A stretch of DNA of 64,000 nucleotides from Acidobacteriota bacterium (GTDB taxonomy: Bacteria; Acidobacteriota; UBA6911; RPQK01; JAJDTT01): positions 128,001-192,000 of the forward strand of contig CBDCJH010000002.1 of the NCBI GenBank assembly GCA_965217775.1. The letters are read 5' to 3'. Below are positions 1 through 64,000 of this stretch, piece after piece. Both the position numbers and the translations under genes were made by a program. A model generated the notes under the pieces. That model was given only the letters and a program-made list of their open reading frames with translations. It was not told where the DNA came from and searched no databases. How positions within the stretch are numbered: position 1 is the stretch's first letter; the number at the start of each line of letters is the position of its first letter.

Positions 1-741
1 GACGGCCTCTTCCACGATCTTGAGCATTTCCGGATCGCCCTTCCGGACCGCCACGGCGCACTCCACGCGTCCGACCTCTTCCGGCAGAATTTCCAGGTGG
101 CTGGATCCCGGCAGCGTGGCCAAGGCGTACGCGGCCATGTACCGGTCAGCGATCAGACAGTCCACTTCTCCTCGACGCAGCGCCAGGACGGCGTCATCCA
201 AGGTCTTGAACGGAGTGATGGTCGACTGGGAAAACTGCCTCTTGACCCACCTCTGAACTTCGGTGTCCTGCCGCACGCCGATCTTGGCCGTGGAGAGAAC
301 GCCCGGCCTCAAATCCTTGCGGACCGGATTGATGACCAGACTCAAACTGGAGGTGTAGACGGGAGAGGAGAAATCGACTCGACGCTTGCGGTCTTCGTTG
401 ACACCGAAAACTGCGATGACGGCGTGCGCCTCCTCGTTCTCCAAGGCGGCAATCAGGGATCCGTACCTCCTGATGATCCAGCGCAGGACCACATTGGGGT
501 TGTCGCCTTCCTCGGCGATGGCGGCATTCACCTTCTCTACGATCCGGCCGGCCACCTCGACTTCGGGGCCCACCAGGCCCTCGCCCCCCGTCTGATAGAG
601 CAGCGGCGCCTCGAAGGGAACCGTGGCGACCAGGACGACCTTGTCCTTCTTGATGGAAAGCAGGCTGCTCGGAGGTCCGCAACCGGCCAGTAACAGCAGC
701 GCGGCGGGCAGTCCGAAAACGGGAAGCAGGTTCCTCTTCAT
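1..741 (-). CDS. Family 3 (amino-acid type) ABC substrate-binding lipoprotein, runs off the left edge
   Basis: Manual translation from ATG at 741: MKRNLLPVFGLPAALLLLAGC lipobox, then 'RVDFSSPVY', 'AVLALRRGEVDCLIAD' and 'AVAVRKGD', typical SBP_bac_3 motifs. Not in the ORF track because no stop lies inside the window. Confidence 0.8.
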   Translation of the reverse strand, partial: MKRNLLPVFGLPAALLLLAGCGPPSSLLSIKKDKVVLVATVPFEAPLLYQTGGEGLVGPEVEVAGRIVEKVNAAIAEEGDNPNVVLRWIIRRYGSLIAALENEEAHAVIAVFGVNEDRKRRVDFSSPVYTSSLSLVINPVRKDLRPGVLSTAKIGVRQDTEVQRWVKRQFSQSTITPFKTLDDAVLALRRGEVDCLIADRYMAAYALATLPGSSHLEILPEEVGRVECAVAVRKGDPEMLKIVEEAV

Positions 742-807
742 TGCTAAACCAACCTCAGGTAGAGAATAGACCAGGATTTACGAAAGAGCAGGATTTATAC
801 CAGATAT

Positions 808-965
808 CAGTCCATGGTGGAAGTCGCGCGAGCACCGAAACCGGACCTGCGCCCGCCGGACCAGGCGCAACGGAGGGAGCATACCGGGAGTATGTGAGCC
901 GATAGCAACGCAGTCCGCGCGATGCAGGGACGGTCGAATGCCGTGACGACTTTCGCCACGGGCTG
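808..965 (-). mobile_element. MITE-like element copy 1 (subtype B), 158 bp, ATAT target duplication
   Basis: Termini cagtccatgg...ccacgggctg; ATAT at 804-807 and 966-969; matches the other copies. Confidence 0.9.
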
Positions 966-1131
966 ATATCCCCGACTCGCGGCAATCGGCCCGGGCAACG
1001 GGGACGGCCGCCTGGTTTCCCAATGGAGTCTGCGGAACCGGCACCCATACCGAGTGCCCATTCGCCGCTGCGGCTCGTCCTCAGTTCGAAAGGGCGTTCT
1101 CCGTGCAATGCGGGACGTTGCCCGCGACTAT

Positions 1132-1731
1132 CTACGAGTAGTAGGGATTCTCCCCGGTGGTGTGGTCGGTCGTGTCCACGACTTCCACGATCTCGGGGAC
1201 CACCTCCTTGATGCGGGTCTCGATTCCTTCCTTCAGCGTCACGTCTGCCATACCGCAACCTTGGCAGCCCCCGCCGAAAGAGAGGTAGACCTTGCGCTTG
1301 CGAACTCCGAGGAGATGAACCTGTCCCCCGTGAGCGGCAACGGCAGGATTGATTTCCGTATCCAGCAATCTCTGAACCCGTTCCGCGGCCGGTCCGGTGA
1401 GGTCCTCTCTCGGACCTTCGCCCAAGGTTGGAACCGTCGGCTTGTTGGGATTGAGGAACTTGAAGCCGCTCCTCAGGATCTTGTCCTCGAAGTCGACGGT
1501 GGCCCCTTTCAGGTTCTCGGCGCTCCTGGGATCCACGATTACCGGGAATTCACCGGAATCCAAGACCAGGTCCTCCGGGCTCTGCTCGTCGGCCGTGATC
1601 AATTGCATGCTGTATTGAAATTCGGCCGTGCCGTTGGTCGTGGCCTGAATTCGAAGGGCCGGCTTATTACCCTGCTGTTGCCGGATCACGGCCAAGACCT
1701 GCTCTTTGGCTTCATTGGTAAATGTAATCAT
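1132..1731 (-). CDS. nfuA: Fe-S biogenesis protein NfuA (degenerate A-type domain plus Nfu domain)
   Basis: C-terminal 'EINPAVAAHGG...GGGCQGCGMADVTLKEGIE...DTTDHTTGENPYY'; N-terminal HesB-like domain. Confidence 0.92.
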   Translation of the reverse strand: MITFTNEAKEQVLAVIRQQQGNKPALRIQATTNGTAEFQYSMQLITADEQSPEDLVLDSGEFPVIVDPRSAENLKGATVDFEDKILRSGFKFLNPNKPTVPTLGEGPREDLTGPAAERVQRLLDTEINPAVAAHGGQVHLLGVRKRKVYLSFGGGCQGCGMADVTLKEGIETRIKEVVPEIVEVVDTTDHTTGENPYYS

Positions 1732-1817
1732 TGGAAAATGCCCCGTGCGGAATCGGCGTTGTGGAACCGCAACCCGGATTCTAACTCAGAACAGGGTTTC
1801 TTCCAAATCTCGCTCAA

Positions 1818-1975
1818 CAGCCCGTGGCAAAAGTCGCCACGGCATTCGACCGTCCCTGCATCCCGGCGGACGGCGTTGCGATTCGGGCACATACTCCCGG
1901 TATGCACCCGAATCGCGCCTTGTCCGGCGGGCGCAGGAACGGTCTCGGTGCTCGCGGGACTTTCACCACGGACTG
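1818..1975 (+). mobile_element. MITE-like element copy 2 (subtype A), 158 bp, TCAA target duplication
   Basis: cagcccgtggcaaaagtcg...gactttcaccacggactg; TCAA at 1814-1817 and 1976-1979. Confidence 0.92.
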
Positions 1976-2183
1976 TCAAGGGCGTGGTCAGAAACGGATC
2001 ACTTTCGGGAAAAAAAAGGAATCTTGCCATACTTGGCGCGACTGCCGGGTTGACCCCGGTGCCGCCTTGGGCGCAGGATAGTCGATGGCAAGGGTGCTTT
2101 AGCGCGTCCTGTGTGGCGCTTGGCGGGGGGCTTGGCGGTTGATCCTTGTCCGGCCCCCGCATTTTTAAGGAGGGAGATTCTCG

Positions 2184-4193
<2,010 letters not shown>

Positions 4194-4233
4194 CCCGGCG
4201 CCTGCCGGATCGGTTCCGACCGTTATCGACACG

Positions 4234-4270
4234 AATGGAGGCTTGCGGTTCGCCGCCAGCCTCCATTTTT
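4234..4270 (+). terminator. Rho-independent terminator after the radical SAM gene
   Basis: aatggaggcttgcgg-TTCG-ccgccagcctccatt hairpin followed by a T-run. Confidence 0.75.
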
Positions 4271-4308
4271 GTGTTTGGCAACCGGTTTTGATGACCACTG
4301 CCGGTTGA

Positions 4309-4468
4309 CAGTCCGTGGTGAAAGTCCCGCGAGCACCGAGACCGTTCCTGCGGCCGCCGGACAAGGCGCTTCGGAGGGAGCATACCGGGAGTATGTGAGC
4401 CGATAGCAACGCAGTCCGCGCACGATGCAGGGACGGTCGAATGCCGTGACGACTTTCGCCACGGGCTG
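4309..4468 (-). mobile_element. MITE-like element copy 3 (subtype B), 160 bp, TTGA target duplication
   Basis: TTGA at 4305-4308 and 4469-4472; same terminal inverted repeats. Confidence 0.92.
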
Positions 4469-4515
4469 TTGAGGCCGGGTGGCGCGGGTTGCCGCACCGA
4501 CAAGGAGACCTCATC

Positions 4516-4848
4516 GTGACCCAACTCGCCGAAAAAAAATGTATCCCCTGCCGGGGCGGCGTGCCGCCGCTGACGGCCGACCAGATCGCCCCCCTTCTGG
4601 CCCAGTTGCAAGGATGGGAAGTGGTCGAGGACCATCACCTGCGCAAGCTGGTTCGATTCCCCGATTTCGCAACGGCGCTGGCTCTCGTCAACCAGGTCGG
4701 TGAAGTCGCCGAAGCGGAAGACCACCACCCCGACATCTATCTGGCCTGGGGCAAGGTGGAGATCACCCTCTGGACCCACAAGATCAACGGCCTGACCGAG
4801 AGCGACTTCGTCCTGGCCGCCAAGATCGACCGGATGTCTCCGAGCTGA
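4516..4848 (+). CDS. Pterin-4-alpha-carbinolamine dehydratase (PhhB/PCD family)
   Basis: 'AEAEDHHPDI...TLWTHKINGLTESDFVLAAKID' signature; AAGGAG before GTG. Confidence 0.92.
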   Translation: MTQLAEKKCIPCRGGVPPLTADQIAPLLAQLQGWEVVEDHHLRKLVRFPDFATALALVNQVGEVAEAEDHHPDIYLAWGKVEITLWTHKINGLTESDFVLAAKIDRMSPS

Positions 4849-4969
4849 GCGAACTCGGATTCCACGCGATCGTGACTCATGTCACTGGCCGATCGGGTTG
4901 GATTGTTGTTTCGGTCGCAGTCGCTCAGACAAGCTGAAGATTTGATGGGCGTACCATAGCGATCCGTTT

Positions 4970-5869
4970 ATGATCCGTACGCGGCTGCTGGATCTCTTCA
5001 AGAATCTTCACGTCTGGAAACAGCACGGAATACGTGCGCCGCACAAGCCGTTGCTACTCCTGCTGGCGATTGGACGTGTCGTCGGCAAGGAGGCGCGCCT
5101 CGTGCCCTATCCGCAGATCGAGGACCGGATGAAGGAGTTGTTGCAACGCTTCGGTCCGCCTCGCCGATCGCTGCATCCGGAATTTCCGTTCGGCCGCCTG
5201 CCCGCCGACAATCTTTGGGAGATTTCCGGAGGCGGGACCTTGTCCCGTACGGCGAGTGGCGACTTGCTGGTTCGGGAACTACGCGAGCGGAGGGTGAAGG
5301 GCGGATTTCTGAAGTGGGTCTACGACCATCTGCGCAAAGATCCGCGACTCGCACGGGAAATCGCGCAGGGACTCTTGAACGCTCACTTCCCGGAGTCGTG
5401 GCACGATGAAATCCGCGTCGCCACCGGTATTCCGTACCCATGGGAAGTTCGAGAGACGCCGGTCCGCCGGCGCGACCCAGCTTTCCGGCGCCATGTGCTG
5501 CGCGAATATCAGTACCGATGTGCCATCTGCAACTTCGACGTGCGACTCGGAGATGACCTTGTCGGTCTGGAGGCTGCGCATATCAAGTGGTTGGCGGCTG
5601 GCGGACCGGACACGGTAGCGAACGGATTGGCGTTGTGCGGGCTTCACCATAAGGCATTTGATCGAGGTGCATTTGGTCTGGAAGGCGGCGGTGAGCAATT
5701 TAAAGTGCTCGTTTCCAGCGAAATCCACGGTCGGCGCGATCCGGTTCGGTGGTTTCTCGATTACCATGGAAAGCCCCTCCGGACTCCTCGGAACCGTTTA
5801 GTGGACCCGAGACCTGAGTTCGTGATCTGGCACTACAAGGAAGTATTCCGCCGTCCGGCGCTGACCTGA
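4970..5869 (+). CDS. SBD-HNH endonuclease (phosphorothioate-dependent type IV restriction-like)
   Basis: N-terminal 'RAPHKPLLLL...PEFPFGRL' sulfur-binding-domain-like segment; C-terminal CAIC...LEAAHIKW...GPD...NGLALCGLHHKAFD HNH. Confidence 0.8.
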   Translation: MIRTRLLDLFKNLHVWKQHGIRAPHKPLLLLLAIGRVVGKEARLVPYPQIEDRMKELLQRFGPPRRSLHPEFPFGRLPADNLWEISGGGTLSRTASGDLLVRELRERRVKGGFLKWVYDHLRKDPRLAREIAQGLLNAHFPESWHDEIRVATGIPYPWEVRETPVRRRDPAFRRHVLREYQYRCAICNFDVRLGDDLVGLEAAHIKWLAAGGPDTVANGLALCGLHHKAFDRGAFGLEGGGEQFKVLVSSEIHGRRDPVRWFLDYHGKPLRTPRNRLVDPRPEFVIWHYKEVFRRPALT

Positions 5870-5886
5870 TACTTCGACGGACTTAA

Positions 5887-6044
5887 CAGCCCGTGGCAAA
5901 AGTCGTCACGGCATTCGACCGTCCCTGCATCCCGGCGGACTGCGTTGCGATTCGGGCACATACTCCCGGTATGCACCCGAATCGCGCCTTGTCCGGCGGG
6001 CGCAGGAACGGTCTCGGTGCTCGCGCGACTTTCACCACGGACTG
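5887..6044 (+). mobile_element. MITE-like element copy 4 (subtype A), 158 bp, TTAA target duplication
   Basis: TTAA at 5883-5886 and 6045-6048; near-identical to copies 2 and 5. Confidence 0.92.
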
Positions 6045-6177
6045 TTAATGTCCGACCGTGATCTCGAAGGGTCGGGGGCGAAACTCATTGATCGATCGAC
6101 CGGAATATCCGGAAGAACTCCAGTACCGTCGGATTTAATCTGAACCGTAGAGCCTTGGATTGTCGAGGGTCGTCGGA

Positions 6178-6804
6178 TCAGAGCACGATCAGGTTCTGGT
6201 CCGCTGCCGCCGGCGCGACTTCCGGGTGGTTTTTTCGGATGAAGGTCAGGTAGGGCTCTCCGCCGGCCGGTTGGTTCAGGTGATAGTCGACCTCCGACTC
6301 CACCACCTCCAGGCAGTTGAGCAGATCGGAGACTCTGAGCGGAGAGTCGAGTCCTTCCCTCGTCTCTTCCAGCATCTTTCGCACCGGCCGGATCAGGGCC
6401 GACACCATGGGATCCGGCGACTTATGCTCGTAGATGATCCCTCGGTCCTCGGATTGGTAGGACTTCCGCAACAGCCGGACCGCTTCCAGCACATGTTTGT
6501 CGTGAAAGCTGCGCAGGCCCTGTCCATAGCGGAGGATCTCCTTTTCGACCTCATCGATGAGCGGTCTGTAAATCTGCATGTTCTCCAGGAGTCGGAGACT
6601 ACGACGCGGGTCCTGCTCCTGCCGGACTTGGCGGATGTACTTTTTCGCCGCCTGATGGCCTTGGCCCTCTGTCAGGTAGACGCAGTCCGGTGGGCAGTCG
6701 ATCTCCACCACACGCATCCGGCCGCAACAGGGGGCGCAGATGAGTGTGTTCTTGGCCGGGCAGTGGCGCTTTCCCTTTCTGTGATTGCACAGGATGCACT
6801 TCAT
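6178..6804 (-). CDS. Hypothetical protein with Cys-rich N-terminal putative metal-binding domain
   Basis: MKCILC...HCPA...ICAPCCG...IDCPPDCVY; coding-like codon pattern. Confidence 0.7.
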   Translation of the reverse strand: MKCILCNHRKGKRHCPAKNTLICAPCCGRMRVVEIDCPPDCVYLTEGQGHQAAKKYIRQVRQEQDPRRSLRLLENMQIYRPLIDEVEKEILRYGQGLRSFHDKHVLEAVRLLRKSYQSEDRGIIYEHKSPDPMVSALIRPVRKMLEETREGLDSPLRVSDLLNCLEVVESEVDYHLNQPAGGEPYLTFIRKNHPEVAPAAADQNLIVL

Positions 6805-6949
6805 AACGCCAAGAGTTCCCGCGTTTTCGACCGCGCCGACAAAATACCATCATGAAGCCGGATTATCCTACCTGACCCCGGGAATCCGATCGCCATACCG
6901 CCACCAGTCCGTTAGAACCAAAGGCGTTCAGAATGGCTATACTGTCTGC

Positions 6950-7336
6950 GTGGCGAAACGACTCTTCACTCTGGCGGAAGCCAGAAAAATCCTGCCTCTG
7001 GTCAGAAAGCTGGTGGCGGTGGCCATGAATCTGTCCATCGAGATTTCGCGCTACAAGGAGGCCGTCCAGGAACTGGCCAGGAGTGCCGACCTCAACCGCG
7101 GCAGCCCGGAAGGCACGGCCTACATCGAGCGTCTCCTGCAACTGCAATCGTGCGTCGCCCGGCTTCAGGGCCTGGGTTGCGTGGTCAAGAGCGTGGATCA
7201 GGGGCTTATCGATTTCCCCCATCTCAAGGACGGGCGCGAGGTCTACCTTTGCTGGAAACATGGCGAAGAGGACATCCACTACTGGCACGAGATCGACGCC
7301 GGTTTCGCGGGCCGCAAGCGCATTCCCGAGGATTGA
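6950..7336 (+). CDS. DUF2203-family protein
   Basis: 'FTLAEARKILP...GLIDFP...VYLCWKHGE...WHEIDAGFAGRKRI'. Confidence 0.85.
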   Translation: MAKRLFTLAEARKILPLVRKLVAVAMNLSIEISRYKEAVQELARSADLNRGSPEGTAYIERLLQLQSCVARLQGLGCVVKSVDQGLIDFPHLKDGREVYLCWKHGEEDIHYWHEIDAGFAGRKRIPED

Positions 7337-7358
7337 AGGACGGAAGGTGGAGGTTTCC

Positions 7359-7964
7359 ATGAGACAGATGAACCGTGTTCCCGGGGTTTTCGGGGCGATG
7401 CTCTTCCTGGCCTTGACCCACTGTTCCAGAAACATGGAGGAGCCCCCCTCCGGCGGTCCCGTCTCTCCCGGGACGGTCGCGGCGGCGGGCGCTGCCGGCG
7501 GCCTGCTCTTTTCGGCCCCCGAGGGCTGGACCGCGGAAACCCCGGCCTCCTCGATGCGGAAAGCCCAGTACCGTCTTCCCCGTGTCTCCGGGGACCCCGA
7601 AGACGGGGAACTGGTCGTGTTCCACTTCCCCGGGCAGGGGGGCTCGATCGAGGCCAATATCAAACGGTGGGTGGGGCAGTTCAGTCCCGACGAAACCGGC
7701 GGCGGCCCGTCCCAAGCCGACGTCACCCCTCGGACCGCGAATGGAGTCCCCCTGATGCTGGTCGACGTCTCGGGCACCTACCGTCCTTCGTCGGGGCCCA
7801 TGATGCGGCCGGGAGACGCCAAGAAGGGCTATCGAATGCTGGCCGCCATCGCCCAGACGCCATCGGGACCCTGGTTCTTCAAGCTCACCGGACCCCGGAA
7901 AACCATCGACAAGTGGCACCCGGACTTCCTGGCGTTTCTGGATACCATCCGTCCCCAGGTTTGA
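7359..7964 (+). CDS. Hypothetical secreted/lipoprotein
   Basis: Signal peptide ending LTHC; 'GQGGSIEANIKRWVGQF', 'WFFKLTGP'; GGAGG RBS. Confidence 0.75.
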   Translation: MRQMNRVPGVFGAMLFLALTHCSRNMEEPPSGGPVSPGTVAAAGAAGGLLFSAPEGWTAETPASSMRKAQYRLPRVSGDPEDGELVVFHFPGQGGSIEANIKRWVGQFSPDETGGGPSQADVTPRTANGVPLMLVDVSGTYRPSSGPMMRPGDAKKGYRMLAAIAQTPSGPWFFKLTGPRKTIDKWHPDFLAFLDTIRPQV

Positions 7965-7977
7965 AGCCGCCACCGCC

Positions 7978-8784
7978 GTGAGACGCACGACGCGGAATCC
8001 GTCACTGTCGGGGGTCCTTCTCCTGCTGTTCATCGCCGTCACATCCCTGGACCTGGTCCAACCGTCTTCGAACCAGACCTCGCCGTCGATCCGGCAGGAT
8101 CGGGCGCGGGAGATCATGGACCGGGTCGACCAGATGATGCGCGGAGAGTCTTCAACCGGAACGGTCCGGATGAAGGTGGCGACCCGGAGATGGAACCGCA
8201 GCATGACCCTCCGGATCTGGTCCCAGGGCACCGACAAGTCCCTGATCCGGATCCTGGCTCCCAGGAAGAACCGTGGCACCGCCACCTTGAGGGTGGGTTC
8301 CAACATGTGGAACTACCTGTCCAAGATCGAGCGGGTCATCCGCGTCCCCATGTCCATGATGATGGGCTCCTGGATGGGGTCTCATCTCACCAACGACGAC
8401 CTGGTCAAGGAGAGCCGCCTGGTTCGAGACTACGACATCCGGATCTCCTTCGAAGGCGTGCGGGAGGGGATTCCGGTCTGGGACTTCGAGCTCGTTCCCA
8501 AGCCGTCGGCAGCGGTGGTCTGGGGGCGGATCGTCTACCGGGTCCGTCAGGCGGACCTGCTGCCGGTCTGGGCCCGGTACTACGGCGAGGACGAGGCGCT
8601 GAAACGAACCATGAGCTTCTCGGACTACGCCGTCATGGGAGGGCGGCGGATTCCCACCCGTATGAGCATCGTTCCCCAGGACAAGCAGGGGGAGTTCACC
8701 GAGATGGTCTACAAGGACCTCTCCTTTGACGTCCCCATTACCGAAAAGACCTTCTCCCTTTCCAATCTGCGGGCGAGACGATGA
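7978..8784 (+). CDS. Outer-membrane lipoprotein-sorting (LolA-like) protein
   Basis: 'GTATLR...MWNYL...SWMGSHLTNDDLVKES' motif; overlaps the next gene. Confidence 0.8.
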   Translation: MRRTTRNPSLSGVLLLLFIAVTSLDLVQPSSNQTSPSIRQDRAREIMDRVDQMMRGESSTGTVRMKVATRRWNRSMTLRIWSQGTDKSLIRILAPRKNRGTATLRVGSNMWNYLSKIERVIRVPMSMMMGSWMGSHLTNDDLVKESRLVRDYDIRISFEGVREGIPVWDFELVPKPSAAVVWGRIVYRVRQADLLPVWARYYGEDEALKRTMSFSDYAVMGGRRIPTRMSIVPQDKQGEFTEMVYKDLSFDVPITEKTFSLSNLRARR

Positions 8785-10028
8785 TGGTGTTCCTCTTGGG
8801 ATGGAGGAATCTCTGGAGGAACCCGCTCCGAAGTCTCATCACCATGGGCGGCCTGGCTTCGGGGTACGCCGTCCTGATGTTCCTGGTCAGTCTCACCGAA
8901 GGCATGCTGGTCCAGATGCTCAACAACGGCACCGATCTCCTGGTGGGACACGTCCAGATCCAACACCAGGACTATCTGCCCGACCGGGATCTGTACGAGA
9001 CGTTGGGAGGCGGCGAGGGGACCGACTGGCGGGCCCTTACCGAGAGGCTCCTCGACGAACCCGAGGTGGTGGCTGCCACGGCCCGGATTCACACCGCCGG
9101 TCTCGCGTCCACGGGCGAATACTCCTCCGGCGTCGCGATCGTGGGCATCGACCCGGTCCAGGAAGCCAAGGTCAGCGGGCTGCAGGGGCAGGGAAGTCCG
9201 AAGGATCTCCAGGGGCGGGGCATGCTACTGGGGGAAGCCTTGCAGCAAGAGTTGGTTGCCGGTATTGGAACCGAAATCGCGCTGGTCACCCAGGCCGCCG
9301 ACGGAACCATCGGTAACGACCTCTACCGGAACCGGGGCACGTTGCACACGGGCATGGCGTTGTTGGACCGGTCGCTGACCCTGGTCCACCTGACGGATCT
9401 TCAAGAGTTGCTGTCGCTGGCGCCCGGGCGGGTCCATGAAATTGCGCTCAAGCTTCGCGACCCCGGCGACGCTGAACTGGTTGCGGCCAGATTGAACGAG
9501 TCGGGGATTCTCCCCGCGGGCGCCGTTGCGCGGAGCTGGAGAAGTCTCCTTCCCACCCTGAGCGACTACCTGGACATGGCGAACGCCAGTTACGTGTTCA
9601 TGATCGGTCTGGTGGCTCTTTTTGCCGCGTTGGGCGTTCTGAATACCATGCTCATGTCGGTCTTCGAACGGGTCCGCGAACTGGGGATGCTCTCGGCCCT
9701 GGGCATGCGGCCGGCCCTGGTGGTCCTCACCGTCCTTTCCGAGAGCCTCGCTCTGGCGGTGGCCGGCCTGGGCGCGGGACTGGCTCTGGGCAGCCTGCTG
9801 GTGTGGCATCTGAGCTCGACCGGGCTGGACCTGAGATCCTGGATGGGGGAGATTTCCATGCTGGAGACCCGGATGGACCCCGTGATTCCGGTCGTCTGGA
9901 CTTGGAACGCCGTGTGGTGGCCGGCCGTGGGTTTGGTTTTGGCGACCGTCGTCGCCTCCCTGATCCCTGCTCTGAGAGCCGCGTTCGTGAACCCGGTTCT
10001 GGCCCTGAGAAATTTGTCGAAGGCCTGA
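8781..10028 (+). CDS. ABC permease, FtsX/LolE-like
   Basis: 'WRNLWRNPLRSLIT', 'NTMLMSVFERVRELGMLSALG'; four-TM pattern. Confidence 0.9.
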   Translation: MMVFLLGWRNLWRNPLRSLITMGGLASGYAVLMFLVSLTEGMLVQMLNNGTDLLVGHVQIQHQDYLPDRDLYETLGGGEGTDWRALTERLLDEPEVVAATARIHTAGLASTGEYSSGVAIVGIDPVQEAKVSGLQGQGSPKDLQGRGMLLGEALQQELVAGIGTEIALVTQAADGTIGNDLYRNRGTLHTGMALLDRSLTLVHLTDLQELLSLAPGRVHEIALKLRDPGDAELVAARLNESGILPAGAVARSWRSLLPTLSDYLDMANASYVFMIGLVALFAALGVLNTMLMSVFERVRELGMLSALGMRPALVVLTVLSESLALAVAGLGAGLALGSLLVWHLSSTGLDLRSWMGEISMLETRMDPVIPVVWTWNAVWWPAVGLVLATVVASLIPALRAAFVNPVLALRNLSKA

Positions 10029-10032
10029 CGGC

Positions 10033-11289
10033 GTGAAAATCATCCTCAAGCTGGCCTGGAGAAACCTGGGACGGAATCGGCGCCGGACCGGTCTCACCGT
10101 GGTCACGGTCGCGTTGGGTCTCGCCCTCCTGCTGGTCACGCTGGGACTGGGAGACGGCAGTCATCTCCAGATGATCGACAATGCCGTCCGCATGGGGTCC
10201 GGGCACGTCCTGATCCAACGCCAGGGTTATCAGGCCCACGGCGGCGTTCAGCGAGCGTTGGGGGAGGGGACCCGTTCCCAGGTCCGAGCTTGGATCGAGC
10301 AGCTGACCCGCGACTCGCCGGTTCCGAACCTGGTGGAGCGAGTCTTCGCCTCCGGCCTCGCGTCCTCGGCCGATGGTTCCACAGGCGTCCGGATCATCGG
10401 CACCCAGCCCAAGCCGGAGCGCCAAGCCTCCAAGTTCGATGAGAAGCTGGTGGATGGAGAGTTCCTGCGCCCCGGGGCCGAAGACCAGGCTGTCGTCGGC
10501 GCCGGCGTCGCCAGAAAGCTCCGCGTCGGCATGGGGTCAAAGTTCGTGGTCCTCGCCCAGGCCTCGGGAAGCTCCGAACTCCAGTCCCGGCTCTTCCGGG
10601 TTCGGGGAATCCTGCAGACGGGATTGGACGATCTGGACCAACGGCTGGTGATCATCCCGCTGGAGGTCGCCCAGAAGCTGTTGCTGCTGCCCGGTCAGGT
10701 CCATCAGGTCGCCGTCTTTCTGGAAGAGGTCGAAGCGGCGGGAGTGCTGGCGCAGCGCGGCCGGAATGCTCTGCCCGACTCGGCCGAAGTGCTCGACTGG
10801 GCGGAGGCCATGCCGGAACTCACCGAATTCATACGAATGGACGACGCCGGCAACTACGTGTTCAACGGCATCTTCCTTCTTCTCATCGCCTTCGTGGTCC
10901 TCAACACGCTATTGATGTCGGCCTTGGAACGGAGTCGGGAGTATGCACTGCTGGACGCGCTGGGCCTGTCCCCTGCCGGCCGATTCTTCATGATGTTCAC
11001 CGAGGCGGTCCTGTTGGCTCTGCTCTCGACGGCCGCGGGGCTGGCTCTCGGCTACGGTGCGCACCTGTATCTGGAATCCGCCGGGCTGCCCCTGGAAGCC
11101 TTCTACGAAGGAGAAGGGGAGCTTTCCGCCGCCGGCGCGGTGATGGACCCGGTACTCTACTCGCGGTTGTCGGCCGAACGAGTCTTTGTCTCGGCTGCCG
11201 TCATCGTGTTTTTGACCCTGGTCCTGGCCCTGGCTCCGGCCTGGCGCGCCGGACGCCGGGTCAGTATCCAGCTCTTGGGACGGATGTGA
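10033..11289 (+). CDS. ABC permease, FtsX/LolE-like
   Basis: 'LAWRNLGRNRRRT', 'NTLLMSALERSREYALLDALG'. Confidence 0.9.
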   Translation: MKIILKLAWRNLGRNRRRTGLTVVTVALGLALLLVTLGLGDGSHLQMIDNAVRMGSGHVLIQRQGYQAHGGVQRALGEGTRSQVRAWIEQLTRDSPVPNLVERVFASGLASSADGSTGVRIIGTQPKPERQASKFDEKLVDGEFLRPGAEDQAVVGAGVARKLRVGMGSKFVVLAQASGSSELQSRLFRVRGILQTGLDDLDQRLVIIPLEVAQKLLLLPGQVHQVAVFLEEVEAAGVLAQRGRNALPDSAEVLDWAEAMPELTEFIRMDDAGNYVFNGIFLLLIAFVVLNTLLMSALERSREYALLDALGLSPAGRFFMMFTEAVLLALLSTAAGLALGYGAHLYLESAGLPLEAFYEGEGELSAAGAVMDPVLYSRLSAERVFVSAAVIVFLTLVLALAPAWRAGRRVSIQLLGRM

Positions 11290-11993
11290 CCATGCCCCAT
11301 GCCGGCGAACCGGACCTGCTTCAACTAGAGGACGTCTCGCGCGTCTACCAGCAGGGAGAGCAGACGGTCCACGCCTTGCGGAGAGTCAGCCTGACTTTCC
11401 AGCGGGGGGAACTGGTGGCCATCGCCGGTCCTTCCGGATCGGGCAAGACCACACTGCTCAACGTCTCCTGCGGAATCGACCATCCCACCCGCGGCCGCGT
11501 CCGTATGCAGGGGATCGATCTGGCGCACAGAAGCCGCAAGCAACTGACTCGGCTCCGGCTCGAGCGGGTCGGTTTCATCTTTCAGGCCAACAATCTGTTG
11601 CCGGTGCTGACGGTGGAGGAAAACGCCGAATTCATTCTCCTGCTTCGAGGAGTCCCCCGTCGCCAACGCCGGGAAAAGGTCCGGGCCATTTTGGAGGAGG
11701 TGGGGTTGGAAGGACTGGAAGACCGAAAGCCGGACCAGCTCTCCGGGGGACAACAGCAGCGGGTGGCGGTCGCGCGTGCGGTGGTGGCGGAGCCGCCGCT
11801 GATTCTGGCCGATGAGCCCACGGCCAACCTGGACAGCCGCACGGCTCTCTCCCTGCTGGATCTGATGGAAAGGCTCAACCGCGACAACGGGACGACCTTC
11901 ATCTTCTCCACCCACGATCCCAGGGTCATGGAACGGGCCAGGCGGACCATCCGCCTGGTGGATGGGGAAGTCGATGCCGACGAACGGTGCTGA
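11286..11993 (+). CDS. ABC ATP-binding protein, LolD-like
   Basis: Walker A GPSGSGKT, LSGGQQQR, LADEPTANLD. Confidence 0.95.
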   Translation: MTMPHAGEPDLLQLEDVSRVYQQGEQTVHALRRVSLTFQRGELVAIAGPSGSGKTTLLNVSCGIDHPTRGRVRMQGIDLAHRSRKQLTRLRLERVGFIFQANNLLPVLTVEENAEFILLLRGVPRRQRREKVRAILEEVGLEGLEDRKPDQLSGGQQQRVAVARAVVAEPPLILADEPTANLDSRTALSLLDLMERLNRDNGTTFIFSTHDPRVMERARRTIRLVDGEVDADERC

Positions 11994-13176
11994 CCCGCGG
12001 TCTTGGCCGTGGCTGTTCCTCTGGTTCTGGTTTCTGGCCACGCCTGGTCTCCAGGCCCGGGACCTGGACTGGGGTGGATCGATCCGATCCTATCTTTTCC
12101 TGAGAGAGAGGCCGGTTCCGGCGGCCAGGAGTGATTCCGAGCTGGCCATATTCCGCCTGACGTCCAATCTGGAACTCTCTCGGCGCGTCCGCGTGGAATC
12201 CCACGCCATACTGAATTTCCTTTCTCCTCCCCTGTCCACATCGGCCCATCTGGCCGATTCCTCGGCCGCTCTCTACCTGCCGTTGGAGCATCGCCTGATG
12301 AACCGGCCGGAGGGGCGACTGCTGGCCGCTTTCGACCGCCTGAACCTGGAGCTGGAGTTCGACCGGCTGGACGTCATCGTGGGGAGGCAGGCGCTCACCT
12401 GGGGCGTCAGCTACTTCTGGCCGGCCCTGGATCTCTTCGCTCCCTTCGCTCCCCAGCGCCTCGACCGGGACTACAAGCCCGGCATCGACGCCGTCCGCGG
12501 GGTATTGCGCCTGGGGCAGTTCTCCGAGTTGGAGGTCGTGGCCGCCTCACTGGGTCCTGAACCCGGAGAGGATGGTGCTGCCGGGTTTCATCTTCGGCTG
12601 AACGCCGGGGCTGTGGACGTGGGGGTCATGGGGGGCAGTTTCCACGGGGATGACGTGGCCGGTCTTTTCCTGACTTCCGACCTTGCCGGGACCGGCCTGC
12701 GGGGTGAGGTCAGCTGGACGCGCTCCGGAGACGCAGCGGATGCGGAGCGGAACCGGGAGACATTCTGGAGGGGTTCGGTGGGAGTCGATCGGCAGTTGAC
12801 ACCCTATCTGACCTTGATCCTGGAGGGCGCCTACAACGGCTATGGGACCGGTTCGCCCGGAGAGTACCCCCTCTATTTCGACTCCGACCGGATCTCGCGG
12901 GGGGAGGTCAACGGAACGGGCCGGCTCTATGGAGGAGTCTCGCTGGCTCTGCTCCTGCACCCTCTTTGCACTTTCTCCACCACCGCACTCTTCAACGGGA
13001 GCGACGGCTCCCTCCTCTGGTTGCCCTCCCTGACCTGGTCCACCGGCAACGACTCGGAGTTCCTGGTGGGAACCCAACTCGGGTTCGGCGCCGCTCCCGG
13101 CGCGGATGGCCGGCGCGGAACCGAGTACGGAGGGGTGCCCCGGACCCTTTTCTTCGGTTTCAAGCAATACTTCTGA
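11974..13176 (+). CDS. Putative outer-membrane beta-barrel protein
   Basis: Signal peptide, 'VGRQALTWG', alternating hydrophobic strands, C-terminal FKQYF. Confidence 0.7.
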   Translation: MPTNGADPRSWPWLFLWFWFLATPGLQARDLDWGGSIRSYLFLRERPVPAARSDSELAIFRLTSNLELSRRVRVESHAILNFLSPPLSTSAHLADSSAALYLPLEHRLMNRPEGRLLAAFDRLNLELEFDRLDVIVGRQALTWGVSYFWPALDLFAPFAPQRLDRDYKPGIDAVRGVLRLGQFSELEVVAASLGPEPGEDGAAGFHLRLNAGAVDVGVMGGSFHGDDVAGLFLTSDLAGTGLRGEVSWTRSGDAADAERNRETFWRGSVGVDRQLTPYLTLILEGAYNGYGTGSPGEYPLYFDSDRISRGEVNGTGRLYGGVSLALLLHPLCTFSTTALFNGSDGSLLWLPSLTWSTGNDSEFLVGTQLGFGAAPGADGRRGTEYGGVPRTLFFGFKQYF

Positions 13177-13321
13177 CGCCTCGCCCAGCTCCCGCAGAGG
13201 GACTGGCCGAACGACCCGTAGAACCTGGGACGAGTCCCCGTGGCAGCGGGAGTCGCCGGGGCCAAACCCTTGCGGCTGAATCCTTTGGCATCAGACTGGC
13301 GTGATACTCTTCCTCCACGCC

Positions 13322-14224
13322 ATGCGAATCATCCCTTGCTTGCTGCTGTTGCTGACCGTATCGGTTTTCGGACAACCGCCCCCGGTCACAAACGATGCGC
13401 CGGAGGGCGTCCGGATCACTCCACTCGCCAGGGCCTTCCAGCCGGGAGAGGTGGTGCTGGTTACCTTGACTGCGCCGCGCCGCGTGGATCGGGTCGCATT
13501 GCGGGTCTTCCAGCAGAACCTGCCTCTCGAACCCGGCCTGGGGGAAGTTCCGACCAACTGGTGGGCCCTCGTCGGAATCGACCTGAATACGAAACCGGGG
13601 GGCTACTTGCTCCGGTTCGAACTCTACGCGCAGGATCGCATTTTTGCCCGGGCGGATCACCGCATCACGATCAAGAAGAAGAATTTCCCGACGCGCAGGC
13701 TCAACCTGCCGGAGAAATTCGTGACTCCTCCGAAAGCGTCCCTGGCCAGAATCAAACGGGAGTCGCGGCTCATATCCGGCATCTTCGCCGAAGCGGGCAG
13801 CGAGAGGCACTGGTCCGGGTTCTTCCTCCGGCCCGTTCCGGGACGCGCCAACAGCAGTTTCGGAAAGCGGAGCATCCTCAACGGAAAACCTCGCAGCCCC
13901 CATAGCGGGACCGACTTCCGCGCCTCCAGGGGCACTCCGGTCAAGAGTCCCAACGCCGGGATGACGGTGCTGGCCCAGAATCTCTACTATGCGGGCAACA
14001 CCGTGATCCTGGACCATGGCCAGGGCCTGTATTCCTATTTCGCCCACCTCGATGACTTTACGGTCAAGAAGGGAGACCGCGTGGAGCGGGGAGACCTCAT
14101 CGGACACGTCGGATCCACGGGCCGGGTCACGGGTCCGCACCTTCACTGGACCGTTCGGCTCCGGAAAGCCCGGGTCGACCCGCTATCGCTCATGGAGATC
14201 CTCGCCCGCTTCGAATCGAGCTGA
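13322..14224 (+). CDS. M23 metallopeptidase
   Basis: HSGTDF (HxxxD) and GPHLHW (HxH) motifs; signal peptide. Confidence 0.92.
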   Translation: MRIIPCLLLLLTVSVFGQPPPVTNDAPEGVRITPLARAFQPGEVVLVTLTAPRRVDRVALRVFQQNLPLEPGLGEVPTNWWALVGIDLNTKPGGYLLRFELYAQDRIFARADHRITIKKKNFPTRRLNLPEKFVTPPKASLARIKRESRLISGIFAEAGSERHWSGFFLRPVPGRANSSFGKRSILNGKPRSPHSGTDFRASRGTPVKSPNAGMTVLAQNLYYAGNTVILDHGQGLYSYFAHLDDFTVKKGDRVERGDLIGHVGSTGRVTGPHLHWTVRLRKARVDPLSLMEILARFESS

Positions 14225-14269
14225 AGACAAGGCGAAGGAACGGTCTCGAAGGCCGCCACGCCCTCCACC

Positions 14270-14300
14270 CGAATGCCGTGACGACTTTTACCACGGGCTG
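14270..14300 (-). repeat. Truncated MITE end (31 bp remnant)
   Basis: cgaatgccgtgacgacttttaccacgggctg matches the element terminus; ggcgaaggaacggtctcg at about 14231-14248 resembles an internal piece in the opposite orientation. Confidence 0.8.
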
Positions 14301-14305
14301 ATAAG

Positions 14306-15658
14306 GTGCAGCAGATGCAGGTTTGGATCGCCTTGGCGGCCATGGCCTGGACGGCCGCGGAAGTGGAACAGGCATACCGCCGGGACTTCACGGGCGCCCT
14401 CATGCGGGTCGACTATTTCCACATCGGCACGGCCACGAAGGAGCGTTTCAGCCTGGATCGAATTCGGGTCGAAGGCCCCTGGGCCGGAAATCCGCGCCGG
14501 CTGCTGGATTCTACAGGTTGGGGCAAGTACCGGTTCCAACTGGTCGATCCCGAATCGGGTCGAGTCCTTTTCTCCAGAGGGTTCTCCAGCATCTACGGGG
14601 AATGGGAGACGACGGGAGAGGCCAAGCAGGAAATCTGGCGCACCTTCCCGGAAGCGGTCTGCTTTCCGGAGCCGCGGCGAACCGTCCGGCTGGAGCTCTC
14701 CAAGCGGGACCGGCGACTCGTGTTCCAGCCGGTCTGGGACATTCTCATCGACCCAGGCTCAAACCAGGTCGACCGGTCTCCACCCAAGTCCGCCGCCGAG
14801 ACCACGCTGATGCGAAACGGTCCCACTTCCGACAAGGTGGACCTCCTCTTCCTGGGAGACGGGTATCCGGAAGAAGAAAAGTTCAAACGGGACGCCCGGC
14901 GCCTTGCCGAAGCCCTCTTCCGGGTCGAACCCTTCAACTCGCGCCGGACCGACTTCAACGTCAGGGGTCTCTTTACGCCCGCGGTGGCCGCAGGCGTGTC
15001 CCGGCCCGGCGCCGGCGTTTTCAGGAGTTCGCCCCTGGGCGCCAGTTACGATGCCCTCGGGTTGAAGCGCTACATCCTGACCACCGACGACCGGGCCTGG
15101 CGGAACGCGGCGGCGTCCGCTCCCAGTGACTTCGTGGTCATCCTGGTCAACAACGAGGAGTACGGAGGCGGGGGGATTTTCAACCTGTATGCGGCGGTGG
15201 CTGCGGATTCTTCCTACAGCTCCCACCTGCTGGTGCACGAGTTCGGGCATCTCTTCGCCGGTCTTGGAGACGAGTACTTCACCTCGACCGTGGCCTACCT
15301 GGACCTGATGGCGCCCGGCGTGGAGCCTTGGGAGCCGAACATCACGGCTCTGCTGGACCCGGCCCGGCTCAAATGGGGCCATCTGGTGCAGGTGGGAACG
15401 CCGCTTCCCACTCCGTGGGACAAGCAGGGGCACGAGCTCAGGACGCGCGGAAATGAAGAGAATTCGGCTGCTGCGCCGAAGGTTTTGGAGAATGAGCCCC
15501 ATGCGGGGATCGTGGGAGCTTTCGAAGGAGCCAGCTACACGCCCACGGGGCTGTACCGCCCCGCACTGACTTGCGTCATGTTCAGCCGCAATGAGCCCGA
15601 ATTCTGTCCGGTCTGCAGGGAAGCCATCGAACGGATGATCGATTTCCATGTCAAGTGA
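14306..15658 (+). CDS. Peptidase M64 (IgA peptidase family) with N-terminal domain
   Basis: 'KVDLLFLGDGY', YGGGG, HEFGHLFAGLGDEY, 'FEGASY...YRP..CVM...FCPVC'. Confidence 0.9.
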   Translation: MQQMQVWIALAAMAWTAAEVEQAYRRDFTGALMRVDYFHIGTATKERFSLDRIRVEGPWAGNPRRLLDSTGWGKYRFQLVDPESGRVLFSRGFSSIYGEWETTGEAKQEIWRTFPEAVCFPEPRRTVRLELSKRDRRLVFQPVWDILIDPGSNQVDRSPPKSAAETTLMRNGPTSDKVDLLFLGDGYPEEEKFKRDARRLAEALFRVEPFNSRRTDFNVRGLFTPAVAAGVSRPGAGVFRSSPLGASYDALGLKRYILTTDDRAWRNAAASAPSDFVVILVNNEEYGGGGIFNLYAAVAADSSYSSHLLVHEFGHLFAGLGDEYFTSTVAYLDLMAPGVEPWEPNITALLDPARLKWGHLVQVGTPLPTPWDKQGHELRTRGNEENSAAAPKVLENEPHAGIVGAFEGASYTPTGLYRPALTCVMFSRNEPEFCPVCREAIERMIDFHVK

Positions 15659-15686
15659 CGGGCCTCGACCCGGCGGAGGTGAGAAT

Positions 15687-16628
15687 ATGCGTTTGGAACA
15701 GATCAGGAAAATCGGAGTGGCGGGATCGGGCACCATGGGGACGGGCATCGCCCAGCTCTTCGCCCAGTCGGGCTTCCACGTCACCTGGTACAACCGCTCC
15801 GCCGCCGGCATCGAGCGGGGCTTCGGGGGCGTCCGCCGGAACCAGGAAATCCTCATCGATTCCGGCGCCCTGTCAGCGGGCGAAGCCAGAGAGTCCATGA
15901 CCCGCCTGCATCCCACGCTGGAGTTGTCCGATCTGGCCCCGGCCGATTTCGTGATCGAGTCCATCGCCGAAGACTTGGACGCCAAGAACCAGCTTTTCCG
16001 CTCCCTGACCCGAATCTGCCGTCCCGATGCCATCCTGACCACCAACACCTCGTGGTTGAGCATCTCCCAGATGGCGGAGTCGGCGTCCCCGCGCGAACGT
16101 TTTTCCGGTTTCCATTTCCTGAATCCCGCCCACATCATTCCTCTGTTGGAGGTCATCCCGGGAGAGGCAACCTCGGAACGGACCGTCGACCTGGCCATGG
16201 GCTTGGCCCGCCGGATCGGGAAGCAGCCGATCGTGGTGCGGAAAGAAGTCCCCGGGTATGTCTCCGTCCGGCTCCAGGCCGCCGTGGTTCGGGAGGCGAT
16301 TCACTTGGTGGAAGAGGGAGTCGCCACCAGCGAGGAGATCGACACGGCGATGAAGGAAGGACTGGGAGTGCGATGGGCCCTGCTCGGTCCCCTGGAGATC
16401 GCCGATCTCGGTGGCCTTGACGTGTTCAACATCGTCACTCGCAGCTTGAACCCGCACCTGTCGGCGGCGCAGGGTGGTCTCCGGCTGTTGGAATCCCTGG
16501 TGGCGTCGGGTCGGCTGGGCATCAAGAGCGGAGCCGGCTTTTACGAATATTCCGGCGACGAATCGGGGAAAGTCCTTGACGACAGGGACCGGAGGCTTCT
16601 GAAGCTGCTCCGGATCAAGTCCGAATGA
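15687..16628 (+). CDS. 3-hydroxyacyl-CoA dehydrogenase family protein
   Basis: GSGTMG Rossmann motif, ESIAEDLDAK, TNTS, GFHFLNP, LGIKSGAGFY. Confidence 0.92.
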   Translation: MRLEQIRKIGVAGSGTMGTGIAQLFAQSGFHVTWYNRSAAGIERGFGGVRRNQEILIDSGALSAGEARESMTRLHPTLELSDLAPADFVIESIAEDLDAKNQLFRSLTRICRPDAILTTNTSWLSISQMAESASPRERFSGFHFLNPAHIIPLLEVIPGEATSERTVDLAMGLARRIGKQPIVVRKEVPGYVSVRLQAAVVREAIHLVEEGVATSEEIDTAMKEGLGVRWALLGPLEIADLGGLDVFNIVTRSLNPHLSAAQGGLRLLESLVASGRLGIKSGAGFYEYSGDESGKVLDDRDRRLLKLLRIKSE

Positions 16629-16723
16629 AGCCGGAGCCAATGCCGCTGCCGACTGTGAATCTTTACTGAACGACTATTGGCCACAGCCATCGTCCGGCAA
16701 TCTCCATACCGGGGACCTCAGAC

Positions 16724-17758
16724 ATGATCCAAGCGCACTCCTTCCGCTCCAGCACGGAGGCGGTGCGGACGTCGACCGGTATCGTCATTCCCGTTTTCTT
16801 TCCACCCGGGGTGGATCGGCAGGTGGGTCACGACCTGCTCTCGGACACCGTCGATGCCTGCGTCCGCCAGGTCGAACGGCCCGAGTCCGTCTGTTTGAGC
16901 GTGGACGGCGAACCCTACGGGAGAGACGTCGGGGAAGTCCTGTCCCGCCGCTTCCAGGTCCGGCTCACCTGGTGCCCCCAAAACAAGGGGAAACTCCAAG
17001 CTGTGCGCCGGGGCATGGAGCTGTTGCTGGAGGAAGGCGGCCATGACTATCTGGCCTCGCTGGACGCGGACGGGGACCACTTTCCTCACGAGCTCGCCAA
17101 CGGGATCCGTTCGGCCCAATACGCGATCCGGAAGGACCCGGACCTGGAGGTCCTGGTGTTGGGCAGGAGGATCAGCCGGCATCGGCCCATGGGCCTCATG
17201 AGGGGCGAGATGGAGGAGTTGGCCGACCGCATTCTACTGGACGCCCTGGCCTACTCCGCCACGGTCCGGGGGTGTCCCTTGCGGCTCGAATACGCCACGG
17301 TGCTGGAGGAGTTTCCCGACTTTCACTCCGGATTCAAGATGCTCACCCGCGACTTGGCCCGGCGGGTCTTCCTGACCGAGCCGAAACTGTGCGGGGGGAC
17401 GGAGGACGCCTATTTCAGGCACGGATGCGAGTCGGTGGTGACGGTGGAGAGCCTCTTGGCCGGCGCCTGTCTGGTGGTGTTCAACCGGACCACCCTCAAC
17501 GAGCCGGTCATCTCCTCGTTCGGCCTTCTGGAACGCACCCGCATGGTGGCCGACAAGATCGTCTGGCCCTGCCGCCGGCTCGGGATCCCCGGCCCCTTCG
17601 TCCGCCAATGGCTGCGAAACCATCTGCCCCGGCTCTTGTTGAGCACCCTCGCTCCCCAAGGGAGAGAGGAATTGAAGCAGATCCGCCGGCTCGTCCTGGA
17701 GGACCTGGGAATGGAAGACGACCCTGACGAGCCCATCGAGGCTCCACTGACCGTTTAG
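16724..17758 (+). CDS. Glycosyltransferase family 2-like protein
   Basis: 'IVIPVF', 'NKGKLQAVRRG', DADGDH motif, 'DFHSGFK'. Confidence 0.7.
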   Translation: MIQAHSFRSSTEAVRTSTGIVIPVFFPPGVDRQVGHDLLSDTVDACVRQVERPESVCLSVDGEPYGRDVGEVLSRRFQVRLTWCPQNKGKLQAVRRGMELLLEEGGHDYLASLDADGDHFPHELANGIRSAQYAIRKDPDLEVLVLGRRISRHRPMGLMRGEMEELADRILLDALAYSATVRGCPLRLEYATVLEEFPDFHSGFKMLTRDLARRVFLTEPKLCGGTEDAYFRHGCESVVTVESLLAGACLVVFNRTTLNEPVISSFGLLERTRMVADKIVWPCRRLGIPGPFVRQWLRNHLPRLLLSTLAPQGREELKQIRRLVLEDLGMEDDPDEPIEAPLTV

Positions 17759-17828
17759 GTCGCTTTCACCGTATGGTAGTGGGCGCCGTGAGTCGTTCCC
17801 GAATCCTTCAACGATTCGGGAGTTCCTT

Positions 17829-18980
17829 TCACGAGACTTCCAGGACGCCCTTGATGTAGGCCTCGTCCTTGGAGTCGCCGCCGAAGGCGCCCTTCACCGT
17901 CTCCAGGGTCGGATAGCGGTGAGTGATGAGGGACTGGACGTCCACCTGTCGCGTCTGAATCAGTTCTACGGCCCGGGTCGTGGTCTCGGACCGCCGGGTC
18001 GCCGGATTCAGCGCACCCGAGGCCCCCACCGAGACCACCAGCGTCGGTTCCAGAAAGAGCAGGCGGTTGATGACGCTCAGATCGGTTCCCTGATGCCCGT
18101 GCCCGTAGAGCAACACCGTGGCCTGCTTTCGAATCAGTGAGGAGATGGTCCGGAAGGCGGCTCCGCTTCCGGTGGCCTCGATGAGCAGGTCGATCTTCCG
18201 GCCCCGGGTCACCTGGGCAACCATTTCCACCAGCTCGGATTGGGCCACGTCCAAAGGCGTTCCTCCCAGGCGCTTCACCAGGCTCAGCTTCTCCGGGACC
18301 CGATCCGCAACCAGCACCGTCCCCTCGTATCCCACTTCCCGCCGGAGGTTCTGGAGGAACAGCAGGCCGGCCGGTCCCGCGCCCAGGATCAGGACGTTCT
18401 CGATCGCTCGCGACCCCTGGGGCCCCGGATGGAACATGTAGCGGGCGGGGGTCCGCACCACCCGGTCCAGGGCATGGAGGATGCAACCCAGAGGTTCCGA
18501 GAGGGCGGTCTCCGGAAATCCCATCTCCCCCTGCAGCCGGACCGCGTTCACTGCCGGAATCGCGACCCGTTCCCGCATGGCTCCCGGAATTCCGGTGATG
18601 CCCAGTTCCTGATAGTGGAGACATTGGTGCGAGTCCCCGCCGGCGCAGTACTCGCAGACGGGAGTGATCCGCTGGCTGTAGCAGTTCAGGCCCTGGTCCA
18701 CGGCCACCCTGTCCCCCGGCGCCAGATCTCTTACCTGGGCACCGGCTTCGAGTACGGTCCCGCAGAACTCGTGCCCCAGGATCTGGGGCTGGACCGAGAG
18801 CGGGATCGGCCGGCCGCCGGCATCGGAGTTGTAGTTGGCCTCGCCCTGAAAGATGTGGAAGTCGGTACCGCAGACGCCCACTGCTCCGACCTGGATCAAG
18901 ACGTCGTGATCTCCGCATTCCGGTTCCGGGACGTCGGCCACATCGAGCCGTCCTGGGCGTTCCAGCAGTAAAGCCTTCAT
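17829..18980 (-). CDS. Zn-dependent alcohol/polyol dehydrogenase
   Basis: GVCGTD, GHEFCG, structural Cys cluster, GAGPAG. Confidence 0.93.
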   Translation of the reverse strand: MKALLLERPGRLDVADVPEPECGDHDVLIQVGAVGVCGTDFHIFQGEANYNSDAGGRPIPLSVQPQILGHEFCGTVLEAGAQVRDLAPGDRVAVDQGLNCYSQRITPVCEYCAGGDSHQCLHYQELGITGIPGAMRERVAIPAVNAVRLQGEMGFPETALSEPLGCILHALDRVVRTPARYMFHPGPQGSRAIENVLILGAGPAGLLFLQNLRREVGYEGTVLVADRVPEKLSLVKRLGGTPLDVAQSELVEMVAQVTRGRKIDLLIEATGSGAAFRTISSLIRKQATVLLYGHGHQGTDLSVINRLLFLEPTLVVSVGASGALNPATRRSETTTRAVELIQTRQVDVQSLITHRYPTLETVKGAFGGDSKDEAYIKGVLEVS

Positions 18981-19018
18981 TGGGGTCCCGTGATGTTACC
19001 AGTCCGCCGCCGGGACTT

Positions 19019-20479
19019 TCACGCTCGCCGGATGCTTGAGGCTCCAGCATCCTCGACATCGGAAACGGGAACCGCCGGCGGGGTCAGGAGGGATACCGAC
19101 ACATAGGCGAGGGTCGAGAGGAGCACCGCCGGGAAGACGCGGTGGACCAGGGCGACCTCCGGGAGGTGGGGCCAGACAATCAGGCAGGTGATCCCCGTGG
19201 CGTAGGAGGTCAGAACCGCCCGGCCGTTGCCCCGGTTCCAATAGAGTCCGAACAGCAGGCTGGGCAGGAAGCAGGAGGCGTAGAGGCTCCCGGAGAATGC
19301 CGTGATGGACACGACGCCCCCCGGAGGGTTCAACGCCACCACGGCGGTCACCACGGCGAAGAGAGCGACGTAGACGCGAGTGGACTGCAGGATGGCCCGT
19401 TCGCTGCGCCCCTTCCAGATCAGGCCCACCAGATCCCGCTCGCAGGTGGAGGCCACGACCAGAAGCACCGAATCCAGGGAGGACATGGCGGCGGAAACCA
19501 TGGCCACGAAAAGGAAGGCGCTCACGAAGGGACCGAAGACCTCCCCTCCGGCCAGAAGCGCCGGCACGACCCGGTCGGTGTCTTCCAGCCCCGGGGGCAG
19601 AATCCGGCGCGCGAACAGCCCGATGGGCGTCAGCAGGCTGAACACCAGAAGAAAAATTCCCGGGGAGATCCAGGCGCCCTGACGGACCGCCTTCCGATTC
19701 TCCAGGGCATAGAAGCGGGACAGTTGCCTGGGCTCCACCAAGGCCTTGATGGTGGTGGCGAAGATGACGCCCAGCAGCAGAGTCAGCGGGAGCGGTCCCG
19801 CCACCGAGGAGGGAACCTGATCCACAACCTGGGAAATCGGCTCCCAGCCGCCGGCGGCCCGGTAGGTCCCCGTGAAGAGCACCACGGCGGCGACGATCAT
19901 CAAACCGCCCTGAATCACGTCGGTCCGGACCACCGAATGGAAGCCGCCCACGGCCGTGTAGAGCATGACGACGACCAGAACCATTCCGATGGCCGTCCAG
20001 TAGGGGACCTCCAGGACCGCCTCCAGCAGGTTTCCGATGCCTTTGAAGACCGCCGTCATGTAGATCACGCTGGAAAAGAGAACCAGGAGGGCCGCTCCCA
20101 CCCGCGCCGGAGTGCTGGCGAAACGGAATCCGATGAAGTCGGGAACGGTGACCGAGCCCATGGAGGCGGTCCGCTCCCGCAACCGGGGCGCCACCCAGAT
20201 CCAGGCCATCCAGGTGAAACCCACCGCGAAGGGCACCAGGAGCAGCCAGGACAGACCGTAACTGTAAGCCTGACCCGAGAAACCCACGTAGCTGTTGGTG
20301 CTGGCGTAAGTGGCGAAAAACGAGATCCCCAGTGTGACGCCTCCCAGGGATCGTCCGCCGACGAAGAAGTCCAGCCAGCCTCGGGTCCGGCGCTGCCCGA
20401 TCCAGGCATGGTAGACCATGAGTGCCGTGTAGACGCCCAAGAGCGCCAGCACCAGGCCGTGTTCCCCGACCCAGGTCAC
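19019..20479 (-). CDS. Sodium:solute symporter
   Basis: 'DFFVGGR', 'YTAVGGFHSVVRTDVIQG', 'AAMSSLDS'; many TM segments. Confidence 0.92.
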   Translation of the reverse strand: MTWVGEHGLVLALLGVYTALMVYHAWIGQRRTRGWLDFFVGGRSLGGVTLGISFFATYASTNSYVGFSGQAYSYGLSWLLLVPFAVGFTWMAWIWVAPRLRERTASMGSVTVPDFIGFRFASTPARVGAALLVLFSSVIYMTAVFKGIGNLLEAVLEVPYWTAIGMVLVVVMLYTAVGGFHSVVRTDVIQGGLMIVAAVVLFTGTYRAAGGWEPISQVVDQVPSSVAGPLPLTLLLGVIFATTIKALVEPRQLSRFYALENRKAVRQGAWISPGIFLLVFSLLTPIGLFARRILPPGLEDTDRVVPALLAGGEVFGPFVSAFLFVAMVSAAMSSLDSVLLVVASTCERDLVGLIWKGRSERAILQSTRVYVALFAVVTAVVALNPPGGVVSITAFSGSLYASCFLPSLLFGLYWNRGNGRAVLTSYATGITCLIVWPHLPEVALVHRVFPAVLLSTLAYVSVSLLTPPAVPVSDVEDAGASSIRRA

Positions 20480-20495
20480 GACGGGAGGCTCCTCG

Positions 20496-22232
20496 TCACC
20501 GGCCGCTCTCGCTCAGGAAGGCGGCCATGGTCTCGATATTTCGGGCGAAGGTTCGGGAGCTGATGATCCGCTCCAGCGGCGGCTTGTCTCCGCGAAAGAC
20601 GTTCAGCCTCCCGTTCTCGTTCAGGGGAACAGTCCGATCGCCGACGGTCACGACCATGTTCTCGGCTGCAAACAGGAAGATCACCGGGTCGGCCTTGCCC
20701 ACCGACCCCTCCTCGACCCACGCCCCCCGCGGGTCCATGCTCTGCACCAGGCTCCGGACCCGCCGGGACAGTTCCTGGCCGGACGGAAACGCAGTTTCTC
20801 CCCGCCAGGGCGAGAGGCCCTGGAGGCGCTCCGGGCGTCGAATGGCCGTGGGATCCTGGGAGAGCAGTGACCGGTATTCCTGCTCCGCCTTCTCCAGGCG
20901 GGTGCCGTCGGTCCAAAGGCCGTAGTGGGTGATGACGCTCTCGGGCGAGTAGCTCAGCTCGTACCCGTCCAGCAGGCGGCTGGATCCCGTCTCCACCCGG
21001 ACCCGGCTCCCCTTGGTGATGAAGAGGGGACGATTGGTGCCGAGCTCATAGAATCGAGCCAGACAGAGTTCTTCGGGACCACATCGTCCTCCTTCCCGGC
21101 GCCAGGGCCCTTCGGGCGGCAGGTTGGATTTGCGCAGGTACTCGACGGCCCGGGGAACGGGCTCCAGGTACTTCTTCCGGCCGGTCTCGCGGTACAGGAC
21201 CAGGAGCATCTGCAGCACGGCCTGAGACTCGGAGCCGGTGATCGACGGCGGCTCGAAGATCCTGCCCCAGGCGGGGTGCATACGGTCGTCATACTGCTGC
21301 GCCCAGGCGGGCTGGGGATCGGGCATCTGGGCCAGCAGAAGGAAGTCGCCCCCCTTTTCGGCCACGGCCCGGTAGCGAGGCTCGCCATAGATTCGCGCCG
21401 CCTCCAGGAAGGTGTCGATCACGTCCAGGATGGCGTTGTCGTTGAGGGTGTAGTGGTGCCGGTAGTCGGGACCCGGCCATTCGCGCGACCACGAGTCGGG
21501 ATACGCGGCGGACCGGGTGGCCGGGAGCCCAGGATCGGCCACCTTCTGAAAACGCTGGGGCCAGGCGCCGTTGGGGTATTGGGCCCGGGCCAGTTGATCG
21601 AGAGCGTAAAGGCTCGCCTCGTGGATCTTCGGGTCCTGGAATCCCAATTCCCGATCCACCCTCATCAGGAGGCGGAGCGCACCCTGGGTGACGTTGTCGT
21701 CCAACGTGCTGGCCGCCTTGGGTCCGGCGGTCTCTCCTTCCGGAGCGGAATCCAGCCTCTCGGCACAGTCCCCATCGACGCGGTAGGGATATGAACGGCG
21801 TTTCTCGGGATCCAATTCGATGATGTAGTCCCACCCCCCTGAACAGTGCTGCCCCCGAACCAGAAGCAGTGCAGTTTCCCGAGCCGCCTCCAGAAGGTCA
21901 GGGTCTCCCGTGGCCTCGTAGGCCCTCAGGTAGGCCATTCCCACCCGGGGCGTGCCTCCGGTCTGCACCGTGACCTGAGACGGACCCTCGGCCGCCTCGG
22001 ACCGCCCGTAGCTCAGGTCCGTGGCGTAACGGAAATGGTAACCGCCGGAGTTGGACACCTGAGTGCGGAAGAACTCCACCGCCTGTTTCAGGGCCTTCCG
22101 CACCTCCTCCGGGCCGACTGCTGCCGTCCCCGGACCTTCCTGCGGCGGAAAACAGGCGATCGGTCCCATTAAGGTCCAGAGTGCCACGAAACCTGAGCGA
22201 ACGCGTCTTCCGAGATCCGGTCCCAGTCCCAC
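20496..22232 (-). CDS. Pectate lyase PL10 (PelA)-like exported protein
   Basis: 'STLDDNVT', 'AQYPNGAWPQ', 'TLNDNA', 'WAQQY...PAWGRIFEPP', 'ARFYELGTNRPLF'. Confidence 0.8.
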   Translation of the reverse strand: MGLGPDLGRRVRSGFVALWTLMGPIACFPPQEGPGTAAVGPEEVRKALKQAVEFFRTQVSNSGGYHFRYATDLSYGRSEAAEGPSQVTVQTGGTPRVGMAYLRAYEATGDPDLLEAARETALLLVRGQHCSGGWDYIIELDPEKRRSYPYRVDGDCAERLDSAPEGETAGPKAASTLDDNVTQGALRLLMRVDRELGFQDPKIHEASLYALDQLARAQYPNGAWPQRFQKVADPGLPATRSAAYPDSWSREWPGPDYRHHYTLNDNAILDVIDTFLEAARIYGEPRYRAVAEKGGDFLLLAQMPDPQPAWAQQYDDRMHPAWGRIFEPPSITGSESQAVLQMLLVLYRETGRKKYLEPVPRAVEYLRKSNLPPEGPWRREGGRCGPEELCLARFYELGTNRPLFITKGSRVRVETGSSRLLDGYELSYSPESVITHYGLWTDGTRLEKAEQEYRSLLSQDPTAIRRPERLQGLSPWRGETAFPSGQELSRRVRSLVQSMDPRGAWVEEGSVGKADPVIFLFAAENMVVTVGDRTVPLNENGRLNVFRGDKPPLERIISSRTFARNIETMAAFLSESGR

Positions 22233-22382
22233 GAATTCTCTCCTTTATTCTGTTGGCGAAGGTCAGGTCGACCGGACCGAAGTATGTTTCCGTCCGAGGC
22301 TCCGAGTCAACGCCGTGATCCAGTGCCGACGCCGACGGTTTTACTGCGATTTAATGAAGGAAAGCTTCCCCGATGACCCAAC

Positions 22383-23930
22383 TCAGCGTCTCGAAGCCAA
22401 GTCCCGCAACTCCGAATTCGCACGTTCGGCGGTCTCCTGATCGCCTGCGGCCGTCGCAGCCTTGCGCAGACCCAGCAGTGAGAGGGCGCGCCTGGGCGTG
22501 CGTTCCAGGGAGGCCTGGAATGCCTTCAATGCATCGCCGGCCTGGTCAGTCGCCAACAGTATCTCGCCAAGCAACTCAGGGGCCGGCTTGGGTGGAATCG
22601 ACGGTCCATAACCGAACGGAGTCCGCTCTTCGAACTGAACCGCTTGGCGGAGGGTCGCGACGGCGGCGTCCGGCTTGCCGTCTTCGAGCTGCAAAAGGCC
22701 TTCGAGTTCCAGCGCGGCAATGGGCAGTGAGGTCTCTTCATCAGCTTCGGCGTCCGCCTTGGCACGAAGCTTCGCAGCCCATTCGCGGGCGCCGGAGACG
22801 TCTCCGGTCTTGAGCGCGCGGAATCCCTCGGCGAGCGCGTTTGCACCCCAGGCCCTCGGGGACAGATCGCCGTCAACGGCCCGGACGTCGGCGGTCCATT
22901 GTTCCCCGTCCATGAGCAGGTGCGCTCGCATGTAAGCTTGGTGGTTGCGAGTGCGTTTCGAGTCCGCTTGGGCGGCATCCTGCTCGACGATCGACAGCTT
23001 CTCCCGGGCTTCGGCCAGCATCCCCTTTTGCAGATACGCGTATTGCATCCACCAGAGGGCGTGATAGCCCCGATCGTCGCTTCCCAAGCCCAGGCGAGCG
23101 ATGCGGTCCTCGGAGGAATTCCAAGAGTCGAGGTTCGAAGAGATGCACTCATCCCACATGCCCAGCGCCAGGAAGATGTGCGACGGCATGTGCTGGGCGT
23201 GGGGCGCCGCCGAGGCCACCTTCGAATAGAGGTGTGCATACCGTAGGCCGAGAGGGGCATGGACCGGATCATCGAAGGCGTGGATCAGGTAGTGCAGCGC
23301 TCCTGGGTGATTGGGATTCCTCCGAAAGACTCCTTCGCCGATCGACGCGATCTTCATGTACGTCCGATGGTCACGCTCCCCGCCGGTCACGCCGAACATC
23401 GAGACGGCGTAAAGGCTGGCGGCTTCCTGATCCTCCGGATAAGCTCTCGATACCTGCCCCATCGCGTCGGAGTAGCGTCTCCAGCGCCGATCTCGCTCAC
23501 CATCGCCAAACAGGATCGCGGCAGCGTCCAGGTAGGCCTGTTCCCTGGGGGTGACGGACGAACCGCCGGGAGCCTGCTCGAGGGCCGAGCGCCCCTCGTC
23601 CAGGTTCTCGCGACCCCAGACCGGCCGATAATGCGTGAGTGCCTCTCCCCAATGAGACAGTGCGAATGAAGAATCGACGGCCTGAGCGTCGCGAAACGCC
23701 GCCGCCGCGTCGTCGTATTCGAAGCTGTGCAAGAGCAGCATGCCTCGAAAGAAGGGCTCCTGGGCGGCGGCGCCACCGCTGTTGGGAAAGCTGATGACAC
23801 CTAGTTGCGTTCCGATTTTTCGAACGGTTTCGCTTTGATCGCCGACCCCGCCGCCGGAAGTGACAATGTCCGTGACATCGCACGCCGAGGCCAGGAGAAC
23901 GACACCGGCAGCCACCAGAGTTTTCAGCAT
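22383..23930 (-). CDS. TPR-like helical lipoprotein
   Basis: Lipobox ASAC; 'LLHSFEY', 'HPGALHYLIHAFD', 'HAQHMPSHIF' conserved His motifs. Confidence 0.8.
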   Translation of the reverse strand: MLKTLVAAGVVLLASACDVTDIVTSGGGVGDQSETVRKIGTQLGVISFPNSGGAAAQEPFFRGMLLLHSFEYDDAAAAFRDAQAVDSSFALSHWGEALTHYRPVWGRENLDEGRSALEQAPGGSSVTPREQAYLDAAAILFGDGERDRRWRRYSDAMGQVSRAYPEDQEAASLYAVSMFGVTGGERDHRTYMKIASIGEGVFRRNPNHPGALHYLIHAFDDPVHAPLGLRYAHLYSKVASAAPHAQHMPSHIFLALGMWDECISSNLDSWNSSEDRIARLGLGSDDRGYHALWWMQYAYLQKGMLAEAREKLSIVEQDAAQADSKRTRNHQAYMRAHLLMDGEQWTADVRAVDGDLSPRAWGANALAEGFRALKTGDVSGAREWAAKLRAKADAEADEETSLPIAALELEGLLQLEDGKPDAAVATLRQAVQFEERTPFGYGPSIPPKPAPELLGEILLATDQAGDALKAFQASLERTPRRALSLLGLRKAATAAGDQETAERANSELRDLASRR

Positions 23931-24083
23931 TTTCTTCCTCCCCATGGGGAATTTCCGTAAGGATCTCTCAACTATATCGAAATCGAGCAATTCCCCCATG
24001 GGTCCCGCTCCCCACACCCACTGAGCCGGTCAGATCACCTGTCGGCAGTACCGGCATACGTTTCTTGGCCAAGGCCAAGGCAA

Positions 24084-24114
24084 TTGACAGCTTCCGACGA
24101 TCTGATGCTAGAAT
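24084..24114 (+). promoter_or_regulatory. Putative sigma70 promoter for the Gld-type ABC cluster
   Basis: TTGACA (24084-24089) and extended -10 TGcTAGAAT (24106-24114); spacer is 19 nt, slightly long. Confidence 0.5.
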
Positions 24115-24266
24115 ATCTTTTCTTGCGGGACACTTCCCCGCTGCAAGTTGCACGAGTGGGCTGGTTGTTGGCAAGTGAACCCGAACTCGCCCCCGACGGA
24201 TGCCCAGTCGTTTATCGAGAGTGATCGGTCCGTGTCGCCGGTAACGTATCAATGAGGAAGGAGAAC

Positions 24267-25082
24267 ATGGAAAGCTCCCCCCGCACCATGATCGAAGCCC
24301 AAGGGCTCAGCAAGTACTACGGGCCCTTCGTCGCCATAGAGGACATCAGTTTCTCCATCCCGGAAGGCCAGATCGTCGCCTTTCTGGGGCCCAATGGAGC
24401 GGGCAAGTCCACCACCATCAGGATTCTCACCGGCTATCTGGCCGCCAGTGGCGGGACCGCTCTCATCGGCGGTCTCAACGTCCACCAGAAGCGGCTCGAA
24501 GCGGCCCGGATTCTCGGTTACCTGCCCGAGAACGGGCCCTTGTACCTGGACATGACACCTTCGGAGCTGCTCAGGTTCTTCGGAGAGGCTCGCGGCCTGG
24601 CCGGCGACGAACTGGAGGATCGCCTCGACGCCGTGAGCCGGCAGTTCGCTCTGGACGACGTTCTGGAGAAGCCCATCGGGAAGCTCTCCCGCGGATACCG
24701 GCAGCGGGTGGGGCTGGCCCAAGCCATGCTCCACGATCCCGAGGTCCTCATCATGGACGAGCCCACGGCCGGCCTGGACCCGAACCAGATCCGGGAATTC
24801 CGCTCCAGCATCCAGGAACTGGGAAAGCGCAAGACGATCCTCATTTCGACTCACATCCTGCAGGAAGTGAACGCCGTGGCCGACCGCGTACTCTTCGTCC
24901 ACGATGGGCGAATGATCTTTGACGGGAGTCCCCGGGAGCTGATGCAGGACGGCTCTCTGGAGAGATCCTTCTACCGCATGACTCAGCCGGACACCGGCGG
25001 GGCCGCCGTCTCGACCGGGGACGGATCGGCCACAGAAGAGGCCGAAGTCACGGCCGCGTCCGAATCGGGAGGTGGAGAGTGA
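24267..25082 (+). CDS. ABC ATP-binding protein, GldA-like
   Basis: GPNGAGKST, LSRGYRQRVG, DEPTAGLDPNQ; AAGGAG RBS. Confidence 0.92.
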   Translation: MESSPRTMIEAQGLSKYYGPFVAIEDISFSIPEGQIVAFLGPNGAGKSTTIRILTGYLAASGGTALIGGLNVHQKRLEAARILGYLPENGPLYLDMTPSELLRFFGEARGLAGDELEDRLDAVSRQFALDDVLEKPIGKLSRGYRQRVGLAQAMLHDPEVLIMDEPTAGLDPNQIREFRSSIQELGKRKTILISTHILQEVNAVADRVLFVHDGRMIFDGSPRELMQDGSLERSFYRMTQPDTGGAAVSTGDGSATEEAEVTAASESGGGE

Positions 25083-27841
25083 AGCGACCCGAGATCAACA
25101 CCACTTTCGTCCTGGCACTGGTCAAGCGGGACCTGTGGAAGTACTTCACGAGTCCCACCGGCTATGTCTTCATCACGCTGTTCATCCTTCTGAGCACCGC
25201 CGCGGCCTTTTGGCAGGATCGTTTCTTTCTGGACAACCTGGCCAATCTGGACCAGCTCAACTACATGTTTCCCTACCTGCTCCTGTTCTTCATTCCGGCG
25301 CTCACCATGTCGGTCTGGTCCGAGGAGAGGAAGCAGGGCACCGACGAGCTGCTCTTCACCTTGCCGGCCACCAGCCTTGAGATCGTCATCGGCAAGTATC
25401 TGGCCACCCTCGGCATCTACACCGCGTCTCTGGTGCTTTCCCTGAGCCACGTCCTGGTCCTGGGTTGGCTCGGCAGTCCCGATCTGGGACTCATGTTCAG
25501 CAATTATGTCGGTTACTGGCTGCTGGGAGGCGCATTGATCGCCGTGGGGATGCTGGCCTCGCTGCTCACGGCAAACGCCACCATAGCCTTCATCATGGGC
25601 GCCGTGTTCTGCGCCTTCTTCGTTCTAATCGACCTGATGGGCTCCCTCGGAGCCGGTCTGGATGAGCTGGTGGCTCCACTCGGGGTCTATCGGCACTTCG
25701 ACGACTTCGCCCGCGGCGTCATGAGCTTCTCCGGGCTCCTCTACTTCCTGTCCATCGCCGGACTCATGCTCTACCTCAACGTGCTCCTGGTGGAGAAGCG
25801 GCATTGGCCCCGAGAGGCCGACGGGCGTCCCATGTGGCTCCACCATTCGATGCGGACGGTCGGCCTGGTGCTGGCCGTGATCGGCCTCAACCTGATTCTG
25901 GGACGAGCGGGCCTCCGCGGCGACGCCACCGCCGAGGGCCTCCACTCACTGAGCGACGAGACGGTCTCCCTGATTTCCGAGTTGTCCGACGATCGCCCCG
26001 TCTTCATCCAGGCGTACGTGAGCCCCGAGGTCCCGGAGCAGTTGGTGCAGACCCGGGCCAATCTGCTGGGAGTGCTGGGAGAGATCGAATCGGTGGGAGG
26101 CGCGCGGATTCAGGTTCTGATCGAGGATACGGAACCCTTCACCCAAGCGGCTCGCGATGCCCGGGAGAAATTCGGAATCACCCCCCGGCAGGTGCCCCAT
26201 CTGGGCAGCGCCCGCGCCGGCTTCACCGACGTGTTCCTGGGCGTGGCCTTCACCTGCGGCGCCGAGGAGCAGGTGACTCCCTTTCTCGAGCGGGGCTTGC
26301 CCATCGAGTACGAGATCACTCGCAGCGTTCGGGTGGTGGCCAAGACGGAACGGAAAACGGTCGGCATCCTGGGAACCGAAGCCAAGCTCTTCGGTGGATT
26401 CGACTTCCAGAGCATGCGCAGCAATCCGTCCTGGCCGGTGGTGGAGGAGTTGAGGAAGCAGTACGACGTGGTGCAGGTTTCGTCGGCCGCTCCCATCCGG
26501 CAGGAATTGGACGGCCTCTTCGCGGCCCTGCCCTCCTCTTTGCCTCAACCGGAATTGGACAACTTGCTGGAATATATGCAGCAGGGACACCCGACACTCC
26601 TGCTGGTGGACCCGTTGCCCATTGTCAATATCGGGCTTTCGCCCTCGGAGCGATCCGGCGCCAACGTCAACCCCTTTCAGCGCCAGCAGGGTCCGCCTCC
26701 CAAGCCGAAGGGGGACATCCTGACCCTGCTCGCCCGGATCGGAGTCCGCTGGGACAAGGCCGGGATCGTCTGGGACAGCTACAACCCCCACCCCGACCTG
26801 GCCCATCTGCCGGAGGAAGTGGTCTTCGTCGGTGAGGGGAACGACAATGAACAGGCCTTCAACCGGGAGCACCCGGCCAGCGTCGCCCTCCAGGAGCTGG
26901 TCTTCCTGTTCCCCGGTCACCTGAAGCGGGAGGCCGGCTCCGACTTGGAATTCCAGCCACTGGTTCGCTCCGGCCAGGCGTCGGCGGTCCAGAACTACTC
27001 CCGGATGGTTCAGCGGAACTTTTTCGGAGTCCAATTGGCCCGCAGGCTTCCACATCGGCCGGATGACCGGGATTACATCCTGGCCGCGCACGTCCGGAGC
27101 AAGGATCTGGAGACGGAGCAGGGTGAATCCGGGACTGAAGCCGAGGTGTCCGAGGAGGAGGCCTCGGAAGGCGCCGCGGAAAGTACCGACCCGGACCGGG
27201 AGGGAGAGACGAAGGAGGACGAGCCCGAGCGGATCAACGCCATCGTGGTGGCGGACCTGGATTTCATCTCCCAGCAGTTCTTCTCGATCCGGGCTCAAGG
27301 CCCCGAGACGCTCAACTTCGACAACGTCACCTTCTTCCTCAACTGCATGGACGTTCTCATGGGTGACGAATCCTTCGTAGCCCTCCGCAACAAGCGCGTG
27401 CGCCACCGGACTCTGGAGCGGGTCGAAGCGCAGACTCGCAGCTTTATCGAACAGCGGGTCAAGGACGAGGAGGAAGCCGAAGAAGTGGCCGAGAAGGCCC
27501 TCAAGCAGGCTCAGGAGCGCCTGCAGGAGAAAGTGGACGAGGTGCGCCAGCGCCTGGACTTGGACGCTCAGGCCAAGCAGATCATGGCCCAGAATCTCCA
27601 GGAAGTCGAAAATCGCCGCTTCGAGGTCCTGAAGGCCAACATCGAAGCGGAAAAAGAGTCCAAGATCAGCGCCAGCAAGGAGAACATGGAGAGTCAGATC
27701 CGGAGGATCCAGGGCAACATCCGGACCTACGCGGTCCTGCTCCCTCCGGTTCCCGTGTTCGTACTTGGCGTGCTGATCTTTGTGCGCCGCCAGCGCCGGG
27801 AAGAGGAAGGCGCGCGGGCGGCCCGAAGGTTGAGGTCGTAG
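25079..27841 (+). CDS. Fused GldF-like permease / GldG-like substrate-binding protein
   Basis: N-terminal ABC-2 TM ('SEERKQGTDELLFTLP'), 'DATAEGLHSLS', periplasmic domain, coiled coil, C-terminal TM. Confidence 0.85.
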   Translation: MKRPEINTTFVLALVKRDLWKYFTSPTGYVFITLFILLSTAAAFWQDRFFLDNLANLDQLNYMFPYLLLFFIPALTMSVWSEERKQGTDELLFTLPATSLEIVIGKYLATLGIYTASLVLSLSHVLVLGWLGSPDLGLMFSNYVGYWLLGGALIAVGMLASLLTANATIAFIMGAVFCAFFVLIDLMGSLGAGLDELVAPLGVYRHFDDFARGVMSFSGLLYFLSIAGLMLYLNVLLVEKRHWPREADGRPMWLHHSMRTVGLVLAVIGLNLILGRAGLRGDATAEGLHSLSDETVSLISELSDDRPVFIQAYVSPEVPEQLVQTRANLLGVLGEIESVGGARIQVLIEDTEPFTQAARDAREKFGITPRQVPHLGSARAGFTDVFLGVAFTCGAEEQVTPFLERGLPIEYEITRSVRVVAKTERKTVGILGTEAKLFGGFDFQSMRSNPSWPVVEELRKQYDVVQVSSAAPIRQELDGLFAALPSSLPQPELDNLLEYMQQGHPTLLLVDPLPIVNIGLSPSERSGANVNPFQRQQGPPPKPKGDILTLLARIGVRWDKAGIVWDSYNPHPDLAHLPEEVVFVGEGNDNEQAFNREHPASVALQELVFLFPGHLKREAGSDLEFQPLVRSGQASAVQNYSRMVQRNFFGVQLARRLPHRPDDRDYILAAHVRSKDLETEQGESGTEAEVSEEEASEGAAESTDPDREGETKEDEPERINAIVVADLDFISQQFFSIRAQGPETLNFDNVTFFLNCMDVLMGDESFVALRNKRVRHRTLERVEAQTRSFIEQRVKDEEEAEEVAEKALKQAQERLQEKVDEVRQRLDLDAQAKQIMAQNLQEVENRRFEVLKANIEAEKESKISASKENMESQIRRIQGNIRTYAVLLPPVPVFVLGVLIFVRRQRREEEGARAARRLRS

Positions 27842-27895
27842 GGACGTCCGTTGTGGGCGCCCTCTTCGACCGGACCCGGAGTGCCGGTGTCATAT

Positions 27896-28053
27896 CAGCC
27901 CGTGGCAAAAGTCGTCACGGCATTCGACCGTCCCTGCATCCCGGCGGACTGCGTTGCGATTCGGTCACATACTCCCGGTATGCTCCCGAATCGCGCCTTG
28001 TCCGGCGGGCGCAGGAACGGTCTCGGTGCTCGCGAGACTTTCACCACGGACTG
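27896..28053 (+). mobile_element. MITE-like element copy 5 (subtype A), 158 bp, ATAT target duplication
   Basis: ATAT at 27892-27895 and 28054-28057; lies inside an apparent operon. Confidence 0.92.
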
Positions 28054-28084
28054 ATATTCCAAAAAAGGTTGAGGTCATAGAACC

Positions 28085-29374
28085 ATGAGTGAAACCAACA
28101 AATCCTTGAGCTACCTGGGCGGCGGCGTCCTGATTCTGCTGGTCGCCCTGGTGACGGTTCCCAGCAGGGTCACCCCCGACGCTTTCATGGACGTCGGCGA
28201 ATCCTTCTTCCCCGAGTTCAGCGATCCGAACGTAGCGGTCTCGCTGGAGGTGGTGGATTTCGACGGGGACACGGCATCGGCCCGCCCCTTCAAGGTGACC
28301 TCTCAGGGAGGGAAGTGGACCATCCCATCGCACCACGACTATCCCGCCGACGGCAAGGAGCTCCTGGCCAAGACGGCCGCCGGCATCATCGAGATGCGTA
28401 AGGACGACTTCCGGTCCAACAACGTCTCGGACCATGAGACCTGTGGAGTCCTGGACCCGCTGGACGAAGGAGAGACCAGCCTGCGGGGCCGGGGACGCCG
28501 GGTCACCATCAAAGGGGAGGGAAACGAGGTCCTGGCCGATCTGATCGTGGGCAAGAAGGTGGAGGAGCGGGAGAACCTCCGCTTCGTTCGGTTGCCGGAC
28601 CAGAAGCGGGTCTATGTGGCCCAGATGCCGGTAGAGCCCTCCACCAAGTTCGAGGACTGGATCGAGAAGGACCTGCTGCAGCTTGAGAAGGACGACATCG
28701 TCCGCGTGGTCCTGGAGAACTACTCCATCAACGAGCGCACCGGCTCGCTCAATCGGCGCGGCAAGCTGGACCTGACCAAGAAGGGCAGCGATTGGACCCT
28801 CGACAAACTTCGCTCCAACGAGGAGATGGAGACGTACCGGGCCAGCGAGCTGATGCGGTCCATCGACGAGCTCAACATCGTGGGTGTCCGGCCCAAACCT
28901 GCGGGGTTGTCCCGCACCCTGATGCGGACCGAGGGGTCGTCCAGAATCACCCAGGCCGACATGATGTCTCTCCAGAGCAAGGGGTTCTACTTCACGCGCC
29001 AGGGATCGCTGGTCTCCAACGAAGGAGAGATGACGGTCCTGACCTCCGACGGTGTGACCTACACCCTCCGCTTCGGCGAGGTCGTCTACGGGTCGGGGGA
29101 GGCGGTCACCGCCGGCAGCGACGCCAGTGACGACAAGGAGAGCGGTCCCGGTGAGAATCGCTACCTTTTCATCAGCACCTCATTTGAGGAGAAGGACATC
29201 CAGAACCCTGCAACGGAGGAAGAGGAGCGAAAGAAACAGGTGGAGGAGGCGCAGGAGCGCTCCGATCAGCTCAATTCCCGTTTCGCCGCCTGGTACTACG
29301 TCATCTCCGACGACAGCTTCGACCGGGTCCACCTGAGCCGCGACGACCTGGTGAGAGAGAAAGCCAAGACCTGA
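28085..29374 (+). CDS. DUF4340-domain protein
   Basis: N-terminal TM; 'WTIPSHHDYPAD', 'LIVGK...FVR..DQKRVY'; usual position after GldG-like genes. Confidence 0.75.
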   Translation: MSETNKSLSYLGGGVLILLVALVTVPSRVTPDAFMDVGESFFPEFSDPNVAVSLEVVDFDGDTASARPFKVTSQGGKWTIPSHHDYPADGKELLAKTAAGIIEMRKDDFRSNNVSDHETCGVLDPLDEGETSLRGRGRRVTIKGEGNEVLADLIVGKKVEERENLRFVRLPDQKRVYVAQMPVEPSTKFEDWIEKDLLQLEKDDIVRVVLENYSINERTGSLNRRGKLDLTKKGSDWTLDKLRSNEEMETYRASELMRSIDELNIVGVRPKPAGLSRTLMRTEGSSRITQADMMSLQSKGFYFTRQGSLVSNEGEMTVLTSDGVTYTLRFGEVVYGSGEAVTAGSDASDDKESGPGENRYLFISTSFEEKDIQNPATEEEERKKQVEEAQERSDQLNSRFAAWYYVISDDSFDRVHLSRDDLVREKAKT

Positions 29375-29441
29375 GCCGTCCACACACGCGCTGTCGGGTG
29401 GCATCGACCATTGCCGCCTGAAACGGACAGTAGAACAGTTA

Positions 29442-31358
29442 GTGAAGGACCCGAACTATCGAGTGGCGCCGCCGGGCTTTACCCTGGAACAGTGGGAGGA
29501 GTTCCTGGAACGGGGAATGCTCATCTTCAGAAACGCCCTCTCCAAGGAGGAGGTGGACCGGTACCTCGAGGCCATCGATCGAGTCTGCGCTTCGGACCCG
29601 AACTACCGGCCCGGCCAGGACTATCGTGTCACCAACGCCGTGACGGCGGACCCGGTCCTGAGCGAGCTCATCGACCATCCCCGTCACGTGGGATACGGTT
29701 ACGATCTGTACGGCGAGCTGCTGAAGGCGCAGCGTTCGGACTTCTTTGTCCGGCCCCGGAACACGGACCGGAGCACGTGGCATCCCGACTCCCCCCGGCC
29801 CACACCCTATGCCACCTTCTCGCCCGTGCTTCCCTTGCGGCTCTGCATCGGCTACTGGCTGACCGACCTGCCGCACACCGGCATGGCCAACTTCATCTAC
29901 CTGCCGGGAAGCCACAAGAGTCCGGTGTTCGAGCACTACTACACGCACCAGAGCGTTCCCGGCGAGGAGGCTCTCTGCGTGCCCGCCGGGACCATCACCG
30001 TCATGCATTGCGGGACCTGGCATCGGGTGGACGTCAACCGGACCGACGTGGTGCGGAAGAACATCTTCATCAGCTACTGTCCGTCCTGGCTCTGGGAAGG
30101 AGACCGGCGGCAGTGCGACCCGGAGTGGATCGCCACCCTGAACCGGGAGCAGAGAATCATCATGCGCAGCTTCCCGGAGGCGCATGACCGGACCAATCCT
30201 CAGGCGGAGGACATCCCGCTGTTCCTGAGCCGGGAGACCGGAACCGACTCCGACCCGGACGCCGATACCAGGATTCCGTTGCGTATCCGGAGGCGGCGCA
30301 CGATGCCGGAGAAGATTGGGTTCCGGAACGAACTGGAGCCCGATTCACCCCCCTCCGGCAACGGCCCTACGATCCCGACCATCCCCCGGAATATCGAGCC
30401 GGCGTTTCCCGTCGACCTCCCCCTGAGCCAGGTCCCGGGGAAGTTTCGAGAGCTCATCGGCCTGGACCACATTCCCGAGCGCGTCGCTTTCACCCTCCGG
30501 GAGGTGGGAGACGAGGAGCAGGAGGAAGGGCTGTGGGAGAGCCGTATCACCTTCCCCAACTATCTGGGAGAGGTGATCTCCGCCAGGTTCATCCGTCCGC
30601 GGGAACCGTCAGGCCCACTGGCCGGTCTGGTCTGCATGAACGGCACGGGCAGCACCGCCGACCAGGTCGCCCACGAACGCTACCATCGGCCCCGGCCCGA
30701 CGGCGGTCCGCTTTTTGGCTGGGGACGGGAACTGGCCCGCCGCGGTTACGCCATGTTGACCTTCACTCCCAAGGGCGCCGAGACGCGGCGAATCACCCTG
30801 GGGCGTTGGGAGGAAGAGAACCGGAGGCTGATCCCCTACGGCCGTTCCCAGATCGGTGTCATCGCCGACGAGGTGCTTCGAGCGGCCCGGGTACTGGGGG
30901 CCCTGGAGGGAGTCGACGCCGGCCGCATCGGGTTGGCCGGCATGTCGCTGGGTGGATGGGCCACTTGGCTGGGCATGGCGCTGGGAGACTGGATCCGGAC
31001 CGGCGCCTCCGTTTGCGGCGGGTTGGGGAGCCTGCGCATCAACATCCACGACGGCATGCCCGAACGCCACAGTTCGTTTGCCTACCTCCCCCACATGCTC
31101 CGCTATTTCGAGCATTGGGACATCGTGAACAGTTGCATCGCCCCGCGTCCCTTCATGATGTTGGCGCCCGCCGAAGACGAAGACATGCCCAAGGCCGGAG
31201 TCGACCGCTTGATCCAAGAGGTCGAACCCGTTTACGCCGCGGCCGGAAAGCCGGATCACTTCAAGGTCTACCAGCCCCCGGGCCGGCACGTCTTCAGGCT
31301 GGAGTACTTCGAGCTGGTGTGCCGGTGGTTCGACCGGTTCCTGGGAAGCCGGCCCTGA
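29442..31358 (+). CDS. Fusion of phytanoyl-CoA dioxygenase-like domain and alpha/beta hydrolase
   Basis: WHPD...WHR Fe(II)/2OG triad; Pro-rich linker; GMSLGG nucleophile elbow, DEDMP, PGRH. Confidence 0.82.
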   Translation: MKDPNYRVAPPGFTLEQWEEFLERGMLIFRNALSKEEVDRYLEAIDRVCASDPNYRPGQDYRVTNAVTADPVLSELIDHPRHVGYGYDLYGELLKAQRSDFFVRPRNTDRSTWHPDSPRPTPYATFSPVLPLRLCIGYWLTDLPHTGMANFIYLPGSHKSPVFEHYYTHQSVPGEEALCVPAGTITVMHCGTWHRVDVNRTDVVRKNIFISYCPSWLWEGDRRQCDPEWIATLNREQRIIMRSFPEAHDRTNPQAEDIPLFLSRETGTDSDPDADTRIPLRIRRRRTMPEKIGFRNELEPDSPPSGNGPTIPTIPRNIEPAFPVDLPLSQVPGKFRELIGLDHIPERVAFTLREVGDEEQEEGLWESRITFPNYLGEVISARFIRPREPSGPLAGLVCMNGTGSTADQVAHERYHRPRPDGGPLFGWGRELARRGYAMLTFTPKGAETRRITLGRWEEENRRLIPYGRSQIGVIADEVLRAARVLGALEGVDAGRIGLAGMSLGGWATWLGMALGDWIRTGASVCGGLGSLRINIHDGMPERHSSFAYLPHMLRYFEHWDIVNSCIAPRPFMMLAPAEDEDMPKAGVDRLIQEVEPVYAAAGKPDHFKVYQPPGRHVFRLEYFELVCRWFDRFLGSRP

Positions 31359-31363
31359 CTTCC

Positions 31364-32536
31364 TCAATACACGTCCGGCGCTCCCAGGCTGGATCCCCCT
31401 TCGCCGATCGTGTGTTCCCGGACGTAGTCGAAGTCGATGTCGTCCCCCAGGCCGGGACGCTCGGGAACCTGGACGCAGCCGTCCGCGTCAATCGGATCGT
31501 ATAAGGTCTTCTGCCACGGAAAGGGGAGGTAGCGTTCGATCATGGGATGGAGCAGTCCCCACTCGTAGAACCAGCCGTTGTCCATGGTGCAGAGGACGTG
31601 CATGTTGTGCGGGCCGCCCCCATGCACCTCCATCCGGAGGTTGAAGGCCTGGGCCAGGTGGATCAGCTTCAGGATCGGCGTGATGCCCCCCACTTCGCCG
31701 GTGCCGCCCCGCAGCATGTCGGAGGCTCCGTTCACCACCCATTCCGCCCGGGACTGGTAACTGCCCTCCAGGTTTTCCGGTCCCAGCACCGCCATGTCCA
31801 ACTTGCTGTTGAGCCAGACGTAGGAGGACATGCTGTACTCGTTCATGGGTTCTTCGATCCAGAGAAAACCCAATTTCTCGATCTCCTTGGAGAGGTGGAG
31901 CGCCTCGATCCGGTCGTAGTGGTGATGGGGGTCCAGCATGAGCGTGATATCCGGCCCGACGGCTTCGCGGACGGCGGCACAGGCGGCCACGTCCCGCTTG
32001 ACGTCCGGTGAGCCGGGGACGGGCGGCATCCAGGTGTGCAGTTTGATGGCCTTGAAGCCGTCCCGCACCAACTCCTCCGAGAATTGCGCGTACTCCTGCG
32101 GCGTGCTGAGACCCTCCGGGATGTCGTCGCCGGGATTGATGCTGGCGTAGGCCGGTATCCGGGTTCGCGCAGCGCCGATCATCTTGTACACGGGGATCTG
32201 CAGACAACGTCCGGCCAAGTCCCAGAGGGCGCAGTCCACGTGGGAGATCACCATGTCGGGCAGCGAGTTGGTGAGTTTCTGCATGCGCCGCATCCGTTGC
32301 CAGATCTGCTCCCGGAAGAAGGGGTCCTGACCCAGAAGGGCCGGCTTGATCCAGGAATCCACGATCTCCTGGGAAGGTCCGGCAAAAAAATAGCCCTCGG
32401 CTCCCTCGTCGGTCCGGATCGTCAGCAGGTTGTTGATGGCCCAGTGCTCGGGTCCGGGATGAGGGTGGCCCTCGTAGTCTCTGTGCCACTGGGTCCGGTA
32501 GCGGAAGGTGTCCACCCTGATGTCTGAGATCTTCAT
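31364..32536 (-). CDS. Mandelate racemase/muconate lactonizing enzyme family protein
   Basis: 'VDCALWDLAG', KAIKLH, LMLD, WIEEP, GPE, 'VPERPGLG'. Confidence 0.92.
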   Translation of the reverse strand: MKISDIRVDTFRYRTQWHRDYEGHPHPGPEHWAINNLLTIRTDEGAEGYFFAGPSQEIVDSWIKPALLGQDPFFREQIWQRMRRMQKLTNSLPDMVISHVDCALWDLAGRCLQIPVYKMIGAARTRIPAYASINPGDDIPEGLSTPQEYAQFSEELVRDGFKAIKLHTWMPPVPGSPDVKRDVAACAAVREAVGPDITLMLDPHHHYDRIEALHLSKEIEKLGFLWIEEPMNEYSMSSYVWLNSKLDMAVLGPENLEGSYQSRAEWVVNGASDMLRGGTGEVGGITPILKLIHLAQAFNLRMEVHGGGPHNMHVLCTMDNGWFYEWGLLHPMIERYLPFPWQKTLYDPIDADGCVQVPERPGLGDDIDFDYVREHTIGEGGSSLGAPDVY

Positions 32537-32609
32537 TTCTCAACTCCTGGTTGGGGCGCCGGTCCGGGATGAGCCGGCAATTCTCTCTAGTGGTGCTTAA
32601 ACGAAATAG

Positions 32610-34052
32610 TCAGGGGCGAAATCGAAACGCATAGATGCTCGCGTCCCGCAGGCGCACCCGCAACCGGACGGGTTTGCCGGAAAGGCCTGCGAGGTCGGGG
32701 TTGGACTTCCATTGCACCACGCCGTCGATCCGGTCGCCGACCATGGGGGCGCAATCCTCCAACTGGAATCCCTCCAGCTTCCCCCCTTCAGCATCCTGGA
32801 TTTCGACCTGTATGGAGCCTCCGCCGCTGGTCTTGTAGTTCAGCTCCAGTTCCTTTCCCTGGAAGAGAAGCGGCCGGATGGTGAATTCTCCCCAGCCTTC
32901 GTAGGGGCCGTCCACCGAAACGAAGCCCTCGGCGCGAAGTGTGCAGCGCCGAATCCGGCTTTCCCGTTCCCGGAAGAGATCCGAGTAATAGAGCGAGAGC
33001 TCTCCGGGCCCGGTCTGGATCACGCCCTGTCCCACGATGGGATTGCGGTCCAGCCAGTTGCGCTCGTCCGGTCCCGGGGTGAGGAAGGGCTCCCGGTAAT
33101 TCCTCTCCCATTGGAGGCCGTCCCGGCTGTACGCGAACCGCACGTCGGAGAGGCCAGGATAGGGCGCCCCCGGGTAGGAACGGTCGGTGTACAGGATCAT
33201 GGGAAACATGAAGAATGCGGAAGCGGCCCGGGAATACTTGACGGCGGCGTTGGTGTAGAGGTGGAAGTCGGGAGGGTCCTGCTCGTCGGCGGTGAAGACC
33301 AGCTTCGGTTCGGTCCAGTGGAGAAAGTCGGAGGACTCGGACCGCCGGATGGCCCGGCGGCCGCCTTTGAACGGCCCGGGCACCGACGGATCGACCCCCC
33401 TGAGGTAGATGACGTACCGCTCCCGCTCGTCGTCCCAGAGCAGGATGTTGTGGCTGTCGAAGGGACCGTTGGACAACAGGGGGTTGGTCGCCACCGGAGT
33501 CCATCGGATCCCGTCGGGTGAGGCGAACCCGGAGATGCCGTCGACCCGGGAGATCATCTTGTAGCGGGTCCCACTGCCCGCTTCCCGATTCGGGTCCAGC
33601 AGGACGCTGATGTTGGTGAAGTCCTCCGGCGGCCCCAGGATATTGTTGTCCGTGGAACCCTCGAATTCATATCGCCCCAGACTCGGTTTCTCCCAGACGA
33701 TCCCGTCCCGGCTCTCAGCGTAACAGGTCAGCACCGTGTCCTCGGGTAAGTCCTCGCGAGGGTCCCCCAGGGCGACCCGGTACCACATGCGAAACGTCCC
33801 GCCGTCATCCACCACCGTGGTGTAGTGGAGGCTCTTTCCCTCCCAGGGACGATCGCACCGAATCACGGTCTCTCCGGGCGTGGGCCGGTGCAGGGTCAAT
33901 ACCACGTTGTCGCTGTGGTCGAACCAGGAGGCGTCCAGCAGCAACTGCCGCCTGCTCCCCACGTCGAGCGGCTCGCGGACTTCCGGAGGCGAGGTGCAGG
34001 CAGAAGGCGCCAGCAGACCGCACAGGAGCAGCAATTTCCAAACGTCTCGCAT
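32610..34052 (-). CDS. Putative beta-propeller glycoside hydrolase-like lipoprotein
   Basis: Lipobox PSAC; repeated Asp-box-like SxDGxxW motifs; C-terminal 'GKPVRLRVRLRDASIYAFRF'. Confidence 0.7.
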   Translation of the reverse strand: MRDVWKLLLLCGLLAPSACTSPPEVREPLDVGSRRQLLLDASWFDHSDNVVLTLHRPTPGETVIRCDRPWEGKSLHYTTVVDDGGTFRMWYRVALGDPREDLPEDTVLTCYAESRDGIVWEKPSLGRYEFEGSTDNNILGPPEDFTNISVLLDPNREAGSGTRYKMISRVDGISGFASPDGIRWTPVATNPLLSNGPFDSHNILLWDDERERYVIYLRGVDPSVPGPFKGGRRAIRRSESSDFLHWTEPKLVFTADEQDPPDFHLYTNAAVKYSRAASAFFMFPMILYTDRSYPGAPYPGLSDVRFAYSRDGLQWERNYREPFLTPGPDERNWLDRNPIVGQGVIQTGPGELSLYYSDLFRERESRIRRCTLRAEGFVSVDGPYEGWGEFTIRPLLFQGKELELNYKTSGGGSIQVEIQDAEGGKLEGFQLEDCAPMVGDRIDGVVQWKSNPDLAGLSGKPVRLRVRLRDASIYAFRFRP

Positions 34053-34180
34053 GCTGTCAACCCTCCACGCCGGAGCGCCAAGTCTACTACGTCCGGGCGC
34101 AGAAAATGCAGGGCAATGGTCCATCCGCAAGACTACGGGGCTTGCGGATAGCCAAGTCGGATGCGGACAATGAACCGGAC

Positions 34181-35386
34181 ATGGAAGAGACTGTTCCAGA
34201 CCGCGGCGAAAGCGTCGGCTTGATGGAGCCGCTGCTCGTCAGCGACACGGCCAGGCACCGTTCCGGCCTGGGCGACCTCGCCGTCGATCTGGCTGCAAAA
34301 GCGGCCGGGCTGCGGCACAGTCTGCCAAGGGGAGTCGTCAGTTCGCTGGCCGATCTGGTGCGGGCAGTGAATTGCCATTACAGCAACTTGATCGAAGGTC
34401 ACGACACCCCTCCGGTCGACATCGAGCGTGCCCTCAACGATGACTACAGCACGGACCCGAAAAGGCACAATCTGCAACTTGAGGCCAAGGCGCACATTGC
34501 CGTGCAGACCTGGATCGATGAGGGCGGAGTCGACGGTCATGCCGTGACGGCAGAGGCCTTGCGCCAGATTCACAGACGGTTCTGCGACCTCGTTCCGGAT
34601 GATCTGCTTGGGCTGACCGAACCGCAATCCGGAGACCGGACCCGGTGCATTTCGGGGGAGTTCCGCACGCGGGACGTGCAAGTTGGCCGACATGTTCCAA
34701 TCAGCCCGGGCGCGATTCCGCGCTTCCTGGCCCGATTCGAGAGCGCCTACGCCAACCTGGGCAGGACCGACGCCATTCTGGCGGCCGCAACGGCCCATCA
34801 CCGCGTGCTCTGGATTCACCCGTTTCTTGATGGCAACGGCAGAGTCGCGCGGTTGATGTCCCATGCCGTGTTGCGTGAAACGCTGGATACCGGAGGCGTC
34901 TGGTCCGTGGCACGAGGCCTGGCCCGGAGTGAGGGCGCTTACAAGGCACATCTTTCCGCCTGCGACCAGTCCCGCCGCAACGACCTGGATGGACGAGGCC
35001 ATTTGAGTGAGGAGGCGCTGGCGGAATTCACGTCATTCTTCCTGACCACTTGCATCGATCAGGTCGAATTCATGGAGAGACTCATCCAACCGAACCGGCT
35101 GCGGGACCGTATCCTGGTCTGGGCTGAAGAAGGGGTCCGTGGGGAACGGCTGCCCCGGCACGCAGGCGCCGTGCTCGAGGCGGTCCTCATTCGGGGTGAA
35201 CTTCCCCGGGGCCAGGTGGGAAGGATCCTGGGCGTCGGCCGCCGCCAGGCCCGGCGGATCACCTCAGCCTTGCTCGACCGCGGCGTCTTGACCTCTGCAA
35301 ACACCCGCGCTCCATTCAGACTCGCTTTTCCGGCCACCCTCGCCCACCGCTGGATGCCGGGGCTGTTTCCGGAGAGGATGCTGTAA
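34181..35386 (+). CDS. Fic family protein (class II) with C-terminal HTH
   Basis: HPFLDGNGRVAR Fic motif; N-terminal SNLIEG inhibitory motif. Confidence 0.93.
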   Translation: MEETVPDRGESVGLMEPLLVSDTARHRSGLGDLAVDLAAKAAGLRHSLPRGVVSSLADLVRAVNCHYSNLIEGHDTPPVDIERALNDDYSTDPKRHNLQLEAKAHIAVQTWIDEGGVDGHAVTAEALRQIHRRFCDLVPDDLLGLTEPQSGDRTRCISGEFRTRDVQVGRHVPISPGAIPRFLARFESAYANLGRTDAILAAATAHHRVLWIHPFLDGNGRVARLMSHAVLRETLDTGGVWSVARGLARSEGAYKAHLSACDQSRRNDLDGRGHLSEEALAEFTSFFLTTCIDQVEFMERLIQPNRLRDRILVWAEEGVRGERLPRHAGAVLEAVLIRGELPRGQVGRILGVGRRQARRITSALLDRGVLTSANTRAPFRLAFPATLAHRWMPGLFPERML

Positions 35387-35511
35387 CGGCGCTGTCGCTG
35401 AGGGCAATCCAACCCCGGGGTGAACTCGCGAGACGCTCGGTCCCGTTCCTGACTGCCAAGCCCGCTCCGATCGAGTTCGGGGTCTTTGGCGAAGGATTCG
35501 ATACCGGAGTG

Positions 35512-35710
35512 TCACGATTTCTCCATCGGTGTGTCCCAAAGTAGTCGAATCGGCACGACATAGAGCCGTTCACCAAACCGGGTGCACATCTCTCCGTCGT
35601 AGACGACCACACCTCCGGTGAAACGACTGCCCATTACCGCTTTCAGCTTGCGGAGGCCTCGGAAGTCTGCTCGGGTGACGGTTGCACCGGCCTTGATTTC
35701 CACTCCCGCA
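35512..35710 (-). pseudogene. 3' remnant of AAA-ATPase/DUF4143 protein
   Basis: 'GVEIKAGATVTRADFRGLRKL...GGVVVYDGE...RLYVVPIRLLW' is the PD-(D/E)xK-like C-terminus; the upstream part is missing. Confidence 0.8.
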
Positions 35711-35719
35711 CGCGCACGC

Positions 35720-35745
35720 AAGAAGGGGACAGTCTATTTCTACCC
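35720..35745 (+). repeat. Junction motif copy A
   Basis: aagaaggggacagtctatttctaccc. Confidence 0.85.
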
Positions 35746-35784
35746 GGACATTCCTACCGCGCAGACTCCAGGTAAGTGCCGTGG

Positions 35785-36117
35785 TCACGCCTCGTCTGTA
35801 TGGACGCCTGTGTCAATTGGTCTCATGACATGCGTCCCTGGGGCGATCGGCAATTCACGTACGACCGCCCCGATACGCCGGGCAGTGACAGCGAGATCGA
35901 ATTGGGTCTGGAGGTTTAGCCAGAATTGGGGATCGACTCCAAACCAGTGACCAAAACGTAGGGCCGTGTCACCGGTCACGGAACGCTTGCCAGAGATGAT
36001 CTGACTAATTCGGTTGGGCGGCACCTTGATTTGGCGAGCGAATGACGTAGGCGTCACACCAAATTCGGCGAGTTCGTCTTTCAGAATCTCACCGGGATGA
36101 ACGACACGCTTCAACAT
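35785..36117 (-). CDS. higA: HigA antitoxin
   Basis: 'HPGEILKDEL...PNRISQII.GKRSVTGDTALRFGHWFG...FWLNLQ'. Confidence 0.93.
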   Translation of the reverse strand: MLKRVVHPGEILKDELAEFGVTPTSFARQIKVPPNRISQIISGKRSVTGDTALRFGHWFGVDPQFWLNLQTQFDLAVTARRIGAVVRELPIAPGTHVMRPIDTGVHTDEA

Positions 36118-36137
36118 GTCTCACTTCCTCCTAGCTG

Positions 36138-36422
36138 CTAGTGATAGTCCACTATCTCGACATCGGTTGGACCCGGCACCCCGTCCGGCCACGTGAAGCA
36201 GATGCGCCATTTCCGATTAATCCTAATGGAATATTGACTGTCTCTCGTGCCTTTGAGGGCCTTGAGGCGATTGCTCCGCAAAGCTCTCAAGGTGTCCAGC
36301 GACGGTGCTGCGTTCAAGATTGAGAGTCGTTTCGCTGCCTGTTTTTCAAACCCATGAAAAGCCGCGACAAAAGCTCCACGGGCGAACTGCTCGGTTCTCC
36401 GATCCTGGTATCCGAGAATCAC
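36138..36422 (-). CDS. higB: HigB (RelE/ParE-type) toxin
   Basis: 'NRLKALKG...QYSIRINRKWRICFTW...VEIVDYH'; directly upstream of higA. Confidence 0.92.
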   Translation of the reverse strand: MILGYQDRRTEQFARGAFVAAFHGFEKQAAKRLSILNAAPSLDTLRALRSNRLKALKGTRDSQYSIRINRKWRICFTWPDGVPGPTDVEIVDYH

Positions 36423-36444
36423 AGCGGGTCCAGGGTATCCATTG

Positions 36445-36461
36445 TTGACGATGGACGTCAA
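36445..36461. promoter_or_regulatory. Putative HigA operator
   Basis: TTGACG-N5-CGTCAA inverted repeat just upstream of higB. Confidence 0.55.
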
Positions 36462-36492
36462 GCGTCAATGGACTAGTCGAAAGACGAGAGAC

Positions 36493-36517
36493 AAGAAGGG
36501 GATAGTCTATTTCTCCC
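36493..36517 (+). repeat. Junction motif copy B
   Basis: aagaaggggatagtctatttctccc. Confidence 0.85.
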
Positions 36518-36557
36518 GGTCGGTCATCCGAGGTGGACGCAGCATTGGCAAAATTTA

Positions 36558-36667
36558 GACTGCCGTCGCCGCTGGGGCAATGGTGGTGAAGGGAAAAGCC
36601 TGAATGACCCGGTCTAACGTGCCGGGCTTCGGATGGGAGGTGAGCGAATAAAAGATGGACGCCGCCA
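36558..36667 (-). pseudogene. Internal fragment homologous to the membrane-protein gene at 40282-40569
   Basis: Translates LAASIFYSLTSHPKPGTLDRVIQAFPFTTIAPAATAV*, versus LAASIFYSLTSHPKPGTLDQVIQALIFTAIGQAATAA at 40402-40511. Confidence 0.88.
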
Positions 36668-36670
36668 CGC

Positions 36671-36695
36671 GAGAAAGGGACAGTCTACTTCTCCC
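36671..36695 (+). repeat. Junction motif copy C
   Basis: gagaaagggacagtctacttctccc. Confidence 0.9.
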
Positions 36696-36749
36696 GGTCT
36701 ACGAGGCGAAGCGGGTTCCAGGTCGTCTCGCGGGGCGCGAGAGGTGGCA

Positions 36750-37136
36750 TTACCAGATGCGGTTGACGCCGTACCGGTCGAAAAGCGTCTCGATCGACAC
36801 GAGAGGCAGGTCCAAGGTCAAGGCTTGCGCGATCAACATGCGGTCGAAGGGATCGCGATGCGGACCCGGCAGCCGCCCGGCGCGTTGTCCGTCATGGACG
36901 GTGATCGGCAGCTCTTGGAACCCTTGGCTCGCGATGCAGCCGGCCATGTCGAGCGCCGCGGCTTCGGCTCCCGGGAGTTTTCCGAGGCGATACTTCGTAG
37001 CGATCTCCCAGGCGGACGCGGCGCTGATGAGGATATCGTTCCCGGGTTCGGCGATGGTGCCGTGGGCAGCCGCGGACAAACGTTCGCTGCCGCCCAACCA
37101 CCATAGGAAGACATGGGTGTCGAGCAGAATGCGCAC
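36750..37136 (-). CDS. vapC: VapC PIN-domain toxin
   Basis: 'LLDTHVFLWW', 'SAASAWEIATK', 'HRDPFDRMLIAQA'. Confidence 0.94.
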   Translation of the reverse strand: MRILLDTHVFLWWLGGSERLSAAAHGTIAEPGNDILISAASAWEIATKYRLGKLPGAEAAALDMAGCIASQGFQELPITVHDGQRAGRLPGPHRDPFDRMLIAQALTLDLPLVSIETLFDRYGVNRIW

Positions 37137-37141
37137 CTGGA

Positions 37142-37375
37142 TTACGACTCCCAGGCCGCCAGTTCGGCCTCCGGTAGCGGCTCGAAGAACCTGTCGTCGA
37201 CCACAACTCGGCCCTTCATGGCGCCGAACCGCCGGACACCTCGACTGTTCCCATAACGGACCAACCTCGCAATCGGTGTACCGTTGCGAGCAATCACGAC
37301 CTCTTCACCGGCCTCAACTCGCGCCAGCAGCCGGGAGAGATGGGTCTTGGCCTCATGTACGTTGACGACTGACAT
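37142..37375 (-). CDS. Phd/YefM-family antitoxin
   Basis: 'VNVHEAKTHLSRLLARVEAGEEVVIARNGTPIARL'; AAGGAG RBS. Confidence 0.94.
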   Translation of the reverse strand: MSVVNVHEAKTHLSRLLARVEAGEEVVIARNGTPIARLVRYGNSRGVRRFGAMKGRVVVDDRFFEPLPEAELAAWES

Positions 37376-37417
37376 GGTCGGACTCCTTTGACAACAGCCT
37401 CAGCTTTGGTTTAGCTA

Positions 37418-37448
37418 ATTGTATGACTAAGCAGTCGGCTCGCGTCAA
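37418..37448 (-). promoter_or_regulatory. Putative promoter of the Phd-VapC operon
   Basis: Minus strand TTGACG (37448-37443) and TACAAT (37423-37418), 19-nt spacer; TTAG/CTAA inverted boxes overlap the -10. Confidence 0.45.
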
Positions 37449-37500
37449 GCTCTTGGAGCGATTTCCCCGCCCCTTCCGGCAGCTTCCCTGGCAGAAGGGC

Positions 37501-37525
37501 GAGAAAGGGACAGTCTACTTCTCCC
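37501..37525 (+). repeat. Junction motif copy D (identical to C)
   Basis: gagaaagggacagtctacttctccc. Confidence 0.9.
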
Positions 37526-37547
37526 ATGCTTGAAGGTCGGCGATCTC

Positions 37548-37846
37548 AATGTCCGCAAGCGGCTGCTGATCCATGTATGCGGTTTCAACCTGGGGTTGCT
37601 GATGCGCCACCTGACGGGGGTCGGCACGCCCCGGAGTCCCCAGGGCCGCGTCTGGGCGCGTCCTTTTACGGTTTTTTGGACCCCAAGGGGCCGTTGGATC
37701 GGCTGGAATCGCCTACTGGGGCGCTTCTGGGCGTCGACCCGGCACGATTCGCTGTTTTGGGCTCCCGGAGTCCATCACTAGGCCATCTCAACGTCAGCGT
37801 TCGAAAAGAATATTAACCCGCGAAATCAGGATATTTCCACGGGCTG
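37548..37846 (+). mobile_element. 3' remnant of an IS1182-like element (transposase tail plus right end)
   Basis: 'NVRKRLLIHVCGFNLGLLMRHLTGVGTPR' resembles IS1182-type DDE transposase C-termini; followed by atttccacgggctg ending at 37846. Confidence 0.7.
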
Positions 37847-38283
37847 GTAGCCAGTCCAGTAGTTCCAAAATCGGGTAGTGTACCAGTTTGGGGCAGTCAG
37901 TCCATAAGTCCAACGGCCCCGTTCCGCATCCTCCATCCGCTAGTCTCCTGCCTGTTACTCCCAAATAAATGTCGTCACACTTATTCTAGACGACGATCGA
38001 CAGATCGGCTATGCGCCTAGCAGACTTCCCATTCATGATAACAACCTCCGTCTTTTTCACGAACCCAAACGGAGGAGTTTTCAGACACATCCTGAGCTGC
38101 ATGGTGTGCCGCTTCTATGTGTGGTCCTCTGCGTTCTCAAACTCTTCTGGCTAAATGTCATGTCCACCAAATCATGAGCGCAACAACTTTGTGTTGATCG
38201 GTGTTCTTGGACCAGATGACGGTGATGGTCAACTCCAAAGCCACGGAAAGCGCTACGGATGGGCCGTTGTTGCGAGGGGGTAA

Positions 38284-40281
38284 CCCAGATTATTCATCAT
38301 GCAAACATAAAATGGGAAAGCGTTCCCGCCATGTCGAGTCGGATCAGAGGGTTACGGGATACCCACAGAAAAAGGTCGAGAGCCGCCGTGGGTGAAACGC
38401 TATCGTGGTTTTCGACTCCGCCTTAATCTTTGGGTTCAGAGGGGTCCGAAACCCTCGCATTTCCAAGGTTTTCTCCCCTTCCATGGGCGGCAAAAAGAGG
38501 CGGCGTGCCCGTCATTTGTGGTATAGTTATGGTGTTACAAAAACAACCACAATAAACGGAGCACGCCACGCCTGAGACGATACCGCAGATCCGGCCCTCA
38601 TTCAACCGATCCCTCCGCCTCGAGACCCGCCCCGAGTTGCTCAGTGCGGACACGGGCGCTCTGGTGCAACGGGAGCTGATGGATCGTAGCGGCCTCATCG
38701 ACTGGTTGACCGAGCGGTTGCACGATCCGCGACACCCGAGTTCGATCCGCTATCCGCTGTCGGATCTGCTGCGGACTCGACTCCTGCTGTTGGGGCAGGG
38801 CTGGCGCGACCAGTCTGACGCCGACCGCCTGCGTCAGGATCCGAGCTTGCGGGTGGCGAGCCAGACCCGTCGGGGCACGGCGGCCTTGGAGGAGGGCACC
38901 GGGCTGGCCTCACAGCCGACCTTGTCCCGACTACTGGACACGCTCAGCCGGAAGGAGAACCTTCCGGTCCTGCACCAGGCGGTGACGGAGTTGGCGTGCC
39001 GTCGGATCGAGATGATCGAAGGCCGGCGGCGAAGACGGGGGAAAAAGACCCCACGGAAGAAGAGACGGAAAAAGACGATGTACCTGGACGTGGACGGTCT
39101 CCCGGTCGAGGTCCATGGGCATCCCCCGGGAAGCGAATGGAACGGATACTATCGCCAGCGGATGTACCACGGGTTGGTGGCGAGTTGTGCCGAGACGGGG
39201 GACCTGATCGACGGGGAGATTTTTCCGGGAGCCAGCTACCTGGGGAAGAAGGCGCTGAAATTGACGCTCCGGGTGGTGGACCGCTGTCGGGGGCGTCTGT
39301 GCGGCTCGATGATCGTGCGGATGGAATGCGGGGTTCCCGGAGCCGGGGCTGCTGAAGGGGCTGGAGTCGAGAAGCGTGCCCTATATCGCTCGAATCCGCA
39401 AGAATGAGGTCCTGAACCGGATGGCGAAGCTCTACTTGACCCAACCGGCGGGGCGGTCCCCGAAAGCACCACCGAGGCTCTGGTTCCATGAGTTGACCTA
39501 CCAGGCGGGGACGTGGGATCGGGCGCGCCGGGTGGTGCTGGTGGTGCGGGAGCGACCGGGGGAGTTGTATCTGGATCATTTCTGGTTGCTGACGAGCCTG
39601 AGTCGGAAACGATACGAGGCTCAGGAGTTGCTGGCACAGTATCGAAAGCGGGGGAAGGCGGAAGGCCACATGGGGGAGTTGATGGACGTGCTCGATCCGG
39701 CCTTGTCCTCCGCGAGCCGGCCCAAGACGCACTATCGGGGCAAACCACTGAAGCCGGGAGCCAAGCCGGAAGCGAGGACCGAGGCCGGGGTTCGCCCCCA
39801 CAACGAAGTCTTGTTCCTGCTGAATCTGCTGGGGTACGAGATCCTGCACCTGGGTCGGGTGCTGATGGAGCAGGCGACGCGTCGGGGCTGGAGTCTGCGT
39901 CGTTTTCGTGAGCGGGTGTTGCGAGTGGCGTCTCGGGCGCTGCGCCAGGGGAGGCGATTGATTTTCGTCATCAGTCAAGGGGCGACAGACTGGAAGCGGT
40001 TGTGGAAGAGCCTGGCGCGGGTGTCCTGGGCGCCGGCATAGTGGACGGCGGAGGCATCGGGCCCGTGGAAGAGACCGAAACGGTGGGAATTTCTCACCGG
40101 AAAGTCAACCTGTCGGCGGATGACGGTCCCTCTGGCCGGTAAACGGTTTATGACTGGTTCAATCGTCCTGTTTTTGAGCCGATTCAGTCGAATCGACAGA
40201 GCTTCAAGAGAAACTGGGCTGCGACCGCACGAAAACGCCGGGTCGGAAGCCCTTATCAACATGTTCCATGAATAATCTGGG
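38284..40281 (+). mobile_element. IS1380-family insertion sequence
   Basis: Perfect 14-bp TIR cccagattattcat (38284-38297) / atgaataatctggg (40268-40281) around the transposase; no target duplication seen. Confidence 0.9.
38568..40041 (+). pseudogene. IS1380 transposase, frameshifted, ACG at expected start
   Basis: 'LSADTGA', 'LASQPTLSR', 'LDVD', 'YRKRGKAEGHMGEL' split over two ORFs; atggaatgcgggg near 39321 has one extra base relative to VRMDAG. Confidence 0.85.
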
Positions 40282-40569
40282 CGAAATCGCTGCCGCTGCC
40301 AACCCAACGACGATCGCGACGAAGACAGACAAGACCAATTGCAATTCATAGTATTTTGTCCACTGAGGATGCTCCCATATCAGGTTGAATATTAAGAGGA
40401 GCGCCGCCGTAGCCGCCTGTCCAATAGCGGTGAAGATTAGAGCCTGAATGACCTGGTCGAGCGTGCCGGGCTTGGGATGTGAGGTGAGCGAATAAAAGAT
40501 GGATGCCGCCAGAATACCCGGCAGAAGAAATACGAGTACGCCAATCACCTCACTGGATGTCCAACTCAT
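40282..40569 (-). pseudogene. DUF6338-like membrane protein truncated by IS1380
   Basis: 'VLVFLLPGILAASIFY' start, three hydrophobic segments; the frame enters the IS TIR after AAAIS; lower GC. Confidence 0.7.
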
Positions 40570-41014
40570 GCTCGCTTAACCTCAAGAGCTATGGCTTACG
40601 ACGCATCCCAGCGGTCGACGAAGGTCGATGACGATTCGTAAACAACACTAGCCACTTGTCAATATGGCGTATTCTATCAGTCGCCACGGCCAACACCCCG
40701 ATCGCACCAAATCGCTCAATGGCCTTGGAAAGGCCCTCGTCGCCGATGTGGGCTCAGACTTCGACAATTCGATGCCGCCGTTGTGCGAGCGGCTCGTCCA
40801 ACGGAAAAGGTTGTCATCCCACGTAACGGCAGGAGTTGAGAAGGCGCGAAGGAAATCGTATTTCTGCGGCTTTTCGGCGGGGGCATCCCTGCCCACTTGG
40901 TGCCGTCTCCATCTTGGTCTTGTGAGCTACAAGACCGACCGTCACTATAGAAGGCAATGGTGGTTCCGCCAGGGATCGCGAACCCAGTAGCTGACGGCGT
41001 CCGGAAGGAGACCG

Positions 41015-42106
41015 ATGATGCACGGAGCGTGGACTCTCAAATGGCTTGGGGTTGTCGTTTTTCTTCTGGCAACCGCAGCTTGGCCCCGTGGCGCCATCTT
41101 CGGCGGCGCGGGGATGGAGGGGGCAACCGTCGAACCGGTGCGGTTGATCTACGACACCGACATGGGAAACGACATCGACGACGCCCTGGCGCTCGGCGTC
41201 ATCCATGCGCTTCAGAGCCGGGGAGAATGCCGGTTGCTGGCGGTGACCGTCAGCAAGGACAATTTCTTTGCCGCCGCCTACTGCGATCTCCTCAACCACT
41301 TGTACGGGAGATCCGGGATTCCCATCGGGATAGTGCGAAACGGGCCGACACCGGAGGACGGCCGATACGTTCGCCAAGTCTGCGAGGCCAGGGATCAGGG
41401 CAGGCTGCGATATGCACGATCTCTCAAGCGTCCCGGCGACGTCGAGGAGGCCACCGCGTTGCTGCGGCGCACGTTGGCGAGTCAGCCCGATCATTCGGTG
41501 ACCGTGGTCCAGGTGGGTTTCTCCACCAACCTGGCCCGTCTGCTCGATTCTCCCCCCGACCGGTACTCCCCGCTTCAAGGAAAAGATCTGGCGGCCAGGA
41601 AGATCCGCCTGCTCTCCGTGGTGGCAGGCAGCTTCGGCCAACCTGGGCCGAAGGATGGGCGCGAGTACAATATCTACAAGGATCTGCCGTCCGCGCGGAA
41701 GCTTTTCGACGCTTGGCCCATGCCCATCGTTGTGAGCGCCTACGAGATCGGGGCGTCCATCCTCTACCCCGGAGAGCGCATGCGGCAAAGTGACGACGGC
41801 GCCGGGCGCCATCCCATCCGCGAGGCGTACCGGTTGTATGTCCCGAGCCTTCCCGACCGGCCGACCTGGGATCTGACCAGTGTCCTTTACGCAGTGCGCC
41901 CCGGCCGCGATTACTTCCGAGTCTCGGCACCGGGGGAGGTGATCCTTGATCCGGTAGGCCGAACCCGTTTCAAGCGGGGCGGCCACGGGCGCCATCGGCA
42001 TCTGAAGATCGATAATCGGCAGGTTCCGCGAATCCGTGAACTGCTTGTGGAACTGGTGGAGCATTCACCACAATCCGCGCTCGGTTCTCCGGCTCCGGTG
42101 CACTGA
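41015..42106 (+). CDS. Nucleoside hydrolase family protein, exported
   Basis: DTDMGNDIDD motif, 'GFSTNLA', 'EYNI', 'TWDLTSVLYAV'. Confidence 0.9.
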   Translation: MMHGAWTLKWLGVVVFLLATAAWPRGAIFGGAGMEGATVEPVRLIYDTDMGNDIDDALALGVIHALQSRGECRLLAVTVSKDNFFAAAYCDLLNHLYGRSGIPIGIVRNGPTPEDGRYVRQVCEARDQGRLRYARSLKRPGDVEEATALLRRTLASQPDHSVTVVQVGFSTNLARLLDSPPDRYSPLQGKDLAARKIRLLSVVAGSFGQPGPKDGREYNIYKDLPSARKLFDAWPMPIVVSAYEIGASILYPGERMRQSDDGAGRHPIREAYRLYVPSLPDRPTWDLTSVLYAVRPGRDYFRVSAPGEVILDPVGRTRFKRGGHGRHRHLKIDNRQVPRIRELLVELVEHSPQSALGSPAPVH

Positions 42107-42205
42107 AAAACGCCGGAGGCCCAGACGAAACATCAGAGATCCGGGGTAAACTGCCATCGAACGCTGTGGTTGGCGCTCACAGGTTTTTCTGGAGGAGATT
42201 GGGCC

Positions 42206-42514
42206 GTGATGAATTTCCGTTGTCTCAGCGCGTTGGCCTTTGTCGTCTGCCTGCTGCTGGCGGGCGGCTATACGGTAACCCTTACCGGGCAGGCTGCCGG
42301 CACCATGTCCATCGGCGAACCCATCCGGATCCAGGCACCTCTGGGGTTACCCCCCGTTCACGTATACGCAGACCATCCGACGACGGCCGAGTCCATCTCC
42401 CTGGGCCGCAGCCTCGACTACGACAAGAACTTCTCGCAGGAACGGAAGGAATTGGTGGCCTTTCCGGAGTCTCCGACCTGCGAGATCCCTCCCGCCGTGG
42501 GAGCACCCGTCTGA
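42206..42514 (+). pseudogene. Internally deleted di-haem cytochrome c peroxidase/MauG-like gene
   Basis: N-terminal 'PLGLPPV..ADHPTTAESISLGRSL.YDKNFS' joined directly to C-terminal 'QERKELVAF.ES.T.EIP'; no CxxCH left. Confidence 0.7.
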
Positions 42515-42777
42515 TCGAAGCTCGCGGAGGAGATGCCCGGGACACGGCAAAGCGCAGATTCCTGGAAGAGTTGGACAATTTCGTCCTCTTTCATCTGGGG
42601 TCGGACGCCCGGGTCGAAGTGAATTCGGGGGAAGATGGACTCACGATCGAGATCAGTCATCTTCGGGTGAGAAGTTTTCGTCTGGAGTTGTCCTGGGAGC
42701 GGGTCCAAGCCTTGGCCAGTGACGACGAGCTTCTGGAAGATTTCCTGCTCGACCAATTGACGATTCACCGGAGGTAG
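42511..42777 (+). CDS. Small hypothetical protein (start uncertain)
   Basis: Protein-like acidic/hydrophobic frame 'RRFLEELDNFVLFHLG...FLLDQLTIHRR'. Confidence 0.45.
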   Translation: MIEARGGDARDTAKRRFLEELDNFVLFHLGSDARVEVNSGEDGLTIEISHLRVRSFRLELSWERVQALASDDELLEDFLLDQLTIHRR

Positions 42778-42946
42778 TGCTCCGGCGCCGTCGCGCCACG
42801 TTTCCGTCCCGTCGAATGGCGGACTCGGACCGGTCAGAAGGCCACCAACCGCGCCGAGTGTTTTCCGCCACGAAACGATCATCGTCTCGTCTCCGGCGGA
42901 GATTCTGAGCATCGGAAAGGATCCAGGCACGCCGGTTGGGATCCAT

Positions 42947-43003
42947 TTGACAGTCGCTCCGATTTTTTTGTAGAACAATCGTACGTTTTAAACGATTGTT
43001 TCA
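42947..43003 (+). promoter_or_regulatory. Putative promoter and TetR operator
   Basis: TTGACA at 42947; inverted repeat AACAATCGT-N9-ACGATTGTT (42974-43000) in an AT-rich stretch. Confidence 0.6.
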
Positions 43004-43014
43004 CTTGGGGAGCC

Positions 43015-43671
43015 ATGCAGGGCACCAGATCCAGGATCCTGACGGCGGCGGAAGGGCTCTTTGCCGATCGGGGATTTTCCGCGACCTCGGTCCGCATGAT
43101 CACTTCTCGAGCCCAAGTGAACGTGGCCGCCATGCACTATCACTTCGGCTCCAAGGACCAACTCATTCAGGAGCTCTTCGCCCTTCGTCTGTCTCCTCTC
43201 AACCGGCAGCGTCTGGCACTCCTGGGCCGTTGTCACGTGGACGCGGACGGTGGGGTCCCCTCTCTGGAGAAGATCCTGGAGGCTTTTGTCAGACCGCCGG
43301 TGCAGTTGATCAGCGATCCGGAGAGAGGTGGCATGCGCTTCATGCAGCTCCTTTCGCGGGCTTTCAACTCGCCCGACGGAGCCATTCGGGAAATGATCTA
43401 CGTGCAGTTCGCCGAAGTGATCGAGCGTTTCTCCGGCGCCCTCGGCCCGAGGCTCCCGCACCTGTCCCGAGAAGAAGCGTTCTGGAGATTCCATTTCATG
43501 GTGGGGGCCATGTCCCATACCCTTCACGTGATCGCCGACTGGAAGAACCTGGAAAGCCTCTTTCTGGATGTTCCCGAACCTTCTCGGGTGGACCAGGTCG
43601 TCGATCGTCTGGTGACGTTTCTGGCAGCCGGATTTCGGACTCCGATTCCATCTCAGGAAGACAGCGGATGA
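43015..43671 (+). CDS. TetR/AcrR family regulator
   Basis: 'ILTAAEGLFADRGFSATSVRMI...VNVAAMHYHFGSKDQL' HTH. Confidence 0.95.
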   Translation: MQGTRSRILTAAEGLFADRGFSATSVRMITSRAQVNVAAMHYHFGSKDQLIQELFALRLSPLNRQRLALLGRCHVDADGGVPSLEKILEAFVRPPVQLISDPERGGMRFMQLLSRAFNSPDGAIREMIYVQFAEVIERFSGALGPRLPHLSREEAFWRFHFMVGAMSHTLHVIADWKNLESLFLDVPEPSRVDQVVDRLVTFLAAGFRTPIPSQEDSG

Positions 43672-45134
43672 GATCCACACTCCTTCTCTTGCTGGCCGTG
43701 CTCCTTCCGGGAGCCGCATGCGTCCGGACCGCGGCGCCACCCGAACGGCAGCCGAGCCTGCCGATTCCGGAAGGATGGGATTCGGAAGCGGCGGAGGAGG
43801 GAACGGTCGACGTCCATTGGTGGAAACAGTTTCAGGATCCGCAATTGGATGCGTTGATCGAGGAAACGCTCCGCCACAATCCTCAACTTCGGGCCGTCGC
43901 CGCCCGCTTGGAGACGGCCCTTATCGAGGCCCAGATCGCCGGTGCCGACCGGATTCCATCGGTTGGACTCAGCTTGAACGGGCGCCGTCAGCGGCAAAAC
44001 TTCATCGGTTTTCCCATCCCCGGTTTCGAGGGCCGGGTGCCGCGCGCCACCTTCACCAACCTGGGCGCCTCCCTGGACATCAACTGGGAGGCGGACCTCT
44101 GGGGAAGAATCCGCAGCGGCGAGATACAAACGGGTGCTCTCGCCTCCGCACATGCAGCGGATCTGGCGGCGACGAGGCATTCGCTGGCGGGCCAGACGGC
44201 CAAGGCTTGGTTCGCCTGCTCGGAGGCAAGTCTTCAGTTGGCTCTTGCCCGTGAGACGGTGGCCAGTTTTGAAGCGACCTCCCAATGGCTCCGAAACCGC
44301 TTCGAGGCGGGTCTCGGACCGGCCGTGGAAATCAGTCTGGTCCAGGCAGACATTTCTACCGCTGAATCTGCCGTCCATCTCCGCCGCGAGCAATTGGACC
44401 GCGGCATACGCCAAGTCGAACTCCTGGTCGGACGCTATCCTTACGGGGAGCTGCAAGTTCGGGAGAGCCTTCCCCAGGTTTCCTCCGGCGTTCCGGCCGG
44501 TGTCCCCTCCCAGCTTCTGACGCGCCGACCCGATCTCATCGCGGCGCAGCGGCGTCTGCTGGCCTCCGATGCCGGAATCGTCCAGGCTCAAACCGCCCTG
44601 CACCCTCGACTGAGTCTCACCACGGCCGGTGGAACGGCCACCAAATCGCTGTTGAGCCTGTTGAATGGGGACTACGCCGTCTGGAGCCTGCTGGGCAACC
44701 TGGTTCAGCCCCTCTTTCAGGGAGGGCGCCTCAAGCGTCAGGTCGACATTGCCCAGGGCCAGTCCCAGGAAATTCTGGAGACCTACGCTGGTGCTGTCCT
44801 GCAGGCCTTCGGCGAGGTTGAGACGGCCCTTTCGGTTGAAAGTTTCTTGCGAGATCGGCTGCGTGAACTGGAAAAATCAGTCGTGGAGGCCGAAACGGCC
44901 CGGGCCCAGGCCCAGTTTCGCTATCGCTATGGCCTGGGGGATATGCTGGTGGTGTTGCAGACGGATCGTCGGATCCTCAACTCCAAGAGTCAGATCCTGA
45001 CCCTGCAACGCCTGCTGCTGGAAAATCGGATCGATCTCCACTTGGCGCTGGGAGGCGGCTTTGAACCGGGCGCCCCGCCAAGTGCCCCGGGAGCACTTCT
45101 CCCGGTGACTCTCACCGGAGAGAATGGCAATTGA
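43668..45134 (+). CDS. RND outer-membrane factor lipoprotein (NodT/OprM family)
   Basis: Lipobox GAAC, 'WWKQFQDPQLDALI', 'WEADLWGRIR', 'LLTRRPDL', 'ALGGGF'. Confidence 0.93.
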   Translation: MRSTLLLLLAVLLPGAACVRTAAPPERQPSLPIPEGWDSEAAEEGTVDVHWWKQFQDPQLDALIEETLRHNPQLRAVAARLETALIEAQIAGADRIPSVGLSLNGRRQRQNFIGFPIPGFEGRVPRATFTNLGASLDINWEADLWGRIRSGEIQTGALASAHAADLAATRHSLAGQTAKAWFACSEASLQLALARETVASFEATSQWLRNRFEAGLGPAVEISLVQADISTAESAVHLRREQLDRGIRQVELLVGRYPYGELQVRESLPQVSSGVPAGVPSQLLTRRPDLIAAQRRLLASDAGIVQAQTALHPRLSLTTAGGTATKSLLSLLNGDYAVWSLLGNLVQPLFQGGRLKRQVDIAQGQSQEILETYAGAVLQAFGEVETALSVESFLRDRLRELEKSVVEAETARAQAQFRYRYGLGDMLVVLQTDRRILNSKSQILTLQRLLLENRIDLHLALGGGFEPGAPPSAPGALLPVTLTGENGN

Positions 45135-46318
45135 TCAAACTGCTCCTGAAGGTCTTGCTGCCCGTGGTGACTTTGGCCGTTGCCTCGACCTGGGCCTGGA
45201 AGATATTCAATGATCGGCCCGTGGTCGAGACCCGGCCTCCGGAGATTCCCGTTCCGGTGATCCGGGTCGTTCCCGTGAAACTTCAAACACTCCGCCTGAA
45301 GGTCATGTCCCAAGGGACCGTGGCTCCCCGAACCCAGACCACTTTGATTCCCGAGATTGTGGGCCGGGTCCTGGAAGTCTCCCCCTCTCTCGCGGACGGG
45401 GGGTTCTTCGAGGCGGGAGCTGAGCTTCTCAGGATCGACCCCACGGACTATCAACTGCAGGTGGTTCAGACCGAAGCCCAGATCGCGCAGGCTCAACTTT
45501 CTCTGGAGACGGAAGAGGCGCAAGCCGAGGTCGCCCGAAAAGAATGGGAGAGTCTGGGAGAAGGAGAGGCTCGGCCCCTGTTGCGGCGAGTGCCCCAGAT
45601 CGCTCGGGCCAAGGCCGCGCTTTCGTCGGCGCAAGCCGCTTTGGCCCAGGCCCAGCGAAATTTGGAGAAGACCAGGATCGCCGCTCCGTTCGCGGGGCGG
45701 GTCCTGCGAAAAAACGTGGACATTGGCCAATACGTGACCCCGGGAACTCCCGTGGCCACGATCTATTCCGTGGACCATGCCGAGATTCGGCTGCCGCTTC
45801 CCGACGAGGAGCTGGCCTATGTGGATCTGCCCCTCAGCTATCGCGGCGACGGCTCGGAGAAACGCCAACCCGTCGTCCTCTTGCGGGCCGAGTTCGGCCA
45901 GCGGCAACACTCATGGACCGGGAGAATCGTGCGGACCGATGGGACCATCGATCCTCAGACAAGGATGATCCACGCCATCGCTCAGGTGGCTGATCCTTAT
46001 GGCCGGGGCCCCGATCCGGACCGTCCCCCCCTCGCCGTGGGCATGTTCGTGGAAGCTGAAATCCAGGGCCATCGTCTGGAGAATGTCGTTACGCTGCCTC
46101 GGGCGGCTCTTCGAGGAGAGGATCAGGTGTTGGTCGTGGACTCCGAGTCCAGGCTCCGTTTCCGCGACGTGAACGTCGTGCGGTTGGAGCGGGAACAGGT
46201 CATCATCGATTTGGGTCTGGAAGAGGGAGAACTCGTTTCGCTGGCCACCCTGGCCACCGTTGTCGACGGGATGAAGGTCCAAATTCAGTTCGATTCCTGC
46301 CCCGAGGCTCTACCATGA
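45131..46318 (+). CDS. RND periplasmic adaptor (MFP)
   Basis: N-terminal TM, lipoyl-like halves 'GRV...G..L..ID' and 'IAAPFAGRV'. Confidence 0.93.
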   Translation: MIKLLLKVLLPVVTLAVASTWAWKIFNDRPVVETRPPEIPVPVIRVVPVKLQTLRLKVMSQGTVAPRTQTTLIPEIVGRVLEVSPSLADGGFFEAGAELLRIDPTDYQLQVVQTEAQIAQAQLSLETEEAQAEVARKEWESLGEGEARPLLRRVPQIARAKAALSSAQAALAQAQRNLEKTRIAAPFAGRVLRKNVDIGQYVTPGTPVATIYSVDHAEIRLPLPDEELAYVDLPLSYRGDGSEKRQPVVLLRAEFGQRQHSWTGRIVRTDGTIDPQTRMIHAIAQVADPYGRGPDPDRPPLAVGMFVEAEIQGHRLENVVTLPRAALRGEDQVLVVDSESRLRFRDVNVVRLEREQVIIDLGLEEGELVSLATLATVVDGMKVQIQFDSCPEALP

Positions 46319-49300
46319 AGAGACTCGTTTCCTGGTTTGCGTCCAACGGGGTCGTGGCCAACCTGCTGATGGTCGTGATCCTGGTCGGCGGCGCCCTCTC
46401 CGTTTCCGAGATTCGGAAGGAGGTCTTCCCCGAGTTCTCGGCCGACCTGATCAGCGTGTCGGTTCTCTACCCGGGCGCCGCGCCCGAGGAGGTCGAGGAG
46501 GGTATCTGTATCCGGGTCGAGGAGGCCATTCAGAGCCTTCCCGGAGTGAAGCGGATCACGTCGACGGCCTCCGAGGCCATGGGCATCGTGAACGTGGAAC
46601 TGCTGGAGGGGACCGACATCCGGGAACTCCTGGATGAGGTCAAGGCCCGGGTGGATGCTATCAGCACCTTTCCGGAGGAGGCCGAGCAGCCGGTCATCCA
46701 GGAGGTCATCGTCCGCACTCAGGTCATCAACGTGGCCGTCTCGGGACCGGCGGACGAACATACCCTCAAGCGGGTGGCAGAGCAGGTTCGGGACGAGGTC
46801 GTCTCCCTGCCCGGGATCACCCAGGCCGAATTGTCCAGCGCCCGCCCCTATGAAGTCTCCATCGAGGTCTCGGAGGAAGTCCTGCTCCGCCACGGCCTTT
46901 CTTTCGATCAGGTGGCGCAGGCCGTCCGCCGATCCTCCCTCGACCTGCCTGGGGGCTCGGTGAGGACCCAAGCCGGAGAGATCCTGCTGAGAACCAAGAG
47001 CCAGGCCTACGTGGGAGAGGAATTCCGGCAGTTGACTCTGCTCTCGAGACCGGACGGCACCCGGGTCCTTTTGGGAGACGTCGCCCGGGTGGTGGATGGA
47101 TTCGCCGAGACCGATCAGGCGGCCCGGTTCGACGGCCAGCCGGCCATTCTGGTCCAGGTCTTCCGAGTCGGGGGACAGAGCGCTCTGGAGATTGCCGCAG
47201 CCGTCCGCGAGTACGTCAAGCAGAAACAGCTACAGTTGCCGGAAGGGCTGACGCTGACCACTTGGAAGGACGACTCCCGCATCCTGCGGAGCCGGCTCGA
47301 CCTGCTGATCAAAAACGGACTGGCGGGGTTGGCGCTGGTGGTTCTGACTCTGACGTTGTTTCTGAGAGTCGGTCTGGCATTCTGGGTCAGCCTGGGCATC
47401 CCCATTTCCTTTCTGGGCTGCCTCATGGCATTGCCTCACCTGGACGTCTCCATCAACCTGATCTCCCTGTTCGCCTTCATCGTCGTCCTGGGAATTGTGG
47501 TGGACGACGCCATTGTCGTCGGCGAGAACATCTTTTCCCAATACGAGCAGGGGAAGCCCAAACTGCGGGCGGTCATCGACGGGACACAGGAGATGATGAT
47601 TCCCGTGTTCTTTGCAGTGGCGACCACGGTGGCTGCCTTCTCTCCGCTGCTGATGATCGAAGGCCCCACCGGGAAGATCATGCGGGTCATTCCCCTGGTG
47701 GTCCTGCCCACGCTGGTCTTTTCGCTGGTCGAGTCCCTGCTCATCCTGCCCTATCACCTCTCCCATCTGAGACGCTCCGAGAAACTGCGGAAACGGGGAG
47801 TGTCCGGGTTGTGGAACCGCTTCCAGGACCTGATCTCGCGACTGCTCAAGCGATTCGTCAAGCGAGTCTACGAACCCCTCCTGGGCTTGGCCGTCGAGTG
47901 GCGTTACCTGACGGCGGCCCTGGGGGTTTCCATTCTGGTGCTGGTCGTCGGCATGATTCTGGGTGGAAGAATCAAGTTCAATTTCTTCCCTCCGGTGGAG
48001 GCGGACAACGTCATGGCCTTCCTCACCATGCCTCAGGGCACTCCGGCCGAGATCACGGCCCGCGAGATGGAGAAAGTGGAGCGGGCCGCCACGCTGCTCC
48101 GGGAGGAGATCGACTCGTCCAGCCGGGGAGACGGCTCGTCCAGCGTCTTCCGTCATGTGCTGACTTCAGTGGGGGAACAGCCCACCCGCGTCATTCAGAA
48201 TCGGCACAATGGAGGCGTGTCCCGATTTTCCGGTGCTCACCTGGGAGAGGTGAACATCGAATTGGCGCCATCCGAAGAACGGCCCCTGTCCCAAGAGGGC
48301 AGACTCTTCAGCAGCACCGAAATCGGCAACCGTTGGCGGGAACTGACGGGAACCATCCCAGATGCCGTGGAACTCACCTTCTCGGCTTCACTCTTCGCCG
48401 CGGGAGCTCCCATCAACGTTCAGTTCTCCGGTCCCGACCTGGACCAACTGCAGGAGGCTGCACACAAGGTCAAGCTGAAATTGAACGAATATGCCGGGGT
48501 CTACGACATCGCCGATTCGTTCCGGGCAGGCAAGCAGGAAATCAAGCTCAAGATCCATCCGGCAGCGGAATCGCTGGGTCTGACCCAGTCGGACCTGGCC
48601 AGACAGGTGCGGCAAGCCTTCTACGGGGAGGAGGTCCAGCGAATTCAGCGGGGCCGGGACGAGGTCAAGATCATGGTCCGGTATCCTTCGGATCGGCGCC
48701 GTTCCCTGGGGCAGATGGAGGGGATGCGGATCCGGACCCCGGACGGCGGAGAGGTTCCCTTTTCAGTGGTGGCCGATTCCGAGCTGAGCCGCGGCTTCGC
48801 ATCCATCCGCCGGGTGGACCGGAATCGCTCCATCAGCGTGACCGCGGAAGTGGACACTCAACGGGCCAACTCCAATGAAATCCTGGCAGAAATGGAGAGT
48901 GACCACCTTCCCTCCCTGTTGCGGCAGTTTCCGGGCCTGACCTATTCGTTGGAGGGCGAGCAGGAGCAGCAGAGCGAGACGCTGGCCGGACTCGTCCAAG
49001 GCTTCGGCGTGGCTCTGGCCGCCATCTTTGTGTTGTTGGCCATACCTCTCCGCTCCTACTTTCAGCCCTTGCTCATCATGAGCGCGATTCCCTTCGGTCT
49101 GGTGGGGGCCTTTCTGGGTCACAAGATCTTGGGAATGGACCTGAGCATCCTCTCCGTGTTCGGCATTGTGGCCCTGGCCGGCGTAGTCGTGAACGACAGC
49201 TTGATTCTGGTCGATTACGTCAACCGGCAACGGCGTGCCGGAGTCCCACTCCGAGAGTCGATCCTGACGGCCGGGTCGGCTCGGTTCCGACCCATCTTCC

Positions 49301-49569
49301 TCACCTCCCTGACCACTTTCGCCGGCCTGACTCCATTGCTTATGGAAACGAGTCTACAGGCCCAATTCCTCATTCCCATGGCTGTCTCTCTGGCGTTTGG
49401 CGTCGTATTTTCGTCCCCGGTCATCCTGGTTCTGGTGCCGTGTACCTACATGATTCTGGAAGACCTGGGACGAGCTGCCCGCTGGCTTCTGGGCCGGCGA
49501 CCCGGGCAGGAGCCGGAAGCCCCGACTCTGATCCCGGCTCCGGTGAAAGCTGGGAGTCCCCGGAACTAG
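46315..49569 (+). CDS. RND efflux permease (AcrB family)
   Basis: 'GIVVDDAIVVGEN', 'GVVVNDSLILVD', 'RFRPIFLTSLTT'. Confidence 0.95.
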   Translation: MKRLVSWFASNGVVANLLMVVILVGGALSVSEIRKEVFPEFSADLISVSVLYPGAAPEEVEEGICIRVEEAIQSLPGVKRITSTASEAMGIVNVELLEGTDIRELLDEVKARVDAISTFPEEAEQPVIQEVIVRTQVINVAVSGPADEHTLKRVAEQVRDEVVSLPGITQAELSSARPYEVSIEVSEEVLLRHGLSFDQVAQAVRRSSLDLPGGSVRTQAGEILLRTKSQAYVGEEFRQLTLLSRPDGTRVLLGDVARVVDGFAETDQAARFDGQPAILVQVFRVGGQSALEIAAAVREYVKQKQLQLPEGLTLTTWKDDSRILRSRLDLLIKNGLAGLALVVLTLTLFLRVGLAFWVSLGIPISFLGCLMALPHLDVSINLISLFAFIVVLGIVVDDAIVVGENIFSQYEQGKPKLRAVIDGTQEMMIPVFFAVATTVAAFSPLLMIEGPTGKIMRVIPLVVLPTLVFSLVESLLILPYHLSHLRRSEKLRKRGVSGLWNRFQDLISRLLKRFVKRVYEPLLGLAVEWRYLTAALGVSILVLVVGMILGGRIKFNFFPPVEADNVMAFLTMPQGTPAEITAREMEKVERAATLLREEIDSSSRGDGSSSVFRHVLTSVGEQPTRVIQNRHNGGVSRFSGAHLGEVNIELAPSEERPLSQEGRLFSSTEIGNRWRELTGTIPDAVELTFSASLFAAGAPINVQFSGPDLDQLQEAAHKVKLKLNEYAGVYDIADSFRAGKQEIKLKIHPAAESLGLTQSDLARQVRQAFYGEEVQRIQRGRDEVKIMVRYPSDRRRSLGQMEGMRIRTPDGGEVPFSVVADSELSRGFASIRRVDRNRSISVTAEVDTQRANSNEILAEMESDHLPSLLRQFPGLTYSLEGEQEQQSETLAGLVQGFGVALAAIFVLLAIPLRSYFQPLLIMSAIPFGLVGAFLGHKILGMDLSILSVFGIVALAGVVVNDSLILVDYVNRQRRAGVPLRESILTAGSARFRPIFLTSLTTFAGLTPLLMETSLQAQFLIPMAVSLAFGVVFSSPVILVLVPCTYMILEDLGRAARWLLGRRPGQEPEAPTLIPAPVKAGSPRN

Positions 49570-49575
49570 GAGCCG

Positions 49576-51000
49576 ATGCCCGCACGATTTCCGGCCTGGG
49601 ATGTCCTGGACTCTTACCTGGGTCCGACCCTCTCGGCGGATCCCGGCCAAGCCCGGAAAGGGACCCAACGCCTGTTCCAAGATCTGATCGAACCTTTGGG
49701 TGACTCCTTCCTGGTCCGAGACCGCAGGCTCCAGCAGCAACTGTTGGCTCGGATCGTCTCCCGGGTCCGTGGGCTCCCGGAGGCGCTGTCGTTCCATGAG
49801 AGGCTCAGCCGGATGGGCCTGGAGGATGAAGAAGCCCTTTTGGCCCGGATTCAGAGACTGAGCCAGAGGGAGACTCCGGCCCTCCCGCGGCGGGTCGAAC
49901 GTCTGCTGGTCCCCTCCCGCGTGACCCTCGGTGCCGACCTCCTGCTCACCGGCGTCATCGTCCGGACCTGCCTGGACGCCTTTCCCGATGCGGAGGTCGT
50001 GTTCCTGGGCAGCCGCAAGAACGCCGATCTGATCGCGGCTGACTCCCGCCGTTTCCGGACCCGCGAACTCTCCTATCCGCGCCGCGGCTCCCTGCTGGAA
50101 CGCTTGTCGACCTGGGTGGATCTGGTGGATGCCGTCCGCGAAGAGACCCTTGGCCTGGTGGCCGGCCGCGACTTCGTCGTCATCAATCCCGATTCCCGGT
50201 TTCTCCAGAGCGGACTCCTGCCGCTGGTTCCCGCGGGCCGGGAGGCGAGGGGCTACTTGGGTTGGGATCCGTCGGTTTCAGGGAGAGAGACGGAGGAACG
50301 CAGCCAGTTGGAGGACCTGAACCGGTGGCTTGGTGAGATGTTCCGATCCCACCCTCGGAGTCCGCTTCAGGGTCCGTCCCTGCATCTTGAGGATTCGGTC
50401 CGGGGTTGGGCGAAAGAGATGCTGACCCCCCTGGACCTGGGCCGGGAGCCGGTTCTGGTGGGCATGAATCTGGGAGTCGGAGGCAATCCGGACAAGAGAA
50501 TTCATCGGGATCGGGAAACCGTCTCCGATTTTGAGCGGCTAGTGGTGACAGGCTTGCTGGGCCAGGGGGCGACGCTGGTGCTGGATGCCGGCTGGGGCGC
50601 GGATGAGTTGGAGCGGGCCCGGCAGCTCTACGTCGAGACCCGGGAGCGAGGCTTGAGAACGGCCCGAATCGCCGGGGGGCGGCTGCTGCAAGATGACTCG
50701 GGCTCATCGCCCGTCCGGCTGATTTTGTTTCAGGGGCCGGTCGCGGAGTTCGGGGCGCTTCTGCAGAAGTGCCGGATCTACGTCGGCTACGACTCGCTGG
50801 GTCAGCATCTGGCCGCTGCCCTGAACCTGGATCTGATCACCGTCTTCGGCGGACATGCCACCCCCCTCTTCGCACGCCGCTGGAGACCGGGTGGCGGCGG
50901 AAGGATTCGAGCGGTCGAGTCAGGGCCCGGGCCCTTCGACACGCGGCGCCAGGCAGAGTTGGCCGACAACGTATTGGCTGAGGCCCGATCGCTGCTTTGA
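49576..51000 (+). CDS. Glycosyltransferase family 9-like protein
   Basis: 'SRVTLGADLLLT' and 'YVGYDSLGQHLAAAL' resemble GT9 motifs. Confidence 0.65.
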   Translation: MPARFPAWDVLDSYLGPTLSADPGQARKGTQRLFQDLIEPLGDSFLVRDRRLQQQLLARIVSRVRGLPEALSFHERLSRMGLEDEEALLARIQRLSQRETPALPRRVERLLVPSRVTLGADLLLTGVIVRTCLDAFPDAEVVFLGSRKNADLIAADSRRFRTRELSYPRRGSLLERLSTWVDLVDAVREETLGLVAGRDFVVINPDSRFLQSGLLPLVPAGREARGYLGWDPSVSGRETEERSQLEDLNRWLGEMFRSHPRSPLQGPSLHLEDSVRGWAKEMLTPLDLGREPVLVGMNLGVGGNPDKRIHRDRETVSDFERLVVTGLLGQGATLVLDAGWGADELERARQLYVETRERGLRTARIAGGRLLQDDSGSSPVRLILFQGPVAEFGALLQKCRIYVGYDSLGQHLAAALNLDLITVFGGHATPLFARRWRPGGGGRIRAVESGPGPFDTRRQAELADNVLAEARSLL

Positions 51001-51028
51001 GGCTTCTCAGAAAAACATAGGGGCACCC

Positions 51029-51100
51029 TGGGAGGGGGACAGTCTTGTCCCCCGCTTCAACACCGACCCGGAATCGGGGGTTGCAAACCCCCGCTCCCAC
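51029..51100. repeat. REP-like inverted doublet
   Basis: TGGGAG-ggggacagtcttgtcccc-cg ... cgggggttgcaaacccccg-CTCCCA: two palindromes with inverted TGGGAG/CTCCCA ends. Confidence 0.6.
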
Positions 51101-51123
51101 GCCCCCTTTTTATCGGCCGTTGC

Positions 51124-52854
51124 ATGTGCTTGAATAGCCCCGTGCTAGAAGTCATTCGAAGTCCCAAGGTGTACGACGTCGTGGTCATCGGTTCCGGCGC
51201 CGGCGGCGGCACCGCGGTCCAGGTCCTGACCGGGAAGGGCATTGAGGTGGCCCTCCTGGAAGCGGGTCCCATGCTGGATCCCGAAAAGGACTACAAGGAG
51301 CACATGCTCCCGCATCACGTGGATCACCGGGGGGCCGGCGTGGGTGGCGCCCACTACTTCGGAAAGCAGCCCTGGGGCTTCTTCCGGGCGCCCAACGGAG
51401 CCTGGGAGCTGGAGGGCGAACCCTACACGGTGGCGCCGGGCAGCGATTTCCGCTGGTTCCGCTCCCGGATCCTGGGTGGACGCACCAACCACTACGGCCG
51501 GATCTCCCTTCGGTTCGCCGACTACGATTTCCTGCCCTACTCCATGGACGGACTGGGCACCGACTGGCCCATCACCTACGACGATCTGGCCCCCTACTAC
51601 GACAAGGCCGAATCCTTTATCGGTGTCACCGGGAGCATCGAGGGCATCCGGAGTGCGCCCGACGGCATCTTCCAACCGTGTCCGCCCCCGAAGGCCCACG
51701 AGCATCTCATCAAACAGGCCTGCACCCGCATGGGCCTTCCCTGCATCCCCATGCGGCGGGCGGTCATTACCCGTCCCCTCAATGGACGCGCCGCCTGCCA
51801 TTACTGCGGGCAGTGCGGGCGGGGCTGCATCACCGCCTCCAACTACGCCTCCAGCCAGGTACAGATCCTGCCCGCCCTGAAGACCGGCAAACTGAAGATC
51901 TTCGACCAGGCCATGGCCAGGGAGATCCTCAGCGACGAGGACGGCCGCGTCACGGCCGTCTCCTACATCGACAAGAAGACTCGAACGGAACGGCAGATCC
52001 GGTGCCGGGTCGTGGTGCTGGCCGCCAGCGCCTGCGAGTCCACACGGCTCCTTCTGAATTCCCGGTCCAGCCGTTTTCCCCAGGGCCTGTCCAACAACTC
52101 GGGGGTGGTGGGCCGGTTCCTGATGGACACGGTGGGCCTTGGAATCCAGGGGTACGTCCCGGCTCTGGAGGGTATGCCCCGTTACGACACGGACGGGTTC
52201 AGCGGCGGCCACGTCTACTCTCCGTGGTGGGAATGGGACAAGAAGAACAAGGAATTCCCCCGCGGGTACCACATCGAGATCGGCGGCGGCTTCGGAATGC
52301 CCGGCGTCGGCAGCTTCCAGGGGCAGGTGAACCGGATCGGCGGCTACGGCCGGGAACTCAAGGGGCGGATCCGGAAGGAGTACGGCGCCTTCGTGTCGTT
52401 TGCCGGACGCGGTGAGATGATCCCCAACAATCTGAGCTACTGCGAGCTGGACCCGGTGACGGTGGACAAATGGGGGATTCCGGTGCTGCGCTTCCATTTC
52501 AAGTGGAGCGACTACGAATGGAAGCAGGCCCGGCACATGGAGCGAACCTTCGTCGACCTGATCGAGACCATGGGGGGGAAGGTGCTGGGTCACCGGTCAC
52601 CCCAGGTGGACGGAAAGGGAATTTCGGTTCCCGGCACCATCATCCATGAGTTGGGGACCGTCCGCATGGGGAACGACCCTCGCAGTTCGGCCCTGAACCA
52701 GTACTGTCAGGGCCACGAGGTGCCCAACCTCTTCGTGGCCGATGCGGCTCCTTTCGTCAGCAATCCCGACAAGAATCCCACTCTGACCATCACGGCTCTG
52801 GCTTGGCGCACATCGGACTACATCGCCGAGGAAATGAGGAAGGGCCATGTCTGA
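51124..52854 (+). CDS. GMC family oxidoreductase (sugar 3-dehydrogenase-like)
   Basis: GSGAGGG FAD motif, 'CHYCGQCGRGC', 'HELGTVRMG', 'KNPTLTI'. Confidence 0.93.
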   Translation: MCLNSPVLEVIRSPKVYDVVVIGSGAGGGTAVQVLTGKGIEVALLEAGPMLDPEKDYKEHMLPHHVDHRGAGVGGAHYFGKQPWGFFRAPNGAWELEGEPYTVAPGSDFRWFRSRILGGRTNHYGRISLRFADYDFLPYSMDGLGTDWPITYDDLAPYYDKAESFIGVTGSIEGIRSAPDGIFQPCPPPKAHEHLIKQACTRMGLPCIPMRRAVITRPLNGRAACHYCGQCGRGCITASNYASSQVQILPALKTGKLKIFDQAMAREILSDEDGRVTAVSYIDKKTRTERQIRCRVVVLAASACESTRLLLNSRSSRFPQGLSNNSGVVGRFLMDTVGLGIQGYVPALEGMPRYDTDGFSGGHVYSPWWEWDKKNKEFPRGYHIEIGGGFGMPGVGSFQGQVNRIGGYGRELKGRIRKEYGAFVSFAGRGEMIPNNLSYCELDPVTVDKWGIPVLRFHFKWSDYEWKQARHMERTFVDLIETMGGKVLGHRSPQVDGKGISVPGTIIHELGTVRMGNDPRSSALNQYCQGHEVPNLFVADAAPFVSNPDKNPTLTITALAWRTSDYIAEEMRKGHV

Positions 52855-53545
52855 GCCGGGCGGCCGCCAGGCCATCGAAGTTTCCCGCCGCGTCCTGCTC
52901 CAGCGGATCGCCATGGCGGTGGCTTCAACCGGCGTGCTGGATCTGAGGGCGGCCCAGCATGTCCACAAGGCCGTGTCTCACGAGAAGCAGCGGACCGGCG
53001 AATACACGCCGCAATGCTTCAACGCCGGCGAGTATGAGACGCTGCAGCGGCTGAGCGAGTTGATGGTTCCGGCCGACGATCATTCCGGCAGCGCCCTGGA
53101 TGCCGGGGCTCCGGAGTTCATCGACGTGCTTGCCAGCCAGAACGAGGAACTGGCCAGGATCTTCATCTCCGGGATCTTCTGGCTCGACCGCGAGATGGGC
53201 CGCCGTCAGGCCAGCCGTTTCAAGGATGCCTCCGAGGGGGAGCAGACTCGGCTGTTGGATGATCTGGCCGCCGAAGCCGACGGGTCGGAAGAGGCCCTGC
53301 AAGGCTCTCGCGCCGGTGTCGAGTATGCCGGCTTCAAGGACTACACGGCCCGGGCCGATCGGCGCCTCGGGCCCGGAGCCCGCTTCTTCGTGTGGGCGCG
53401 GCGCCTGATCGTCGACGCCTTCTACACCAGCCCCATCGGATTTGAGGACGTGGGGTACAAGGGCAACCAGTACCTGACCGATTACGAGGTCCCGCAAGAG
53501 GCCATCGACTACGTCATGAAGCGGAGCCCACTCGGAACGGCGTGA
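52847..53545 (+). CDS. Gluconate 2-dehydrogenase subunit 3 family protein
   Basis: Tat-like SRRVLL, 'PADDHSGSALDAGAPEFID', 'AFYTS..G...GYKGN'. Confidence 0.88.
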   Translation: MSEPGGRQAIEVSRRVLLQRIAMAVASTGVLDLRAAQHVHKAVSHEKQRTGEYTPQCFNAGEYETLQRLSELMVPADDHSGSALDAGAPEFIDVLASQNEELARIFISGIFWLDREMGRRQASRFKDASEGEQTRLLDDLAAEADGSEEALQGSRAGVEYAGFKDYTARADRRLGPGARFFVWARRLIVDAFYTSPIGFEDVGYKGNQYLTDYEVPQEAIDYVMKRSPLGTA

Positions 53546-53566
53546 TTCTTCGAGTCGTGGCCGGAT

Positions 53567-54859
53567 CTAGGCTGCGCTGGATGTCCCATTGCCCGGCTGG
53601 CGATTCCCGTAGATGGTCACGACTCCGGTCCGGTCGTCTCCCCCTAGATTCGCCGCCAGACCGAACTCGGGACGCCGGGCGATCTGGTAGCCGCCGCATC
53701 GGCCCTTGAGTTGCTTGAAGATCTCCAGGGCCTGCTTGACCCCGGTGGCGCCCACCGGATGGCCGAAGCCCATGAGGCCGCCTCCCGTGTTCACCGGCAG
53801 ATCTCCTTCGATCTCCGTGGCGCCGTTACGGACCAGCTCCGAAGCTTCGCCCTTCCGGCAGAACCCCAACGCCTCGTAAAGGAGCAACTCGGTAACGCTG
53901 AAGCAGTCGTGGACCTCGGCGACGCCGATCTGCCCGGGCCCGACCTGTCCGTCCTCATAGGCTTCCTGGGCGGCTATCGCGGCCGTGGAGAGACTCAGGG
54001 GATCCGGGATTTCGTCCAGGGGAGCGGTGGCATGGCCGTAGGAAAGGATCTGAACGGCGTCCCGGACGGGAGACTTGCCCAGCGTCTCCAGCCCCCGGTC
54101 CGAAACCAGGACCAGGGCCGAGGCTCCGTCCGAGACCTGAGAGCAGTCGCTCACTTTCAGGTAGTCGCGGAACTCGGGATGACTGAGGAATTGGGGGTTC
54201 CGATCGGAAGGAGTCGAAGCCTCTTCCAGGGTCAACCGGACGGCCTGCATGTGGGCGTTCGGGTTCCGGTTGGCGTTGGAGTAGGCCTTGACCACAACCC
54301 GCGCCAGGTCTTCTTCCCCCACGCCGTAGGCTTGCCGGTAGGCCTTGGAGCGGCGGGCGAAAAGGCAGGGAAAGGTAAAGGGATCGCAGCTTCGCTGGGT
54401 CTCGTAGTGGGCGGCTCGAGCCAGATAGTCGGCCCCTTCCTTGGCACTGACCGTGGTCTGCACCTCGACCCCGGCCACCAGGACGAAGTCGCAGCCTGCG
54501 GAAATGGCGTCGATCCCGGCGATCAGCGCCAGACCACCCGAGGCGCAGGCCCCCTCGACCCTGGAGAAGGCCTTGTTCTTGAATCCGGGCCGGACGCCGG
54601 CCAAGAGGGAACCGAGATGCCCCTGTTTGGAGAAGAGCTCGCCGGTGAAGTTGCCCACGTAGCCCCGCTGGATCTGGTGGTCTGAGACGCTGGTGTCTTC
54701 CAAGGCGCCGATGACGGCCCGCTTCAGGTGCCCTTCCAGCGACGGGTTGGCTCGCCGGCCGTAGTCCGGATGGCCTTTCCAGATGAAGTCGGGATGAAAT
54801 TTTCCGATGAAGCCGCTGTGTGCACCCCCGATCAGGTGCACGTTTCGGGAAGGTTTCAT
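53567..54859 (-). CDS. SCP2-type thiolase
   Basis: EGACASGG, HDCF and GHPVGATG motifs. Confidence 0.9.
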   Translation of the reverse strand: MKPSRNVHLIGGAHSGFIGKFHPDFIWKGHPDYGRRANPSLEGHLKRAVIGALEDTSVSDHQIQRGYVGNFTGELFSKQGHLGSLLAGVRPGFKNKAFSRVEGACASGGLALIAGIDAISAGCDFVLVAGVEVQTTVSAKEGADYLARAAHYETQRSCDPFTFPCLFARRSKAYRQAYGVGEEDLARVVVKAYSNANRNPNAHMQAVRLTLEEASTPSDRNPQFLSHPEFRDYLKVSDCSQVSDGASALVLVSDRGLETLGKSPVRDAVQILSYGHATAPLDEIPDPLSLSTAAIAAQEAYEDGQVGPGQIGVAEVHDCFSVTELLLYEALGFCRKGEASELVRNGATEIEGDLPVNTGGGLMGFGHPVGATGVKQALEIFKQLKGRCGGYQIARRPEFGLAANLGGDDRTGVVTIYGNRQPGNGTSSAA

Positions 54860-55206
54860 TCGGTTTCTCCGTTGGTCCACAAGGCGGCATAGTCCTCCCG
54901 GACAGGACTGAATACGTCCAGCGCGCGCGCTGGCCCCCCCACGGCCGCCGCACGATGGGGGGTATCGGGAGGAATGATGTAATACTCTCCGGGTTCCAGA
55001 ATTCTCGACTCGGAACCGATCTGCAGCTCCATACGGCCCTGCAACAGCACGCCCCCCTGCTCATGGGGATGGGTGTGGAGGGGGACCTGGGCACCGGGCT
55101 CGAAGTCCACGATCGAGAGCATGAGATTTTCGCCATGAGGCGCCCTGATCCTGATCCCGGGGAAGATCTCCCGGGCTTCGATTCGGGCCAGATCCAGAAA
55201 AGGCAT
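54856..55206 (-). CDS. Cupin-domain protein
   Basis: 'PLHTHPHEQ', 'IPPDTPH', 'LDVFSPVREDY'. Confidence 0.9.
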   Translation of the reverse strand: MPFLDLARIEAREIFPGIRIRAPHGENLMLSIVDFEPGAQVPLHTHPHEQGGVLLQGRMELQIGSESRILEPGEYYIIPPDTPHRAAAVGGPARALDVFSPVREDYAALWTNGETE

Positions 55207-55315
55207 GCGGGCACTCCTTTCCATCCGTTCCGCTCAGTCTACATGGTACAGCGTCATGCCGGTCGCTGTCATTGAGAGCCGCCTACCATCCGGGTCTGCG
55301 GGACGCCTGTTTTTC

Positions 55316-55346
55316 TCTCACTTTTCATTCCTCACTTCTCACTCCT
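55316..55346. repeat. Short heptamer tandem repeat
   Basis: tctcact-tttcatt-cctcact-tctcact-cct. Confidence 0.55.
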
Positions 55347-55453
55347 CCAATTGCTATATATGATGGCCGTCATGCATCGGATCCTGGGAGATTTCTCCTT
55401 CCCACACCATACTTGTGAGGAGCGAGACGGGGTCGTCTTCGGGGAGCGGAAGC

Positions 55454-56323
55454 TTGCCTGAGCTTCCCGAAGTCGAAACCTTGCGCCGGGAGCTGGAGCC
55501 TCGGCTACGGGGCCGGGTCATCAGATCGCTGAGCACGTTTCCATCGCGGGTCTTCCAATTGGATCCGGCTACCCTGGAAGCGGCCGTCACCGGCCAGACC
55601 ATCCACGCCGTATCCCGCCGGGCCAAGTACCTCATTTTCGAGCTGGACCGCTGGTACTGGATCATTCACCTGGGTATGACCGGACAGCTCACGATCCTGG
55701 ACGAACCCATGGAGAACAACGGATCGAGTTCCAGTGGCGGGGACACCCACGTCGCCCTCGTGGCCCGTCTTTCCCGGGGCCGGGCGCTGGCGTTCCGGGA
55801 CGTCAGGAAGTTCGGCCGGGTCATGCTGCTCTCCAAGGAGGGAGGCGGCCTGGGGTCCCGCCTCGGTTCCCTGGGTCCGGAGCCCTTGGGCAGCGACTAT
55901 CTCCTGGAGGACTTTCTGGGGAAATTGGCCAAGAGGAAGGCCCGGATCAAGTCGTTGCTGCTGGATCAGAAGGTCGTGGCCGGGGTCGGAAACATCTATG
56001 CCGACGAGGCCCTCTTCGAAGCCGGTGTGCACCCGGCCAGACGAGTCCGGTACATCCGCCGCTGGGAAAAAGTGAAGCTCTTCGAATCGATCCCGCGAGT
56101 GTTGGAAAGGGCCGTGCTCCATGGCGGGACGACGCTTCAGGACTATCGGAGGAGCAGCGGCAAACCGGGAGAGTATCAAACTTTGCTCAAAGTGTACGGG
56201 CGCGACGGCCAACCGTGCACTCAATGCGGTTCAATCATCCAGAAGACGGTCATCAGCCAGCGAGGCAGCCATTTCTGTGCCTGTTGCCAGCCCCGGATGC
56301 CTCGCCCCAGACCAGGCTGTTGA
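55454..56323 (+). CDS. mutM: Formamidopyrimidine-DNA glycosylase
   Basis: PELPEVE N-terminus, HLGMTG, GVGNIYADE, C4 zinc finger. Confidence 0.96.
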   Translation: MPELPEVETLRRELEPRLRGRVIRSLSTFPSRVFQLDPATLEAAVTGQTIHAVSRRAKYLIFELDRWYWIIHLGMTGQLTILDEPMENNGSSSSGGDTHVALVARLSRGRALAFRDVRKFGRVMLLSKEGGGLGSRLGSLGPEPLGSDYLLEDFLGKLAKRKARIKSLLLDQKVVAGVGNIYADEALFEAGVHPARRVRYIRRWEKVKLFESIPRVLERAVLHGGTTLQDYRRSSGKPGEYQTLLKVYGRDGQPCTQCGSIIQKTVISQRGSHFCACCQPRMPRPRPGC

Positions 56324-56349
56324 GGTTGCATTCAGGAGGAGGGAAGAGA

Positions 56350-58023
56350 ATGAGCGGTCGAGTCCAATGTGCTCCGATTCCAGGCGCAGACGAGTTGATG
56401 AGTCCCGAATTCCAGAACTACCTGCTGGTCCTCCACGACCAGTTCGCCGGCCGCATCCATGAGCTTCGCCAAAAGCGGGCCCAGGTGTTGAAGCGAGCGC
56501 TCCATGACGGCGCCGGCCCGGCCCATCTGCCTCCGAGCAACGCCACGACCGGGGACTGGAGCGTTCCCGAAGTGCCGGAGGAGCTCTACGAACCGGGGAT
56601 TGAAATCTCCGGACCTGCCTCCATCACCGGAATGTTCATCAACGCCCTCAATCCGGGTCCGGGTGGATTCCGGGCCCAAGGCGACCTGGACGACGACGAA
56701 GATTCGGCCGGCCACCGGCTGGTGGACACCCTGCAGGCGGCAGCCAACCGCAAGGGTGCCGTTGAACGTACGCTGACCTACTACAACGCCGCCAAGGGAA
56801 AGAAATACGAACTCGCGGAAGGGGGTCTCCCTTTCTTCATGCATCGGGAACGGGGGCTTCACCTGGACGAGCCGGAGGTCCTGGTGGATGGGGCTCCCAT
56901 CTCCGCCAGCATTCTGGGAACGGCGCTGACTCTCTTCCATGCCGGTCAGGCCCAGGCCCGGCGGGGTCAGGGGATCTACTTCTACCTCCCCAAGATGGAG
57001 TCGGCCGAGGAAGCCGGGTTCTGGAGGGACTTCTTCGCCGCAAGTCAGGACTCTCTGCCGGGTCTCCGGAGCGCCACCATCCGGGCCATCGCCTTGGTCG
57101 AGTCGGTTCCGGCCGCCTTTCAGATGGAGGAGATCCTGTACGCCCTGGGGGAGTACGCGGCCGGTCTCAACGCGGCTCGCTGGGACTTCAAGGCCAGCAT
57201 CCTGGAATACGTGATGGCGGACCCGGCTTCGGTCTGGCCCGACCGTTTCGACGTGGACATCAAGACCACCGACTTCCTGACGCGGATATTTCGACGGCTG
57301 GTGGCCATCTGTCTCAAACGCGGCGCGGTTCCCATCGGCGGCATGGCCACGGCGCTGCCGAGCCGCGACGCCGAGGTGAACCAAGTGGCGGCCGAGGCGA
57401 TTCGGGCGGACAAACAGTGGGAGGCCGAGCAGGGTTTTCTGCGGGGGTGGGTCGCGCATATATTCCATATGAAGACGGCGGCGGATCCCTTTCGGGACCT
57501 GAGGGGCTCGGGTTGGAAACCGTCTGCGGAGATGGCTCGGCCTGAGAACTACCCCATCGAGATCATGGTCCCGGAGGGTCCCATAACCGAGGGGGGAACC
57601 CGCCGGAATGCGCGCATGCTGCTGGAGTACGTGGAGGGGTGGCTCAATGGCCGGGGCGCCAAGGGAATCGACAGTCTGGCGGGGCAGCCGGGCAAGCGCC
57701 CGGCCCTGATGGAGGACCTGGCCACGGCCCGGATCTCGGTGGCTCAGATCGCGCAGAGAGTGATCCACGAAGCCCGGGATGCCCGGACCGGCCGGAAGCA
57801 CGATTTTGCTCTGGTCAAGAAGCTGATGGGGGAGGAGTTGGAGAGTATCCTGGAGTTGAGCGCGGCAGGCTCCTCCGGGTCCGGCGCCGCCAAGCGCTAT
57901 CGGAATTCCTACAAGATCGCGCTGCAGTGGGTCAGAAACTATACGGAACTGGACTTCAGAAGTCTGGGCTCCTACACGCGCGGCGATCTGGCCCGGATTG
58001 CAGCCAGTGAGGATGCTTTCTAG
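56350..58023 (+). CDS. Malate synthase (divergent)
   Basis: 'RERGLHL', 'YFYLPKMES', 'GLNAARWD', 'GGMA', 'LMEDLATARIS'. Confidence 0.85.
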   Translation: MSGRVQCAPIPGADELMSPEFQNYLLVLHDQFAGRIHELRQKRAQVLKRALHDGAGPAHLPPSNATTGDWSVPEVPEELYEPGIEISGPASITGMFINALNPGPGGFRAQGDLDDDEDSAGHRLVDTLQAAANRKGAVERTLTYYNAAKGKKYELAEGGLPFFMHRERGLHLDEPEVLVDGAPISASILGTALTLFHAGQAQARRGQGIYFYLPKMESAEEAGFWRDFFAASQDSLPGLRSATIRAIALVESVPAAFQMEEILYALGEYAAGLNAARWDFKASILEYVMADPASVWPDRFDVDIKTTDFLTRIFRRLVAICLKRGAVPIGGMATALPSRDAEVNQVAAEAIRADKQWEAEQGFLRGWVAHIFHMKTAADPFRDLRGSGWKPSAEMARPENYPIEIMVPEGPITEGGTRRNARMLLEYVEGWLNGRGAKGIDSLAGQPGKRPALMEDLATARISVAQIAQRVIHEARDARTGRKHDFALVKKLMGEELESILELSAAGSSGSGAAKRYRNSYKIALQWVRNYTELDFRSLGSYTRGDLARIAASEDAF

Positions 58024-58080
58024 CCCCCATCATATACTTCCTGGGGCCAGTGGCCCTTGGTGCATCGGATGCGTTAGGTC

Positions 58081-59835
58081 GTGCTGGCTCTACTGTCCCT
58101 GCTCCCCATTGCCGTCGTCGGTCTCTTCCTGGTCGGACTGCGTTGGCCGGCCAGCCGGGCCATGCCCATCTCCTACTTCACCGCGGCGGGACTGGCGCTC
58201 CTGGTCTGGAAGGTCCCGCCGGCTCAGGTGGCGGCCGCCTCGGTGAACGGCCTGGTGGTTGCCCTCTCCCTGCTCTATATCGTGTTCGGGGCCATCCTGC
58301 TCCTGAACACCCTGGAACAAAGCGGGGCGTTGGGAACCATTCGCCGCATCTTTACCGAGATCACCCCGGACCGCCGGATCCAGGTCATCATCATCGCCTG
58401 GCTCTTCGGCTCCTTCATCGAAGGGGCGGCCGGTTTCGGGACGCCGGCGGCGGTGGCGGTGCCGCTCCTGGTGGCCCTCGGGTTTCCGGCCCTCGGCGCC
58501 GTGATGTCCGGAATGATCATCCAGAGCACTCCAGTCTCCTTCGGAGCCGTCGGGACCCCCATCCTGGTGGGCGTGAGCACGGGACTCTCGGCGGATCCCT
58601 CCGTCGTTGCCTTCGCCTCCCAGGCCGGCTATCCGGACTGGTCGCAGTTCCTGACCATGATCGGGACCAAGGTCGCCTTGCTTCACACGGTGACGGGCGC
58701 CCTGGTCCCGCTCTTCGTGCTGGCACTTCTGACCCGATTCTTCGGCCGGAATCGTTCCTACCGGGAGGGCCTCCAGGTCTGGCGGTTCGCGCTCTTCGCC
58801 TCCTTCGCCATGACGCTTCCCTATCTGCTGGTGGCATGGCTTTTGGGGCCCGAATTCCCCTCCATGTTCGGAGGACTGGCCGGACTGGCCGTCGTGGGCG
58901 GGGCCGCCAAGAGGGGTTTTCTCATGCCCGACCCGGAGGAGTGCTGGGAGTTCGACGACCGGGCGCGGTGGCCGGCGGAGTGGTCCGGCACGGTCCGGGT
59001 CGGAGGCTCCGGCGGCGCCCGCACGGACCTGGGTGCACTGCGGTCATGGCTCCCGTACCTGCTGGTGGGCGTGCTTCTGGTCCTGACTCGTCTGCGGGAA
59101 CTGCCGTTTCTGGGCTGGGTCAATTCCTGGACCATCACCCTGACCGACCTCTTCGGGACCGGTATCACGGCGTCGGTGCGTCCCCTCTACCTTCCGGGAA
59201 CCATCTTCATCCTGGTCTGCTGCGTGACCTTTTTTCTCCATTCCATGGAGTGGCCGCGCTTCCGCTCGGCTTGGAGCAAGTCGGCCCGGACCATGTTGAC
59301 GGCGTCCGCCGCGCTGGTCTTCACGGTGCCCATGGTCCAGGTCTTCATCCACAGCGGGGGAGGGGATTCGGGCTTGGAGAAGATGCCCATCGTTCTGGCC
59401 GACGGGGTGGCCGCCGTGGCCGGCTCCGCATGGCCCTTCTTCTCACCCCTCATCGGGGGCTTGGGAGCGTTCGTCGCCGGCAGCAATACGGTGAGCAACA
59501 TGATGTTCTCCCTGTTCCAGTTCGGGGTGGGAGAGAGGATCGGCGTCGATCCCACCTGGGTGGTGGCGCTTCAGGCCGTGGGCGGGGCCGCCGGCAACAT
59601 GATCTGCGTCCACAACGTGGTGGCGGCCTCGGCCGTGGTGGGGCTGGTGGGCCGCGAGGGCCTGGTGTTGCGCAAGACGCTGATTCCCTTTGCCTACTAC
59701 GCTCTTTTGCCGGGAGCCCTGGGATATTCGATCCTCTGGTCCGCCGAACGTGGCTTGGCCAATGCAGGCGTCTTCGTGGCGTTGGCCGTCTGGACGGCTG
59801 CGGTCTACCTGATCGCCACCCACCGGAGGGGGTAG
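58081..59835 (+). CDS. L-lactate/glycolate permease (LldP/GlcA family)
   Basis: '[10 protein letters not shown]', '[10 protein letters not shown]', 'AGSNTVSN', 'GGAAGNMIC'. Confidence 0.94.
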
Positions 59836-59878
59836 TCGCGGAATCCCTGGCGGGTGTTGCGTCCGGCCGGACCCGTGT

Positions 59879-61198
59879 TCAGGAAGCGCCCGCCCGGGCC
59901 ATTTCCAGGGCTCGGGTGGTCACGAAGTACTTGGAGATCATGTTGGTGATCTCCCATTGGGGCATGGATCCCGACTCCAGGAAACCAAGGTACTTGCTCG
60001 CCACTTCTCCGAAGTGGGCCTCGTGCCCGACACGGTAGCGGTCGGGAATCGACACCTGCCAGCCCGATTCCAATGGCTCCAGGGCCAAGCCGGGATATCG
60101 ATCGGAGATTTCCTCGATGAAACGCCGCAGTCCATTCTCCAGCGTTCCGGAGTCGGCCCCCGGGGCGGGCTGGACCGACAACTCGGGCCGAAACGTCTGT
60201 TCCTCCCCCTGAAGGATGCAGAGATGGGCCTGGGTCCCGCGAATCACCGAGAAGTGGGTGTCGCCGCCTCCGCTGGGCGCCTCGAAATCCCAGGCCACCC
60301 AGATCCTGGCGTGGAGGTCGTCCACCCGGAAGAGGATCTCTCCGTTGCAGAAATAGGGCAGGCAGCCATCCCGGTCCAGTTTCTTCCGCAGGTAAGGAGG
60401 GAAATCGTCCTGGCCCGTGATCTGACCGTACTGCTCCCGGCTCAGGACCGTGGGCCAATGGCGGGCCGCCAGGACCTGGATTCGCGAGCGGTCGACCGCC
60501 TCCCCGGGGAATCCCTGCCACAATACGAGGTCCACCAGATGAGTGGACACGTCCACGATCCCTTCGCCCTGCTGTTCGATGTCGAAGTACCACTCGGGGC
60601 GGATCAAGGTCTGGCCGGCGACCTCCTTGTAGAGATGGTGGACGCTCTCCTTGACCATTCCCGGATCTCGGGAGTCTCCACGGACGGGCGTGCCGATGAC
60701 GTGTGGACAGCGGGCCAACTCCCGCTGCAGGATCGTCGTGATCTCGAAGCGCTCGGTCATGATGTCGTAGATCAGGAGTCCCTTCTCTTCTGCTGTCGAG
60801 AAGGCGCTCTCCAAAACCTTCCAGGCCCCATGACTGACGCACATGGGTTTGTCCGAGAGGACGTTGAGCCCCGATCGGATGCTCTCGTTGAGGTACTGAG
60901 TCTTTCGCCGATTGTTTCCCGCCACCACCACCACGTTGCCGGGCCGGCGCCTCAACATGCGTTCCAGGTAATCGGCCCCCTTGTAGATCTCCTGCCGCCA
61001 GCAGGTCGGGTCCTGCTCCCGCCGGTTGAAACCCTCGACTCTCCGGACGTGGTCCCGGACCTCCGGTCCATCGGGAGCAAAGACGTGCACTTCCGGCGAC
61101 ACCTGGGAGTAGGAGGTCTTCAGCACCAGCGTCGCGTGGAAGTGGCCTGGATTCAATATGATGAGTCGGACGGGACGGGATTCTTGTGAATCTTTCAT
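59879..61198 (-). CDS. Gfo/Idh/MocA-related oxidoreductase
   Basis: 'PGHFHA', 'VLSDKPM', 'DIMTER', 'GHEAHF'. Confidence 0.8.
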   Translation of the reverse strand: MKDSQESRPVRLIILNPGHFHATLVLKTSYSQVSPEVHVFAPDGPEVRDHVRRVEGFNRREQDPTCWRQEIYKGADYLERMLRRRPGNVVVVAGNNRRKTQYLNESIRSGLNVLSDKPMCVSHGAWKVLESAFSTAEEKGLLIYDIMTERFEITTILQRELARCPHVIGTPVRGDSRDPGMVKESVHHLYKEVAGQTLIRPEWYFDIEQQGEGIVDVSTHLVDLVLWQGFPGEAVDRSRIQVLAARHWPTVLSREQYGQITGQDDFPPYLRKKLDRDGCLPYFCNGEILFRVDDLHARIWVAWDFEAPSGGGDTHFSVIRGTQAHLCILQGEEQTFRPELSVQPAPGADSGTLENGLRRFIEEISDRYPGLALEPLESGWQVSIPDRYRVGHEAHFGEVASKYLGFLESGSMPQWEITNMISKYFVTTRALEMARAGAS

Positions 61199-61287
61199 GT
61201 CGATTTCCGTGCAGTCGGCGACATTTTGACCTCCCGGCGCCGCCAATGGCAAGCTGCCGAAACCAAGTTCTCTATAATGGATCCCGT

Positions 61288-62157
61288 GTGCCGGATCTAA
61301 CGGGTGAGCTTCAATTCAGGTTGAGGGGCCACGTCCAGTTCCTGGCCGGAGTCGTGGGGGAGAGAAATTCGCGCCGCTACCGCCGTCTGGAGCGGGCCAG
61401 GGAATACATCGAAGAAGTCTTCACTCAGTCCGGATATTGGATCGGCCACGATCTGTACGAATGCGGCGGAAAGGAGTATCGCAACGTCGTCGCCACTATT
61501 CCCGGTGCCGACTCCGGTGCTCCGGTTCTGGTGGTGGGCGCCCACTACGACACGGCGTGGGGTTCTCCAGGTGCCGACGACAACGCCAGCGGTGTGGCGG
61601 TTCTCATGGAACTGGCACGGATCCTGGTGGACGAACCGGCCGCCGCGTCGATCCGTTGGGTGGCGTTCACCTTGGAGGAGTCTCCCCATTTCAAGACCGA
61701 TTCCATGGGGAGCCGGGTATACGCCCGACGCTGCCGGCAGCGGGGAGATTCGATTCGGGGAATGATCTCGCTGGAGATGGTGGGCTGCTACAGCAGCGCC
61801 CGCAGGTCTCAGGGTCACCCCATTTCTCTGATGCGCTGGTTCTACCCCGACCGGGGAAACTTCATCGCCGTGGCCGGAAACTACGCGTCACGGAGCCTGG
61901 TCCGGCGTCTGTCCCGTCTGCTCTCGGCCCACGGGGAGTTGCCGGTGGAGCACATCGCCCTCCCCTTCGTTCCCGGCGTCGACCTCTCGGACAACTGGTC
62001 CTTTTGGGAAGAGGGTTACCCGGCCCTGATGGTGACGGACACGGCCTTCTTCCGGAATCGACACTACCATCGTTCCACGGATCGGCCGGAGACCCTGGAC
62101 TATCGGTCCATGGAGCTCCTGGTGCGGGGACTGGCGGAGGCCCTGTTCCGGTTGTGA
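61288..62157 (+). CDS. M28 family peptidase
   Basis: GAHYD, GADDNASG, TLEE, SLEMVG, SDNWSF, YH..TD; TATAAT at 61273-61278 just upstream. Confidence 0.9.
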   Translation: MPDLTGELQFRLRGHVQFLAGVVGERNSRRYRRLERAREYIEEVFTQSGYWIGHDLYECGGKEYRNVVATIPGADSGAPVLVVGAHYDTAWGSPGADDNASGVAVLMELARILVDEPAAASIRWVAFTLEESPHFKTDSMGSRVYARRCRQRGDSIRGMISLEMVGCYSSARRSQGHPISLMRWFYPDRGNFIAVAGNYASRSLVRRLSRLLSAHGELPVEHIALPFVPGVDLSDNWSFWEEGYPALMVTDTAFFRNRHYHRSTDRPETLDYRSMELLVRGLAEALFRL

Positions 62158-62162
62158 AAGAG

Positions 62163-62321
62163 CAGTCCGTGGTGAAAGTCGCGCGAGTACCGAGACCGTT
62201 CCTGCGCCCGCCGGACAAGGCGCTTCGGAGGGAGCATACCGGGAGTATGTGAGCCGATAGCAACGCAGTCCGCCGGGATGCAGGGACGGTCGAATGCCGC
62301 GACGACTTTTGCCACCGGCTG
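62163..62321 (-). mobile_element. MITE-like element copy 6 (subtype B), 159 bp, no intact target duplication
   Basis: Same sequence family; flanks AGAG/CCAG differ; one substitution in the terminus. Confidence 0.88.
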
Positions 62322-62327
62322 CCAGTC

Positions 62328-63059
62328 TCAGCCGGTAGCCCGTTTCGCGAGTTCGGCGATGCGGCGGCGGCATTCCTTCCGGGCTTGCTGGAGCCTGGTC
62401 AAATCGGGTCCGTGCGTGCGCAGGCACTCCAGCACCACCTCCTCGGCAGCGACGAATTCCGGGCAGATACGAGCCACTTCGGAGGCGATTTCCCCGGGTA
62501 TGTTCGTCACGCCGTTGGCGTCGCCGTGGAGCAGGTCGCCCGGGCGCACGGTGAGCCCGCCGACGTGCACCGGGACGTCCACGTCCAGGGTGTGACAATA
62601 GCCGTGGGAGCAGTTGGTGCCGCTGCTGAAGACGGGGAAGCCGATTTGCCGGACCTGGTCGAGGTCGCGGCCCGTCCCACTGGTGATGAGCCCGACGGCG
62701 CCGAAGGTCTGGTATGAGGTGCACATTACTTCGCCGAAAGTGGCCGCCGTCGACGGATCGTCCAGGTCCTGAAACACGATGACATGCGGTCCGGAGCGCT
62801 CTTGTAGAACGGAAAGCTGTTTCTGCATGGCGTCGTAAATGTCCAATCCCTGAGGCGGCGCCGAGGAGCGATAGGTGGCGGTGGACGCATACCCCACCAT
62901 GGGGGGCATCTCGGGGAAGTGGGCCTTGATTCTCTGGTCCATGTAGCCGGAGGTCCTGGGACGCACGCCGAAGAGCTCGATCACGTTGCAGATGGTCGGG
63001 GTGTCATATTGCCTCAGCATCGCCAGGACGTCCGGCGGCAACGGGCTGGATTCGTTCAT
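62328..63059 (-). CDS. RraA/HMG aldolase family protein
   Basis: 'DTPTICN', 'FGEVM', 'RDLDQV', 'VRPGDLLHGDANGV'. Confidence 0.9.
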   Translation of the reverse strand: MNESSPLPPDVLAMLRQYDTPTICNVIELFGVRPRTSGYMDQRIKAHFPEMPPMVGYASTATYRSSAPPQGLDIYDAMQKQLSVLQERSGPHVIVFQDLDDPSTAATFGEVMCTSYQTFGAVGLITSGTGRDLDQVRQIGFPVFSSGTNCSHGYCHTLDVDVPVHVGGLTVRPGDLLHGDANGVTNIPGEIASEVARICPEFVAAEEVVLECLRTHGPDLTRLQQARKECRRRIAELAKRATG

Positions 63060-63196
63060 GTCTTCTCCTTGTCAGCGGTTATGGCGTCGACTCGCAAGTT
63101 GCAGTCGATTCGGCTAAGAGGATACTTTACGTGTGCCTGCCGACATTGGCTATCAGGACCGGGGCTGTCCCGAGCCGGGAAGAACAAGAGGAGGTC

Positions 63197-63976
63197 ATGA
63201 GAACGAACAAGATCTTGCACAGACTCAGGAATGACGAGCCGGTGATGCTGGCCTGTCCCACTCCCTATCCCTCGCCCAAGCTCATCGAGATGATCGGCCT
63301 CATTGGATTCGACGGCGTTTGGATCGATATGGAGCACCAGGACTACGACTACGACCAGCTCTTCGCCATGGGACTGGCCTGCCGAGCCTCCGGGATGGAC
63401 CCTTTGGTCCGAATGAGGAAGGGCCCGTATTGGAGTTATTTCCGCTGTCTCGAGGCGGGGGCGAACGGCATCATGGTTCCCCACGTCTGCTCGGCGGCGG
63501 CGGCGCGCGACGTGGTTCGCAACAGCCGCTTTCATCCCCTGGGACAGCGGGGCATGGATGGCGTGGAAGTCGCCTCCAACTACGGAATGGAGGCCATGCC
63601 CGAGTACATGGCTTCCGCCAACGAGGAGACCCTGGTCTCGATTCAGATCGAAGACCGGGAAGGCGTCGAGGCCGTCGATGAAATCCTGGCAGTCGAGGGG
63701 CTCGACGGAATCATGGTGGGACCCGGCGATCTGACCCAGAGCTATGGCATCCCCACCCAAGGGGGACATCCCCTCATCGTCCAGGCCGTGGACCGGGTCG
63801 CCGAGGCCTGCCGCCGTCACGGCAAGTGGTGGGGCATTCCGGTAGCGAGTCCGGAAGCGGCCATGCCCTACTACGAGAAGGGAGCCCGGTTCTTCGTCTG
63901 CGGGGCGGCCATCATCATTCTGCAACAGGGATATTCCCGGATCTGGAAGGAATTTACCGACACCTTCCGTTCCTGA
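63197..63976 (+). CDS. HpcH/HpaI aldolase family protein
   Basis: 'GFDGVWIDMEH', 'GIMVPHV', 'QIED', 'MVGPGDL'; GAGGAGG RBS. Confidence 0.92.
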   Translation: MRTNKILHRLRNDEPVMLACPTPYPSPKLIEMIGLIGFDGVWIDMEHQDYDYDQLFAMGLACRASGMDPLVRMRKGPYWSYFRCLEAGANGIMVPHVCSAAAARDVVRNSRFHPLGQRGMDGVEVASNYGMEAMPEYMASANEETLVSIQIEDREGVEAVDEILAVEGLDGIMVGPGDLTQSYGIPTQGGHPLIVQAVDRVAEACRRHGKWWGIPVASPEAAMPYYEKGARFFVCGAAIIILQQGYSRIWKEFTDTFRS

Positions 63977-64000
63977 CGGTTGCGGCGGTCCGGGACCGCT

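Follow-up and report, generated by a model that had tools for sequence, protein, structure and literature searches.

Results

A short repeat separates toxin-antitoxin modules and gene fragments

In an Acidobacteriota genus represented solely by metagenome-assembled genomes, variable genomic islands carry copies of a short motif between toxin-antitoxin modules and cut-off gene pieces. This motif is probably the end-repeat box (core GGGGACAGTC) of a RAYT-like HUH/Y1 gene family, and the islands may be shuffled via the box. In the window (the whole 64,000-nt stretch of DNA analysed here), a pattern search allowing up to three mismatches returned exactly four matches on the + strand, while 100 shuffles gave none, with none expected. 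The search recovered the same-orientation copies reported in the initial annotation (A to D in Table 1) and confirmed that C and D are identical. Copy C together with 4 further bases is identical to G000:C2:2766451-2766479, and copy A is crossed unchanged by contigs of four runs.

Table 1. Features at and around the motif copies, in window coordinates
Feature	Coordinates	Strand	Details
Fic-domain gene	34106..35386	+	Pfam; no recognisable motif beside it
AAA_14/DUF4143-type gene, 3' remnant, 69 aa	35512..35721	-	40% identity to paralogue
Copy A	35720..35744	+	Sequence AAGAAGGGGACAGTCTATTTCTACC; 1 mismatch to pattern
higBA-type toxin-antitoxin pair	35785..36461	-	HTH_3 antitoxin 35785-36117; HigB-like toxin 36138-36461 (Pfam)
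Strain-variable 193-nt segment	36475..36667	+	18 nt, copy B, 43 nt, 107-nt membrane-gene fragment
Copy B	36493..36517	+	0 mismatches; within 193-nt segment absent from related strains
Copy C	36671..36695	+	0 mismatches; identical to copy D
phd-vapC-type toxin-antitoxin pair	36750..37375	-	PIN toxin 36750-37136; PhdYeFM antitoxin 37142-37375 (Pfam)
Copy D	37501..37525	+	0 mismatches; stays beside phd-vapC in relative G006
Strain-variable segment	37533..40861	.	IS tail, 2-kb IS, membrane gene 40204-40569(-)
IS transposase gene, truncated 3' end	37547..37850	+	DUF772+DDE_Tnp_1 type

As originally described, the copies separate unrelated pieces, in the order DUF4143-type remnant, A, higBA, B with a membrane-gene fragment (107 nt), C, phd-vapC, D and IS tail. 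The remnant ORF has no Pfam match by itself. It aligns at 40% identity with the C-terminal ~57 residues of a 534-aa AAA_14+DUF4143 paralogue, and the homology breaks off at 35710, which is 10 nt to the left of copy A. The membrane-gene fragment (36561-36667) is an 84% copy of window positions 40405-40511, which fall within the membrane ORF at 40204-40569(-), and its homology runs up to 36667, which leaves 3 nt before copy C. Both end points agree with those first reported (~10 and 3 nt). To the right, the IS tail begins 22 nt from copy D, resembles (79-84%) the 3' end of a gene that encodes a 451-aa DUF772+DDE_Tnp_1 transposase at four other loci, and is followed by a 2-kb IS at ~38281-40283 (DDE_Tnp_1_4, split ORFs, many copies). 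The toxin-antitoxin modules had also been credited with an operator or promoter of their own; in a promoter and terminator scan, a single promoter-like site was detected, upstream of higB, which is no more than in shuffles (1 found vs 0.9 expected), and terminator sites did not exceed the shuffles either. An Rfam search of 34500-38500 gave no match.

Inverted motif copies flank a family of Y1 transposase genes

The initial annotation had linked the motif to a Y1/HUH (RAYT-like) system and had noted that no cognate enzyme is encoded in the window. Both points stand. The genome encodes a 311-aa HUH/Y1 protein in 11 full copies and one fragment (83-100% identical, one of the gene copies carrying an in-frame TAG), and the nearest copy lies ~245 kb from the window. 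The protein matched the Pfam Y1_Tnp family (37.3 bits, cut-off 23), and the HUH histidines H63 and H65 as well as Y162 are invariant in 23/23 aligned homologues. The best PDB match of its AlphaFold model (pLDDT 78) was 4er8, E. coli RAYT on a REP hairpin (E 2.9e-5), and the protein is thus predicted to fold like this RAYT. The likeness came from the fold search, while a PDB sequence search gave no match. The NCBIfam RAYT model NF047646 was covered at positions 3-144 of 146 with a score (50.7 bits) below the cut-off of 80. TIRYT proteins have a C-terminal extension with an HTH-like domain. Following the Y motif here are ~130 conserved residues, helical in the model at lower confidence, and no HTH family was detected in the protein in Pfam at E up to 1.

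The Y1 genes lie in units of ~1.4 kb, with the 311-aa gene between inverted motif copies. Scanning 600 nt on each side, we found the box inverted on both sides of 9 of the 11 G000 units, and a direct copy within ~220 nt downstream of two. Homology among the units, which are 84-96% identical at the nucleotide level, stops at the flanking inverted motifs. All eight other genomes of the genus carry both the Y1 gene (3-11 matches) and the motif (9-57 matches), with no matches to a reversed-pattern control in these eight, and gene and motif copy numbers correlate over nine genomes that are not independent of each other (rho 0.77). Beyond the genus, inverted RAGAAGGGGACAG repeats flank Y1 homologues of 53-79% identity at all five loci examined, in genomes G009, G011, G017 and G023, which belong to other genera. 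Judging from these sequence comparisons, the motif is likely the end-repeat of a RAYT-like HUH/Y1 transposase family of the TIRYT/TIRtron class, and the 311-aa protein is the likely cognate enzyme.

Motif copies form co-oriented arrays in variable islands

The motif recurs throughout the genus. Its core, GGGACAGTC, occurs 255 times compared to 79 expected from base composition, and the conserved length is only ~25 nt. A profile search confirmed that the motif is scattered genome-wide, giving 143 matches in the genome at E<0.01, 120 of them in intergenic DNA. More than 100 loose copies, mostly intergenic and strongly clustered, are spread over the chromosome and a 144-kb second contig. Gaps of up to 4 kb between neighbouring copies numbered 86, compared to 13.3 under random placement (maximum 24). 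The resulting arrays, present at >20 loci, have motifs spaced 0.15-3 kb apart with genes between them, and 41 of 46 neighbouring motif pairs are co-oriented. Orientation flips between neighbouring arrays along the contig (from the list of profile matches), which makes a replichore-wide orientation bias improbable. Motifs in the arrays are of other subtypes (GTCACCTTCTC and similar) than those next to the transposase genes (GTCTGTTTTTC, GTCTCGATTCC).

The clusters sit in islands of variable content with toxin-antitoxin genes, defence genes, a few enzymes and cut-off gene pieces. Using gene predictions from a crude custom ORF scorer, we found that ~24 of 92 predicted proteins in eight clusters are toxin-antitoxin related, along with several gene fragments, and that the median length of the cassette gene products is 140 aa compared to 339 aa genome-wide.

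We considered whether the motif could be a regulatory or structural signal (a terminator, mRNA-stabilising hairpin or operator) that lies between operons and matches cassette borders simply by being intergenic. The many intergenic copies fit this idea, as does a modest excess of array genes antisense to the motif (36 vs 16), and REP repeats are credited with such roles (PMC3733652). However, the motif has no overall polarity towards flanking genes genome-wide (36/32/30/23), forms weak hairpins with no T-run and gave no Rfam match, cut-off coding pieces terminate within a few nt of it, and its tie to transposase units is conserved. A regulatory origin of the pattern is therefore highly improbable.

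The copies had also been proposed to be end hairpins, a claim that the folding predictions do not support. A palindrome is present, as first noted, yet it is weak. Folded as ssDNA, the four window copies were no better than shuffles (z +0.4 to +1.2), and the same was true for 9 of the 10 motif copies folded in total, including these four and those flanking the transposase genes, with one subtype standing out (z -2.7). Folding was weak on both strands, the arm positions did not covary, and the motif has no GTAG foot. Given the weak hairpins of the window and transposase-flanking copies and the lack of arm covariation, a REP-style hairpin substrate is doubtful.

Inter-motif DNA varies between strains and relatives

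The content, order and copy number of the cassettes between motifs differ between species and strains, a variation that the initial annotation had suggested looking for. In comparisons of assembled contigs from sequencing runs, 36475-36667 is missing from contigs of X1, X5 and X7, in which 36474 is followed directly by 36668 and the omitted stretch ends 3 nt before copy C. A contig of run X7 lacks 37527-40861, starting right after copy D, and has 12 other letters between 37526 and 40862. A third joint (36697 to 41129) was given no weight, as it rests on 27 letters that are just a motif copy. Relatives have different cassette sets and orders at the window locus. The higBA pair is found at other positions in G001, G002, G005 (in part) and G008, and phd-vapC is present in G006 at 77% identity, accompanied by copy D only. 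The Fic gene lies on the opposite side of a conserved block (31360-34094) in G001, G004, G005 and G008, and in these comparisons behaves as a movable cassette that lacks a recognisable motif. In the L003 array, one motif has additional cassettes on its 5' side at a distance of 3-4 nt, and a gene is truncated 7 nt to the 5' side of another motif. G002 contains a 697-nt motif-to-motif unit three times in tandem (99.7-100% identity), and the second contig and the chromosome have cassettes in common in different order.

No support was found for the possibility that the junctions are assembly chimeras, which we regard as negligible. Independent contigs of four runs span the junctions at A, C and D, and arrays of the same kind are present in seven further genomes of the genus, of which six are single-contig.

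The initial annotation placed the motif at every junction. Breaks do often occur at the motif, yet only 15 of 41 distinct homology boundaries lay within 25 nt of one (8/12, 5/14 and 2/15 in three sets, compared to 12.5%, 4.4% and 4.2% expected). The remaining 26, among them the two Fic cassette ends and the outer limits of the hotspot, were away from any recognisable motif. Two of three solitary motifs tested were at a synteny break, and one solitary copy has its T-rich arm, rather than the purine arm, towards the conserved DNA. A constant offset between motif and break had been expected as well. Several breaks were indeed close, and breakpoints within 0-25 nt of a motif fell most often 3-10 nt outside the purine-rich arm, but the offset varies (-3, -3/-4, -7, -9 and -10, and +3 to +8 on the other side). 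This argues against sequence-guided cleavage by the Y1 enzyme, for which one fixed offset is expected. In a self-BLAST of 170 motif flanks, the enrichment of alignment ends reached only ~3-fold, at -12 to -25, and formed no sharp peak, and the long flanks common to motif copies (13 one-sided and 2 two-sided pairs) were too few to place a crossover.

These observations bear on whether the repeat is a passive one, such that the loose motifs are decayed or solo ends of Y1 units surviving in dispensable islands and the cassette differences come from horizontal transfer, deletions, IS elements and RecA acting between 25-35-nt repeats, with the enzyme uninvolved. The majority of boundaries away from the motif, the variable offsets, the motif-less movement of the Fic cassette, the abundance of IS elements and debris in the islands and the divergence of the Y1 copies are all in keeping with such a history, and unequal crossing-over would also yield tandem motif-to-motif units. 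Left unexplained, however, are the co-orientation of neighbouring copies, which random survival does not predict, and the presence of unrelated DNA 3-10 nt from the motif at several independent loci. In addition, the two ends of the 193-nt difference, at 18 nt before B and 3 nt before C, are out of register for repeat-to-repeat recombination, and solitary copies have foreign DNA on one side rather than being clean 25-nt insertions. We consider passive survival unlikely, while still giving it serious weight.

The arrays resemble integrons and lack their machinery

Like integron arrays, the islands have short co-oriented sites and small cassettes including toxin-antitoxin genes, strain-variable content and order, and tandem duplication. 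They differ in having no IntI, no attC boxes and many arrays, in cassettes that were described with their own promoters and that include cut-off gene pieces, and in a candidate enzyme that is an HUH/Y1 nuclease rather than a tyrosine recombinase. Integrons have an IntI integrase with attI beside the array, and their attC sites have R''/R' boxes (RYYYAAC/GTTRRRY) and a folded bottom strand of 57-141 nt. The initial annotation was right to reject both the integron and the CRISPR readings.

A related idea is that another site-specific recombinase is at work, on an attC-like array without an integrase or on a Xer/dif module, with the Y1 units merely inserting at or carrying the site. Co-oriented sites bounding toxin-antitoxin cassettes, as in chromosomal integron arrays, would suit this, and fragments of tyrosine-recombinase genes are present inside one array (G000:C2:2115579) and within a few kb of another (2753298 and 2771779). 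Nevertheless, among 26 Phage_integrase (PF00589) matches in the genome, none was in the window and only fragments were in or near arrays, with no intact gene by the arrays examined. The motif also has neither RYYYAAC/GTTRRRY boxes nor a long bottom-strand attC hairpin, there are >20 array loci rather than one platform, and the pairing conserved across genera is with the Y1 gene. Xer/dif modules have 28-nt 11-6-11 sites that are bound by XerC/D and alternate in orientation, in contrast to the prevailing co-orientation here. Involvement of another recombinase is consequently quite improbable.

Discussion

We propose that the Y1 enzyme would recognise the box and nick and rejoin DNA there, such that DNA beside one box could be excised, copied or joined next to another. 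Repeated rounds would give rise to co-oriented rows, tandem amplifications and truncated "captured" fragments, and toxin-antitoxin modules, being self-contained and difficult to lose, would pile up. In the window, the order remnant, A, higBA, (B with fragment), C, vapBC, D and IS debris could then be read as a row in which B with the fragment is a later insertion 3 nt 5' of C. The initial annotation had gone as far as suggesting that the Y1 enzyme itself captures or stacks pieces and that the toxin-antitoxin modules are kept by addiction; we infer that both may be so. The strongest form of the proposal is a distributed, integron-like cassette system driven by an HUH/Y1 nuclease in place of a tyrosine recombinase, in which nicking of GGGGACAGTC boxes by the 311-aa TIRYT would allow DNA between or beside them to be moved, stacked, amplified and occasionally truncated, making the many co-oriented arrays on the chromosome and second replicon a shuffling reservoir of toxin-antitoxin and defence genes. 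We put this form forward only tentatively. Given their 84-96% nucleotide identity, the Y1 copies are old and recent activity is not evident. Membership in a known transposase-repeat class aside, the cassette-shuffling role is plausible but unproven.

Among HUH systems, the Y1 units share with IS200/IS605 elements (IS608, ISDra2) the chemistry on ssDNA, and IS200/IS605 end signals are co-oriented subterminal hairpins, with no inverted ends and near-identical copies. The units here have inverted ends and are 84-96% alike rather than nearly 100%. IS91/ISCR elements mobilise neighbouring DNA of variable length in a one-ended manner, and mobilisation of this type would explain truncated pieces abutting the next motif, though IS91/ISCR enzymes are of a different (Y2) kind. 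No fixed target or cleavage offset was observed here.

The system has in common with REP/REPIN-RAYT in E. coli and Pseudomonas the HUH/Y1 fold, a gene flanked by inverted extragenic repeats and apparent inheritance within a genus. Classical REPs fold into stable hairpins that have a GTAG-type foot, and a RAYT gene is typically present in single copy, compared to the weak hairpins and 11 gene copies here. Classical REPs also form compact doublets, while these repeats have genes between them.

The closest likeness is to TIRtrons, or TIRYT, which have been equated with subclass 2.1 TnpA_REP (Quentin et al., 2018, PMC6006769). TIRYT have a RAYT-like Y1 gene longer than classical RAYTs and inverted end-repeats with a common GGGG[AT][CG]A[CG] element (Di Nocera et al., 2013, PMC3733652; PMC6006769), the box here being GGGGACAG, their repeats are dispersed as singles, doublets and groups, and Acidobacteria are named among the hosts (PMC3733652, PMC6006769). 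The present family differs in its 11 diverged gene copies per genome and its long co-oriented repeat rows bounding cassettes and truncated genes, and the available parts of PMC3733652 and PMC6006769 make no mention of cassettes, toxin-antitoxin genes or synteny breaks. Co-oriented arrays of loose copies bounding toxin-antitoxin-rich cassettes were not found in print; in the open literature, we found no paper in which RAYT/TIRYT repeats delimit cassettes of genes or toxin-antitoxin pairs.

RAYT/TIRYT genes are common in bacteria. In several genomes of the genus studied here, one member of this class is linked to a repeat found at the edges of exchangeable cassettes. For the 193-nt segment beside copy C, both a filled and an empty allele occur naturally. 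Even if the enzyme is not involved, the motif is a useful marker of flexible islands in uncultured Acidobacteriota. If the enzyme makes the junctions, integron-style gene shuffling would have a second route with a different mechanism, and the TIRYT class would gain a concrete, testable activity with a defined 25-nt site as the substrate.

Motif copies and gene pieces at the window locus

Within the 64-kb window, the 25-nt motif pattern had exactly four matches, all in the same orientation (shuffled sequences gave none), and copies C and D are identical, as the initial annotation had stated. The higBA and phd-vapC modules placed between the copies were named by Pfam as HTH_3/HigB-like and PhdYeFM/PIN pairs. 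The supposed DUF4143 3´ remnant left of copy A is a 69-aa ORF that has no Pfam match of its own and resembles, at 40% identity, the C-terminal end of an AAA_14+DUF4143 paralogue of 534 aa. The membrane-gene fragment said to stop about 3 nt left of copy C does end 3 nt before it; this fragment (36561-36667) matches 40405-40511, part of a small membrane ORF lying 3.7 kb downstream, at 84% identity. The insertion sequence (IS) tail after copy D (37547-37850, beginning 22 nt past the motif) corresponds to the 3´ end of a transposase gene (DUF772+DDE_Tnp_1) that is present in full elsewhere in the genome. The pattern matches, Pfam assignments and paralogue comparisons therefore indicate that this first description was accurate.

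Motif copies and genes of the array at the window locus
Feature	Position	Strand	Location	Basis
Motif copy A	35720	+		25-nt pattern match
Motif copy B	36493	+		25-nt pattern match
Motif copy C	36671	+		25-nt pattern match
Motif copy D	37501	+		25-nt pattern match
HTH_3/HigB-like pair	35785-36461	-		Pfam
PhdYeFM/PIN pair	36750-37375	-		Pfam
Fic gene	34106-35386		upstream of array	Pfam

Other features were noted in the window. A 2-kb IS of the DDE_Tnp_1_4 kind (38281-40283), whose transposase reading frame is broken into two ORFs that overlap (38637-39407 and 39376-40041), is present in at least 11 copies in the genome under study (G000) and more than 20 in its congener G006; at its right end it shares sequence with the 3´ terminus of the membrane ORF (40204-40569). 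At 34078-34094, a conserved block ends at ..CAAGTCTACTAC.. in every genome of the genus; this sequence is like the right half of the motif (ACAGTCTACTTCTC) and could be a degenerate half-site at a hotspot border or simply reflect coding conservation. Contigs assembled from four public sequencing runs lack the 10 nt at 35707-35716, just left of copy A, a small indel. A separate near-perfect palindrome sharing the motif core, GGGGGACAGTCTTGTCCCCC, lies at 51036 (G000:C2:179036, C2 being the chromosome contig) and also at C2:825764, 1445675, 4379831 and 5686986; it could represent a further repeat family or a terminator.

The motif is the end-box of a Y1 transposase family

We carried out the genome-wide motif search that had been proposed. 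In the G000 genome (6.43 Mb, two contigs, 62% G+C), of which the window is C2:128001-192000, the 9-nt core GGGACAGTC occurs 255 times, compared to 79 occurrences expected from base composition, and the purine-rich left arm is present at 170 of these sites. A profile built from the 170 detected 143 sites at E<0.01, 120 of them intergenic according to gene boundaries from a crude gene caller of our own; the motif consensus is RARAAR-GGGACAGTC-WMN-TTYTC. A regulatory reading of the motif fares poorly. Short tandem duplications were seen beside many copies (G000:C2:5168917/5168934, 1813697, 1209536, 1818615 and others), involving either the left half (GAGAAGGGGAC with a spacer), which recurs upstream, or the right-arm unit, which occurs two to three times downstream; one is a 17-nt duplication of GAGAAGGGGACAGTCAC.

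A whole-genome Pfam search for Y1_Tnp yielded a 311-aa ORF, outside the window, with motif copies on both sides, in agreement with the suggested RAYT/Y1 link. By tblastn, the gene has 11 full copies (83-100% protein identity) and one fragment; one copy, not necessarily that at G000:C2:2626206-2627141, contains an in-frame TAG. The motif is found in forward sense ~130-300 nt upstream of every copy and, in scans of 600 nt on each side, inverted ~150-310 nt downstream in 9 of the 11 units, with the remaining two having a direct copy within ~220 nt downstream. Nucleotide homology among the units (84-96%) ends at the flanking motifs. The protein exceeds the Pfam Y1_Tnp cut-off and aligns over nearly the whole NCBIfam RAYT model with a score below that model's cut-off, and its HUH histidines (H63/H65) and tyrosine (Y162) are invariant across 23 aligned homologues. 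Among solved structures, the best match to the structure model (pLDDT 78, pTM 0.82) was 4er8 (E. coli RAYT in complex with a REP hairpin), followed by the IS200, IS608 and ISDra2 transposases. The motif is the end-box of this transposase family. The copies had, however, been proposed to be end hairpins, and this was not borne out: neither the four copies in the window nor two that flank transposase genes folded better, as single-stranded DNA, than shuffled sequences, and no covariation was found between the palindrome-like arms. Across ten stretches folded, the sole case better than shuffles was one GTCACCTTCTC copy (z -2.7).

The pairing of gene and motif extends beyond this genome. The Y1 gene gives 3-11 matches (73-92% identity) in each of the eight other genomes of the genus, and all eight also contain the motif, with 9-57 exact hits to the pattern compared to none for the reversed pattern. 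The copy numbers of the two correlate across the nine genomes (rho 0.77), which are not independent of one another. Inverted RAGAAGGGGACAG repeats flank distant homologues at all five loci examined, at 53-58% identity in a sister genus and another family and 79% in a third family. A scan of one genome per species (185,579 species) for a stricter form of the motif gave 57 stretches, of which 56 come from assemblies with the label Acidobacteriota or Acidobacteria. Database relatives of the protein family number 554 at E up to 1e-5; among the matches listed, nearly all are 307-315 aa, and one source gives some the name "REP element-mobilizing transposase RayT".

RAYT-like genes with inverted repeats on either side, in place of REP hairpins, have been described as TIRYTs, residing in "TIRtrons", in a text that gives GGGGWSAS as common to many of the flanking repeats, notes that these can make dispersed families of singles, doublets and groups, and singles out an acidobacterial group (Di Nocera et al., 2013, PMC3733652). 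A later classification places TIRYTs in subclass 2.1 of TnpA_REP, with a C-terminal extension and the flanking consensus GGGG[AT][CG]A[CG] (Quentin et al., 2018, PMC6006769). The core here, GGGGACAG, matches this consensus, and the motif and enzyme therefore belong to the published kind: the pair is a new member of the already known TIRYT class. Classical REP-RAYT systems have a stable hairpin, a GTAG foot and a single-copy gene, none of which is seen here. Cassette-bounding, co-oriented arrays were not found in the open literature searched.

Loose motif copies border exchangeable cassettes

Loose copies of the motif stand in co-oriented rows where exchangeable cassettes begin and end. They are strongly clustered, with 86 neighbour gaps of 4 kb or less compared to 13.3 for random placement (maximum 24), and 41 of the 46 pairs of neighbours outside transposase units share one orientation. 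Eight clusters encode 92 predicted proteins, among which ~24 are toxin-antitoxin parts (BrnT, TumE, ParE, HigB, MazF/MazE, PIN/Phd, AbiE, DUF433 and Fic) and several derive from truncated oxidoreductase, transposase, integrase-type or restriction-type genes, the remainder being ordinary enzymes or unknowns. Array genes are short (median 140 aa vs 339 genome-wide) and more often antisense than sense to the motif (36 vs 16). Integron and Xer-type readings of the arrays fare poorly.

As the initial annotation had anticipated, content and order between motifs vary, both between genomes of the genus and between public-run contigs. At the window locus, G003 has 34089 joined to 41126 with only ~390 nt between, G006 has copy D and phd-vapC only, and in G002 a motif flanks higBA on both sides; Fic lies on the opposite side of the conserved block 31360-34094 in G001, G004, G005 and G008, and higBA also lies beyond this block in G001 and G008. 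Contigs of three public runs have 36474 directly joined to 36668, with a near-identical joint in a fourth; copy B and the membrane fragment are absent from these alleles, which break 3 nt before copy C. In one contig, 37526 is joined to 40862 with 12 other letters between, a break directly after copy D. In the array of locus extract L003, a racemase-family gene is followed directly, in G002 and G005, by the motif located at position 4372 in G000, 3-4 nt 5´ of which G000 has two extra cassettes inserted; a "58-aa gene" of G000 in the same extract is a gene that is longer in the relatives and that breaks off 7 nt 5´ of the next motif. G002 also carries a 697-nt motif-to-motif unit three times in tandem (99.7-100% identity), and the 144-kb second contig (C1) and the chromosome have five common cassettes in different order. 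C1 holds 11 of the 143 motif sites, ~3.6x the chromosomal density, and among the genes in its arrays are toxin-antitoxin cassettes, Fic, AbiE and a DruA-transposase fusion.

Other repeats were also observed. Two of ~110-130 nt (L003:5417-5546 and L004:5734-5850) lie at array edges and have many copies across the genus. Members of a large paralogous gene family (many copies per genome, 64-71% nucleotide identity) adjoin two arrays, at L043:124-3225(-), 1033 aa, and L004:4092-5714(+), 541 aa; the latter, the one scanned, has no Pfam domain. A ~165-nt repeat at L102:1298-1466, with an inverted copy at L102:346-511 (G000:C2:955161-955329 and 954209-954374), has 47-84 matches in each of five genus genomes, those listed being 90-99% identical, and looks like a very active MITE unrelated to the motif. 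A repeat of the form GATGCAGGGACAGTCGAATGCCGTGAYGACTTTKGCCACGGGCTG, containing a small hairpin, occurs at G000:C2:1057726 and 1252821 and in the "empty" G003 allele of the window's hotspot (L022:4700-4760).

Breakpoints and a possible mechanism

Homology boundaries are clearly enriched near motifs: in three comparisons 8/12, 5/14 and 2/15 lay within 25 nt of one, compared to 12.5%, 4.4% and 4.2% by chance, though the relatives share ancestry and such counts of boundaries and variants therefore overstate the independent events. The claim of a motif at every junction did not hold, as 26 of the 41 distinct boundaries, including both ends of the Fic cassette, are without a recognisable motif. Breaks do occur at motifs, but not at the constant offset that had been proposed: those on the purine side lie at -3 to -10, those on the other at +3 to +8. 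A synteny break coincides exactly with two of the three solitary copies tested, and at one solitary copy the T-rich arm faces conserved DNA. In a self-BLAST of all motif flanks, alignment ends were enriched only 3-fold, over a broad zone at -12 to -25. Explaining the junctions as artefacts fares poorly. In the main alternative, the repeats reside passively in dispensable islands, where ordinary recombination makes the cassette differences; the local co-orientation of the copies makes this less probable, as do a 193-nt difference that is out of register and the foreign DNA abutting solitary copies.

IS200/IS605 elements move by "peel and paste" between co-oriented ends, and IS91/ISCR elements capture DNA by one-ended rolling-circle transfer. 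The action we propose for the Y1 enzyme would be like the former and, for the truncated pieces, like the latter, in both cases a likeness of mechanism and not family membership. With confidence about evenly balanced, we infer that the enzyme nicks and rejoins DNA at the box, such that DNA beside one box would be excised or copied and then joined next to another.
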